Below are positions 1 to 64,000 of a stretch of 64,000 nt of DNA, one piece after another (position 1 is the first letter of the stretch; every line of letters starts with the position of its first letter). Made by a program: the position numbers and the translations under genes. Source of the DNA: the human T2T-CHM13v2.0 reference genome, Homo sapiens; assembly GCF_009914755.1 (NCBI RefSeq), contig NC_060926.1; one strand, 5' to 3'. The notes under the pieces were generated by a model, which had not been told where the DNA came from, did not search any database, and was given only the letters and a program-made list of their open reading frames with translations.

Positions 1-623
1 AGGGTACATGTGCACAATGTGCAGGTTTATTATATAAGTATGCATGTGCTATGTTGGTTTGCTGCGCCCATTAATTCATCATTTACATTAGGTATTTCTC
101 CTAATGTTATCCGTCACCCCTCCCCCCACCCCACAACAGGCCCTGGTGTGTGATGTTCCCTGCCCTGTGTCCAAGTGTTCTCATTGTTCATTTCTCACCT
201 ATGAGTGAGAACATGCGGTGTTTGGTTTTCTGTCTTGTGATAGTTTGCTGAGAATGATGGTTTCCAGCTTCATCCATGTCCCTGCAAAGGACATGAACTC
301 ATCCTTTTTTATGGCTGCATGCTATTCCGTGGTGTATATGTGCCACATTTTCTTAATCCAGTCTATCATTGATGGACATTTGGGTTGGTTCCAAGTCTTT
401 GCTATTGTGAATAGTGCCACAATAAACATACGTGTGCATGTGTCTTTATAGTAGCATGATTTGTAATCCTTTGGGTGTATACCCAGTAATGGGATTGCTG
501 GGTCAAATGGTATTTCTAGTTTTAGATCCTTGAGGAATCACCACACTGTCTTCTACAATGACTGAACTAGTTTACAGTCCCACCAACAGTGTAAAAGCAT
601 TCCTATTTCTCCACATCCTCTCC
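1..623 (-). mobile_element. L1PA LINE-1 3' end (3'UTR plus end of ORF2), 5'-truncated; runs off the window start
   Basis: Reverse-complement L1PA hallmarks: gggtacatgtgcacaatgtgcagg, ccctggtgtgtgatgttccc, gatccttgaggaatcaccacactgtcttc, cccaccaacagtgtaaaagc. Similarity stops at about 623. Confidence 0.95.
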
Positions 624-789
624 GAGCTGGACTTATTTTTTAAATGTATGAATCTTAATGTGGTGTTACTTATAAATCTAACATAAATACATAGCCCCCA
701 ATTTCTTACTGAAGCTTTAAGAGACAAGTTAAAATTGATCTCTGGGATCCCTTGTACAGAAGAATTTCATATAAGTTTTGTAGCTTACT

Positions 790-1290
790 CCAGGAGGTAT
801 AACATAACCTTCCCCCTTCCCTGGCATGTGTGCTGTGTTGACTTTCTTCCAAAGATTACAATGTGGAAGAGGATAGTGGCAACTTTACAATGGAGAAATA
901 TTGGCAAATACTACCTTGAGTATGTAATCAAGATTCTATAATGTGAGTCATAGTGATACCGTGCACCCTTGAAGTGATGGGAATGACACTGTACCTTTGT
1001 GGTCTTCCACCCCCAACCCTAGACCCCTAATCCAGCCATGAGATAAACATTAGAAAAATTCAAACTGAGAGATATTCTATAAAGTGCCTGATAAGTATTT
1101 CTCAAAACCATCATCAAAAAGATAAAAGTCTGAACATCTATCAGAGTAGGCTGAGGGCATATGATGACTAAAAATATATTGTTGGATGGGATCTTGGAAA
1201 AAAGGAGCATGGATTGGATTCGTAGGGGAACATGATGGAAAACCTAATGAAATCTGAATAAACTCTAGAGTTTGAAAAGTATCACCAAGA
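790..1290 (+). mobile_element. Old L1 (L1MC4-like) 3'UTR fragment
   Basis: aactttacaatggagaaa...tactaccttgag, cctttgtggtcttccaccccc, gagatattctat, ggatgggatcttggaa resemble the recalled L1MC 3' consensus. Boundaries approximate. Confidence 0.7.
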
Positions 1291-1304
1291 AGTGAAATGC
1301 TAAT

Positions 1305-1450
1305 TGTGTGGAAAGAACATGGGACTTGGAGCCTGACAGACCATAGTTCAAACACTGGCTCTCCCACTTGCAAACGGAGTGACTTTGTAGAACTTCTTTA
1401 ACCTTTGCAAACCTCATAATCCTAATTTGCAAAAAAAGAATAATACTGTA
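1305..1450 (+). mobile_element. MIR SINE fragment
   Basis: ggagcctgacagaccatagttcaaacactggctctcccactt...gtgactttg...tttaacctttgcaaacctca resembles the MIR core. Confidence 0.7.
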
Positions 1451-1559
1451 TGTGCTATATCATATTTAATATACAGTATATTTTAAATGACCACTGTCTT
1501 TCGTAACACACAACAGTTGCTCCCAAAATGTTGTTTCTCCCCTTGCTTCCAGCCCAACA

Positions 1560-1940
1560 TCAAAAGGCTAGCACCTCTGACCCTCTGGGGGTCTTTTAAC
1601 CAAAAGAGGCTGCTTTGCCCATCAGTCACATTAAATTCTGCTCCCTGGAAGCTCACCTCAAGCAAAAGCTGAGGGCAGATGATGTATAAATATCTCAGCC
1701 CTGTCACTCTTTGAGGGACTGACTCCGACGTGCTTATTCTACACTGGTTGCCAGGGATCCCCAACAGAATTAAGCTCTAGTTATCCACAGTGTAACTAAT
1801 TAGATAATTTACCATGTATTAGCCTTTTTCTCTTCCCTACCACCATACTTGTCTTTTCTGAGATCATATTCCTAACGAACGACTTGCACTTGAATTACTG
1901 TCTCAGTGTCTGCCTTTGGGGGAACCCAAACTAAATAGAC
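1560..1940 (+). mobile_element. ERVL LTR (LTR16-like)
   Basis: Ends in acttgcacttgaattactgtctcagtgtctgcctttgggggaacccaaactaa, typical of LTR16 3' ends. Confidence 0.65.
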
Positions 1941-3004
1941 CCTGCTCTTAGTTTGCAGCAATACTGACAGATGCTATAAGTAAATAAGATTTCTTTAAAC
2001 TTGAAGCCATCTAGAAAACTTTGGTATTATTTGCACCCAATGCAAGCATTGTGGTAATAATTGCAAGGTAAATTTTGAATATTGTGTCCGGTGAAGAGTA
2101 CTCTCCCTTTACAGATAGAGAGTTGTAAACAATACATAAGTATATCATTGTGCCATTTAGGATATTATAATTTGGCTTTTCAGAATCTTTATATATGTAA
2201 CAATTTTATCTAATTACATGCCTGAATATATCTGGTATAGTATATACCAGGGTTTTAGGAAGTGTCTAAAGATACAAGTGAAAACTTTTAAAATTGTATG
2301 AAATGTTACAAAAACACCTGTAAAAGACATTCAGATGGGATAGCAAAAAGTCTTTTATCATTATTTTTCAGCTATTGAAACAAACACTAAAATACAATAG
2401 TTTATCTAGGTGTCATGTGAATGATATATTTATTGTTGTTATGTCTGTTTTACATTCACATGCTTAGATCAGTAAGAACCTCAAAGATCAGGTATCTTGC
2501 TGCATAATGGTACCAACTAATGAGACTGGCATAAAGGGAAACTATGTATGCATGTATGTTGCCCATTGCTAAAGAAGAATATCTCATTTAGGAGTCAGTG
2601 TTCTTGCCTTGAAATATATGTTCAAAAGCCAGTTCTTCACAGAATAAATACTTAAGGAATGATCCAGTTGAGAAAACATAGGCGAATATACCATCAATAG
2701 AAAGATAAGTTGCCAGAAGACCATTACAAAAAGAAGAGAGTTCAAATGAGGTTGGAATAGTGGGAGAAATTCTTACAGAAATGATAACACTCGGTTAGAT
2801 GTATGTGTATTGAATTCAGCAGTTCATGAAGGTGATGTGTAATTTGGATAAACAAGACAGATTAAACACACAGAAAAGTATGTTGAATAAATAGATGATT
2901 GAATAGCTGAGAAATAGAATGATAGAGATGGGTCATGGGAGATGATGTCTCACATGGTGAGAACAATTCTAGTTTTTGCATGTTTCCTTTTTCCTGATGG
3001 TCCC

Positions 3005-3555
3005 GTATTAGTTTTCTATTGTTTCATAACAAATTACTACAAATTTAGTGGCTTAAAACAACACAAAATTATTATTTCACAGTTTGTAAGAGGAATTCAG
3101 ACACAGTGTGGCTGGGTTCTCTGCTCAGGGTCTCACACAGCTGAAATATAGGTGTTGGCCAGAGCTGTGATCTCAACTCAGCCTCAGGGGATTCCTCTTC
3201 CAACCTCCCTGGTTCCTGGCAAAGTTCAGTTCCTTGCAGCTGTAAGACTGACTTCCTATCTTTCTTTGTTGTCTGGCTCTCTGCCAGGGTTGCGCTCTGC
3301 CAGCAGCTAGAGGCTGCCCTCCGTTATGTGCCATGTAGCTCTCTCCAAATCATGGCAGTTTTCATCTTCAGGGCAGCAGGAGAGTCCCTCTCTTCAGTGC
3401 TAACCCAAGGTTGTATCTAATATCTTTGTAATATAATGTAATGTGATCTTGAAATGACTGTCCTGTCATGGTCACAGTCTGTCTTGCACTTAAGGGAAGG
3501 AGGTTATACAGGGCATGTATACCAGGGGATAGAAACCTTCGGTCATCTGCAAATT
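3005..3555 (-). mobile_element. MaLR LTR (MLT1E/F-like)
   Basis: gtattagttttctattg...aacaaattactacaaatttagtggcttaaaacaacac...gggttctctgctcagggtctcac is the reverse-complement MLT1 terminus. Confidence 0.8.
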
Positions 3556-5828
3556 GTACATCAGTCACATAAAAAGCAATATGTGTACATTCAAGCATAA
3601 CTCGTGGGATATATTTTGGAAGGGATTCCCAACTGAGCTTAAATTTGCAATTTATATTCTTCAATACTGCAATAGTAAAATATAAGCATCTGGAGCATGT
3701 TTATAAATTAGATTTCCCAAATTGTAGACTTCCTTTAAAACCCTTCAGGGCAGAGTCAAGTATTAAAATTACATAAAATTTAACATTGGTAATGTTTAAA
3801 ATGGGAAGATTTAACAATGAAGTAGAATAGAAATGTCAGTCACATTTTGTTATTATATTACTGCATGTGGCTTATTGTATTATCTTGCACTGTTGCTCTG
3901 TTTCCCATAAAGACTAGGGAATTTCAAAGACAAATTATTTTCATTTCAATTCAATTCATAATTGTTGGACACTACTCTCCTACTAGAACAGTTTCCATAG
4001 GGATTCAAAATATATCCTTAGCATTGTTATTGAGTCCACAAGATTTTTTTAAAAGAATATAAAAACCAATAGGAAAAGATGAGATAGAATATAATCAAAT
4101 GTAGATTTTATGCATGAATATTGCACAGATAATCACTAATATTTAGATATTACTTGAGGCAAATGCTTTGTTTAGAGCTTACATGAATTTGGCTTATTCA
4201 GTCTGTAAAATAGCCTATGAAAGAGGAGCCATATATTTATCCTTTTTCTCAGATGAGGAATCCAACATTTTGACAAAGACTCCCAGTAACCCTGGTCCTG
4301 AGTGATACCTCTCAAGCTTAGGTTTGTGTAATCTTCTAGAGCCCATTGTTGCAGTATTGTCCAATTCCAAATATATACAGATATGATACCTACCTGCGGT
4401 ACAATGGCAGATAAGCTATCTGGGTAAAAATGGTAAGAGAGTGCTAAATGAAAAAACTGAAGAATGTATGAAGACTTTAAGGAGATTAGCCTTTTGCTTG
4501 GCAAAGCGGAGTGGGAAGGATAGTCCTAGTGATGTGATCAGCACATACAAGGTCAGGGATGGAAGAATAAGCTGGCTTGCTGAGTGCAAATTAAGCATCA
4601 CATTGTTATATATTGTTATATTGAGGTGAAAGCAGAAAGAGTGAATGCTTTACAGATGATGTTGAGGACAGGATGAGAATACTGAACATAAGATGCATAC
4701 CCACATCCTGTTTTTAGTTGTAGAATTTTAGAGCATTAAAGCTGTAAAAAATAAGTGATATCATGTAGATGTGTAAGAGTAAGTTAAGAGTGTACAGCTA
4801 GATGCTACTTACTCCTCCTGACCCTCCTCTGAACAAACCTCTGAGCTAACAGCCTATAGATGAAACCTGAAATCAATTCAGGCATAGGAAAAGGTACTGT
4901 CTGGGAATAAACTTGGCAGCTCCACTGGTGACTTCAATACCATCTATGAATTCTCCATGCTGACTTCAGGATGGTGTGAATATGGAGGAAGATAATATTT
5001 TAAAAAATAATTCACATTGCTAAAGGTATAATTTTTGTTGCTAAACAGTTATCTCTTTGATTTCAATACAAATTTTCTTGGGTTATTTTTACAGATGAGG
5101 GAGAAAATCATTATGACAAGTTTATTTTCTTACAAGTTTTATTTCTGGATTTTTGTTGACACACTTTTCGAATTGACTGCGTTCCAAATACCTAAAGAGA
5201 TCTCCCAGAGGATGCAAAGGTCCAAAATGACTAAATAATGGGTGTGTAAAGAGAAGTTTAAGCCCGTGGACAAATAGTGGCAAATAGCAGAGCTTCAGGT
5301 TCAGAGAGACCTCCGTCACTAAGCAGCTCGGACATATTGGGAATCCTGTAACTTCTTTGGCTTCAGTTTCACTTAGCGAAGCAGTTGGCAAAATTCGATA
5401 TATATCAAACTGTGAACTTTTATAGTAAATATTGTCCTGATGAACTCGCACAAGAAAAGTATTTTATAATTTAAATGTAGGGAAATCAAAACCTATATGA
5501 TAGAGCTGCACCAAATATACATGTAGACATTTTGAATTCAAATATATATTCATTTGTAAACTATACCTTAATAAAAATAAAACAAAAATGAATACATGTA
5601 TATGTATCTAGGCATACATTGTTTTATTACTCTTTGCTTTATTGTGCTTCACGGATATTGCACTTTTTAACAAATTGAATGTTTGTGACAACCCTACATG
5701 GAGCATGTCTATTGGCTTCATTTTTCCAACAGCACGTGCCCACTTTATGTCTTTGTGTCAAACTTTGGTAATTCTCCCAATATGTTAAACTTTTTCATCA
5801 TTATTTTATCTGTTGTGATGATCTATGA

Positions 5829-6026
<198 letters not shown>

Positions 6027-6071
6027 TAACAACAGTGAACTTAACTGATGAATGTTGTGTGTATTCTGACT

Positions 6072-6140
6072 GCTCCACAGACTGGCCATTCCCTATCTCT
6101 CGCTCCACAGACTGGCCATTCCCTATCTCTCGCTCCACAG
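6072..6140. repeat. Perfect 30-bp tandem duplication (2.3 copies)
   Basis: gctccacagactggccattccctatctctc at 6072-6101 and 6102-6131, then gctccacag. Confidence 0.95.
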
Positions 6141-8701
6141 GGCTTCCTGTTCCTGAAACACAACAATATTGAAGTTAGGCCAGTTAATAACCCTACAATG
6201 GCATCTGTGTGTTCAAGTGAAAGGAAAGTCACATGTTTCTCACTTTAAATCAAAAGCTATAAAAGATTAAGCTTAGTGAGGAAGGTATGTCAAGAGCCGA
6301 CACAGGCCAAAAAGTAGGCATCTTGCACCAAACAGCTGGAAAAATAGTGAAGGGAAAGGAAAAATTCTTGAAGGAAATTGAAAGTGTTACTCTAGTAAAC
6401 ACATAAATGAAAAGAGAGCAAACAGCCTTATTCCGTATATAGAGACAGTTTTAGTGGTTTGAATAGAAGATCAAACAAGCTATGAAATGCCTTTACACCA
6501 AAACTTCTTCCACAGCAGGGCCCTAACTCTAATTCTATGATGGGTGAGAAAGCTGCAGAAGAAAATTTGAAGCTAGCAGAAGTTGATTTATGAGTTTTAA
6601 GGAAAGAAAGATAACATAAAAGGGCAAGGTGAAGTAGCAAGTGCTGAGGGAGAAGCTGCAGCAAGTTATCCAGAAGATCCAGCTAAGATCATTGATAAAT
6701 GTGAATACAGTAAACAACAGATTTTCAATGTAGATAAAACAGCACCCAATTGGAAGAAGATGCCATCTGGGACTTCCATAGCTAGAAAAGCGAAGTCATT
6801 GCCTAGCTTCAAAGCTTCAAAAGACAGGCTGATTCTCTTGTTAGGAAAAATATAGCGAGTGACTTTAAGTCAAAAGCAATGTTCATTTATTTACCATTCC
6901 CCAAATCCTAGGGCCCTTAACAATTATGCTGAATCTACTCTGCCTGTGCTCTGTAAATGGAACAACAAGGCCTGGATTATAGCACATCTGTTTGCAACAT
7001 GGTGTACTAAATATTTTAAGCCCACTGTTGTGACCTATTTCTGAGGAAAAAAAGATTCCTTTTAAAATATTACTCCTCATTGATAATTTACTCAGTCACC
7101 CAAGAGCTCTGTTGGAGATGTACAAGGAGATTAATGTTTTCATGTCTGCTAACACAATATTCATTCTGCAGACCATAGATCAAGGAGCAAGTTCAATTTT
7201 CAAGTCTTACTATTTAAGAAATACGTCTTCTAAAGTTCTCACTGCCATAGTGATTCCTGTAATAGATCTGGGCAAAGTAAATTGAAAACTTTATGGAAAG
7301 TATTCACAATTCTAGATACCGTAAATAACATTTGTGATTCATGGGAGGAGGTCAAAATATCAACAATATCAGGAGTTTGGGAAAAGTTAATCCCAACCCT
7401 CTTAGATGACTTTGAGGGGTTCAAGACATCAGTGGAGGAAATAATTTCAGATAAGGTGGAAATAGCAGGAGAACTAGAATTAGGAGTGGAGCCCGAAGAC
7501 GTCATTGAATTTCTGCACTCTCAAGCTAAAACTTTAATGAATGAGCATTGCTTCTTATCAATGATCAAGAAAAGTGGTTTCTTGAGATGGTGTCTACTCC
7601 TATTGAAGATGCTGTGAACACTGTTGAAATGACAACAAAGTATTTAGAATATTACATAAACTCAAGTCGATAAAGCAGTGTCAGGTTTTGAGAGGATTAA
7701 TTCAAATTTTGAAAGAAGTTCTACCATGAGTAAAATGCTATCAAACATCACATGCTACAGAAAAATCTTTAGTGAAAGGAAAAGTTGATTGATGTGATAA
7801 ACTTCATTGTTGTCTTATTTTTTAAAATTACTACATCCACCTAACTTTCATCAGTCACCACTCTGGTCAGTCTGCAGCCATCAGCATTGAGGCAAGACCC
7901 TCCATCAGCAGAAATATTACCACTCACCGAAGGCTAGGATAATTGTTAGCATTTTTAACGATAAAATATTTTTAATTAAGGAATATACATTGTTTTTTGA
8001 GACACAATGCTACTGCACGCTTAATATGGCTACAGTATGGTGTAAACATAACTCCTATGCACAGGGGAACAAAAAAATTCATGTGCCTTGCTTTAAATGC
8101 GATACTTGTTTTATTATAGTGATCTGAAACTGAACCCACAGTATCTCTGAAGTTTGCCTGTGTATATGCATGTACATACATACACACTCACACCCCTCTT
8201 CATCTATGGATTAAAAAAAGGAAAGAAAGAAACCCTGTGGCAAGATAAAGCAAGTAAAGGGCATTTAATTCCTGAGATCTTTGCAGAAAGAGACAAGATT
8301 CAGGTCCCAATAATACAGCAATGCCTTTGCTTTCTTACTTTGTAACGTGTACTGCTGGAACAAGGTTTCATTAGCACAGGCTCATGCTAGAGATTTGAGA
8401 AAACGTTTGTTTGTAGTTTTTCTAAAGGGTCATGAAAAAAGAGTATTTTAAAAGAAGTAACTATACATATATTAGGATTTTAAACATAATACAACTGGGA
8501 AAAAAAATGTGGACACCTAGTCTTTCATTATATAAAATTAATTTAACAGAATATTTTAGATCCTTCTCACAGAAGTCCTTGAAATTATTTAGATGTTTTA
8601 GGTATTTGAAGAATTGTAAAATGTCTTTGGACATTCTCCCTAAAAAGAAAAATCCAGAACAAACCATACATGTACGTGAAAAAGAAAGAATGCTTACCAT
8701 C

Positions 8702-9063
8702 TGATATGATTTGGCTGTGTCTCCACCAAAATCTCATCTTGAATTGTAGCTCCCATAATCCCCACGTGTCATGAGAGGGACCTGGTGGGAGATAATTGAA
8801 TCATGGGGGCAGGTTTTTCCCATGTTGTTCTCATGATAGTGAATAAGTCTCACGAGAGCTGATGGTTTTATAAAGGGCAGTTTCCCTGCACACGCTCTCT
8901 TGCCTGCCACCATGTGGGATGTGCCTTTGCTCCTCCTTCACCTTCCACCACAATTGTGAGCCTCCCCAGCTATGTGGAACTGTGAGTCCATTAAACCTCT
9001 TTCCTTTATAAATTACCCAGTCTTAGGTATGTCCTTATAGCAGTGTGAGAACGGACTAAAACA
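8702..9063 (+). mobile_element. THE1 (THE1B/C-like) solo LTR
   Basis: tgatatgatttggctgtgtc...gtgagaacggactaaaaca; flanking 5-mers ccatc/tcatc (4 of 5 match, TSD). Confidence 0.92.
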
Positions 9064-9369
9064 TCATCTATGAAAAGAAAAATACAGAGATTAAAAGGAA
9101 TTGAGATTTGAATTGGCTTTATATGTAGTATCATCCATTATAGATAGTACTCATTTGATTACAATATAAATTCAGAAGCAGAAATCATTACGACTTCAAT
9201 AAAGTATACATAAAATCAGGAAATCACCTAGTCACATTATAAAACACCTTTATGAAGATACAGCTATAATATAAAAGTATTTTGAAAATGGTTGATTTTA
9301 TACTATTGGAAAGTATAACTGGATGTTAAAATTTCAGCCCAGATACCAAGATACAATAAATGTGAAATG

Positions 9370-9463
9370 TAAAATCAGATTTCCCTATGCAAAATTTGCA
9401 ATGACAATCTAAAATCAGATTTTCCTGTGCAAAATTTGCAAAGACACTTTGGAAATCTGATTT
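9370..9463. repeat. 40-bp tandem duplication with a downstream inverted copy of its start
   Basis: taaaatcagatttccctatgcaaaatttgcaatgaca (9370) and taaaatcagattttcctgtgcaaaatttgcaaagaca (9410); ggaaatctgattt (9451-9463) is the reverse complement of aaatcagatttcc (9372-9384). Confidence 0.9.
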
Positions 9464-9505
9464 CGTGACTTTAGACACTTCAACCAGCATGAGGAGGAAA
9501 AGGAG

Positions 9506-9950
9506 GTATGTTGGTTTGCTGGAGCTGTTGTATCAAATTACTGCAAACTAGGTTGCTTAATAGAAACCTAGTAAATTGCTTAATAGAAATTTATTGTCTT
9601 ATAGTTCTGGAGGCTAGAAGTCTGAAATCAAGGTGTCAGAAGTGCCATACTCCCTCTGAAACCTAAGGGAGAATCATCTTTTTCCTCTTCTAGCTTCCGG
9701 TGTTTGCCAACAATCCTTGGTGTCCCATGGCTTGTAGATGCATCATTCCAGTCTCTACTTCCATCATCACATGGCTGTCTTTTCTCTGTCTCTATTCTCT
9801 TATAAGGACGCCAGTCCTTTTAGATTAAGGGCCCATCTTACTCCAGTATGACTTCATCATGAGGACTATCTCCATAAGTGTGCACATTTTTTGGTACTGG
9901 TGGTTAGTACTTCAATATATCATCTGGGGAGCCACAGTTCAACCCATAAT
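9506..9950 (-). mobile_element. MaLR LTR (MLT1C/D-like)
   Basis: agttctggaggctagaagtctgaaatcaaggtgtc...tccttggtgtcccatggcttgtagatgcatca...cacagttcaacccataa. Confidence 0.85.
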
Positions 9951-10064
9951 GGAAAGTATCAGAATATGGAGAAGATTACAAGATTTTGCCTGGAGAGATT
10001 AGTTGCCCTCCCTCTAGAGGAGATGGGCTGGGATTCTAGCTTCCAGTAAGAGGAGGATTCAAGG

Positions 10065-10195
10065 CCAGGAAGTTCTTGAGCTTGCAACCCATGCAATCAC
10101 ACAGATCCCTACAATCTTGGAATTCTTGGTAATTTTATAAAAATAAGTTCTGCATTTTCATTTTGCACTGGGACCTGCAAATTATGCAGGATGCC
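10065..10195 (+). mobile_element. MER91A-like hAT-Tip100 MITE remnant
   Basis: tcttggaattcttggtaatttt...gcattttcattttgcactgggacctgcaaattatg matches the recalled MER91A 3' half. Confidence 0.7.
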
Positions 10196-10902
10196 AGTTG
10201 GAGAGCTTGGTATATGCTTCTGGTACTTGAGAATATGGCAGGCTGTGGCCTGACTCACACATGATAAGGCTGGCTTGTGACAACTGAATACAGGGAGCTG
10301 ACTGCACTGCCTAAGGTTAGCCTGCCTCCCAGAGTTTTCACAAAAAGTGGCTCACTTATAAAATATGCATTGTCCTCTCTCTTTGCACTTCAGTTAAGAG
10401 GTGCTCAGAGATGGGAATCTCTAAGAAAATCCAAATGGTCTCAGGACAGGGAGCTTTAAATCTCTGGCAGGCCAGAGAACAGGAAGGAGTTATACAAACC
10501 AGTTCAAGTAAGACCTCTCTTACAGCTTTGCCACTCTGGAAGAATAAAAAAATAAAAAATAAAAAATAAATTGATTAGCAGACTGGGTGAATTTAGGAGT
10601 GGGTAGGAACAGTGAGGAATAAAAAAAAAGCTTAAGTCGTAAAACAGAAAAAGCCTTTGCCTCTGCAGGCTGCCAACATAAATTAGGCCCAATGTGAAGA
10701 AGGGGGAATTATTTGATATTACATTACATTTAGAGTTTTGATTAGTACTACTAAACAGTATATTCTAATTTCTGAATTGAATCCCAAGGTGATCTAAACA
10801 GGTTAGCCAAAAAAAAAAAAAAAATTCATGTACACCATGTTTTTCATTTAGGAATAAGGAAAGATATGTTATCTACTCCAATACATTGTAAAGGGTTAGT
10901 GG

Positions 10903-11276
10903 TGTTGTGGCCTGAATTGTGCTCTTCTAGAAATTCATATGTTGAAGTCTTAACCCCCAGTTCCTTAGAATGTAACCATATTAGAGATGAGTCTTTAAAG
11001 AATTTTGGCATCATTAGGGTGCCCTAATCTAATGTAACTGGTGTTTTTATAAAAAGAGGAGATTAGGACACATGCAAACAGAGAAGGAAGACCGTGTGAA
11101 GACACATGGAGAAGATCCCTCTTACAAGCCAAAGAGAGTGGCCTCAGCAGAAACCAACTCTACTAAGATCTTGATCTTGGACTTCCAGCCTCCAAACCTG
11201 TCAGGAAATAAATTTCTGTTGCTTAGGCCACCCAGTCCATAGTACTTTGTTATGACAGCCCTAGTGAACTAATACA
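10903..11276 (+). mobile_element. MaLR LTR (MLT1A/B-like)
   Basis: tgttgtggcctgaattgtg...aaattcatatgttgaagtcttaacccccag...ttgatcttggacttccagcctcc...aataaatttctgttg...aactaataca. Confidence 0.88.
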
Positions 11277-11297
11277 ACAGTAAACAATAAAAACTGA

Positions 11298-11598
<301 letters not shown>

Positions 11599-13954
11599 AA
11601 TAATCAACAAGGTCCATAAAATGGAGCATAGACATCATCACCTGTATCATTATCACCGTCTTATAAGATAGCTGAGATTAAAAGAGTTGACTCAAAAATG
11701 GCCATTTTAGTGGTTGTTTGTAGACCTAGCTTGACTGAAGGACTACATGAGAATATATGTGATACTAGATAGCTCATAATTTTACAGTTGAGACAACATG
11801 AACATTAAGTGTGAAACAGAATTTTAAAAACACTATAAATTACTAAATCCATAGGATTCATACAAAGAGCTCTACATGTTACATTTTGCAGTACTGTAAG
11901 TTGGTATACATTCATAGAAATATAAATGTAATTGCACAATAGAAGAATAGAGCAAATTTATTTAATGTAATATATACGAAGCATAGAACACATTTTTTAA
12001 AAAAGGTAGTGTTCAATTAATGTTAACTTTCTCCCTGTTTCCTCTTTTATAATGGAAGGAAAGGCACAGAAATTGATTGTTTTTCCCTGCTTCTAGTCAG
12101 CTTAATCAAAGTGATTAGACTTTGAACCAATTAATTGTCATTAAAGTCAGGCTGCCACTGGAACAAATGGAAACATATGCTAAATCTATGGTTCATGTAA
12201 CACAGTTCTGCTTTACTAACTATTGGTAACCGATGATAAAGCAATTTGAGAGATAATTAGAAAAGGAAGAAGAATAGTTTCCATTATTTTAAGAGAATGT
12301 ACAATGAGATTTTATTAATGAATGAATCAATCTTGTATCGTGTAGTTATCAGTATATGTGATAGTTTAAGGTAAAGTGCTTCATTGGTGTGCAGGTTAGA
12401 AATATTTTAACTCACATAGTCAGGCATAAAGGTTTCAACCACAGCAAGGACAGGCTGGGCCTTACACATACTAACTGAGAGTGTCTGTGGAGTAGTGAGA
12501 TGGAAAAACAAGCAACAGCTATAGGGAATAGCTGCTTCCTAGGAAATACAGCATGAGATTTGGAGATTGTCCCCAAAGTCATAAAGGAACTCATAAGTAG
12601 TTAATCTAGAGGGTCATAATACAATGCTGAAATTATCAGAAACATCTGTCATCAGGTATTATAAACTCTCTCTCGGGACTTGTGTAGTGGCCAAGGGTCA
12701 GCACAGACAGGCAAGAGCAAACATTGCTGGACCCTTATACTAAAATTTCTTGGCAGTATTGGGAAGAAATCCTCAATTTGGGATTAACTCCAAGACTGGG
12801 AATAATAACTCTAAATATCAGCTACTGAATTTTGTCTGTGTGCTAGAATCTCTGCAAAGTATTTCACATATAATGTTTTCAGTATACCCAAAGTGAATTC
12901 CATGAACCTTTCACAGTAGTAAACATGAAAAAAATTTTAATAATGACAATTATGGGTTAAAAAGCTAATGGATATAAATGATAAATAATTGAGATCAAAC
13001 CTAATAATTTCCAGATAAAATCAAGAAGGATATGTATATACTGACATGCACTGACTTTTTTATTATTATGAAGAGTAAAAGACATCCTAGAAACAAGCAT
13101 ACAAACGAGATTATTTCCCAGGTACACAAAGCAAATTAATCCTGATTTTACATTAATCCAAGAAAAATAAGGAAGCATTATCTACAGATTGTTTTTAACA
13201 TTGCTTGTGAGCCAAATATTTTAACATCTGTTAATTTTTTTTCAAGTACAAAGGCCAAAAAAAATTTAGCAGACATATAATTTATATACACATATAAGTG
13301 CAGAAACTGTTCTACAGATATATCTTTCTTAAATGTACATTACTTATAACTGTAACAACCACAAATGAATCTAAATTAGAAATTGAGGATCAAGGGATAT
13401 ATGGTAGACTGCTCTCTGAAAGGTTCAACAGGTACTGTTTCCAAACTATCTTAAGAGACTGGAGAAGAATACACTGTATAAAAACGGCCTGAGCCATTAG
13501 AAAATTAAGGCTGAAATGGATGTTATGATGTTTCCTTTTACACTGGCATTTGTACACTTTAAAAGGAAGCAATTCTAATGTCGAAGACTATCCTTCAGTA
13601 TTGAAATAATCCTATAATGAACAAAAGAAATTTCTCTAGAAATTTTCTTCTCTCAGCTTAAGATTCTCACTTGTGTAATTAAATAAGTTTGTAATTGTGT
13701 TTAAGATAATACGGTTTGGGGAGGATATGAATATTTCTGTTTGATGGGTTTTTATTTTATTCTTCTTAGGTGACCATATGTTCTTCATAAAAAACATATG
13801 AACATGAAAAAGTAAAGAACCTAGAAAATTTATTTGTGAATTGAATATATGAAGTCTGTGTTATATTTTACATAATTCAATTAAATGTACTTCACATTTC
13901 TCAAATTTGTATATTATTGAGAAAATGTATAACCTTTGTGAAGAATTTTCTGGG

Positions 13955-14265
13955 TTTTGTTGTTGTTGTTGTTGTTGTTTTGAGACTGGGTCTTGCTCTG
14001 TCACCCAGACTGAGTGCAGTGGTGTGATCATGGCTCAAGCAATCTGCCAACCTCAGCCTCTCCCACTCAGCCTCCCAAGTAGTGGGGACAACAGGCGTGT
14101 ACCACCATGCTTGGATAATTTTCTTTTTATTATCGTTTGTAGAGCTGACATCTCTGTATGTTTCCCTGGCTGGTCTCAAACTCCTGGGCTCAAGCAGTCC
14201 TCTCGCCTTAGCCTCCCAAAGTGTTGGGATTACAGGCATGAGCCACCGAACCACCGACCCAGCCC
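13955..14265 (-). mobile_element. AluJ SINE with (GTT)n-converted tail
   Basis: (gtt)n then gagactgggtcttgctctgtcaccc...gatcatggctca...ctcctgggctcaagcagtcctc...ggattacaggcatgagccacc. Confidence 0.9.
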
Positions 14266-14633
14266 CCCATAATTTCCTTTTAAGCGGTTGGCAGAAGAGG
14301 GTATTTGTGTTCTGTCATTGATTTTGCCGCTTCCTCTCACCACTTCTTGTGGTTTTCATAGAAGTTCTGAGTAGCAATGCTGCAGAGGCAACTCTTCCAA
14401 GACTAACTCGTTCAGCTTACGGAGCTCCAGAGTTTATGTTATTTGTAAAGCTGACTTCCTCAGATTTCATCAGATATCTTTGAGAAACAAAAAGACCCTG
14501 ACATGACCTTTCTCATTATGTATTCTGTTGACATTGCAAGGAGAAAGAAAAACCCACAGAATACTGAACAATGCTTATCGTAGTTAAAAGAAGAAAACAC
14601 ATTCTATAATTATGTGCTTAATAACCCTCATGA

Positions 14634-14927
<294 letters not shown>

Positions 14928-15464
14928 AACCCTCATGAAACCTTAATAATCAATGTTGTAAATAAATTATTCACACCAGGAACAAAATAATAAAGATTAT
15001 TATAGTTCAATTGAATTATCTAACAAAGAGTCCATAATCCACCGTGACATTTCTTGGATATTTTCAGAAGAATTGATGTAGTTAAGCTTAGGCAAACCAT
15101 ATTAGAGAGATAAGTGTAGAGCCTACCTTTAATAAGATCTCTAGAGAAGATACTTCTACAACCTTCAGAAGCTCACTGACAGTATTTAATAAAACTTACA
15201 CGACGTACTTATGTTATCAGAAGAAAGATTTAAACTTCTATATGAAAAAATGACATTGTAGAATTGGAGAACTGGTCATACAATAGTAGGAACAGGGACT
15301 GCCTTCACTGAGCTCCATGCAGTTTGTAAACTTTATTTTATTTAACCTATTGTGAGCTTTATAATGCAAGTATCATGAAAGAACTACAGTGCCAGCAAAT
15401 AATGGGTATTTAAAGATTTGTTTTGTTAAACTGAGGCCTCACCAAAACATCATAAAACAGATGA

Positions 15465-15575
15465 CTTTGTCCCTATTTTGCAGTTGAGGAAAAAGACTCA
15501 AAGAGATGAATTAGCTTTCTCAAGATAACATACCAGCAATCGTTTGAAAACACAAGTTTATCTGATACGAAAGCT
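15465..15575 (-). mobile_element. MIR fragment
   Basis: ccctattttgcagttgaggaaaaagactcaaagagatgaattagctttctcaagat is a reverse MIR core. Confidence 0.6.
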
Positions 15576-15649
15576 TCCCTGGATAGATCTGCTCTATTGT
15601 GACATTTTAAAACATACATTTTTTTTATTAGCTGAATTTATATTTTCAG

Positions 15650-15784
15650 GTATTTTCTTACACTGCTGACAAAGAAATCCGAACCGATGACTTGTGCTTG
15701 GATGTTTCTAGACTCAATGGACCTGTAATCATGTTAAAATGCCACCATATGAGAGGAAATCAGTTATGGGAATATGATGCTGAG
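15650..15784 (+). CDS. GALNT13: GALNT13 penultimate coding exon (ricin-type lectin domain, beta repeat), 135 nt, phase 0/0
   Basis: Acceptor tattttcag|G, donor GAG|gtatag. Translates to [45 protein letters not shown], with CLD and QLW ricin motifs, as recalled for GalNAc-T13. Confidence 0.97.
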
Positions 15785-18054
15785 GTATAGTATTTTCTTA
15801 ATTTACTTATTATTTGATGCTTAAGCTCAGTTATATATTTCAACATTCAACATTTAAATCTTAAGCTGGTTTTTATCTACATTGGCAGAATTAGATTTTC
15901 AAGCATGCAGGCTCATATCCGGTAACATTAGGATGGCATATCATATAAACAGGTTTCACCAAATTGGTCCATTAATATAAAATATGAATGAGGACAATAA
16001 AATCAGTTTTGTGTATGACAACTTGTTATCTCCATGTACATGCCAAACATAAATTAGGCAAGAGGTAAGCTAAGCCTATCTGAGAGGTTTGTATGAAGAT
16101 GTGCATACAGGATAATATTGACAATATGTCCATATTTTCAAATTTTAAATTTTACAATACTAATCACTGACATTTATGTTCCTCAACTGGAAGGAACAAT
16201 ATCTGACAAGATTAACAAGATTTCTTTACTGTTTACAGTTGTAAATATTTTGCAGAATTCAGTAAACTAATTAGTCACATAAAAAGTTGAGTAGCCTCTT
16301 CTCAATATAGCACACCTTTCTGACAGAGAAGAGGGAGAGAAAACCACAAAATTACTGTTGGAAATTTATCTCCAGGCAGTGTGTAAAAACCAGATCAGCC
16401 ATCAGATGGAGCTAATAAAAAAGAAATATTTTCCTTTGCATAAGGAAGCTTACTCTTGAAAACAGCTTCATTTCTTTCAGTTTTCTTTTTTGATTAACAA
16501 AATGAATTGGTTGTCTGTGTTACATTTCCCACATTATTAAGTGGTAGGTGATTTATTTAAAAGGAAAACTAAACTTCGTTCTGCTTAAAAGATAAATACT
16601 ACTATAGAGGTAAATGAGTCTCACAGATGCAGTATTCCATGCAAGCCTAAAATTTTCTACAAGAATAACATTTTAAAAACCAATCTACAGAGTTTTTGGT
16701 ATTGTTGATATTTTAGCAAGACCTTTTAAAAACCTTTTTGAATGTCGTTTTAATATTTGCATGAGTCTGTAGTTTCTTAAGTTGAATACTAGAAAAATTT
16801 ACTGAATTCTCATAGGATTTGAAACTGGTTGTGCAGGGTTAATTTTGGGCCTAACACTCATACAGTGTTACCAGGATCTTAGGACACAAAATCATCTTCT
16901 GGGCCATAATTGAGGGCAAACACTGAGAATTCTTCCTATGTTGTACCAGTGTGATTAAGATGCTACTGCCTTCGCTATATCTTACTCACCTTGTCTGACC
17001 ACCAATTTTTTTCTCTTCAACTATTATTTATTGGTACCATCCTTGATATTAAGCCTACAGAAAACAGTGCCTTTGCAAAATACATGTAGGTAAATCCTTC
17101 ATCAGTACTCTCTTCTATGAGGAAAAGTGCAGTAAAATGTACAGATATAGTAGAAATCCTGTAAGTGATATTTGTTTTTAAATAAAACTTGTTCTTCTTG
17201 TTGTTACTGTTCCGTTTCTACCAGGAACCTGGGGCTCTACTGAGCTTATGCTAAAAATAAGAAAATCTAGAATATATTTATTAAGAAAGGGGAATGATCG
17301 TGTACATTTTTATAAAAGCAAGCAGTGTGGAATTTTAGAATACCACTTTTAATCTTTAAACTTTTCCATAACTCTTGAGTGAACAATGTCATAACTCAAA
17401 TTCTTTCATTTCTCAAATAACTACTGTTAGCAATTTGGTGTATATTTTGGTTTACATTTTCTGTCAGCTAGTAGCAATGCTATTGAATACTAAGGAATTT
17501 TAAGTAAAAAGTGAAAAAAAAAATAGGTAGCTTCACATAGGTAGATAAATAAATGATTTCTATAAATTTACTCTTTTGGATGACTAGTAGTTATCTGTTG
17601 CAGTATTTCAGAGCACTATAATATTTTGTGTCATGTTTACTTTGACTTTGGAACACACGCACAAAAAGCTTATAAAATGTCATAAATATTGAGAAATTTT
17701 TATTTTAAATAATTTGATCATCTGAATTATATAGCTTAATTAAATTCTCTTATATGTTTATGTTTTCAAAATTAACTAGTGATGTTTACATTGTCTAATG
17801 ACAGCACTTTGCCAAATTAAAAAATGCATAGGTCATAATCTAATAAATGACATGAGAATAGAGCAATTGTAGGAATAATACATTGCCTTTCTGGAAATTT
17901 CAGCTTTGATGTGCGATTATATTTTTGAGAAGGTCGTTAAAAAGGATTTTTTTTAAACAAAATTGAAATATAACATTTATTACTATGCTTTTCAGTTTTA
18001 CATTTAGGGTTTCTTTAGTTCACAGAATGGTTCCACCCCTTGCTACCCACAGGG

Positions 18055-18190
18055 TGATTCCAGGAGTAGTAGCATCACCTGGGAACTTGTTAGAAATGCA
18101 GGATCCGAACCCATGCTAAACACACTGAATCCAAGTTTGTATTTTAACAAAATCTCCGATCATTCATATACATATTTACATTTGAAAAGG
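18055..18190 (+). mobile_element. MER5A-like hAT-Charlie MITE
   Basis: agcatcacctgggaacttgttagaaatgcag...actgaatcc...ttttaacaaaatctcc. Confidence 0.75.
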
Positions 18191-18879
18191 ACAGGGTCAA
18201 ATATCTATGTATCTTCCATAGTCTTTTTATACACTGGTTAAAGAATGTTACAAATTTAGGAAAAGGCATGAATACAATTTGGAAAATGGCAAGGCCTCCA
18301 GAGGGGAGCAGAGAGAGGGAAAGGGAGCAAAAGGATAAGAGGTGTTGAGATGAGAAAGAGGAATAATTGCTCAGTGGTTCTATTCTTCTCATATTCCAAC
18401 CTGTGGAAAGTAAATGCGCACTGCTTACTACTTTAACTCAATTCTTTATCTTTTGCTGGCAAGGACAAAATTATTCTTTGAAAAATCTCTGAGGTGGTGC
18501 AGATTCAAGGCAGAATAAAAATTGTTGGAGTTCATAGAATTACAGAACTGAAATGTACCTTAAAGTTCTCTCCTTTAAGCCTTTATCAGGAGGAACTAAA
18601 GCACAAAGATTACACCGCTAGCAGCAGAGCTAGGATTCAGGTCCTAATAAAGTATTCCAAGCAAGCTAGCTATCAGTACAATTGTGAATCTCACCATGTG
18701 AACAGCACAAATATTCCATCACCTTATCTCCCATAGTCCTTTCAATCTTAGAAAAGAAAGTCATAAATAGAAGCAAGATTGTTGGAATATCCAGAGAAAA
18801 ATGGAAACAGTGTCATGAAGCCTCAAAAGATGGAATCTATCCAGCTACTTTGGTTTTGTTTACTTCTTAGGTGAGTGGG

Positions 18880-19070
18880 GGAAAAGAGAAGGAATACAGT
18901 TCAACACGTATTTATCTGTTTTCTCATGCAATTCTTACAACAGTCTTATAAGACAGTTATTCTATTTTTCACATTAGTAAAATGAAGCATAGGGTAAATG
19001 CCTCGTTTAAGTTTGCACAGCCAGATTCTGGCAGTAAATCCAGCAATTTTTCTACTACACTACATTGCCT
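18880..19070 (-). mobile_element. MIR fragment
   Basis: ttctcatgcaattcttacaacagtcttataag...attctatttttcaca...tttgcacagccagattctggcag. Confidence 0.55.
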
Positions 19071-21115
19071 CTTGATGTTGTCGAAAAACTGGAAATAATT
19101 AGATTCTCTTTCAGTGGTTAAGATATAATAAGCTAAATATACAGTATTTCAAATGGAATAGCTAAATGCTATCAGTTATTTGTTATGCCAAATTTTGAAC
19201 TAAAATTTCTCATTTTTTTAATAGGGGGAAAGGTGTTCTACAATAAATATGGTCCATTTAGCTAAATAAGCAGTCATAAAACTACTTTGTCATTTTGCTC
19301 TAATTGCTTACAAACTTCAGCTATACATATTCATAATATAATATCTAATTGCTTATCCTTGTAATTGAATGAAACTAAGCACATGTTAGTAATAAATGCA
19401 CTTCTTTGGTCAACTTTGATTTCAAGTGTAGTTTCTCACACCCCTAACTAAATAGTCCTTAAATAACCACGAATTCAATTCACTGTCATCTTATATGTGG
19501 CCTAACCTGTTTGAATTGAGGGCATCCTGGGCATCATTAGCAAAATTGTGGGGTACCTACGTGGTCTGGAAGCTTAAATAAATTGCACAAACCCTTCTGT
19601 GCCATGAAATGCCTATTGCCAGGATTAAATGAAAAGAAAAAAATTCATCTCACTGAGACATTTTAAAAATTATTTTTATAAAGTTCTGTCATCCATTAAT
19701 TCTATTGTTTTCAGGTGTTCTTATATTCTGTTTGAACATTATAATTATGTTCCAATCAATTTAGAATATTTCCCTATGATATGTGCACATAATTACATTT
19801 CTTTTTGAATAACTAGGCAGCTACATACAGTGTGAGAATCTAATTTTAGATCAGAACACTTATGTTCAACAAACACTATGCAACAAAGAAAAAAAGGGAG
19901 AAAAATATGATACTAAAAATAACTTATTTTTCATGTGACTGAGCAAGTTGACTTAGAAAATACTTGTTGTGAATTCTATATACATCTGTATCAAATAATT
20001 TCCAGAGTCACAATATAAGGAATTTTTTTCCATAGGTGAAATGTGTTAGATTAATATTTAGACTTTACTTACACTACCATCTTTTATTTACCTTTATTAG
20101 AGAGCAGGTAAATGGGATTATAATTTCAAGGTAAGTGATCTTTAAGTGCATCCCAGCCATTCCCCTGTGTAGCATTCCTAAGAAAAACAATGGCTCAATT
20201 TACCTTTTGAAGGTTGTGTGCATTACACAGTTATTACCTTTCCATATTCCTATTGACCCATAGCTGTGATTTCTTATTAGAAGTAGTGAGTAGGAATTTC
20301 AATAGATTAGCGTCATATTTGTAGTTCCTATATGTTAAATGATTACACTTCATATTTTATAATATTTCTGTTCGACTGAATGCGTAGATTACCTTGTCTG
20401 GAGATCATAATTAATGTTTTGAGTAACAACTTTGTTATATTAATTTTTAATTGTTATTCTATGCTTGATTAACAGAAGAACTCCTATTATCTTTGCTATT
20501 AAATTAAATATAGTACAAATTTATACTTATTTTGTATATGATTATATGTAATAACATAATTGATTGGGTTTTATTTTAATCTTTTACTATACCAACTTTT
20601 AAACTGAGACCTGTGCGATTGGCTCTTAAATCAACTATGCAGTCAGTTCATTAAAATATCTATTTTTTTAAATTAGTATGTTTTAATACCAAGGTATGGC
20701 CTAATTTTACAATATTAATGGCTCTTATTTTGTCACCAAAATTGTTTAGCCTGATTCCAGTTGGCTTTAAGTAGGAATTATATATTTGGAAGGGTAAAGT
20801 TAGAGATACTCCACGCTACATTTTATGTTAGTCAAACTTGCAAATATATTTAAAGGCATGAATCGTTAATATTTTTCTTATGTATTTTTACATGTTACGA
20901 TTAAAATATTCTACATTGCAGGCAATACCAAGGCTTTACATTCTAGAGGAGAACAATAAAGTAATACTATATTATAAACAAAACTCAATACTATCTTAGG
21001 GTTTAGATGATCCTATTTTTAGTCAATATTTTAAATAAAGCTATAGGAAAATATATTTGGCAGTAAGTTGCGTGTCAGCCTGGATGTCACATTGTCTTCA
21101 AAGTTGAGTTAATAT

Positions 21116-21246
21116 AGCTGGATGTAGTGGCATGGGCCTGTAGTACCAGCTACTTGGCAAGCTGAGATGGGAGGATTGCTAGAGCCCAGGAGTTCAAGGC
21201 CAGCCTGGGCAATATAGTGAGACCCTTTCTCTAAAACAAAACAAAA
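21116..21246 (+). mobile_element. Alu monomer (FLAM/FRAM-like)
   Basis: gcctgtagtaccagctacttggcaagctgagatgggaggattgctagagcccaggagttcaaggccagcctgggcaatatagtgagaccc plus A-rich tail. Confidence 0.85.
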
Positions 21247-21269
21247 GTAGACTAATTAGGCATTTGCAA

Positions 21270-22080
21270 CAAAAACAGATATAACTAAGGGTTGATATAC
21301 CTAATAAAGAGCATATCAACCCTTAATTACTATACTTTTTGAAAGGGAAATAGTATACCACATATAGAAATGTGCAAGGACTTGAATAAACAGCATAGTA
21401 GAAATGTAGCCAAAGAAAATGAAAAAAAGTTTTTAAAAAACATAAATAAAAATCATTTTATGTGTGTTACTGTATTCATTTCTTGCTTATCCTTTCAATA
21501 CAGCAAGAAATGTTTTTAGCAGCAACATGTAATATTGGTGAAGATGCAGTGAGACTGACACCCATAAAGTATCCTGGCAGATAGCAAGCACAAGAAGTGT
21601 TAGCTGCTGCTGCTATTATTACAAAATTACTGTTATAGATATATTTTAAAGGACTTTGCTGATATGTGTTAAAGTGTTCATGTATTTGACCTTGCAATTT
21701 CACTTCTAAGAATCATTTCCAAAGAAATAATGACAGATGTAGACGTTGATGTTCAGAGATATTTGCCATGTGTTATTAATAATGACAAATATCTCTGAAT
21801 ATCAATATATTGATCAAATATCTCTGAAATACAATATATTTTTGTTATTTGCAATAGCTCCAAATTGGAAAGATATTCCCTGCAAATAAAAAAGTTAAAT
21901 GGATTTTGGAAATTCATTTTAGAGAAATAGTTTATTTCTTAATAGTATGTTTGTAGATTATTTTAGTGATAGAAAAAATGCCCACAACATGAATAAAAGA
22001 ATATTTTATTATATGACCTCAATTGTATAAATACATAAAATTATTAGAACATACATACAATATTAATAATTGTTATCTTT
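21270..22080 (+). mobile_element. Highly decayed L1M(E) 3' fragment
   Basis: caaggacttgaataaaca, aatattggtgaagatgcag, tttgaccttgcaatttcacttctaagaat, ttatttgcaatagctccaaattggaaa. Confidence 0.6.
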
Positions 22081-22849
22081 TCAAACAGTATACTGAGAAA
22101 AAAATGAACTATGCTTTGTTTTCAAGCAAATGAAGACACTAAATAATTTTGTGTGTTTTTAAATGAAAAATAATTTTTGTCTCAATAAGGACAAGATTTG
22201 TAATTTTTCTTCTGGGCTATGGCTTTTTAGAAGTACCTGGAATGAAACTTCTTTGACTATTTTTTCATGGCCATTCATTTGATAAACACCTTTGGGACAT
22301 ATGTTACAGTCATTTTTTTAATGAAAATTCTATATTGTATTTATGCCCTGGGGTCATGTTTCCAGAGGATAAGCAAAATCATTTTGTTTTTGTTTTATGT
22401 CATAAAAATAATTTTTCTTCTATATTACAAACATAATTAACATCATTTACACTAATATCTTTGTTGTTAAAGTGGCATTTTCCAAGAAAAGTTCACTTCA
22501 AGGAGAAATATCACTGAGAGTAGAGGATGATCTAGCCTAGCAGTTTTGAACAGTATGGGTGGAAAATTCATGTTTGGTTTAAAAACAAAAATATAAACTA
22601 GTCTTCTTAAAAAATCAAGCTATATAGTTAACAATATTATTTATAGTTACAGTTTTAATATTAACTACATAGTTAATATTATGAATACAATGTTATTTTT
22701 TCTTTCTTTACAAATTATGTACTATTTTACTGTGGAAGATAAATCCTTGAAAACATAAATCCAATAATTTGTGTTCATTAAGCTGCCTGAGAGAAGTAGC
22801 TTAATTTTAACAGGATTTATTGTCTGCACTGGTCTTTCACTAAGTGTTT

Positions 22850-23000
22850 GAATCAACAGACTTACTTAGTGTCTCCCAAGGGCAGGCACGGAGCTTCAAG
22901 ATGTAGGTGGCCATAGTCTGTGGCTTTCCTGGAGCTTATGTTCCTATGGAGGAAATAGATGGAGAGCAAGAAACAGACAGATAAATTAATTAATTAAAAT
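22850..23000 (-). mobile_element. L2 3' fragment
   Basis: acttacttagtgtctcccaagggcaggcac...tggagcttatgttcctatggaggaaataga. Confidence 0.5.
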
Positions 23001-23625
23001 TGTTTGGAGAATTAGATTAAGAGTTAATCTTTTTCTTTTTCCTCCCTTCATTATCTACCTTTCTAATTGACATCTAACAAAGGTGGCAATGTACATGTGG
23101 AACACAACCCAGGTTAGCCTTGTAAAAACATAAGTGGGAGCAATTTGAGTACCATACTGTTCAAAGTAAAGCCTTAAAGCTAAATTATCCTCCGAATTTG
23201 TCCCTGATATTTATTTAATTTTAGGGTGAAAGAATGAGGAGGCCAAGGGCCATAGCTGGACTAATCAACTATTTTGAATATCCACTCGCAAATAACTCAT
23301 CTGGTACTAAAAAGCATTGTATTACTAGGATGAAGGCTGAGAATATAATCTTTTATATCTAAAATAACCTTTTGCCAAAAATATTTCATTATTTAATCGT
23401 AAGCCCCTCTCCATATTCTCAGTCTTATCTTCATTTACTCCTTCCTTATAGGGTTGATATTAAAGCCATCTAAAAAAATGTGGCTCACAGCTCCATGGAT
23501 ACAATTATTGTGACATGTGCCTTCCATCTTTATCCAGTAGAAATTGCATGTTGCCTAGGATGATTGATTTATTACTGTCTTTGTACTTGATTTTGTCATT
23601 ATTCGTTATTTTCTTTGTCAAACAG

Positions 23626-23811
23626 ACCCACACTCTTCTTCATATAATCACCCAGTCTTGTCTCTCAGTGAACAAAGTAGCTGATGGCTCCCAGCATCCT
23701 ACTGTGGAAACCTGTAATGATAGCACTTTGCAAAAATGGCTACTAAGAAACTATACAAGAATGGAAATTTTTAGAAATATTTTTGGGAATTCTACTGATT
23801 ACATTCTCTAA
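23626..23811 (+). CDS. GALNT13: GALNT13 alternative coding exon: diverged duplicate of the lectin gamma-repeat/C-terminal exon, with its own stop
   Basis: Pyrimidine tract plus aacag| acceptor in phase 0 with exon 15650-15784. Encodes THTLLHIITQSCLSVNKVADGSQHPTVETCNDSTLQKWLLRNYTRMEIFRNIFGNSTDYIL*, which aligns with the canonical last exon (TLxH, CL, PT, C, QxWLLRNxT). Second in-frame acceptor at 23655|23656; candidate donor GAG|gtttgt at 23823|23824. Confidence 0.9.
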   Translation, partial: THTLLHIITQSCLSVNKVADGSQHPTVETCNDSTLQKWLLRNYTRMEIFRNIFGNSTDYIL

Positions 23812-26800
23812 TGATTTTTGGAGGTTTGTGTTGCAGATTTTATTAAATTTATTTTAGCATTTTTGTTATGTTCAGTTATTGAAATCTGGAAACTCCTTTA
23901 AAATGTGGTTAAGAAAAATTTGTATGACCTTTTCTCCATGGAGTTAACTCTCTGTCTTTTACTTCCTAGCTACTCATTAATTTGGGGACTGCATATATTA
24001 AGTTGTGTTTAGTCTATCCTTAATGAGTAGGGTTTTTTTTGTTTTTTTTCTTTATTTTAAACATATATATGCATAAATATACTTGATGAACGATATTATG
24101 AAATATTAACTCTCTTTGAGGCAAACTATAGCCATGTCTATATGACAACAGGTTCTGCGTCATCAGATCTGAAAAAAATCGATTAAAAAACTAACAGGGC
24201 CAAAGAAAGTATTGTTTCTAAGACACTGGAATCATTTATTTTTGTTTCTTTTTATTCAGATACTTTGGTTAAATGCAAATATGGCATATCCTTTCTAAAG
24301 TATCTTATTATTTTAATTAAAACACTAAGCAAACACATTATTAAAGACTAAGATGTGATTTTTAATACCTTTATAAAGAAAATTATTTCTAAGCATTTCT
24401 TTGTGGTTGCCTAAGTGAAACAATATTTTTTTAAGTTGTATCTTTTATCTCTCACTTTTATGATTTGTGACTATCTTTTCAGCAAGCAATAAAATGAATC
24501 ATTACACAGGTCAAATCAACAAACTGATATGGAATTCTTGTAAAGAGTGCAAATAAGAACATGTCCTAGCTTTTAGTTTTAAAGAGTGTATTATCCAATA
24601 ATTAAAGGATTTTACTTTGTCCCAGACCTTACAATGAGAACACAAGGAAGATTGGGGCATTTTTCTGGTTCAGATGAACCACTTAAAGATTGTTAGTGGA
24701 GGAAACAATTGAGCTCAGAAGTCTTGGAACAAGGCTAGAAATGAAATTATGGATGAGGGGACAACATATGGGGTACTATTTTACTTAGAACTATATTCAA
24801 GCCAAAGACATTCCAAATGTAAGAGTTGGTAAAGCTGGAAAAGTCTAGGTCTTTTGCACAAAGAGAACTTATGTACAGAGCAATTTATGTGTATTATCTT
24901 AGTTTGCTTTCAGAGCAACCAATCCTGATACGTGCAGTGCCAAAAAAGGAAGCTTAGGCTTAACTAAATATTTATTCTCACAAGTCTACTGTAGAGTGCT
25001 AGAGCAGAGACCACAGAGTGCTTCTCTCCATAGGAGAAATTGGAGCAGTTCCCTTAGCAGTTCTTACAGCCTTCTTTACAGGTAACAGTCTGTTGCAAGG
25101 AGATGAGATCCACATCAGGCAGATGTCAAAACCATCCTGGCTTATTAGCCTTATCCTCACAGAAGATGATGTTTCCTTGTAACAACTCCATAGGCCTAGC
25201 TTCCAGGAACCAAATAAAACATTTAGAATTACAAGTCTGCATTTAGAAAAGCCCGAAGTTTGCTTTTCTGTTAGTATATATATGCAATTTATCAGTTGCA
25301 GATGCAGTTTATCAATCAGAGTTCACTTTTACCATAAACAATGTAGCCTAGAAACATAGTTAACATTTTTACCCTTTCAAGGTTGCCAGGGGATTACAGT
25401 TAGATAGTTGACTGAAGGTCAAATTTTTTAAACAAAAGGGAAAAACTGTATTTGTAAGCATGTTTAAGTCTAAGTATTTTCTGACAAAGAACATGATTCC
25501 TCAGAATAATTTGAAACATGCCTGAGTGTTCACAGCCAGTAAGTAAAGGACAGGAATTTACCTGAGTCTAAAAGGTCTGGTTTTCCACTGCACTACATTA
25601 TAAAGGAGAAGTATTTAGTTGTTTGTCTCTGCAGCAGTGGGTTTTGACTATTAGTGAATTCCTTCAAATAAATCATATATTGTTTAGAAAGAACAATAAT
25701 AACTAGTGTTTTTAAAATTATTATTTGTGCAGTTGACAACATCTATTCAACATGTTCCTTAAAGAAAAATCTCCCTAAGTCTGTGCTATATTTTGAACTA
25801 AGGTAACTGATAATTGATCAAAGCATTCAACTACTATGATATGTGATCAATTGCAATAAGACACTGGGAGTGCTTTCCGGGGTAGCTTAATGGGCAATGA
25901 CATATTTGATATATGAAAAATCATACTTTTTTTAAAAAGGGATCTAATAGAAGTATGCAATGGTAAGTGATATTTTTGAAAGAGAATATATACACAAAAG
26001 ACCACAGGTACGTAACAAAAATGAAACAATTTTGTTGATTTTTAACTAGAACTGTCTAGAAAAAATACATATTGTTTTTGTTATGCATCTTTATTTTTTC
26101 AAGCTGGCTACTGGTTGAATTTCTGGCATAATAAGCATAAATCAGCCATCTTCTTGCCTATCTTTGGCCATTTATTCCTTTCTTTGTTTTTTAGTGTAAA
26201 TAGCTTGATTCCATGTTTTGAAAGAGCAACAACAAAGGTCTCAATCTTGAAATCTCCTTTGTATCTAATTGCCTTGCTCTTTTAATTTCCTGCTTGCTGC
26301 CTCTTAGGCCTCTTCCGCCACAAACCTATTCTCCATTCCATCATTTCTTACAACAGTGCAGTCCACGATGTTTTCAGTCCTAATCTAAGCAAACTACAAT
26401 CGTCTGGCTGCTGTTCCTCTACCATTTTTATGGCCCACCCCTTACATTTACTTTCATCCCATTTTCAATGTAGTATCATGAGCCAAAAAAAAAAAAAAAA
26501 AATTTCTTTGCCTTTAATTTTGGTAATTTGTAAAAAAAAAGTATCTAGAGTGCTATTTTCAAGATATATTTGCAAATCATCTCTCATACATTCAAATACT
26601 TCGCTTCTGGTTGGAGAGGTTTTCATATAATATGATCCTAGGTATTGCCCATGAAATAGCAGAAATATATATAATTAGTATGTATAAATCATGTTGATTT
26701 AAAATGTATATCTGAAAAGTCCAAAAATGTGATTTCCAATGTACATAAAAATGCCAAAGAGAAGATATATAATGACTGGTTAACATACAATTATTGGAAT

Positions 26801-27461
26801 TTATGAAGAAACTAAAATATAAATATAATGTTTAAAAATATGTGATCATCATGCCCCTGTTTTTATGTTATATTTTTAAGATTCTTAAAAATACAGACCA
26901 AACTATTGTAAGGATTTTATCAAGTAAGACAGATTATTTTTTGCTCTGATAATCACTTTCTACAATGAGTGTCTTACAGTCACAGATACTATAGCTTGTT
27001 TAGTATTTTGAAATGGGAACATCTCTAGCAGTTTTGTTCATTTGGGTCACAGCTGTGCCATCTATTTGCATGTTTACCAAATGGTTACTGAATAACACAT
27101 GCCTAAGAAAACTAAGCTTTTGCAAAAGCTTGTTAATATTTGCAGTCCTCAACTGAACTCGGAGCTCACAAATGGGCTTTTTGCAAAGGAGCCTGAATTC
27201 TTGGCAATGCTTGATAAATGTCAGTCAGTTTCTTTAGCCATCTGCAAATAAAGGTATATTAGACAATGATGACTTCATAACAGTCAAAGTTGTATAATAA
27301 TTAATCCAGGGACACCTGTGCACAGTTCCTTTTACAAAGCTATCACAGTGTATTATACTATAAAAATCATAAAGGATTTTTTAAAGAACAGATTTTATCT
27401 GATGTGCTAGCAAAGCTAAAGATTGAAATAAGCTGCACTGATTATTGGTTATCTTTTACAG

Positions 27462-27602
27462 AGACTCACGTTGCGACATGTTAACAGTAACCAATGTCTC
27501 GATGAACCTTCTGAAGAAGACAAAATGGTGCCTACAATGCAGGACTGTAGTGGAAGCAGATCCCAACAGTGGCTGCTAAGGAACATGACCTTGGGCACAT
27601 GA
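27462..27602 (+). CDS. GALNT13: GALNT13 canonical last coding exon (lectin gamma repeat and stop)
   Basis: Acceptor atcttttacag|AGA. Translates to [46 protein letters not shown] followed by TGA (27600-27602). Confidence 0.97.
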
Positions 27603-28633
27603 AGATCATGTCCTCCAAGCCATGAAAGTGTCTACGCTTTTGTTTTTCCATTATTTCAATTGGGGGAAAATATTAACTTTGCTGAATTGAAAGTTTTAAA
27701 AATCCTTTTAGTATTCTAAAACACAATTGTTTCTAATTCGTTTCTAGAAATGTTTGCTTATTTCCCTACTAAAATTTGTATCTGATCAAAGCACATAAGA
27801 ATATAAATAATAGCAAACTACTATTAAACAACAGAACAACTTGTAAAACAAATTGTGTTTGCTTTAAGAAAAATCTTTATTGCACTCATGTCATAGGGTT
27901 AATTGGAGGTTATTTTATTTTTGGTTGTCATGGTGATTGAAAGAGATAATGTAAATGCCTTATAAAATCTTCATTATGAAATATTATCAGTTGCTTTATA
28001 AACTCACTCTTTTTATGGATCCTTCATGGAAACATGTTTGATTTCTGTGTCTACAACAGGGCCACATATTAAATTACTTCTGAATGGTGAATTCATCTTA
28101 CAAAATGTTCCAAGTTTTGGACAAGGAAAAACATTACATTGGATATTGAATTCATAGAGCCTTTACAGAAGCATCACATTTAAACCAATGTGAATTCAAA
28201 AAAGAGAAGGAAACTTTTTAAATTCAATTTAGAGTACATAAAAAAAGAAATCCGCGAAGCATTGAGGGGAACAAGATGAGTCTAATCCGCAGCACTTCGA
28301 TCACTGTGAGAGAACTCAAAGTGGGTTGCAATCATTCCTAACACAGGCTGAAACTAAACAATCTTGCTCCCAGAGTTTATGTTGGAAACTCAATTCTTAA
28401 CCAAAATCTTGGTCTCCACAAACTCTACCATCCCTTTTCTCTTCACTCTATAGACAGTGGCATGCCATTGATGCTGTACAGAATTGCAGGTGAAAGGGAG
28501 AATTTTAGACTTAATTTTTAACTCTATTGCACTTAAAGATTTTAGTTAGGTTACCACTGTCATTTTCATTTTCTATGTTAAAGAATACCTTTCAGTGCTA
28601 TGCTCCAGTATCTAAAAATTTTATCACCAGGGG

Positions 28634-28659
28634 AATAAACTCAATACACATTCATTAAA
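28634..28659 (+). terminator. Proximal candidate poly(A) signals
   Basis: AATAAA 28634-28639 and ATTAAA 28654-28659 followed by ttttgttgt. Confidence 0.45.
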
Positions 28660-29214
28660 CTTTTGTTGTAATTAAACTGCTATATATTGTTTGCCATATA
28701 TTATGGCCCAAGGAATATAGTTATAATCAGGCTACATTCACATTTTCTTTTCTCATCTTAAAACCCTTTATGTTCAAAATACATTAGCAGAGGCCATGAA
28801 AGTGAAAAAAAATCAGATTTTTGCTAGTAAGTTTTTATATTTGACATCATTTTAAATGCTCAAAGAGTTGCCCTATATATGCATGTTATCCATTATAAAT
28901 GCACTCAGCAGCTAAGAGAAATTTGAGAGGAAAAGTGGAAGAAGTGTTTTCTGGAGCAGAAGATTCCACTTCTTTGGTCCTCATCTTTACTTAAAAAGCT
29001 CTTATAGAAAGGATTAATCATTTTGACTGCATACAAACTATGTCTCTGACATGCACATACACTGCTTTATAATGAAAATGAGGACACTTTCTGATGGTCA
29101 GTAAAATCTTAAATGATTTTTGCCACTGGTATTCCTTCCTCTTTTGACTTTTTATTGGTACAACTGTAGGGAAGAATCTACAACCTGGAGCATTTCAGGT
29201 TTGCTCTTTAAATA

Positions 29215-29378
29215 TAGACACCCCTCACCATGAGCTCTCTGTGAATCCGTGAATTTCCTAAAATTGTAAGCAAAATGTTGAATATCAGGGCATTTTTTTT
29301 TCTGAGGTGGGAGTATGTCACTCACAGCAAACTTGGAAAGAAGGCTATGACTCCCAAGAGGCAGTGAACCATTGCCTT
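29215..29378. mobile_element. hAT-Charlie MITE remnant (MER103-like) in the 3'UTR
   Basis: tccgtgaatttcctaaaattgtaagcaaaatgttg...gcatttttttttctgagg...tatgactcccaagaggcagtgaaccattg. Confidence 0.45.
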
Positions 29379-29964
29379 AAATTAATAGCAGCCTCTCAAG
29401 TCCATTGAGGCCTCATGTAAAATTCCCATTTTTCATTTTTACACTCCTTTTCTCCCCTCATTTCCTCTTCTCCTTACTAAGGTAAAAAGACCCTGCACAG
29501 CATTATTACTTAAGTTGAAAAAGCTTCAACTCTCAAGGACTCATGTATACCATATGTTCCACTTATTGCTTTGTTAGTCAAAATGCATGTTATGTAGAAA
29601 ATGGTCAATGGCAAATTTTTATAAATACAGCTACCCCATCAAAGCTGAACTTGAAACGTTTTAGCAGAATTTTAAATATGTGAAAGTTCATTGTGGTCAT
29701 GGTGAGAAAACTAAAACTACATGAGTTTCATGTTAGAAAAGAATTTTTAAACAATCTTCAGATGGCTTGAACACGTGCCATTATAGTATCTAACAAAAAG
29801 TGGCATAAAATATTACAAAACATCCAACACTAGAAAGCAATGACTAACATTTAATTTGTTTACAAAAATGTTTATTGTCTTCAGTACAAAAAGTTAAAAC
29901 CATGATTGGATTCATAATGCACTTGTCTTATCCCTTATTTATGGAGCTAGACTGACATATTTCA

Positions 29965-30796
29965 AACCAATCTCTTCTGTGGTCTTCTCCATCTCAGTTA
30001 ATGCAACTTCAACCTTCCAGATGCTCAGGTCAAAAACTGAAAGTTGCTTTTGACTCCTCTATTTCTGTTTCAACTCTCGTCTAATCCAACAGCAAATCCC
30101 CTTGATGCTACCTTTGAAATATAACTAGAAAAGAATGACTTGCCACCATATCCACTAGGTGTCACTACCTCTAACCTTTTTAATCGCAATATGCTTATTA
30201 TTTAGTTCCCTAATTTCCCAGTCCTTGTCTTGAACAATCTTTTCTCAGTACAACAGCCATAGTGATTCTGTTAACCATGAATTTGATTGTGTCACTTCCC
30301 TGCTCACAATCTTCCAATGACTTCTCCCTCCGGTGGCCTTCAAGGTCCTTTATGAGTGTTACCCCTCTACACGTCCACACCACTCACCACACATACATAC
30401 ACATGCACACACACACACATGCAATTCTACCTTTTTCTAACACCATCTCTTATCTCTCATTATTCTGCCTCTTACTTACCCTATTATGGCTCCCAAGAAA
30501 GTTCCTGCTTTAGTGTTTTGTTCCCTCTGCCCCAGAGAGCTCCCCTTAGTGATCTCAGTTCAAATATTATCTTATCAGTAAGACAAACCCTTCTCCCATC
30601 TGCCTTCCCTATCCCCTGTACCTGACAATCTATGAGTTTGCTTCTTTATTTCTGTCTATACTTCCCCCTCCCCAGCCCCAAACATGCCCATCACATGCCC
30701 TAGAAGGTAAGTCCCATGAAGGCAGGGGCTTTGTCAGTTTTGTTCATTTGGTATTTCTGGCATATATATTCTCTAAATATTTCTTGAATTAATGAA
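29965..30796 (+). mobile_element. L2 LINE 3' fragment within the 3'UTR
   Basis: ccatctcagttaatgcaacttcaaccttccagatgctcagg...tagaaggtaagtcccatgaaggcaggggctttgtc...aaatatttcttgaattaatgaa. Confidence 0.8.
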
Positions 30797-31008
30797 CTGA
30801 AAAATGTGTGTTAAAGTTGCTAAGTGTAACTGTATCATACTTTTTTTGTATTTTAAATTTTAAAATAAAGGCTAATATATTTAGACAGGATTTCCAAAAA
30901 CTTTGTCTTCAAATTTTAATTTTCTTCCTAATATTCTTCACATTAAACTATGGACTCTAATTTTCTGGATAAAATATCCTGCCTTATGGAAATGAAATAT
31001 GAAATTTT

Positions 31009-31080
31009 ATTAAAATGCTGCTATATTACATAAGTTGCTTCATTAAGCTAAAAATGGTTTTTATTTTTTGGTTGTGTCCA
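31009..31080 (+). terminator. Candidate main poly(A) site
   Basis: ATTAAA 31009-31014, CA at 31029-31030, then a U/GU-rich downstream element (ggtttttattttttggttgtgt). Confidence 0.6.
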
Positions 31081-31352
31081 ATGGCCACTTGAAGGTATAA
31101 GATTTTGACTTTCAGAGGAGAGATATCACTGTCTTAAAAATTATGTATTTTCATGATTTCTTAAGAACTATTACTAAATTTATCTTCTAAGTGCAGTCAA
31201 TGGAATAAACACAGAGATTTTTAAAGGACTTTACAGATGACCTTGTCTTAGTTTCTCTGTTTATAGATAATAAGACTGAAACCCAGATATGTAATATAAC
31301 TTTTCTAAGGATCATATATCTAAAGTGGTGTTGCCTGGACCCCTTATTGTTA

Positions 31353-31733
<381 letters not shown>

Positions 31734-33194
31734 TTAGAAATATTTAAATTCTTACTAGTCATTTAAATAAAATTAGTTCTTTAAAATAATACAAGCACTA
31801 AGACCTACAGCAGAAATAAACTAGAAACAGCATGATTACAGGAACATGCAAGCATCATTTGGCAAACTGGGTTTCAGGGAAGCAAAGCCTTTTCAGTAGT
31901 AACTAATGGAACATACTCACTTTCATTTTCCTTCTAATTATCTTCAGGTTAAAAGTAAGGTTTGGCCTACAGCTTGCACAGAGAATTAGACCACCTATTA
32001 CTGTGAAGATTAGGTTCTATGTTATGGAGCTTCAAAGACTGCAGGGAAATCAGCAGAGATTTCTAGGCTTCCCAGTGGAGCTCTGTAAACTCTGGTAAAC
32101 ACAATCCATAAATTTGATTTTGCCATGGTGCTTAGAAACAGTCTAATAAAAAGGAAAAAAGTGTACAGAGAGAGAAAAATAACTACACTAAAACAGAACT
32201 GTTTTTACCTTTTTAAAAAATTTGGTGGGAGGTTAGGATCATATTCTGAATTAGTTCGGTAAACCTCAAAATACTGTCTCCCACCGCACATGGTTTCACC
32301 ACTTAAGAAATGATGATCGTATCTGCTCACAACCATTTTACTTGCATCTCATTTACAGATGCTAAATCTAGTCTCAGAGGAGGCAAAACATGTATGCATT
32401 CTTAAGTTATAAAGTGTACTGATTTCACAAATATGAAGAATTTTAGAAATTCAAATTTTTAATGGATGTGTCACCATCTACAGCTGTCATCCTGCATGGC
32501 TGATATCTGCTGCAAATCTTGAATAAATTTCCAGTTCAGTTGGGCAGCAAAAACTCAATTAGCTCTAAAGGCAGCTTGTGTTTCAGGATTCCGCCACTGC
32601 CCATTTTCCCCAATATGTCAAAATATGGAATAGGTGAAATCAGCCCCTCTTATGTATAGTACATGGACACATCTGTTGTGACTACACCATGTTCGAACTG
32701 CTACTAAATATCAGCTATTGTATGAATTTATGGTGTTGAATGAGCACCAGCAATGTGTTTTAAATAATTTGTGTATATGTGTAGCCCAGTTTGTTTTATA
32801 TTGGTCAATAAATTCTAAAGACAATTTTCACTGTATTTGTTTTAAAAGAAAAATCCCTCTGAAATACTGGTGAATTCAGGCAGCTCTTTTCTTAAGGATC
32901 CTTTAAGATAAAGACCACTTCTGCGATACTTGTGTTACGTTATATAAAGTTATTTTGTTTTTGTTTTTAGCTAGGGAGAACAAATCACTCAATATTCTGT
33001 TTTTAATGAGTTAGAATGAGAATGGAAAATTAGATGATTAAGGCTATATCTATAATGTTTTTTAAAAATGAGATTTTCATCATGCATTCCATTGGTGTGA
33101 AAACGAAAGTAAGCTGCTGCTTGGTTCCAGTTGTGCTGAAATTTCTGCTAAAAATAGCACGAGGGGGAAAAAAGAACTTGATGATTACATGTCT

Positions 33195-33244
33195 TTTTTT
33201 GTTTTTTTTTTTTTGTATTTCAGCTTTTTTTGTTTTGTTTTGTT

Positions 33245-33283
<39 letters not shown>

Positions 33284-33284
33284 T
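33195..33284. repeat. T-rich / (GTTTT)n / (GTT)n microsatellite
   Basis: Poly-T runs followed by gttttgttttgttttgttgttgttg... Confidence 0.95.
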
Positions 33285-33521
33285 GGTCAGTGTAGCCACA
33301 GCTAGAAAGGAGTAATTTCAAAAATGTTTTAGATATATGCTTGGCACATGGTTCTTTAACATTTATAAAAGTAGATTGTGCATAATGACAGATTTTAAAT
33401 ACTGTAAGCATTATTAGATGATATAATTGTTCTTTTGCTGTAAATTTAAATATGTATACATTTTTGTAGAGTTAAAATATGCCAATTTAGTTTTCCTTTG
33501 GTATATATTGCCTTTTTGGAA

Positions 33522-33603
33522 AATAAATGGTTAACATTTCAAATAGATAAACAACGTCACTATTTTATGCTTAACCTCCATGTTTGTGGATTATTTAAAT
33601 AAA
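33522..33603 (+). terminator. Distal candidate poly(A) signals
   Basis: AATAAA at 33522-33527 and 33598-33603; tgttgtgtt about 40 nt downstream of the second. Confidence 0.5.
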
Positions 33604-34008
33604 TGATTAAGTGCCTATGAATATCTCCTAGCACCAAGAAAATGTTGTGTTCCCAGTACAATTTTGTTATCAAAATATATAAAATAGAAACACTAAAATA
33701 TGCATGATTTTAAAGCATTTATTTTTATTTATTTTTGATTCTGAAATGATTTGAGGTGGATTTTTTTTCTTTCTGTTTTATAAAAATGACTAAAAATAGA
33801 AAAATTTAAAAGTCTCACATCAATGATAAAAATTATTTTTCAGAATATAGACCATACCCAATACCTGGCTTCTGAGACTGGAATCCTAAGACAGTGTGTC
33901 AGGGTGAGAGAAGATGGAGAGAAGCTGCCCACTCCACAGCACAGCGCAGGATCAACTCTTCAGTCTTAACCACTAAGATAATCAAAAAGAGCATTTAATT
34001 TTCTAAGG

Positions 34009-34107
34009 TGGAGAAAGGAAGGAAGGGGAGGAAGAGGGAAGCAAGAATAAAGAAGAAGGAAAGGAAAGGAAAGGGAAGGGGAGGGGAGGGAAGGGAAGAG
34101 AGAAAGA
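34009..34107. repeat. Polypurine (GA-rich) tract with a G-quadruplex motif
   Basis: Almost pure A/G for about 100 bp; GGG-AA-GGGG-A-GGGG-A-GGG-AA-GGG at 34073-34095. Confidence 0.9.
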
Positions 34108-35109
34108 CGATGCTAATAATCTGTTTTCATAATTTTATTCTGAAGAGACTCATCTGAAATTTCCTGTTCAGAAGTCCATTGATTTGCAAACATGAACACC
34201 TCGCTAGTTTTCCGCAACTTATAACTGTCAGCAAGTGTAAAGGACATTTCTAGATTTTGTCCCTTCTTGGCTTTCTGTAAACCAAGTGTGACTCCAGATA
34301 CCCAACTCTGTTACTCTCTTTTCGGTTACTCTTGTCCACGCACAGCATACATTTCCAGCAGTAACCAGGTACTCAAGTATAACCTAATAAAGCAACCCCA
34401 CCCACTTCAGGCTTTGATAGATCCATAACTTACCCTGTCTTGCTTTTCTTCAGCACCTGGTAGAAACAGAATGTGAGCTCTCATGCTCAGAACTGTGCTT
34501 TCGTCTTCCTCCTCAGCCAAGGAGACTCTTAGGTAGGCTTTCTGTTGACTCACTCATTTTCTGACATCATGAATTTTTTCCCCCGCAGGACAGAGGATAT
34601 TAATCACCAATCTCTGCTTCCACTGTGGGAAAGAGGTGGTAGGTAGCCCACTGAAATTCTTTTGACAGAAGTCTCTTCACCAATTTTTTGAAGTGAAAAA
34701 CTAGGTAAACATGCAAACATCTAAAACAGATTTTACAGTTTTCTCTGCAACACAAAACACCTGAACTTACTGCAGCAAGCACTCTATCTCCTACATGATA
34801 ATATATATAAGGTGGAGGCTGTGAAATCAACATTGTCTAAACAATTGAGATCAGAATTTAAAACACCCTTCCTTAAGACTAATGGGACCTGTGTTCTCAG
34901 CCCTGAGCCTGCAGCTTGCTTTCCCTATGTACCTGTGAAACGTTTTGGCTTTTAAACAACGACATGAAGTTAAGTTGCATATATAAAAGCACTTCAAATT
35001 TCTTCCTTTATTTATATGGACCAAAGGGGTGGAGAATCCATTTTTTCCCACAATAGTTAGCTTTTTAAAACTCTAGTTTCCATTAGTGGATTTAGAATCA
35101 TTTGCCTCA

Positions 35110-36312
35110 GCAGCTCACCAACTCCTCCTTTGGATATTCTTTCTTCATTTTTTGGTTTTCCTTCCACCTCATTGGCCATTGATTTCCAGTTTCCTTTGCT
35201 AAGCTTTCCCTTCTTTCTCCCATGTCTTAATATTGGAGTGCCTCGAGGTGCAGTCCTTGGCCTTCTCAATTTGCATTGACTCTTTGGTGATCTCATCCAG
35301 AAGCACATATTTCAATGTCTCCGATGCTGATGACTCCCAAATATCTCTATCCAGTTCAAAAACTGCCTACTTGACATCTACACTTGGATAACTAATAGAC
35401 ACCTGAAACTTGGTTTGTCCAAAACTTAACTTTTTGCCTTCTCCTACAAATCTGTTCAACCCAGAGATTTCCATCTCAGTTGATGGCAACTCCATTTTGC
35501 CAGCTGCTCAGGCCTAAAATCTTGGTATCCTTGAAATCTCTCTCTCCATTAGAAAATCTCCTTAATTCCACCTTCACAGTGTTTGCTGAATCTGACCACT
35601 TCTTAACACCTCAACTACTCCCATTCTGGTCTGTACCACCAACTAAATGATAGCCGGAGTCTCCTGACTGGTTTCCAAGTTGCTTCCACCCTTGCCTCCT
35701 CCATAGTCTGTTCTCAGAGAGAGCCTTAAATTTATATAAAAAAATTGTTTAAAAGAGAACCAGAATAATGATATAAAATGTAACTCAGATATGTCTCTCT
35801 TCTGCTCAAAACTATCCAGTGGCTTCCTGTTTTGCATAAAGTAAAAGGCTATGTCCTTATAAAAGCCAACAACACTGCATGCTGATCTGGCCCCTGTTAA
35901 CTCTCTGACCTCCTCCCATACAATGTTTCCCCTTATTCACTTCATCCCAAGCACTGTGTCCATGCCTGAACAAGCCAGGCATGTCTTTGGTTTAGGGCCT
36001 CTACCTGGAATACTTGTTCCTAGATGTCTACATGGGAACTCATTAGCCTTGATCACAACTAAATTCTCTATGAGATCCCCCATCTACTCTTTGTAATACT
36101 GTAGTCTAATTTACTTAGTTATCACTTTTAATGCTTAGTTGTTTATTGCTTCTCTCTCTCTACCCCTCACCCCTACCAAGCACCCTCACCCCTTGAATAA
36201 AAGGTACTGCAAAACAGGAATCTTAATTTCATTGTGATATACTGCAAGTATCTAGAATAATACCTGGCACGTTCTAGGCACCCAATACATATGTGTTGAG
36301 TATCAAGTGAAT
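35110..36312 (+). mobile_element. L2 LINE 3' fragment
   Basis: ttggagtgcctcgaggtgcagtccttgg, tgctgatgactcccaaatatctctatccag, ccatctcagttgatggcaactccat, cctggcacgttctaggcacccaatacatatgtgttgag. Confidence 0.85.
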
Positions 36313-37239
36313 TTCCATCTTTCCTTTCTATTGGTGCATTGTATTCCATGCAAGGGACTTGGGAGTTGGTGGGAAAAGGGTTGGAGGCAGAGAGAGAACT
36401 TTAACATTTTTCTTGTTCTTCTTTATATTGATACAGTTTAACCTCCACTACACTTTTTAATGTCCTCCTACTAATAGGGTTATGTCATTTATCTTCATTG
36501 CAAAACTATTAATTTTTAAGGGAATGGATGCATTTGGAACTTGAGACAATTCCATAATCACACAACTATTAGGCTAATTATATTTGATATGACCCAGATG
36601 AGCATTTTTTTCTCTAATGGAAGGATGGTTTGGGGGCATAGAATAATGGAATGTTAGCATGACAAGGCAGCTGGAGATGTCATTATAAAAAACTAAAAAA
36701 GTTGCAGTAGATTATTTGTACAAATTTATTGTGATGTCTTTCTAAGGCTTATTTCTGAAAACTACATACTTAGACATTCCTAAGGATACATATGTTTAAA
36801 GGAAATGTGTAGTATAAATTTATAGATTCCAAGTTAAAATAAAATACTGAAAATTACATCCTCCCTCCTGTGCCTTTTATTAGGGTCACCATTTGTGTGC
36901 ACAAGTTTCTGGAGATAGGTATGGAGATGGGCTTCTCTCTCTGATGTTTGTCAAAATCTTAGGTGGTGTTAGCTCTACACTAAATATGACATTCTCTTAT
37001 CTTCCATCTACTATGGACAGATCCAGGAGGTGCTAACTATCCTACCACAATTGGCAAGAGGTGGGAGTACAGGTTCTTTTTAACTGCATTGCAGGACCAG
37101 ACTCTGAAGACAGCTGCTTAGATCTAACAGTGATTTCTTTCAGTAACAATCAAGTAGGAGAAGAGCCACATTTGCTTAGGTAACTGCTCAGTTCAGTTTT
37201 CTTTAACTTGAAATAGAATCTGACCTTTTTATCCTATAG

Positions 37240-37430
37240 GTAGTATAGTAGGAAGAGTATGGATTTTGAAGCCAGGTAACTAAAGTTGTCATCCCACATG
37301 GGCCACCTACCATCTAAGCTGACAGTTGTACTTGTCCATATCAACACCAGTGCCCACCTCAGGCCCACCTTGAAGGGCTTTTGTGAGGGTTAGCAATGAT
37401 TCAGGTAAAGTGCCTCTTGCAGCAAATGTT
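37240..37430 (+). mobile_element. MIR fragment
   Basis: gtagtatagtaggaagagtatggattttgaagccagg...ttgtgagggttagcaatgattcaggtaaagtgcct. Confidence 0.6.
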
Positions 37431-38260
37431 AGCTACGTAAGTTTACTTCAGTCTTCTATGTTCATTGTAATTCTTCCATGTAGAAGACTAACTGACACAA
37501 AAGCTGCTTTTAATGAATAAGAAATATCCGGGCATTTTGTTTTTCTTTTCCCTCATTTTCCCATCATGTATAGAAATTGGCTTCTGTTTTGCATCATAAG
37601 CAGACTAAACACCCTGTGTTTTGTCCCTCTAGGCCTGCAAGTCAGTGGAGGAGGACTTAAACTACAGCACCCTGCAGCAGACACATTTTGGAACTTCAGC
37701 TATTTATGTAAGAAGCTCTTGAAATCAGCTTTTCTGAAAAGTGGCACCTTAGATTTACAGAAGTAAGCCCAGAATGCAAACGGTTTTAACCATTCTTCAG
37801 TAGCTACCATACTGACATCCAAAACTCTGTTTATGATAAGCTATGTTGATCCTTAAAGCTGTGCTTTATAGATAAATATTTTGAAAGGATTTCCAATGCT
37901 GTTTGACTTATTGCTGCTTTGTTTTTCAAAAGATGCAAGTAGCAGCAGAACTCAAATTAATGTACATGTGCCAGTACATGAGTCATTACGTAACTTACTT
38001 TTGACTTTAAGAGCTGAAGTTGCCCATGGCATTGAACTAATTGATATTTTTATCCTTAATTATTCTCAAAGACTCAAAATAGAACCATTTATTTTTCCCA
38101 TAATAGTTTATTAGCATATTTTCTTTTTTTTTTAAATGTTTAATCTATTTAGAGAGAAAATCGCCAAGTCAGAAACAGTTGCCAACAGATGAATAGTACA
38201 TCTTAGGTAAAGTTCATGCTTTCAAAACTCTTATTGGGTTCGAGTAAAACTCTGGATTCT

Positions 38261-38390
38261 CTTTTTTATTTTTATTTATTTATTTATTTTAGCTTATATT
38301 TAAAGTTCAGGGGTACTTGTGCAGGTTTGTTACATAGGTAAACTTGTGTCATGGGGCTTTGTTGTACAGATTATTTCATTACTCAGGTAC
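38261..38390 (-). mobile_element. Very short 5'-truncated L1PA 3' end
   Basis: (ttta)n tail then agttcaggggtacttgtgcaggtttgttacataggtaaacttgtgtcatgggg...gtacagattatttcat. Confidence 0.88.
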
Positions 38391-39385
38391 ATTCTTTTAT
38401 AAGGAAAGAAATTCTTAATTTTTAATAATCTGAATATTGCCAGAAGGCTCAGTATAGAAACACTTTCCATGCAAGTTAGTGATGACAATGCAGGATGTGA
38501 GGATTTTTTGTGGTTGTTGCGGTGTGCGTTATGATTAAACGTCAAATATTGGTTATTATGTGATTAGTTATTTAATGTCAACATGTAAGAATTAAAGAAA
38601 GATGAAGACAACAATCTATTTGCATTTTAACAGTTAAATTTAAATTAACTAATCACATTGTAATCTTCAAATAGAATAAGGGAGCCAGTCAGGCAAAAGA
38701 GCTTTCTTCATTCCCTACTCAGGCAGAATATTTCAACCCCATTTTTCCTCCTCAGTGCCAACATCTGTCTCCACCTACATGTCAACCAGATGCATGTTTA
38801 GGAAGGTGATATACTTTTGGCATTCTCTGGGAATTTGCCAAGATCTTAGGCAAAAGGAATTAGGGTTAATGGGAAATAAATAGAAAAGTGAGATCTTTTT
38901 AAAAAAATGAAGTTCTCATAAATCTCAGTGAAGAAATATTATCCTGATTAAAATAACATGCATAGCTTATAAAAGATTATCATCAGCTAATCTGAGTGTA
39001 TTGAAACCAAGCAGGATATATTAACATGTATCCTTATGCTTACATGCTATGTTTTGTGATTAGAGAATACGGTTTGAAAAAATCCTTTTCAAATTAAAGC
39101 TCTTGGGCCAACAGCAATTAGATAAATCTAGTTTCTGACTAATGTTCTATATTCAGATTGCTGCTTGGATATTAAGGTGGAGATCTGATGGGTAGACAGA
39201 TAGAAAGGCTCATACATTTGTTATGATGTTGATTCATTTTGTGACTTCTTGCCTATTACATCCACTATTTATTGCTCCAAAATAAGAAGTATCTCTTCTA
39301 GGTCAAGTTTGACAGTCAGAAGAGAATGTCTGTAATATTCCTTCAGTTTAATTCAATTGTAACCTAAAACCACCACATTTATAGC

Positions 39386-39479
39386 AAATATGTTTTACAA
39401 TAACAAGGTGTATTAGGAAGGGTAGACTTGAAATATGTTTTACAATAGCAAGGTGTATTAGAAAGGGCAGGCTTGAAAT
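39386..39479. repeat. 45-bp tandem duplication (41/45 identical)
   Basis: aaatatgttttacaataacaaggtgtattaggaagggtagacttg (39386-39430) and aaatatgttttacaatagcaaggtgtattagaaagggcaggcttg (39431-39475). Confidence 0.93.
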
Positions 39480-39569
39480 GGATGAATCAGAATCCAACTG
39501 ACAATTCTAGCAATGAGAAAGTTCTTGAAAGCTATGGTTTTCATGTGCTAACCATTGCACTGGTCCCCA

Positions 39570-40010
39570 TCTCCTTCCTTCTGGGAACACATGATCAGGA
39601 ATGAGCCAATCATGAACCCCTTTGCCCCTCTGACTCTAGTGATTGCTCCAGAGATAGACCTATGATAGAAGCGAGGCTAATTAGATTTCCGGTTTTTTCT
39701 GTTTTATAAGTGTCTTATTTGGAACTGGAGGATAATCTTCCCATTTCCTCTTACGGTGAATTAAAGAAAAAAGACTGTGTCCCAAACTCAAGCATGTGAG
39801 GTTTCCTACTCACAAAAAGTGAGTAAGAAATTAAAAGAAAAAAAAAAAAAAACGAGAATCAAAGTTTAGGTCCCTTGAACTAAGTGCAGTGCAGTTCTGC
39901 CCTCATCGTTTCTTTTGTTTAGATAGTTTTTCAAAAAACTCCTCTCTTACTTAAACTGGTTCAAGGTTGGGTTTAAGTACACACAGATGAACGTGTACTG
40001 GGTAATCCAT
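39570..40010 (+). mobile_element. Old MaLR LTR (MLT1J/K-like), decayed
   Basis: gagccaatcatg...ctagtgattgctccagagatagacctatga...cttaaactggttcaaggttgggttt. Confidence 0.45.
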
Positions 40011-41651
40011 TATTTAAGCTAGCTGAACATGTTTCATCATTTGAAAAACGTAAATGATAAAATGGTCATCATGGATTTCTTGTAAAAGTGTAATCTATGC
40101 AGAGAGTCTAATTGTGCATGAGTCAAGGGGGTGCTCAATGGAAATTAGTTTCCTGATGCCACTTTTATTTCCAACATGCCACAGAAAAAGAACTTGTCTA
40201 GCAGACCTTATTATATGCTCAAGTGAAATATTTACACACCACTAATATATCTAGAGTTTAAGCTAACTGGCTGTGGCTTTCTTGGAAGTGAGGGGCCTTA
40301 ATTTTTAGTACTTTATCATAGTTAAAAAAAAAAAATGTAGGCCTAGTGACACAATCCCTCTCAGTTGAGGTTACTTTTTGTTTTAATACAGGAAAAAATA
40401 TTACAGATTATATTAGTTACTTTTCAAGTGTAATACCTTGAAGTGTGAAAGTGTGCTTATTAAATAGCATCTATGGTAGAGTGATTATGCACTATTATTC
40501 CCCCCACAGACCTTACCTCTCTGTTAAAGGATTGCCTTGGCCAAGGAAGCCATTATATTTCTAACTCTCATAAACTGAGTTTTCAAATGACAGCATGTGA
40601 AAAAAAGTCTTTGTAGAGGCAGGGCACAGCTAGAAATACATTTCAGCAATGACTGACAAAGAAAATGATTGAATCAGAGGGATGATGAGACCTATATTTG
40701 AAAAGAAAAAGTTAATTACTTTGCATTTGATTACAATTCATTGAATATATTCATCATAATCAAAATTATTTGTAAGCACCTATATTCTAGAGACTAAAGC
40801 TAAATTTTTTATGCATGATTTGAATAGACTGAGACCCTACTTTTCTGGGAGCTTATGAGTTAAGATGGTAAAATAATGACATTAGAAACAGACATCAACA
40901 TCATCAACACCTGTGCCTATCTTGATGTGCCATCTGTAAATATATTAACTTAACTATAATTTTATTTCATATAATGGACTATATATAATATTGGAATAGT
41001 GTAATATTATTTGGTATAATGCCTTCAGGAAGGAGTGGCATTGGGTCAGTGTTTAAAAGATGAAACAGAAGTAATTTTTGATAGCAAGAATGGAAAATCT
41101 CAAAGGTAATCCTTCAGATACAAAAAAAAATAAGCTAGTGTTTTTGTGACTGATGTTTCTAGTAAAATTTAAAATCAAGATTCCTAATAGTAATAAAATG
41201 TAGGCCTAAAATCAATTAAAGAAGTCATAAATTATAAAATATTCTTAACTCCTTTTGAAGAAAAACCTTTCAAAATCACTCATCCATTATTGTGTATGCG
41301 TGTGGTTGTGTGTGTGTGTCTGTATGTGTGTATGTAGAGTATTCTTATTTAAAACATGATAAATAGGCATCTTACAGGCTTGAAAGCAGGCTAAAAATAT
41401 CCGCTAAACTCCCCTAGGTTTCACGGCAGAGGCATAGAGCTCAGAGTTAGATAACTGAATTCTGTTTTCAGCTAAACCCCTGACTTCTGAGAGTAAGGCT
41501 TCAAGGAGCTGTTGTTGTTGCTAAAGGCACAGCAAAAGGCATGAAGAACAGTGGTGCTTGCCGTGAAGATTTTCTAATGGAGGTGGTCCAACCCTGCTGT
41601 TTTCTAAGGTTACTGTTCACTCTCAAGCTGCCTTCATGATGCTTTCTCTGT

Positions 41652-42111
41652 GTATTAATTTCCTAGGGCTGTTGTAACAGAGTAATAAAAACAAGGAGGC
41701 TTACAACAACAGAAGTTAACTCTCTCACAGTTCTAGAGGCTAGATGTCAACAGGGCCATGCCCTCCCTGATGGTTCCAGGGGAGAATCCTATGCCTCTTC
41801 CAACTTTTAGCATTTGCCGGCAGTCCTTGGCATTCCTTGACTTGTATGAATGTGACATTCTAGTCATGTGGCCGTCTCCTCCCTGTGATGTCGTCACATC
41901 ATCTTCCCTCTGTGTCTGTCTGTGCATCCAAAATACCACTTTTATGAGGATATCAATCATAGTGGATTAGAATCCACACTAATGACTTCATTTTAACTTG
42001 ATTACTCCTGTAAAGACCTTCTTTCCTTTTTTCCAAATAACGTTACCTCCTGAGGTACTGGAGGTTAGAACCTCAATACACATTTTTGGGGACACAATTC
42101 AACCCATAACA
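41652..42111 (-). mobile_element. MaLR LTR (MLT1C-like)
   Basis: tgtattaatttcctagggctgttgtaaca...cagttctagaggctaga...tgaggtactggaggttag...gggacacaattcaacccataaca. Confidence 0.88.
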
Positions 42112-42879
42112 TTTGGGGCTTATGCCTTCCTTTAAGGTTGACTCACAAAAATAGGAGTCTAAAGGGATTCTTGGAGCAATTTTCAGCGCCTTCACTTTCC
42201 GCGCCATTCTTATTCATGTTTCTACACTTTATACATTTCTAGCCTTCTCACATCACACTCCCTTTTCTTCTAAAATCATACATATTGCATTATACTCAGA
42301 GTTTATTTTTCTTTGTAATACTCTCCTCTACCCCCCACCCCCTTGATAGAAATACTAATGACCTGCAATCAGAACTTCCTATAAAGAGTCATAAGAGGGA
42401 GATGATATTATTTTTAAGTGCGTTTCTTTCCACTCCACCTCTCACCTATGCAGTTTCAACTTCCACATGGACAGGATTGGTGAGTAGAATAGGACGGAAC
42501 ACCTACCCAGTTGTATATTGGTTTCTTGCCAAAAATACTTTTCTTTTTCCACTTTGTCATCATGCACCCTAAATCCCTTACTAGAACCTCTCCAACTAAA
42601 TATTGTGTTAGTCGTGCTGAGAAGTTGATATCCTTCAATCTTTGGAAGACAAGTGAGACCACCTTCTGACAAGTGGTGTCCAAGCAGCATTCTACTTTGC
42701 CCAGCATGCCTTATAAACCATATTCTAATTATCCATGTGTGCTGTCACATGAAGCATTGCTCTACACTGATAAAGAACAGTGCCCAGGGACTACCGGAAA
42801 CCCACCCATAGTCAACCAAAATTAGGTTTATTAACCTGCTTCAGCAAAGAACACATATTGTAGTGAACACTAAGATGTG

Positions 42880-44240
42880 TCAGAAGTTAGTAAGCAAGGA
42901 GGGAGAACTTTCTGAGCAGAAGAAGCAAGAGATGCAAGGCATAAAGTTATGAATCATGATGATGTGATTAAGGAGCTATATGAAGTTTGCTATGGCATAA
43001 ACTGGCTCACATGGAGGTAAACAGAAATGAGAAATAAGAAATAAGCTGTCTGGGACAGCTTTGCCTGCCGGATAAGGGCCTGGGACTTTTTTCCATAGGT
43101 AATGGAGTGCCATTGAAGAATTAAAAGCATGCTGGTGATATAATTATATTTGGATGTTGGAAATTGCTCTTTAAAATGAGAAGGAAGCACAGGTTTGAGG
43201 GCTTGAGACTTTCATAATAGTTTAGACTAGAACGGATGAGACCTTGAAATAGAGCTGTGGCTTTAGGAATGATTTTTGAGTTATGTCAGACAGAGATGAA
43301 ATTGTATGGCTTAATAGGTGATGAGGATGAAGTAGAAGGAAGAATCTAGGGTAGGAATATTAAATCGATTTCAACACAGAATGATAACTGATGAATTCAA
43401 AGTGCCTGCTTGGAGTGCTCAGTTCAGACTCATTTTATGGCTATGGGAGTACATATTAGGAAAGCGGTGAATTAACCACAGTTTCCATGGCATGAGGAGG
43501 GGGAAGGAACACACTCATCGTGTGAAAATGGCATTGTGGCTGCGTAACTAGATACCATTTCATAATTCTCTCTTCCTTCCAGATCTCCAGTTTCTTTTCA
43601 GACAGCCACTTTTATATTTTATGTTCTTTAGGAAAAGGGATCATATAGGACAACTTCAATGGATATTCATAAAATGTCACTCATCTCCTTGCAGAGGGAT
43701 TGTCCAAGAGCCTAGGCCTAAGCACATCAGCCCCCGTCACTTCCACAAACAAAGAGGTTGGTTTAGAAGTGGGCATGTGATGCCATTCAGTTCAATGAGA
43801 TGCCAAAAGAGCTTTTCCATCTGGGAAATAACGTTTCTTGCTCTTAAGAGTAAGCTGGGGGAAAAAAAAGGGTAAGCTAGGATTAAGCCAACTGTAGTAG
43901 ACCAATAAATATCCATATTGTTTAAAGCAGTTTGAGCTGAGATTTCCATTACTTGTAATCAAAACACATTACTTATTGATGCTTTTGTTGTCCTTCCTGT
44001 AGCACAACTCCCAAGTTCTTATTTTCAGTGACTAGGTGGATGTTGGTTGCGTTCATCAAGCTGGACAACAGAGGAGGTAAAGATTTTAATCCTAGGTTGG
44101 TTGGATTTGTGACACATATAAGACATCCAGAGAAAAATAACTAATAAACAATGTACATGCTCATCTATACTTCAAGAATGAGATCTAGCATGGAGTTTTA
44201 GATTCGAAAATTACTCACGTACAATAGGGGCTTTAAACCA
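42880..44240 (-). mobile_element. Decayed L2 fragments interrupted by an old MLT1-like LTR (about 43560-43975)
   Basis: ggtaatggagtgccattgaagaattaaaagca, ataatagtttagactagaacggatga, agacatccagagaaaaataactaataaaca; internal ggtttagaagtgggcatgtgatgcc...gtttaaagcagtttgagctgagatttccattacttgtaatcaaaa. Confidence 0.5.
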
Positions 44241-45892
44241 TTGTGCAAAATGAGACAGAATATTAACTTACAAGGTAAAGGGCAGTATTCATGTTTTTTT
44301 CAATGACATACAACATGATACTTAGAGTTGAACAGAAGATAAAATATTAATGTATATTGAATGTAACGGGAAAATATTGTTTTTTAAAATTTCATTTAGT
44401 TATAAAGCTGTGTGCTCTGGATCATAATATAAGATATATTTCTTACTATAAGTAGAAGTCAAAATAGCTTTCAAAACACTGATACAGAGGGAGAAACTTA
44501 GAAAGCTAAGAACAAAACCTGGGGACCATGAAGGGGAGAGCAAGAGAAAATAATTCTAAACAGGGGAGACTGAGAAGGTAAAATCCACATAGAATGCTCT
44601 CACCATTTTAAATTCATCTGTATTTACCTTTTAGCAGAAATTTCTGATGCAACAAGAGTGATGGAGAGTCAAATTTGGGTAGGAACAACATTAGGTTTAG
44701 TAACTACTCTGCCTTACCTATCTTGCACCTAGAAGAATATGCCTTTCCTTCATGCACACTGATCCTTTACAGTTTGGACTCCTCCAGTCTCCTATTCCCC
44801 AAAACTCCATCTTTTCTCAACGCCCATTTCTTTTTCCCTAGTAATGTTTGAATATTCAATAGCTCCAAAATTTTATATTCAGCTTCTTTTCATATCAGCT
44901 TAAGAAGTCTCTACTTGTAAAGTATTGTAAACTTTTTATATGACAACACCTTGGAGTGACTAGGAGTGTAAAAAAAAAGCGAGGAAAAATCCTAAGTTTT
45001 AGTTAGCTGAATTATCTTATATAAATATGACATTTTTAACAGAATTCGCCCATGTGAACCTAGATTAGACAGACTAAATCAGTTTTTTACTTGAATCATA
45101 GGAAAAACCTCATTTTTCACCTAGGAAGTGAGAATGTGAGTTATAGGAGATCCCCGGAGACTCAGTTGGATCAAAATTCAATTCTGTTTTTAAATAGATT
45201 TGAAAAGTGTGGATCACTGTTTTCAGCAGCATCCCACGTAATCATAAAAATTTCATGCTGGCATCTCACAAATCAATGGTGTTTTTCAAGACTTTCTTTT
45301 TTTTGTACATTTGTTTGAGCGGCTAGAAGGATTAATTTGTTCTCATCAGGGTACAGACCACACAATACTGCAGAATGAACATTCTAATACAGTTGTCTAT
45401 TTAATGATTGCTTCTTTCTTGTGTAATGTGTATTATAATTTTGAAATATATCTGAGATGTTTGATTTTTATTGTATGTTAATTTACATTTCACATGCATT
45501 CATCTAAGAATCTGTGAAGAAAAGGGGCTCATCTCAAGGAAAGAACGTAATATTTCATTATTTAAACTGTATCTGAATCACAAAAGCAAAAATAGAATAT
45601 TTAAAATGCATATTTTTACCCTGAAGATACAAAAAATAAAAATAAAAAGGAGCAATTTATGAACAAGTCTACTTATTACAGCATTATTTGTATAATAAAT
45701 AATTTTGTAACGCAAAATTGCTTTGTATAATAATTCAAATGACCTTCATTAAAGAGCAGGTTGATTGAGCTATGATATAATCCCACAATAGAATAATATC
45801 CAGCTGTAAAAATAATGAGAAAGATATGTCATTATATGACTCTATAGTAATCTCCAAGACATATTACTAGGTAAAAACATCAAGTAGCAGAA

Positions 45893-46105
45893 TGGCAGAT
45901 TGCATTTTCCAAGAGTTGTGTAACTTTTTTTCATCCAACATTCCACATGTTCTTCAGAACCCAGTTACTTCCCCTTCAATAAGTGGAGTATATGACCCCT
46001 CCCTTTGAAACTTGGGAGACTTTTTGACTGTTTCAACTAATACACTGGTGATAAATGCTACTTTCAAGGCTAGATTATAAATAGTGATTGAGCTTCTGCC
46101 AGCCA
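45893..46105 (+). mobile_element. MLT1F/G-like LTR fragment
   Basis: tggcagattgcattttccaa...aagtggagtatatgacccctccctttgaaacttgg...ttcaaggctagattataa. Confidence 0.5.
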
Positions 46106-46139
46106 CCATGTCAATTATTTTAGATCACATTCATCATGT

Positions 46140-47468
46140 GAAGAGCGCACTTTATTTTCACTGGAATAGACACTAATTCTGTATGTGGAATTGCTTTTTC
46201 ACAATTCTTCCAATATCACCATCCTTGCATTTACAACATGCTTTATTCTCCTTCGCAATGTCTCACATGGCATCACTTCTGACAAAGCAACTCACTTTGT
46301 AGAAAATGTTGCAGTGGGTTCAGGTTTATGACATTCATTGGTCTTACCATGTTCCTTATTACCCTGATGTATCTGGCCTGTGGGAAGAGCAAATTAGTCT
46401 TTTGAAGACTCAGTTATGGAGCCAGTTGGTTGGCCACACCTTGTGGGTGGGGTGTATATTCTTCAGGATGCAGTATATACTCTGAATGAGTGACTATGGG
46501 TACTGTTTCTCCCGTATTCAGGACTTATGAATCTGAGAATCAAGGACTGGAAATGATAGTGGCCAATCTCCCTATAACCCCACCGATGTGTAGTTGCTTC
46601 CTCTGTCTGTAACACTAGCTTCTGCTGGTATAGAGGTCTTAGATTACAAAGGGAGAAATGCATCTTCTGGGACATACAGTAATAAATCAAATAGAAAGCG
46701 ACAGGCAAAAATGAGATTTATTGTATTTGCTAGATTGATCTCGAATATCAATGAAAAATTGAGTGAATATCAGTGAAAAATTGGGTTACTACTACACATT
46801 GGGGATAAGGAAGAGTATTCCTGAATTCAGGATATTTCATAGGGTATTGCTTAGAACTCCCATGTCCAGTCGTTAAAGTCAGTGGAAACTAGAATGACTC
46901 AATAGAGGCCGCAGTTCTAATGACTACACCTTCAAAAATAAAGATTTAGGTCACCCTACAAAGCAAGGAAGCATCACCCATGAAGGTGCTTACCCAGGTC
47001 ATAGGGGATATAAAAGGTATATTGGAAAATGGTCATTATAAGTATCAGCTATGACAATTTTTCAAGTTGCAGAAAGGAAATGATAATCATTAATATTTCT
47101 TCCTTATTTTGATATGAATATAAGTACATACATGTGTGTATACACATATGTAACTCATTTTCTTTCTTTCTTATACATGTCATTTTTTTTCATTCTCCCT
47201 CCCGTACCTCTACCATCTAACATGTTTTCATAGTAGCAAGCATTATATCTAAGCATTTGAGAAAGCATGGTTCAGTAAGAAGAGGAATAAATATCAGCCA
47301 AAAAAGACTCTGAATCCTCTTTTGGGAAAGGGGAGTGAGTTTTGGTTATACAGAGTATGGTTGAATCCTATTAGGTAGACTCATGATTTTGCCATTGCAT
47401 TTATTTGGGAGTTTAGTATAATTAAAAGAGGGATATATATTGGACGATGACTTCACAAAAGATAGACT
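46140..47468 (+). mobile_element. ERVL-class internal sequence: decayed integrase and downstream region to the polypurine tract
   Basis: tttattttcactggaatagacact (FxFTGIDT), ggcatcacttctgacaaagcaactcacttt (GITSDKATHF; ERVL consensus SIASDQGTHF), attcattggtcttaccatgttcct (IHWSYHVP). Confidence 0.8.
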
Positions 47469-48078
47469 GTGGTGGCTTTGTAAACTGTCAGGTTAGTTGG
47501 ATCTAAGTTTCTCAGTATTCTCTTCCATGTTCAGTTCTAAGTTAAGATTTGCCACAAGTGAAATTTGCATGGAATTTAAAGTCTAACTGGAATCCAGCAG
47601 CCAGAATTACACTCAGACCTGTGTGGGGTCACGCACTGTTGCTGCTCACACAGTTTATGACATTGTGGTGGATCTGCATAGTGCAGCAGCTTGGTTGGCA
47701 GCTTCTCAAACTGCCCCTGGATCTCCTCCTTCAGTTTTTCTGAAAGCTGCTCATGTCAGGGGCTGATGTTTTGGCAATTTGTTCAAGCTCTTTTGCAGAA
47801 CATCATCAAAGTTGGAGGCTTGGAGGTGCTGAGATACCACTGCCAGTTCAGCTGAGAAACAGATATGGATGCCAAGTTTACCTTCACAGGTTCCACTTTG
47901 GTCCTGCCCTCCTCATTCCTTCCTAGTCTTACAGACTTCAAGCCCAGCTCCAGTTCTAGGGGTAGCAGGCTCACATAGCTTAACTGGCTCTCTCAATTGT
48001 GTAAGGGGTATTCCAGCAATAAATTCTTAACATTGCTTGTAGTGGTTCAGCTTCTCTGATCAAATTCTAAAAGATTCA
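47468..48078 (+). mobile_element. 3' LTR of the ERVL remnant (LTR52/LTR40/41-like)
   Basis: Starts tgtggtggctttgtaaactgtcag right after a purine-rich tract; aataaa near 48018 and gtggttcagcttctctgatcaaattct near the end. Confidence 0.55.
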
Positions 48079-48445
48079 AGAAGAATTTTTATTGTATGCT
48101 GTTTTAAAAAGAAAAAGTGAAAGATAATCTAAAAGTTAGTGAAAATAGTTACTCTGTAGACAGAGAATAATAAGAAAGAGAAAATGCAGACTTTGAAACT
48201 CTGAAAGTATTTTAGTTCATAGTTTTGACTTTCAAATCACGTAAATATGTTTCATGAATTAATAACCCAAATTAAAAGCAAAAAAACCAAAGTATTCTGT
48301 TATAATGGAACAGTATATAAAAAGTGTGTGTATGTATATACATATAAAAACACATGTATATATACACACATATATAGTATATTCAAAGAATATAGTATAA
48401 ATTCATATCTAAGCAGTTTCTATAGTATATAAAATATGTAAAATT

Positions 48446-48750
48446 TGCCAGGCGTGGTGGCTAATGCATGTAATCCTAGCACTTTGGGAAGCCAAGGCAG
48501 GCGGATTACCTGAGGTCGGGAGTTCAAGACCAGCCTGACCAACATGGAGAAACCCTATCTCTACTAAAAATACAAAATTAGCCAGGTGTGGTGGCACATA
48601 CCTGTAATCCCAGCTACTCAGGAGGCTGAGGCAGGGGAATCACTTGAGCCCAGGGGGTGGAGGTTGCGGTGACCCGTGATTGTGCCATTGTACTCTAGCC
48701 TGGGAAACAAGAGCGAAACTCTGTCTCAAAAAATAAATAAATAAATAAAT
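48446..48750 (+). mobile_element. AluSp-like SINE with TSD
   Basis: cctgaggtcgggagttc, cctgaccaacatggagaaacc, aacaagagcgaaact; TSD aaaatatgtaaaatt at 48431-48445 and 48751-48765. Confidence 0.95.
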
Positions 48751-48984
48751 AAAATATGTAAAATTGATGAAATAAACAGACATAGAACTGTTCTTTCAAA
48801 TGACCTTAAAAAACACAATGCTTTGATTCAAAAGGTGGACGTACATATTCCTCAGTTTGGGATATTAAAAAAAATTTGGAAGTACATATTCTGAAATATA
48901 AAAAAGAAAAATCAGATCTGTTTTTATTTTAATTAAAATGTAAATAATTTTATTTTGAAACTATATAATACACATATATAAACT

Positions 48985-49490
48985 TATGCAAAGGTGACAT
49001 GTGGCTTTCTATCTTGATCAAGATTTTCATGTAATATTAAAGGATAATGAAAGATTTTTGTTTGCCTCTTGAATAAACTCATGAAATAGAAGGAAAAGAC
49101 AAGAGATAGATTGTTTGGAAAGCTAAGTCTTCCGTCTATCAATGAGTAAATGTTTTTGCCTGTGTAAAACTTTTGAGTTATCATTTTGGCTAAATGAATG
49201 ACTTATTGTGACGTGGAATTCTATTTTATAATGTCAAGTGTTTTAAACCTTTAACGTATTTGATAGGCTTCCCAAAATCAAATTTCAACTTTAAAGTGGT
49301 CTTTTCTGACCTCTAACTTTGGTACAATACAGAGGGCCCCTGAAGCATCCAAAAGAGAGATAAACAGGATTATTTGGCATGTTAAGTTACATGGAAGCAT
49401 TGTCAAAATAAAAAATAATGCTTAATCTTCTTCAGGTTATATTTTAGTCAATGATATTAATATATGTTCCAAAATTGTATGGAATTTCTA
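48985..49490 (+). mobile_element. MER57/MER4-group internal segment, apparently inverted relative to the adjacent provirus
   Basis: atgcaaaggtgacatgtggctttct...aagattttcatgtaatatt...tatgttccaaaattgtatggaatttctaa reads in the sense orientation of the recalled MER4-group internal consensus. Confidence 0.55.
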
Positions 49491-52400
49491 ATAATAAAAC
49501 CTTATAGACAAATCAATTTAATATTAATCAGTTTGGCCATAGGTGAGAGTCTCACAAACCCTTTATAATCCTTTACAGATCTTTGTTTAAGAGCGGATCA
49601 GTGCTCTAAGAAAACCCTGTTATGCTGTTATTCCAACATTCAATTCCTGGGAAAACTTAACAATACCCTTTAAATTTAGCCAATATGTTCACACACAGAA
49701 TTTTTTTACAAGATTATTTTTTCAAAAATCTTCCTCAACTTGCTTAAACCTTCAGCTTTATCCTAATTTAAAACAATCCTTTAACCCTCTAAACTAGGCA
49801 AAAATGTATATTCCCGTGCCTTATAGTCTTTCACTAAAAGCACATTTTGCTTTCCTCACACACCTTGCATGTAAAACTGTTTTTTTCGGTGGTCTCAATT
49901 ATATGTTACAATGTTAACTCTTAGCAATTTTTATTTTTGGTGAAAAACCTAGTAAGTGATTTTAATTATCTATTAGGTGTGGAGCCTAAGACACCAGACA
50001 AAAGTGCAGATAAAGTCTGACTCTTTCCAGCATAACCAAGGGGATTGGCTAACTCTACATGTCTCTAGGCCTTACCTAGAATCTAATAGCTCCAAAGCAG
50101 TTAAGTTGAAAATTTTTCCAAAGTCAAAGAAGCAGCTTATTACCTTAAAGCATTTAGTAAACCTAATATTTGACCTGCCTAATTTAGACCAAGTGTCTTT
50201 ATTTTACCAATAATCTTTAAAATTCTTTATTTCTCAAAGCTTACTAAAGTCACGTGAACTAAAAGGCATTACAGTTTTTATTTTTCTGACAATATATTTA
50301 AGTGCTTATTACTTTCAAGCCAATTAATAAGAGCTCTTTCATATCTAAACTTTATACATATAACACATATGAATACACAGAAAGACAAAAGGAGATCCAA
50401 TAGTTGTAAGATTTTTTATTGGTCAGTTTTTAAATTTCTTAATCCAGTTACTGGCTTCAGGGTAGTCTTCAGAGGAACAGGGCTAGGAAAACATGCAGTT
50501 TCTAGGGCCTAATAAGCAGGCACAGCTGTAAGGCAAAACTGTACCCTTGAAATTCAGGGTAGCATTTTTATACTGGATCCTGGCCCCAAAAGAGAAAGGC
50601 TATGGAACAAGACAGTGCAATGATTTCACCCTGCATTTCATTGCAAAGCAACTCAAAGCTGATCAGCCCATTCTGTGATTAACCCATCCCCACAGAAGTC
50701 TTATCACAGTGAGGGGTGGAGACATTTCCATATTTTCTAGGTGACCAAGAGCATGCTTCTCTGATCGAAACGTGCAAAGAAATGAGTATTTCCCCATAAC
50801 TGCCATTTGTCATCCCTAAATGTGTATTTGCCTTAGATTTCGAGAGGGATCTATCTGCTTTCAATTCCTTGGGTTTCACAAGGAAAACAGAAGTTTTTCC
50901 CAAAACAGGCTCTATGGCGTTTCCTCTGTTTTTCCCAAGGAATCCAGGCTGTTAAAACTTGAAAGTTCACTTTTAATTAAGCTGGCTTTTAACCATAACA
51001 CTCTTTAAAAAATATTTTAAATCTCTAATTATCCAACTTTAGCCAGGCCAAATGGCTAATATTTCTGGCTGTTGAACTTTACTAAAGGTAACCTCCCAGA
51101 TGCTCAAAAGAAAGGAAAATTCAAGAAGGGAAGCCAGAAGTTGTATATGGAGGGGAAGAGTATCAAGAAATGGAAAAAGTCACACAGATATCACCCAGAA
51201 AGCACTTATACCCTAAGCCAAGATTGAACCTGGGCTGCCATTGTAAAATGGCAAAGCCTTAGCTGCTGAGATGAAGCATGGGGTGGTTTCCATTGCTCTT
51301 CCCATAAGGAGCATAGAGCAGTCAATTTTGAGCTTGCAATGGCTTTTAACTGATCTAGATAATTTTTAGAGCTATCTATGGCATGAGCCCCCAAATTCCT
51401 GTTTCCTGGATGTTAGAGACCAAGAGAAATTACCGTCACGTGGTTACAAGGTCAAGCCCCCAAAGACATAAAACAAAACAGGATGGAAACCTCATCCAGT
51501 TTTGTTTGTCTGTTTTGTTACCGACCAGCTTGCTGAGCTGTCTTGAGCAGCCAGATTATGGAGCCTAGGCCTGCATTCCACCCTGTGGTACACCTTTTCA
51601 TGACAGAAGGATGTAGAAAGACCAGGTCATAGCGTAAAGTACACCAGATTTGCTACAGCTTCAGACTAGCCTCACAAATCCTTTTTCTCATTAATTAAAA
51701 CTTTGTAAGAGATAGTAATTTTTACTAGTCCTACAATCACTTTGCACAGAGGAAAGGGAAGGGAGAAAAGCATTGCCTGCAGCAGGCTGGGGAAGAGGAA
51801 GAGCTCAGGGAGGCCAGAGAAAGACCCACCCTTTGCAACAACACGGAATCAGAAGTTCAGGCAGCCGCTTGTCAGTTGCAAAGGGATCTTTTCCAGGAGT
51901 CCCATTGGCTCTCAAGTTTCTCCCTTTGAGGAGAAAAAACTCCTCATGTCCTGTGATCCCATGCATACCTAATCCTGTCACCCACAACCATCAGCAAAGA
52001 GTGCAAGGCAGATTAATCCAAAGAGAATAGCAGTTAACATGCCATAGTGCCAAATCAATTTTTAACCAAGAGGGACTTTTCTCGGGGAAGGGTATCTAAC
52101 CCAATCCCATCCTTTACCCAGGTAAAATGTACCCCATTAGTTATTCAAAGTCAGCCAATTGGTGCTGCCGTCTATATCCTTGAATCAGGATAGTAACTAA
52201 GCTAAAAGGTTAGCAGATTTAATGTTTTTAATCAATTAGTCATTTATGCTTTTTATTTGCGTTTTGTAAAGTCTTTAAATAAAAATATTGAAATTTTCTT
52301 AGATGTTTCTGCATATCAATAGGCATCCCTAGATGAGACTAATTTGGGAGCCCTCATTTTTAAATGCATGTCTGTGCAGTGTTGTTCATTTGGAACATTC

Positions 52401-52964
52401 CACTGTAAGTTATCTTTAGTAAGATTTCACCATTTCTGTAAGAGTTTGCTGCTTAGTTCTTCAGAAATTAAGGACCTCATTTTTAGCTCAAATATTGGCT
52501 TTACTCTCAAGTTTCCTGGATCAACTTAGCCAGTGATTTTTTCCTATCTAAGCACATAAGACAAGTGAAACAAATGAATAGGACACAAAAATTCCGGTGA
52601 ATTCCCAAAAGCCAAAATTTATACCCCCTGCAATATTGGCATTTATTATCAGTTTTTTTCTAACCCAGACAGATGTAAGAGGCCTCTAGTTGGATCCAAG
52701 CCAGTTAATTACTGGATCCAATCCAATCCTGGACCCACTCTAGTTTCTGTCATGACTCCTAAACCCAGTTTGAATCAGAAATTTGCTCAAAGAAACTCAG
52801 AGGTCTCAAAACACAAATCCGTGGAGCTTCAGAATATGAGAGAGAACTTACCACGATCCCCAGCTGCTCCAAGAGAGCAATGGGCACAATGGGCCGAGTG
52901 GGAACCACGCTCAGCGCTCCTGGGGGTTGTTAGCTCTTCTTTGGATTCCACTTCTGACACCATC
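49491..52964 (-). mobile_element. MER57-int (ERV1, MER4 group) non-autonomous internal sequence, 3'-truncated
   Basis: Contiguous with the MER57 LTR and PBS; typical MER4-group leader and internal motifs (gagagaacttacc, ggatccaagccagttaatt, gagactaatttgggagccctcatt). No 3' LTR in view. Confidence 0.75.
52945..52962 (-). promoter_or_regulatory. Retroviral primer-binding site complementary to the tRNA-Leu(CAA) 3' end
   Basis: Plus strand attccacttctgacacca versus recalled tRNA-Leu(CAA) 3' end atcccacttctgacacca; located 2 nt from the LTR edge. Confidence 0.85.
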
Positions 52965-53360
52965 TGACAAAAGAAAAACTTCAGCTGAATTAAAATTAAA
53001 GGAGTTCACTTGAGCATGGACAATTCATAAATTGGGCAGCCTCCTGAGCCAAAACAGGCTCTGAGACCCCAGCACAGCCACGTGATGAAAAAAGATTTAT
53101 GGACAGAAAAGGAAAGTAACATAAAGAAAATAGAAGTGAGGTAGAGAAACAGCCGGATTAGTTACAGCTATGTGTTTGCCTTATTTGAACACGGTTCAAA
53201 CAGTTGGCTGCCTTTGATTAACCAAAACTTGGTTATTTGCACAAGTGTAGCTTATGGTCTGTTTACACCTCCACCTGTTATAGTTTACAATGTACAGAGA
53301 AATTTTAGGCAGAACTTAAAATATGTAAGGAGGCAGATTTAGGCTAAACTTGATTTAACA
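52965..53360 (-). mobile_element. MER57 5' LTR
   Basis: Reverse complement begins tgttaaatcaagtttagcctaaatctgcctccttacatattttaagttctgcctaaa and contains aactgtttgaaccgtgttcaaataaggcaaac. Confidence 0.88.
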
Positions 53361-53908
53361 AGTCCTAGAAGCAAGGAGCAGCCCTTATGCCCAGACTGTC
53401 ATCTCTAAATGTAACCTTTCAGTGTAAAGAACCAGGACTCCTTGGACAAATGGCTAATCCAGAGTCTGGAGTAGAAAATGTGCAAGATGAAATATCCTGT
53501 TGTATTTGAAAGCAAGAAATCCATCTAAAAAAAGGGGGCACTACAAGCCACTGATCAAATACGGGAGAGCTTGAGAATCACCAGTAATAATGACTGCCAT
53601 GGACTGAAACCATAAACTATGTTAACATCTATGGGTGCCTAAAACACAAGGAAAATAAAACAGACAAACAAAACAGAGCACAAATTATAGGTCTCCTTAG
53701 GGGTTTACTAAGGTACAAACTAATTATTTTAAAAATCAAAAAATAAAAAAAATGAGAAAGAACCAAGCATTTATTTAGCCTTTCTTCAATCAAGTTTCAG
53801 AGTCACAAAACTGTTGATGAAGAAAGATCTTCATGGAAGAATCAAATCAAAGCAAGTAAATGCAGGAGAATGCTAAAACTAGAAGGCCACTTTTTTGCAA
53901 TATCTAAT

Positions 53909-55989
53909 TGATATAGTTTGGATTTGTGTCCCCACCCAAATTTCATGTTTAATTATAACCCTCATATGTCTGGGGAGGAGACTAGTGGGAGGTGATTGGA
54001 TCATGGGGGCAGATTTCCCCTTGCTGTTTTAGTGATAGTGAGTTCTAATGAGATCTAATGGTTTAAAACTGTGGCACTTTCCCCTTTGCTGTTTCTCTCT
54101 CTCACCTGCTCTACCATGGTGAAATGTGCCTTGCTTCACCTTCATCTTCTGCCATGATTATATAAGTTTCCTGAGGCCTCCCCAGTCATGTGGAACTGTG
54201 AGTCAATTAAATTTCTGTTCTTTATAAATTATCCAGTCTCAGATAGTTCTTAACAGCAGTGTGAGAACAGACTAATACAGAAAATTGGTACTGGGAGTGG
54301 GGCACTGCTATAAAGATACCTGAAAATGTGAAAGAAACTTTGGAACTGGGTAACAGGCAGTGATTGGGACAGTTTGGAGGGCTGAGAAGAAGACAGAAAG
54401 ATGAGTGAAAGTTTGGAACTTCCTAGAGACTTGTTGAATGACCAAATTGCTGATAGTGATATGGATAGTGAAGTCCAGGCTGAGGTGGTCTCAGATGGAG
54501 ATGACGAACTTATTGGGAACTAGAGTAAAGGTCACTCCCTCTATGCTTTAGCAAAGAGACTGGCAGCATTTTTCCCCTGACGTAGAGATCGGTGGAACTT
54601 TGTACTTGAGATAAATGATTTAGGGTATCTGGCGAAAGACATTTCTAAACAGCAAAGAACTCAAGAAGTGACCTGGCTGTTTCTAAAATTGTATGCTTAT
54701 ATGTATGAACAAAGAGATTATGTGAAACTGGAACTTATATTTAAAAGGGAAGCGGAGCATAAAAGTTTGGAAAATTTGCAGCTCAGCTATGTGGTGGAAA
54801 AGAAAAGCCAATTTTCTAGGTAGAAATTCAATCCAGCTGCAGAAACTTGCATAAGTAATGAGCAGCTGAAGGTCAATAGCCAAAACAATGGGGAAAATAT
54901 CTCCAGGGTATTTCAGAGATTTTCACCCATTATAGTCCGAGATACCTAGGAGAATAAAAGTGGTTTTGTGTACTGGGTCTCAGGGCCCTCTGCTGTATGC
55001 AGCCTCAGGACATGGCACCTGCATCCCAGCCACTTCAGCTCTAGCCATGGCTAAAAGGGGCAAAGATACAGCTCAGACCATGGCTTCAGAGGGAGCAAGC
55101 CCCAAGCCTTGGCAGCTTCCATGTGGTGTTGGAGCTTCAGGTTTGCAGAAAGCAAGAACTGAGTTTTGGGAACCTCTGGCTAGATTTCAGAGGATGTATG
55201 GAAATGCCTGTATGTCCAGGCATTTCCTCTGCTGCATGGGCGGAGCCCTCATGGAGAACCTCTAATAGGGAAAAGCAGAAGGGAAATGTGGGATTGGAGC
55301 CCACACACAGAGTCCACAGAGTCCTCACTGGGACACTGCCTGGTGAAGCTGTGAGAAGAGAGCCACCGTCCTCCAAACCCCAGAAGGGTAGATCTACTGA
55401 CAGCTTGCACCTGCCTAAGAACTTGAGAGTCTACCCTTTATATCAGCGTGGCCTGGATGTGAGATGTGGAGTCAAAGGAGATTTTGCAGCTTTAAGATTT
55501 AATGTCTGGCCTGCCTGGTTTTGTACTTCCATGGAGCCTGTAGCCCCTTTGTTTTGGCCAATTTCTCCCTTTTGGAATGGGAGCATTTATTTAATGCCTG
55601 TTTCCCCAAGTTAGTTACCTCTAAGTATCTAAGTTGTTTTTGACTTTATAGCCTCATAGGCAGAGGGACTTGCCTTGTCTCAGATGAGCCTTTGGACTTG
55701 GACTTTTGAGTTAATGCTAGAATGAGTTAAGACTTTGGGGGACTGTTGGGAAGGCATGATTGGTTTTGAAATGTGAGGAGGACATGAGATTTTCGAGGGG
55801 CCCAGGCTAGAATGATATGGTTTGGATTTGAGTCCCCACCCAAATCTCATGTCAAATTGTGATCCCCACATATCAGGGGAGGGGACTGGTAGGAAGTGAT
55901 TGAACCATGGGGACAGATTTCCCCCTTATTCTCACGACAGATGAATTAGTTCTCACGAGATCTGATCGTTTAACAGTTTGGCACTTCCT

Positions 55990-56050
<61 letters not shown>

Positions 56051-56242
56051 GCTTTGCCATTGTGAAGATGTGCATGCTCCCACTTCACCATCTGCTGTGA
56101 CTGTAAGTATCCTGAGGCCTCCAGTCATGCTTCCTATTAAGCCTGTGGAACTGTGAGTCAATTAATTCTCTTTATTTTTTTTTAAAGTAAATCACTCAGT
56201 CTACAGTAGTTCTTTATAACAGTGTCAGAATGGACTAATACA
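53909..56242 (+). mobile_element. Complete MaLR element (THE1D/MSTA-type): 5' LTR 53909-54279, internal 54280-55812, 3' LTR 55813-56242
   Basis: Two tgatat...actaataca LTRs; internal gaaaattggtac...aagatacctgaaaatgtg...tttggaactgggtaacaggcag; flanking 5-mers ctaat/cgaat (4 of 5 match, TSD). Confidence 0.93.
55993..56048. repeat. (TC)28 microsatellite in the 3' LTR
   Basis: Uninterrupted tc run. Confidence 0.97.
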
Positions 56243-56277
56243 CGAATCAAATAATGTCTCTAGACAATTACATCAAC

Positions 56278-56338
56278 AAATGCTAAATCCTTTAGGTGAA
56301 TATTTGAAATGCTAAATCCCTTAGGTGAATATTTGAAA
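56278..56338. repeat. 29-bp tandem duplication (1 mismatch)
   Basis: aaatgctaaatcctttaggtgaatatttg then aaatgctaaatcccttaggtgaatatttg. Confidence 0.93.
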
Positions 56339-57049
56339 CTCTGTAAGAGTTGAATGACATTAAAGATTTCTATTACTGTTACTATTGATGAATCTTTATA
56401 ATTCTAAAGTTAAACAATCAGATACAATGTATCTCTTTGTAGAATGCAGCGAGATGCTTAATTGAATGTTCGTTAGCTACCTATTTACAGAAAATTCAGA
56501 AACACAATAAGAGAGAGAAACATGTTAAACAATACCAAAGGGACATAACCTATCCAATTCAGAATGTGTTGAAATTTTTACAGGACAAATGGCCCACTTT
56601 TGTAAACATATAAATAGGAGAGAGTGTATGAGTGAGAGAGAATGAGAATGAACAATTATATCATTAAAAGTGATATAAGAGACATATCAGCCAAATGCCA
56701 TATGTGGGTAGACCTTGTTTGGACCACAGTCTTGATAAACCAACTGTAAAAAGATGTATCAGATATTGCTATAAAATTTTTCTTAATTATATTGTCATAA
56801 TATATATAAAATTTCCTTATCTGTTATATATATTACTTGAAGTATTTATAGGGAAAGCTATGTGATATCTAGAATTTGCTTTAAAATACTCCAGAAAAAC
56901 ATAATGTATTATGAGGATTGATAAAACATTTAGGACAGAAAGTTGATCATTATTGAAACTTGGTTAAGGGCACATGGGAGTTTATTTGATTAGTCTCTCT
57001 ACTTCTACATATATTTGCAAATGTCCATAATAAAAAGCTGTGCATTTGT

Positions 57050-57101
57050 AAAAAAAAAAAAAAAGAAAGAAACACACACACACCACACACACACACACAC
57101 A
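57050..57101. repeat. Poly-A followed by interrupted (CA)n
   Basis: a15-gaaagaaa-(ca)n. Confidence 0.9.
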
Positions 57102-57650
57102 ATGGTATATTTCAGTTTCTAAAAAAATCGATATAAAATTATTGCTGAAGAAATAATTCTTTTAGGAGCTATCTAATTAAAGGCTTTCGGAAAACCTGAA
57201 AATTGCATGGTTCCTTATTTCTCTTTCTTTATTATCATATCATAAAAATGGTATGTATGTCACTCTATAGTGAAAGTTTGGAATAAGGAGGATGTTGCAC
57301 TTGAAATGAGAATAGAACTCAGCAATAATATTTCTAATATGTGTCCAATGTACAGTTACTTTAAAGGAGGGCAAAACATTCTTCTAGTTCAAGATATTGT
57401 TTCTAAAATTCATATTTTATAACAAACTATAAAATGAAAGACTTTTGCTTTATCTTACTTTTCAAATATCTTTTAAAAACTTACTCGTGAACACTCCTTA
57501 TTTTTCAGGTATAACGCTACAGTTAATTTTGTTTTCTGTTTTGGCAAAAAAATCAGATTTTGACTATTTCCCCTTTTTTGGTAATTTCTTTTAGCAATTA
57601 ATTTCTGAGGATCTGTGTCTTCTTAATGAGTACATTTTATCTCATGAGTT

Positions 57651-58350
57651 TGAAACTGCCTTTGCAAAAGCTGTATCAGTGAGAAAACTATAACAGTAAA
57701 CTAAGCTAACCCAACCCCCATCTTGCCTTTTCCTTAATTATTCCCGGGCTATTGGGCCAAGCCAACTTTGGCAGACATTTAAGCTACAATTTAAATGATA
57801 GTAGGCTTTGCCAACAACTCAGCCACTTTTGTAAAACCAATAGGAGGCCACCAGGCTGAAGGGAGGAGAGGAGCCTTAGTCCTGATAAGGTCAGCTATTA
57901 TTTTAGAGGTTATAAAATATGCAACTTCCTCAATTACTCCTGCAAATAGCACCACTATTGTAGATTGGCCTTTTGAGATATCTTTTCAGGTTTTTTGTAT
58001 GTCTGACTCCCAGGGCTCCACCTGGACCCACAACACCCCCCGCCAAACCCCCACTCCTGTGGCCCCACCTAGAAGCAATTCCACTTGCAGGAGAACAGTT
58101 TCAACCCCCTGTGATTTCATCTCTGCCCCAACATATCAGCAGCAAGCACCTGTTACCTGGCCACTCGCACCCTTCCCCACAAACTGCCCTTGAAAAACCT
58201 CTAACCCAGGAGCTTTGAAGGTGATGATTTGAGTACAAACTCCTTCTCTTACATGTGGCATGGCCATCCTCGTCTATTAAACTCTTTCTCTACTACAGTG
58301 CCATGGTCTTTCTTTATGCAGAAGTAGGAATAACCTCTCAGGTGGTTACA
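57651..58350 (+). mobile_element. ERV1 solo LTR (MER50-family-like)
   Basis: tgaaactgcctttgcaaaa...gtagattggccttttgagatatcttttcagg...attaaactctttctctact...ggtggttaca; flanking 4-mers agtt/agct. Confidence 0.85.
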
Positions 58351-59292
58351 AGCTTAGAATACTTGGAATATTCTATAACGATTTCAAGATTGATTGAATT
58401 TGGGAAACTCTTCCTAAAATTCCAAGTTGCCACTTTATATGTGACAGGTAATGGGAGACCAGATCAAACTTCCTAACAGAGCCAACTGCAAACCCATTTT
58501 TCTAAAAAAAGACTGTATCCTAATGATTTATTTTTAAGTACAGGATTCGTGCCTTGCTAATTGCTCTTTTTGTTCTCCAACCAACCTGAAAACATTGTAC
58601 TTAATGGGTGGGCAATTAATGAATGAATAAACTAGTATGGGAAAAATTAGCAATCAGAATGCGTAGTACAGCTCTAAAAGGTTAAGCAACTAACAGTTAA
58701 AAGAAAGAAATGCTGAAAAAGTGAAGCACTAATCACTAGAGCCACATCAGGGAATGTTTTCCAAGGCAGTTGCACAAATACAGTATACCCATAGGGGTGG
58801 GGCAGTTTTCACCCCGCAAATGTTTGGAAAATACATCCTGTAGGCTTCTGCTTCCTGCTGCAGATCCATAGGGTATATTAATGGCTGGCAAACAATAGCA
58901 TGCTATGTCTGATTGCTCAAGGCATTATTTTTTTTCTCTAAAGTTTGCATCAAGGAATATTTTTCAAAATGTTTCTAAAGGTCATTTGGAATCTTCTTGA
59001 AACTAAGAAAATAATGAGATGCCTGGAAATGCTGAGACACTTGCTTTCTAATTCATAGCTGAAAACACAATAAGCCTTTATGTATATGTCATTTTCAAGA
59101 CAGCCTTCATTTTCTGCACAGATGCTCACATACCTGAAACTAAGGGTTCAGTATAATCAGGACTGAAATTTTTAGAATATATGGTTCTAAACTCCTATCC
59201 TAAAGCATTTTGCATATTTCCAATAATATAACTTCATTCCTGCCACAGGAGATTTCTGATAATTAGAAAACAGTTACTGAAATGCAGAAGAT

Positions 59293-59365
59293 GGCTGGGC
59301 TTGGTGGCTTCTGCCTGTACTCCCAACATTTTGGAAGGCTGAGGTGGGAAGACTGCTTGAGGTCA
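59293..59365 (+). mobile_element. Alu/FLAM 5' fragment lacking its 3' part and tail
   Basis: ggctgggcttggtggcttctgcctgtactcccaacattttggaaggctgaggtgggaagactgcttgaggtca, then unrelated sequence. Confidence 0.8.
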
Positions 59366-59749
59366 CAAAGTCCTCACAAAGGTGCAGCTAACGATTCACC
59401 CTATGTTGACTTTAAACATCTCATTCCCAACCGCCCCCCCGCCCCAAGTAAACAGCAATATCGTTTAATGTAAAATTCCCTGCAAGCAATGCTTTTCAAT
59501 TCTAATGAAATCAGTAAAGATGATGCAGATGATTAAAAGAATGATTTTGCTTCCATTTGTGAAGTATATTTACTTATGAGCAATTAAGTATGTGCTATTT
59601 ACTGCTTATAAATTAACAGAAAATATTTACTGTGCTAGCTTACAATTATCAAAAAAAACCCCAAAAGTTTGACTTAATAAATTTGACCCTGTTAAAAATT
59701 GTGTCAAAGTATTCCATTCTGAGGAAAGTGTGAGAGGGAAGACATAAAA

Positions 59750-59885
59750 GCAACTTTAGAGCTGAGATGAACCACTGAGCTAATTTCATCTACCCTCTTA
59801 CTTTTTTACAAGAGGAAACAGGAGTTCCAGAGAGGGGAATTTATTTGTTCAAAGCAATTAGTCTCAATATAGGGACTGGAACCCC
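59750..59885 (-). mobile_element. MIR fragment
   Basis: accctcttactttttacaagaggaaacaggagttccagagaggggaatttatttgttcaaag...gggactggaacccc. Confidence 0.6.
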
Positions 59886-62349
59886 TTAAATAAGGAAAAC
59901 AGAAAAACAGTAAGGTTGAGAGAAGGTGGGTGTATTAACATCTCTTAGGGCATATAAATCTGGCTTTCCAACTTGGGTAGAGCAGTAGCCATTCCTCTCC
60001 TCTTCAATTTGCATTTCTTCCTTCTCTGTATATTTACTCTTTATGCCATTTCTAAATGCATGGGAAATGCAAGAGGTGAAAAAGGATTGAGGCAGGGGCA
60101 CTTAGATCCAAGGGGATACAGGGTTATTTGAGCTGATTAATTTAGGTTGGACCTGCTCTGTCAGTATTCACAGTAAACACTAATTCCTCTGTGCAAATAA
60201 GAACATAAGATGGGCAAGACATAACGTAGATAACAGCTTCCTATGGATCAGATGCTGTTCCAAAGCCCTTTACATGGATAATTTCATTTAAACTGCTAAA
60301 CTCTATGAAGCACTTAGCATACATGATAAAAGAAAAGCACATAAAATTTTAATTAAATTACACAAATCACCTACGTAATTAATGATTGAGTCAGAACTTC
60401 AACCCAAACCAGGTGATTCTAAAGACAGTACTCTTGGCAATTATTCCATGCCAGATCTAAAAATTATGCCAATTCTATCATTAAATATTGTACTCATAGT
60501 ATTTCTATTATTTGGGTTAATAATTTCAACCACACGCAGCATGTATTTTAACATAATTCATAAGAAGTAAATGTCACTGATAGGATCTTTAGTTCCTTTG
60601 TCTTGGAGGTGGGAGGTGATTCCTGTGGAAATGAAATTCATCAGTCTATTCAACAAATAGTGCCTGTTTTACATATAACACATCAGGCATGGAGATACAA
60701 TGGGAAGGAAGAGAGATAGACAGAAGACAGAGGGTATGATGAAGAATCAGTGACAATTAAAAATCCAAGATAATTTTACCGATTTATGTTATATTGAGAT
60801 AATTTTCATAAAGTAGAAGTAGAAGAGATGGTAATGTGAATAAAAAAGAAAACAAGGTAATCTCTAGAAGCTGAATTATGAAGAATAATTTCCAAGTAAT
60901 ATTGAGTGCTGCAAACAGTGAATGTTGAAATCTCCATTCTTCAATATTGATTAGAGTAGAAGGAAGACAAAAACTCTTTTTGAAGGTACAATCTTCAGGG
61001 AGATTTCACTGGGACAGTTAGTAAGTAGAAAAAGAACGTCTCTTTCTTTAGCTCTCAAAAGGACATTTTACCCATTTTTATTTCTTACTCTTCCCTGAAC
61101 TAACAATGAAAAGGTCAAGAAAATTTTTTTAAACCTCTGCTATACACCTATAAGAAGTTTCTACAGCATTTGTTAAGGAATGACAACATGCTTAACAGAC
61201 AGTATGACCTTCTAGAACATACAGCATGAAATGTGATTTTAAAACTTTTTTTCTCCCAAGATAAATCACAATACTAGAGGGGGAAATGAAACTTCCTATT
61301 AACCCTAAACTGGGCAACAGCAGGGAACTTGGCACTGATTTTCATTTACCTTATTCCTCTAACCCAGTGTACTTTTCCTTCATCAAATTGGAAGTAAACA
61401 TGTTCATGTTCATGTAATCTCCATATAAAGTTGATTGAGAACTTCTGGGCTGTTTTCTAAAAAGATCTGTGTACATGTCCATACTAGCACATTAGATTTA
61501 GATAGAAAAAAAACTGCTACATTAATTCTCTTTGTTCTATTCTAGGACAACACATGTAATTATCCTTTAACTAAAGCTTGCTGAGGAGGGTGACTCATAT
61601 TCAAATATGTCTCTGCTTCCAGAGTGCAGCAGTGAAAAGAGTGATTATCACCTCCAGTCTCTGCCTACTGCTTTAAATCTCAGCTCCCAAAAAGTGGAGG
61701 AACTTAAAATTTTCTCTTTCTTTTAGTCCTTTGGGATTAATTCATTGTTAATTTAATCTTTATAAAAGAAACCATCCTTAAGGATATAGAATTGGACTCA
61801 TTTGCTGTGATTTGATTGGTACTGAATGGCAATTGGGCTTTAATACAAAAAAAAAAAAAAAGAAGAAGAAGGAAATTCTAACAGTCTGTGTCATGCACAA
61901 GGTTTTCACATTTAACACAGCTCCTGTACATGGCAGGCGCTTCACAAATATTTGTTTAATTAATTGATGAATCCCTTTCGGTCCAATGGTTCAGAAGTAC
62001 CCTATCAAAGTGCAACTAGAGCAAGTTAAAATCAAGGCCCTTAGTGAACTGATCAGGTTAGGCCTCTATAGGGGCAACGGAAGGTGAGCTGAGCCCTTCA
62101 AGGTTATCCACAGGCCAGTGAATTCAGAAGAGAAGATGTCAACGATGAAACACTCTCAAATTAACTGCTTTGCACAGCACCTTGGATAGAAGGCCATAAA
62201 ACCATAAAATTATGTCTGTGAACCTTATAAATTATAATTATTTTTTGACGATGCTGGTTTTAATATTATATAAACAGGAACTGTGCCAATGATGAAATTA
62301 CTGCTCTGAGAACAACACTGGCAGTGAGTTATTAGAAATGACAGTTGAG

Positions 62350-62618
62350 GGCTGGGCGTGGTGGCTCACACCTGTAATCCTATTGCTTTGGGAGGCAGAG
62401 GCAGGTGGATCACGAGGTCAGGGGTTTGAGACCAGCCTGGCCAATATGGTGAAACCCCGTCTCTACTAAAAATACAAAAATTAGCTGGGCATGGTGGGCC
62501 ACTCCTGTAGTCCCAGCAGCTTGGGAGGTGGAAGTTGCAGTGACCCAGGATCATGCCACTGCACTCCAGCCTGGGCAACAGAACGAGACTCTGTCTCAAA
62601 AAAAAAAAATAGAAAGAA
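62350..62618 (+). mobile_element. AluSg-like SINE with an internal right-arm deletion and TSD
   Basis: ggatcacgaggtcagg; right arm jumps from gggagg to tggaagttgcagtg; TSD agaaatgacagttga at 62334-62348 and 62619-62633. Confidence 0.93.
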
Positions 62619-62739
62619 AGAAATGACAGTTGATGATCTGATTATCTCAGGGACAAAATAGAAAGTTATTGTGTTTAAGGCACTGCAGAGAATACAAAGA
62701 AATACAAGGAGACAAGAGGGCTTCTCCCCTGTGTAATGT

Positions 62740-62910
62740 ACATTACCTTATTTAATGCTTGATAACAACACTCAAAATGGGTGCTATTTGCCCTTATATT
62801 ACAGATGGGCAGATGAGGCTCAGACAGGTTAATTACCTTGTTTGAAGTAACATAAATAGCAAGAAAATGAACTAACAAGCCAGATGCACATTCTTTATTA
62901 TTCTACTCTG
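62740..62910 (-). mobile_element. MIR
   Basis: ttatttaatgcttgataacaacact...ccttatattacagatgggcagatgaggctcagacaggttaattaccttg. Confidence 0.75.
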
Positions 62911-63279
62911 AAAACCCACACTAAGCACCAATACCCTTGTAGATATCTGAGTACAGAGAAAATCCAAGGACTGTGCCATGTATTAGCAGCATCTAGGCAC
63001 ATAATAGGCTTACCTAAGAAGTTAGTGAATGAGGATGAGAAGCACATTTTACAAATTGGTTTTTGAAATACTTTTCACCGGTTTGTGTTACTGAGTTAGT
63101 ACTATCAGAATACTCCTCCTCCAGTTTTGCCTAAATTAGCTGAATGGTTACTTTCATCTCTAGTTTCATATCACCTGAAACGATTTGGTTCATTATTTTG
63201 TCATTATGGAATCTGCATACTTTAGCTACCAAGGAATGAACTGTTTAAGGTCAAATTTAAAAATTATCTTCTTATGCTC

Positions 63280-63643
63280 TGATATGGTTTGCTATGTTCC
63301 CACCGAAATCTCATCTTGAATTATAGCTTCCATAATTCCCACCTGTTGTGGGAGAGACCCAGTGGGAGGTAATTGAATCATGGGGGCGGGTCTTTCCCAT
63401 GCTGTTCTCGTGATAGAGAACAAGTCTCACAAGATCTGATGGTTTTATAAAGGGGAGTTCCCCTGCACAAACTCTCTTGCCTGCTGCCATGTAAGATAGG
63501 ACTTTGCTTCTCATTCGCCTTCTGCCATGATTGTGAGGCCTCCCCAGACATGTGGAACTGTGAGTCAATTAAACCTCCTTTCCTTTATAAATTACCCAGT
63601 CTCGAGTATGTTTTTCCTAGCAGCCTGATAGCAGACTAACACA
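63280..63643 (+). mobile_element. THE1B-like solo LTR
   Basis: tgatatggtttgctatgttcccacc...gaatcatgggggcgggtctttccc...cagactaacaca; perfect 5-bp TSD tgctc on both sides. Confidence 0.95.
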
Positions 63644-64000
63644 TGCTCTATCCTTTAAACAATTTTGGGTTTGAATTTGCAGACACAGAAACCAAGTTTT
63701 GTTATTTCCAAAGTTACACAAGAGCATGAAATGCAGTCTTTGAAAGACAAAACTAAAAAGAAAATGCATTCTCACTCTCAGAACATTCTCAAGTTTATTA
63801 ATACTTCCCATAGCAAGCTGAAACTATGATTTCAAATGCCCTTGAGGAAGTTTGTTTAAAAAGCAGGAAAGGGGGTGTGGACTTTGGGCTATTTTTATGC
63901 CTCCCTAGAAATTCTCTATGGTTTTCTCACAAAGTGCTGATAACGATGGCACTACTAATTTCTTTCTAGTTTATGAATTTATTCGTCTCTGCAGGATGCT

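What the first reader, a model, noticed from the sequence alone, without database searches (positions are those of the whole stretch)
23626..23811. Duplicated, diverged lectin gamma-repeat exon gives GALNT13 a swappable C-terminal sugar-binding module
Seen: an intact phase-0 exon in the last intron whose translation (THTLLHIITQSCLSVNKVADGSQHPTVETCNDSTLQKWLLRN) aligns with the canonical last exon ([41 protein letters not shown]). Both Cys, PT and QxWLLRNxT are kept while most other positions differ, which suggests old duplication plus purifying selection. Established: ricin-type lectin repeats of GalNAc-Ts bind GalNAc through the Asp of the CLD motif and steer glycopeptide site choice. Here CLD has become CLS. 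Inference: splicing switches the gamma pocket between a potentially binding and a non-binding form while keeping the beta-trefoil fold. I recall GALNT13 lectin-domain splice variants being reported, so the exon is probably annotated; its function is the open question.
Basis: partly seen in the sequence, partly recalled or inferred. Interest (0 to 1): 0.8.

Follow-up and report, generated by a model that had tools for sequence, protein, structure and literature searches.

The report
Known ancient alternative GALNT13 lectin exon
This is a real, already annotated and catalogued alternative last coding exon of the brain glycosyltransferase gene GALNT13, conserved from sharks to humans, but it probably does not switch a sugar-binding pocket on and off as proposed.

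Summary
Window 23626-23811 (+) is an intact phase-0 exon of 61 codons plus TAA, homologous to the canonical last coding exon 27462-27602 (17/42 identical, E 7e-9).

It is old and constrained. A profile search found 85 proteins carrying it, from mammals to sharks and chimaera. It is not new: RefSeq annotates it, and Martinez-Gomez et al. 2021 list it as tandem-duplication event 83. I recall, but could not read, that Festari et al. 2017 assayed this variant.

The proposed gamma-pocket switch is not supported. In GalNAc-T1/T13 only alpha and beta bind GalNAc, and D525A in gamma has no effect (Collette 2024). Both gamma versions appear to lack the His and Asn of the binding triad.

Three things do change:
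- The acidic loop loses charge (-5 to -1).
- A 19-residue tail is added and is strongly conserved.
- A conserved 30-nt microexon at 20101-20130 appears only with this exon in other species' gene models. It is absent from the human RefSeq table supplied.

Both structure predictions failed. Function remains open. Interest is low to moderate.

The parts
15650..15784 (+). Penultimate coding exon of GALNT13 (beta repeat of the lectin domain). It ends in phase 0 and is the common splice donor for all three downstream choices.
   Evidence: Pfam Ricin_B_lectin E 1.7e-9; hub RefSeq table.
20101..20130 (+). 30-nt phase-0 microexon (RAGKWDYNFK) with a pyrimidine-rich AG acceptor and a GTAAGT donor. It is not in the supplied human RefSeq table. 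In other vertebrates' gene models it lies between the beta exon and the alternative gamma exon.
   Evidence: Orthologous KAGKWEYNFK / YAGKWEYNFE / YVGKWEYDFE appear in bat, rat, rabbit, tenrec, lemming, frogs and teleosts. It is present in 27 of 85 alternative-exon models (26 plus one read-through model) and in 0 of 59 models I classed as T13-canonical.
23626..23811 (+). Alternative gamma-repeat coding exon: 61 codons plus TAA at 23809-23811. The first 42 residues are the homologous gamma repeat and the last 19 are a conserved C-terminal tail.
23656..23823 (+). Shorter form of the same exon from an internal acceptor (cccag|TCT). It removes THTLLHIITQ in frame.
   Evidence: Hub RefSeq table. 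The same short form is seen in 4 other species' models (P0026, P0044, P0079, P0085).
23812..23823 (+). 12 untranslated bases between the stop codon and the GT donor at 23824. The stop lies closer than 50-55 nt to the junction.
   Evidence: RefSeq's other exon end, 23819, is followed by GG, which is not a canonical donor.
27462..27602 (+). Canonical last coding exon (gamma repeat with CLD and an acidic loop). It becomes 3' UTR when the alternative exon is included.

Best explanation
The feature is the known alternative C-terminal coding exon of GALNT13. It arose by tandem duplication of the exon encoding the gamma repeat of the ricin-type lectin domain, at or before the ancestor of jawed vertebrates, and has been kept by purifying selection. 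When it is spliced in after exon 15650-15784, its own stop codon ends the protein. The canonical last exon then serves only as 3' UTR. Because the stop lies 12 nt before the next junction, the mRNA should escape nonsense-mediated decay (inferred from the usual 50-55 nt rule). The protein keeps its catalytic domain and its two GalNAc-binding repeats (alpha and beta). It exchanges the non-sugar-binding gamma repeat for a version without the acidic loop and gains a conserved 19-residue luminal tail (consensus NYTRxEVFRNIFYSPTDYFL). In many species' models it also gains a 10-residue microexon insert at the beta/gamma boundary. My inference is that the swap changes a GalNAc-independent surface. The effect could be on a partner-binding or regulatory face, on stability, or on the geometry of the lectin domain near the interdomain linker. 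It does not switch a sugar pocket.
For: Sequence and homology:
- establish the exon, its phase and its likeness to the canonical exon.

Distribution and constraint:
- The single-sequence search found 23 proteins. The profile search found 85 proteins with E <= 0.001 among 1303 candidates. They cover placentals, marsupials, birds, reptiles, amphibians, lungfish, gar, sturgeon, paddlefish, teleosts, chimaera and sharks.
- Identity to human is 100% in four catarrhine or ape models and 48-53% in sharks.
- In 66 unique sequences, H6, Q10, C12, L13, C31, W39, N43 and E48 are invariant. Tail residues T58, D59, Y60 and L62 are 92-97% conserved.
- An N-x-S/T sequon follows the repeat in 72 of 72 unique sequences.

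The event is specific to T13:
- There is no copy in the last intron of human GALNT1. Only the canonical GALNT1 exon scores (about 1e-9), and the next best hits have E of 0.079 or more.
- The one hit named 'T1' is T13-like.

Gamma does not bind sugar:
- Collette 2024, passages read.
- The position equivalent to CLD is S or T in 66 of 66 unique alternative exons.

Surface change:
- Loop charge is -5 versus -1 in human. The means are -4.15 (26 unique T13 canonical), -2.97 (29 T1) and -1.58 (72 alternative).

Prior description:
- The supplementary table of Martinez-Gomez 2021 lists GALNT13 event 83, ENST00000392825 versus ENST00000453715, C-terminal, with last common ancestor Chordata.
- Martinez-Gomez 2022 names GALNT13 among families with such events.
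Against: No expression or junction data could be examined here. The Martinez-Gomez 2021 table has a blank in its Proteomics column for this event, so there is no peptide evidence for the isoform in that study. The alternative exon evolves much faster than the canonical one: 48-53% versus 91-93% identity between human and sharks or rays. In placentals the tail has drifted from YSPTDYFL to forms such as GNSTDYIL, which may mean weaker constraint in mammals. As I recall it, the Festari et al. 2017 abstract reports essentially unaltered in vitro activity for this variant. That fits 'not a sugar switch' but leaves no demonstrated functional difference at all. The functional part of the statement is inference. 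Both structure predictions failed, so neither the position of the tail nor that of the gamma loop relative to the catalytic domain is known.
Confidence: 0.8

Rival explanations
1. One reading: the exon swap toggles the gamma repeat between a GalNAc-binding form (CLD) and a non-binding form (CLS), and so re-steers the choice of glycopeptide sites.
For: CLD versus CLS is real. The Asp is absent in 66 of 66 unique alternative exons and present in 108 of 108 canonical T13/T1 exons extracted. Conservation of that Asp in the canonical exon shows it matters for something.
Against: Collette 2024 states that gamma has no GalNAc-binding potential, that D525A (gamma) in GalNAc-T1 does not reduce affinity for glycosylated substrates, and that the motif needs Asp, His and Asn. 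By my alignment, the canonical gamma has Ser at both the His and the Asn place. Recalled: Festari 2017 found unaltered activity for the variant.
Confidence: 0.06
2. A charge switch of the PGANT9A/B kind: removing the acidic [12 protein letters not shown] loop changes the preference for charged, unglycosylated substrates.
For: The loop charge difference is large and conserved. In Drosophila, alternative lectin-domain exons of pgant9 reverse the charge of a loop and thereby the preference for charged peptides (Ji et al. 2018, passages read).
Against: In PGANT9 the loop is in the alpha repeat and reaches towards the active site. In GalNAc-T1 it is the beta repeat that lies at the lectin/catalytic and peptide interface, and gamma is not mentioned there (Collette 2024). 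No structural model of either isoform could be obtained.
Confidence: 0.15
3. In humans the exon is a conserved relic with little or no protein-level role. Its inclusion is low-level or tumour-associated splicing noise, or it mainly regulates how much canonical enzyme is made.
For: The proteomics column for this event is blank. Evolution is faster than for the canonical exon, and the tail has drifted in placentals. Multiple RT-PCR bands are reported in tumour lines (PMC13705257, passage read).
Against: There is no amino-acid change between human and four other catarrhine or ape models over 61 codons. The reading frame, both Cys, QxW and the tail are kept in the full-length alternative-exon peptides I aligned, which span jawed vertebrates (80 peptides, 66 unique). 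A stop 12 nt before the junction argues against a decay-targeting exon (inference).
Confidence: 0.1

Closest known systems
GALNT13 alternative C-terminal isoform: Ensembl ENST00000453715, event 83 of Martinez-Gomez et al. 2021. I recall this as the 'Ex10b' variant of Festari et al. 2017.
   Same: It is the same gene and a C-terminal tandem-duplication substitution paired with the canonical RLTLRH... exon. RefSeq lists exons 23626-23819/23823 (hub table).
   Different: Nothing essential differs: this is the same object. Added here are the survey across jawed vertebrates, the conserved tail, the coupled microexon and the charge contrast. The equation with 'Ex10b' and its assay result is recalled. 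The paper was not held.
Drosophila PGANT9A/PGANT9B (alternative exon 8A/8B of the lectin domain)
   Same: Homologous alternative exons replace one repeat of a GalNAc-transferase lectin domain and change loop charge.
   Different: That event is in the alpha repeat, is internal and adds no tail. Its loop is shown to approach the active site, and a substrate effect was shown. Here the repeat is gamma, the exon is C-terminal, and no effect has been shown.
Gamma repeat of GalNAc-T1 (PDB 1xhb, 8v9q)
   Same: It is the best solved-structure match of the alternative peptide (E 2.8e-4, residues 3-49). The match includes the terminal EIF that T13's canonical exon lacks. In the human genome the alternative exon also scores better against the GALNT1 last exon (E 1.6e-4) than against GALNT13's own (E 0.69).
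   Different: T1 keeps CLD and ends at EIF. The alternative exon has CLS/T and runs on for 12 more residues. GALNT1 has no second copy in its last intron.
Tandem exon duplication-derived C-terminal substitutions in general (77 of 236 human events)
   Same: These are homologous exons, ancient, and often specific to nervous tissue (main-text passage of PMC8373072; abstract of PMC9741552).
   Different: Exclusivity here comes from a stop codon inside a cassette exon, not from strict either/or splicing.

Membership tests
Ricin-type beta-trefoil lectin repeat (gamma repeat of a GalNAc-transferase) | Pair of conserved Cys and a QxW motif at the standard spacing | tested here: met
   C12, C31 and W39 are invariant in 66 of 66 unique sequences, and Q37 is present in 61 of 66.
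Ricin-type beta-trefoil lectin repeat (gamma repeat of a GalNAc-transferase) | Match to the Pfam Ricin_B_lectin profile | tested here: inconclusive
   E 0.021 and 15.4 bits against a cut-off of 29, for a 61-residue fragment. The precomputed Pfam domains listed for the full-length alternative isoforms include PF00652.
GalNAc-binding lectin repeat | Asp + His + Asn binding triad (as defined in Collette 2024) | tested here: not met
   The alternative gamma has S/T at the Asp place in 66 of 66. By my alignment, human has Asn and Leu at the His and Asn places. The canonical gamma has Asp but Ser at both other places.
Tandem exon duplication-derived substitution | Two neighbouring homologous exons of equal phase that replace each other in the protein | tested here: met
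   The stop at 23809-23811 excludes the canonical exon from the protein.
Tandem exon duplication-derived substitution | Both versions conserved across species | tested here: met
   The alternative exon is in 85 proteins. The canonical exon is 91-93% identical between human and sharks or rays. The event is listed in the published catalogue.
Tandem exon duplication-derived substitution | Both junction sets used in vivo | not testable with these tools
   No RNA-seq was available. The only support is RefSeq/Ensembl annotation and other species' gene models.
PGANT9-type charge switch | Alternative exon changes the net charge of a lectin-domain loop | tested here: met
   -5 versus -1 in human; means -4.15 versus -1.58.
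PGANT9-type charge switch | That loop lies close to the active site or substrate path | not testable with these tools
   The AlphaFold2 models were unusable, with pLDDT 34.6 and 33.3. The literature places beta, not gamma, at the interface in T1.

The most novel reading that the evidence does not exclude
The alternative gamma exon and the upstream 30-nt microexon form one coordinated C-terminal module conserved across jawed vertebrates, possibly neuron-specific. Its point would be the tail, not the repeat. The near-invariant luminal end (...EVFRNIFYSPTDYFL) would act as a docking or autoregulatory peptide. For example, it could be a Pro-Thr acceptor-like segment that the enzyme glycosylates on itself and then binds with its own alpha or beta pocket. 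Alternatively it could be a motif for a luminal partner that sets where in the secretory pathway the enzyme acts. This would explain why simple in vitro assays see no difference.
Probability: 0.12. Interest if true: 0.55.

Novelty: already known. Interest (0 to 1): 0.3.

Why it matters
GalNAc-T13 is the brain-enriched initiator of mucin-type O-glycosylation, and a recent mouse study links it to neurite architecture and memory (PMC12974515, abstract and passages read). An isoform kept since the ancestor of jawed vertebrates (sharks to humans) is unlikely to be noise, yet no functional difference has been shown for it. This check removes one tempting explanation, a gamma sugar-pocket switch. It points experiments instead at the conserved C-terminal tail, the lost acidic loop and the coupled microexon. 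The microexon is absent from the human RefSeq table supplied and may deserve annotation. The existence, homology and antiquity of the exon itself are already in databases and in print.

Tried and rejected
- **Structure prediction of both alternative isoforms.** Alignment A4 had 36 sequences (571-residue form) and A5 had 26 (581-residue form with the microexon). Mean pLDDT was 34.6 and 33.3, and pTM 0.25 and 0.24. The alignments held only close orthologues. The models are unusable, so I make no structural statement and ran no fold search.
- **Festari et al. 2017.** The paper is not held under its PMC id or its DOI. Full-text searches for 'Ex10b' and for phrases such as 'GalNAc-T13 splice variants' found only papers that cite it. 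What I say about its content is recalled.
- **Search for an older or intermediate copy.** A profile of 12 alternative exons was run against 1.84 billion representative proteins. It gave 10 hits at E <= 3.5e-22, and the four I inspected plus P0009 and P0022 (seen) are alternative-exon ORFs, mostly on short unnamed contigs. There was then a gap to E 9.5e-7, where the hits I inspected were canonical T1/T13 gamma exons and one unrelated ricin-type repeat protein. No cyclostome, tunicate or invertebrate copy was recognised. I could therefore not confirm the 'Chordata' dating of the published table. My own evidence reaches jawed vertebrates.
- **Second copy in GALNT1.** None was found in its last intron.
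- **Tree of T13-canonical, T13-alternative and T1 gamma exons.** I considered this and did not run it. About 42 alignable residues and no usable outgroup would not settle whether the duplication predates the T1/T13 split.
- **Microexon as a duplicate of the end of exon 15650-15784.** Only 15 of 30 bases are identical, plus a shared W-E/D-Y-D/N core. That is too short to claim.
- **Complex prediction.** No job was sent. Splitting a single beta-trefoil domain would pass trivially and say nothing about the tail.

Full report
**Observation.** Window 23626-23811 (+) lies behind a pyrimidine-rich AG acceptor and reads 61 codons and then TAA. The upstream coding exon 15650-15784 ends on a complete codon before GT, so the junction is phase 0. 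BLASTP of the two peptides gives 17/42 identities and E 7e-9. A tblastn of the alternative peptide against the whole window finds the canonical exon at E 1.8e-5 and nothing else better than E 0.13. The peptide weakly matches the Pfam ricin B lectin profile (E 0.021, below the curated cut-off). Its best solved-structure match is the C-terminal gamma repeat of GalNAc-T1 (1xhb and 8v9q, E about 3e-4).

**Anatomy.**
- RefSeq's exon end 23823 is followed by GT. The other listed end, 23819, is followed by GG and is not a canonical donor.
- The exon is therefore a cassette with its own stop codon, 12 nt before the donor. By the usual 50-55 nt rule, such an mRNA should not be a target of nonsense-mediated decay (inference).
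- RefSeq's third variant starts at an internal acceptor, 23656 (cccag|TCT), and removes THTLLHIITQ in frame. The same short form occurs in models of four other species.

**Age and constraint.**
- A single-sequence search found the exon in 23 longer proteins, including turtle and snake.
- A profile of six sequences found 85 proteins with E <= 0.001 among 1303 candidates. They cover placentals, marsupials, birds, reptiles, caecilian, frogs, newt, lungfish, gar, sturgeon, paddlefish, many teleosts, chimaera and several sharks.
- Two of the 85 carry misleading names. P0034 is a model fused with the neighbouring potassium-channel gene. P0084 is called GalNAc-T1, but it is 89% identical to whale-shark T13 and only 65-69% identical to T1 proteins.
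- The exon is 100% identical to human in chimpanzee, gibbon, macaque and baboon models.
- In 66 unique full-length exon peptides, H6, Q10, C12, L13, C31, W39, N43 and E48 never vary.
- The canonical exon is far more conserved: 91-93% identity between human and sharks or rays, against 48-53% for the alternative exon.
- Human GALNT1 has no second copy in its roughly 6-kb last intron.
- A profile search of 1.84 billion representative proteins found no older or intermediate copy. My own evidence therefore dates the event to the ancestor of jawed vertebrates. The published table says Chordata, which I could not check.

- *The tail.* The last 19 residues are not part of the repeat, yet they are among the best conserved. 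The consensus is NYTRxEVFRNIFYSPTDYFL, with T58, D59, Y60 and L62 at 92-97%. The nine-residue end FYSPTDYFL is the commonest among 72 unique sequences. Placentals have drifted (human FGNSTDYIL).
- *The microexon.* Many models carry ten extra residues between the beta exon and the alternative exon: KAGKWEYNFK in bat, rat, rabbit, tenrec and lemming; YAGKWEYNFE in frogs; YVGKWEYDFE in teleosts. The human window holds this microexon intact at 20101-20130 (RAGKWDYNFK), with an AG acceptor and a GTAAGT donor in phase 0. It is not in the RefSeq table supplied.
- *Coupling.* Among the proteins fetched, the microexon occurs in 27 of 85 alternative-exon models (26 plus one read-through model) and in 0 of 59 models I classed as T13-canonical (Fisher p about 1e-7). 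These are predicted models that are not independent of one another, so this is a lead, not proof of coupling.

**Sugar binding.**
- Collette et al. [quoted passage not shown] - They also state that D444A and D484A, but not D525A (gamma), lower affinity for glycosylated substrates.
- In the sequences here, alpha and beta show CLD...CH...NQ. The canonical gamma shows CLD...CS...SQ. The alternative gamma shows CLS...CN...LQ. The placing of His and Asn is my own alignment.
- What does change is the loop after CLx. Its net charge is -5 in the canonical and -1 in the alternative human exon. The means are -4.15 (26 unique T13 canonical), -2.97 (29 unique T1) and -1.58 (72 unique alternative).

**What is in print.**
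- The supplementary table of Martinez-Gomez et al. 2021 lists GALNT13 as event 83, C-terminal, ENST00000392825 versus ENST00000453715. The Proteomics column is blank, there is no flag for sharing with paralogues, and the last common ancestor is Chordata (supplement read).
- Martinez-Gomez et al. 2022 name GALNT13 with Pgant5 and gly-5 as a family with independent events of this kind (passage and supplement read).
- Festari et al. 2017 could not be read. A 2026 paper cites it for multiple GalNAc-T13 isoforms in neuroblastoma.
- From memory of the Festari abstract, one lectin-domain variant called Ex10b had essentially unaltered activity in vitro and was high in tumour lines. I take Ex10b to be this exon, but that is recall.
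- My full-text searches for GALNT13 with 'microexon', and for GALNT13 with 'alternative splicing' and 'exon' (listing only), returned nothing whose title or abstract start concerns the microexon or the tail. Supplements and subscription journals were not searched.

**Mechanism.**
- *Shown:* the exon replaces the gamma repeat and adds a tail, while the alpha and beta pockets are untouched.
- *Inferred:* the functional difference lies in a GalNAc-independent surface.
- The closest worked example is Drosophila PGANT9A/B, where alternative alpha-repeat exons reverse a loop's charge and the preference for charged peptides.
- In GalNAc-T1, however, it is the beta repeat that sits at the catalytic and peptide interface. 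A direct charge effect of gamma on catalysis is therefore uncertain.
- The N and C termini of a beta-trefoil lie together (general knowledge). The tail should therefore emerge near the interdomain linker, whose properties are reported to set long-range glycosylation preferences (title of the reference cited). That is a plausible route, but untested.
- Both AlphaFold2 runs failed, so none of this could be examined structurally.

**Verdict.** The exon is already annotated and catalogued. The specific functional idea is contradicted by published mutagenesis on the paralogue and by the sequence. Residual interest lies in the conserved tail, the lost acidic loop and the coupled microexon missing from the supplied human annotation.

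Noticed in passing
window 20101-20130 (+): An intact 30-nt phase-0 microexon (RAGKWDYNFK; AG acceptor, GTAAGT donor). It is orthologous to a 10-residue insert in GALNT13 models of bat, rat, rabbit, tenrec, lemming, frogs and teleosts. It is absent from the supplied human RefSeq table and is seen only together with the alternative gamma exon in the fetched models.
   Followed up: partly
window 23656 (internal acceptor) and 23819 / 23823 (exon ends): The internal acceptor removes the first ten residues of the alternative gamma repeat, and the same short form appears in four other species' models. RefSeq's exon end 23819 is followed by GG rather than GT, so it is probably a transcript end or an artefact and not a splice donor.
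   Followed up: partly
window 23626-23811 versus G000:C18:35901126-35901275 (L002, L008): The alternative exon scores better against the last exon of GALNT1 (E 1.6e-4) than against GALNT13's own canonical exon (E 0.69). It shares T1's terminal E-I/V-F, which the T13 canonical exon has lost. This is compatible with a duplication near or before the T1/T13 split, but is not decisive.
   Followed up: partly
proteins P0034 and P0084: Two public gene models are misleading. One is named for the potassium-channel gene next to GALNT13 and is evidently a fusion. The other is a shark protein named GalNAc-T1 that is clearly T13-like.
   Followed up: yes
window 23785-23796 (tail codons) and orthologues: In placentals the conserved tail motif YSPTDY has become xN[S/T/L/P]TDY. 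In human and several other species this creates a second N-x-T glycosylation sequon (12 of 72 unique sequences).
   Followed up: no
window 12912-34506 (-): According to the hub table, the antisense lncRNA GALNT13-AS1 spans all three alternative 3' exons, with one of its exons (22866-22943) about 700 bp upstream of the alternative exon. A role in the splice choice is conceivable but was not examined.
   Followed up: no
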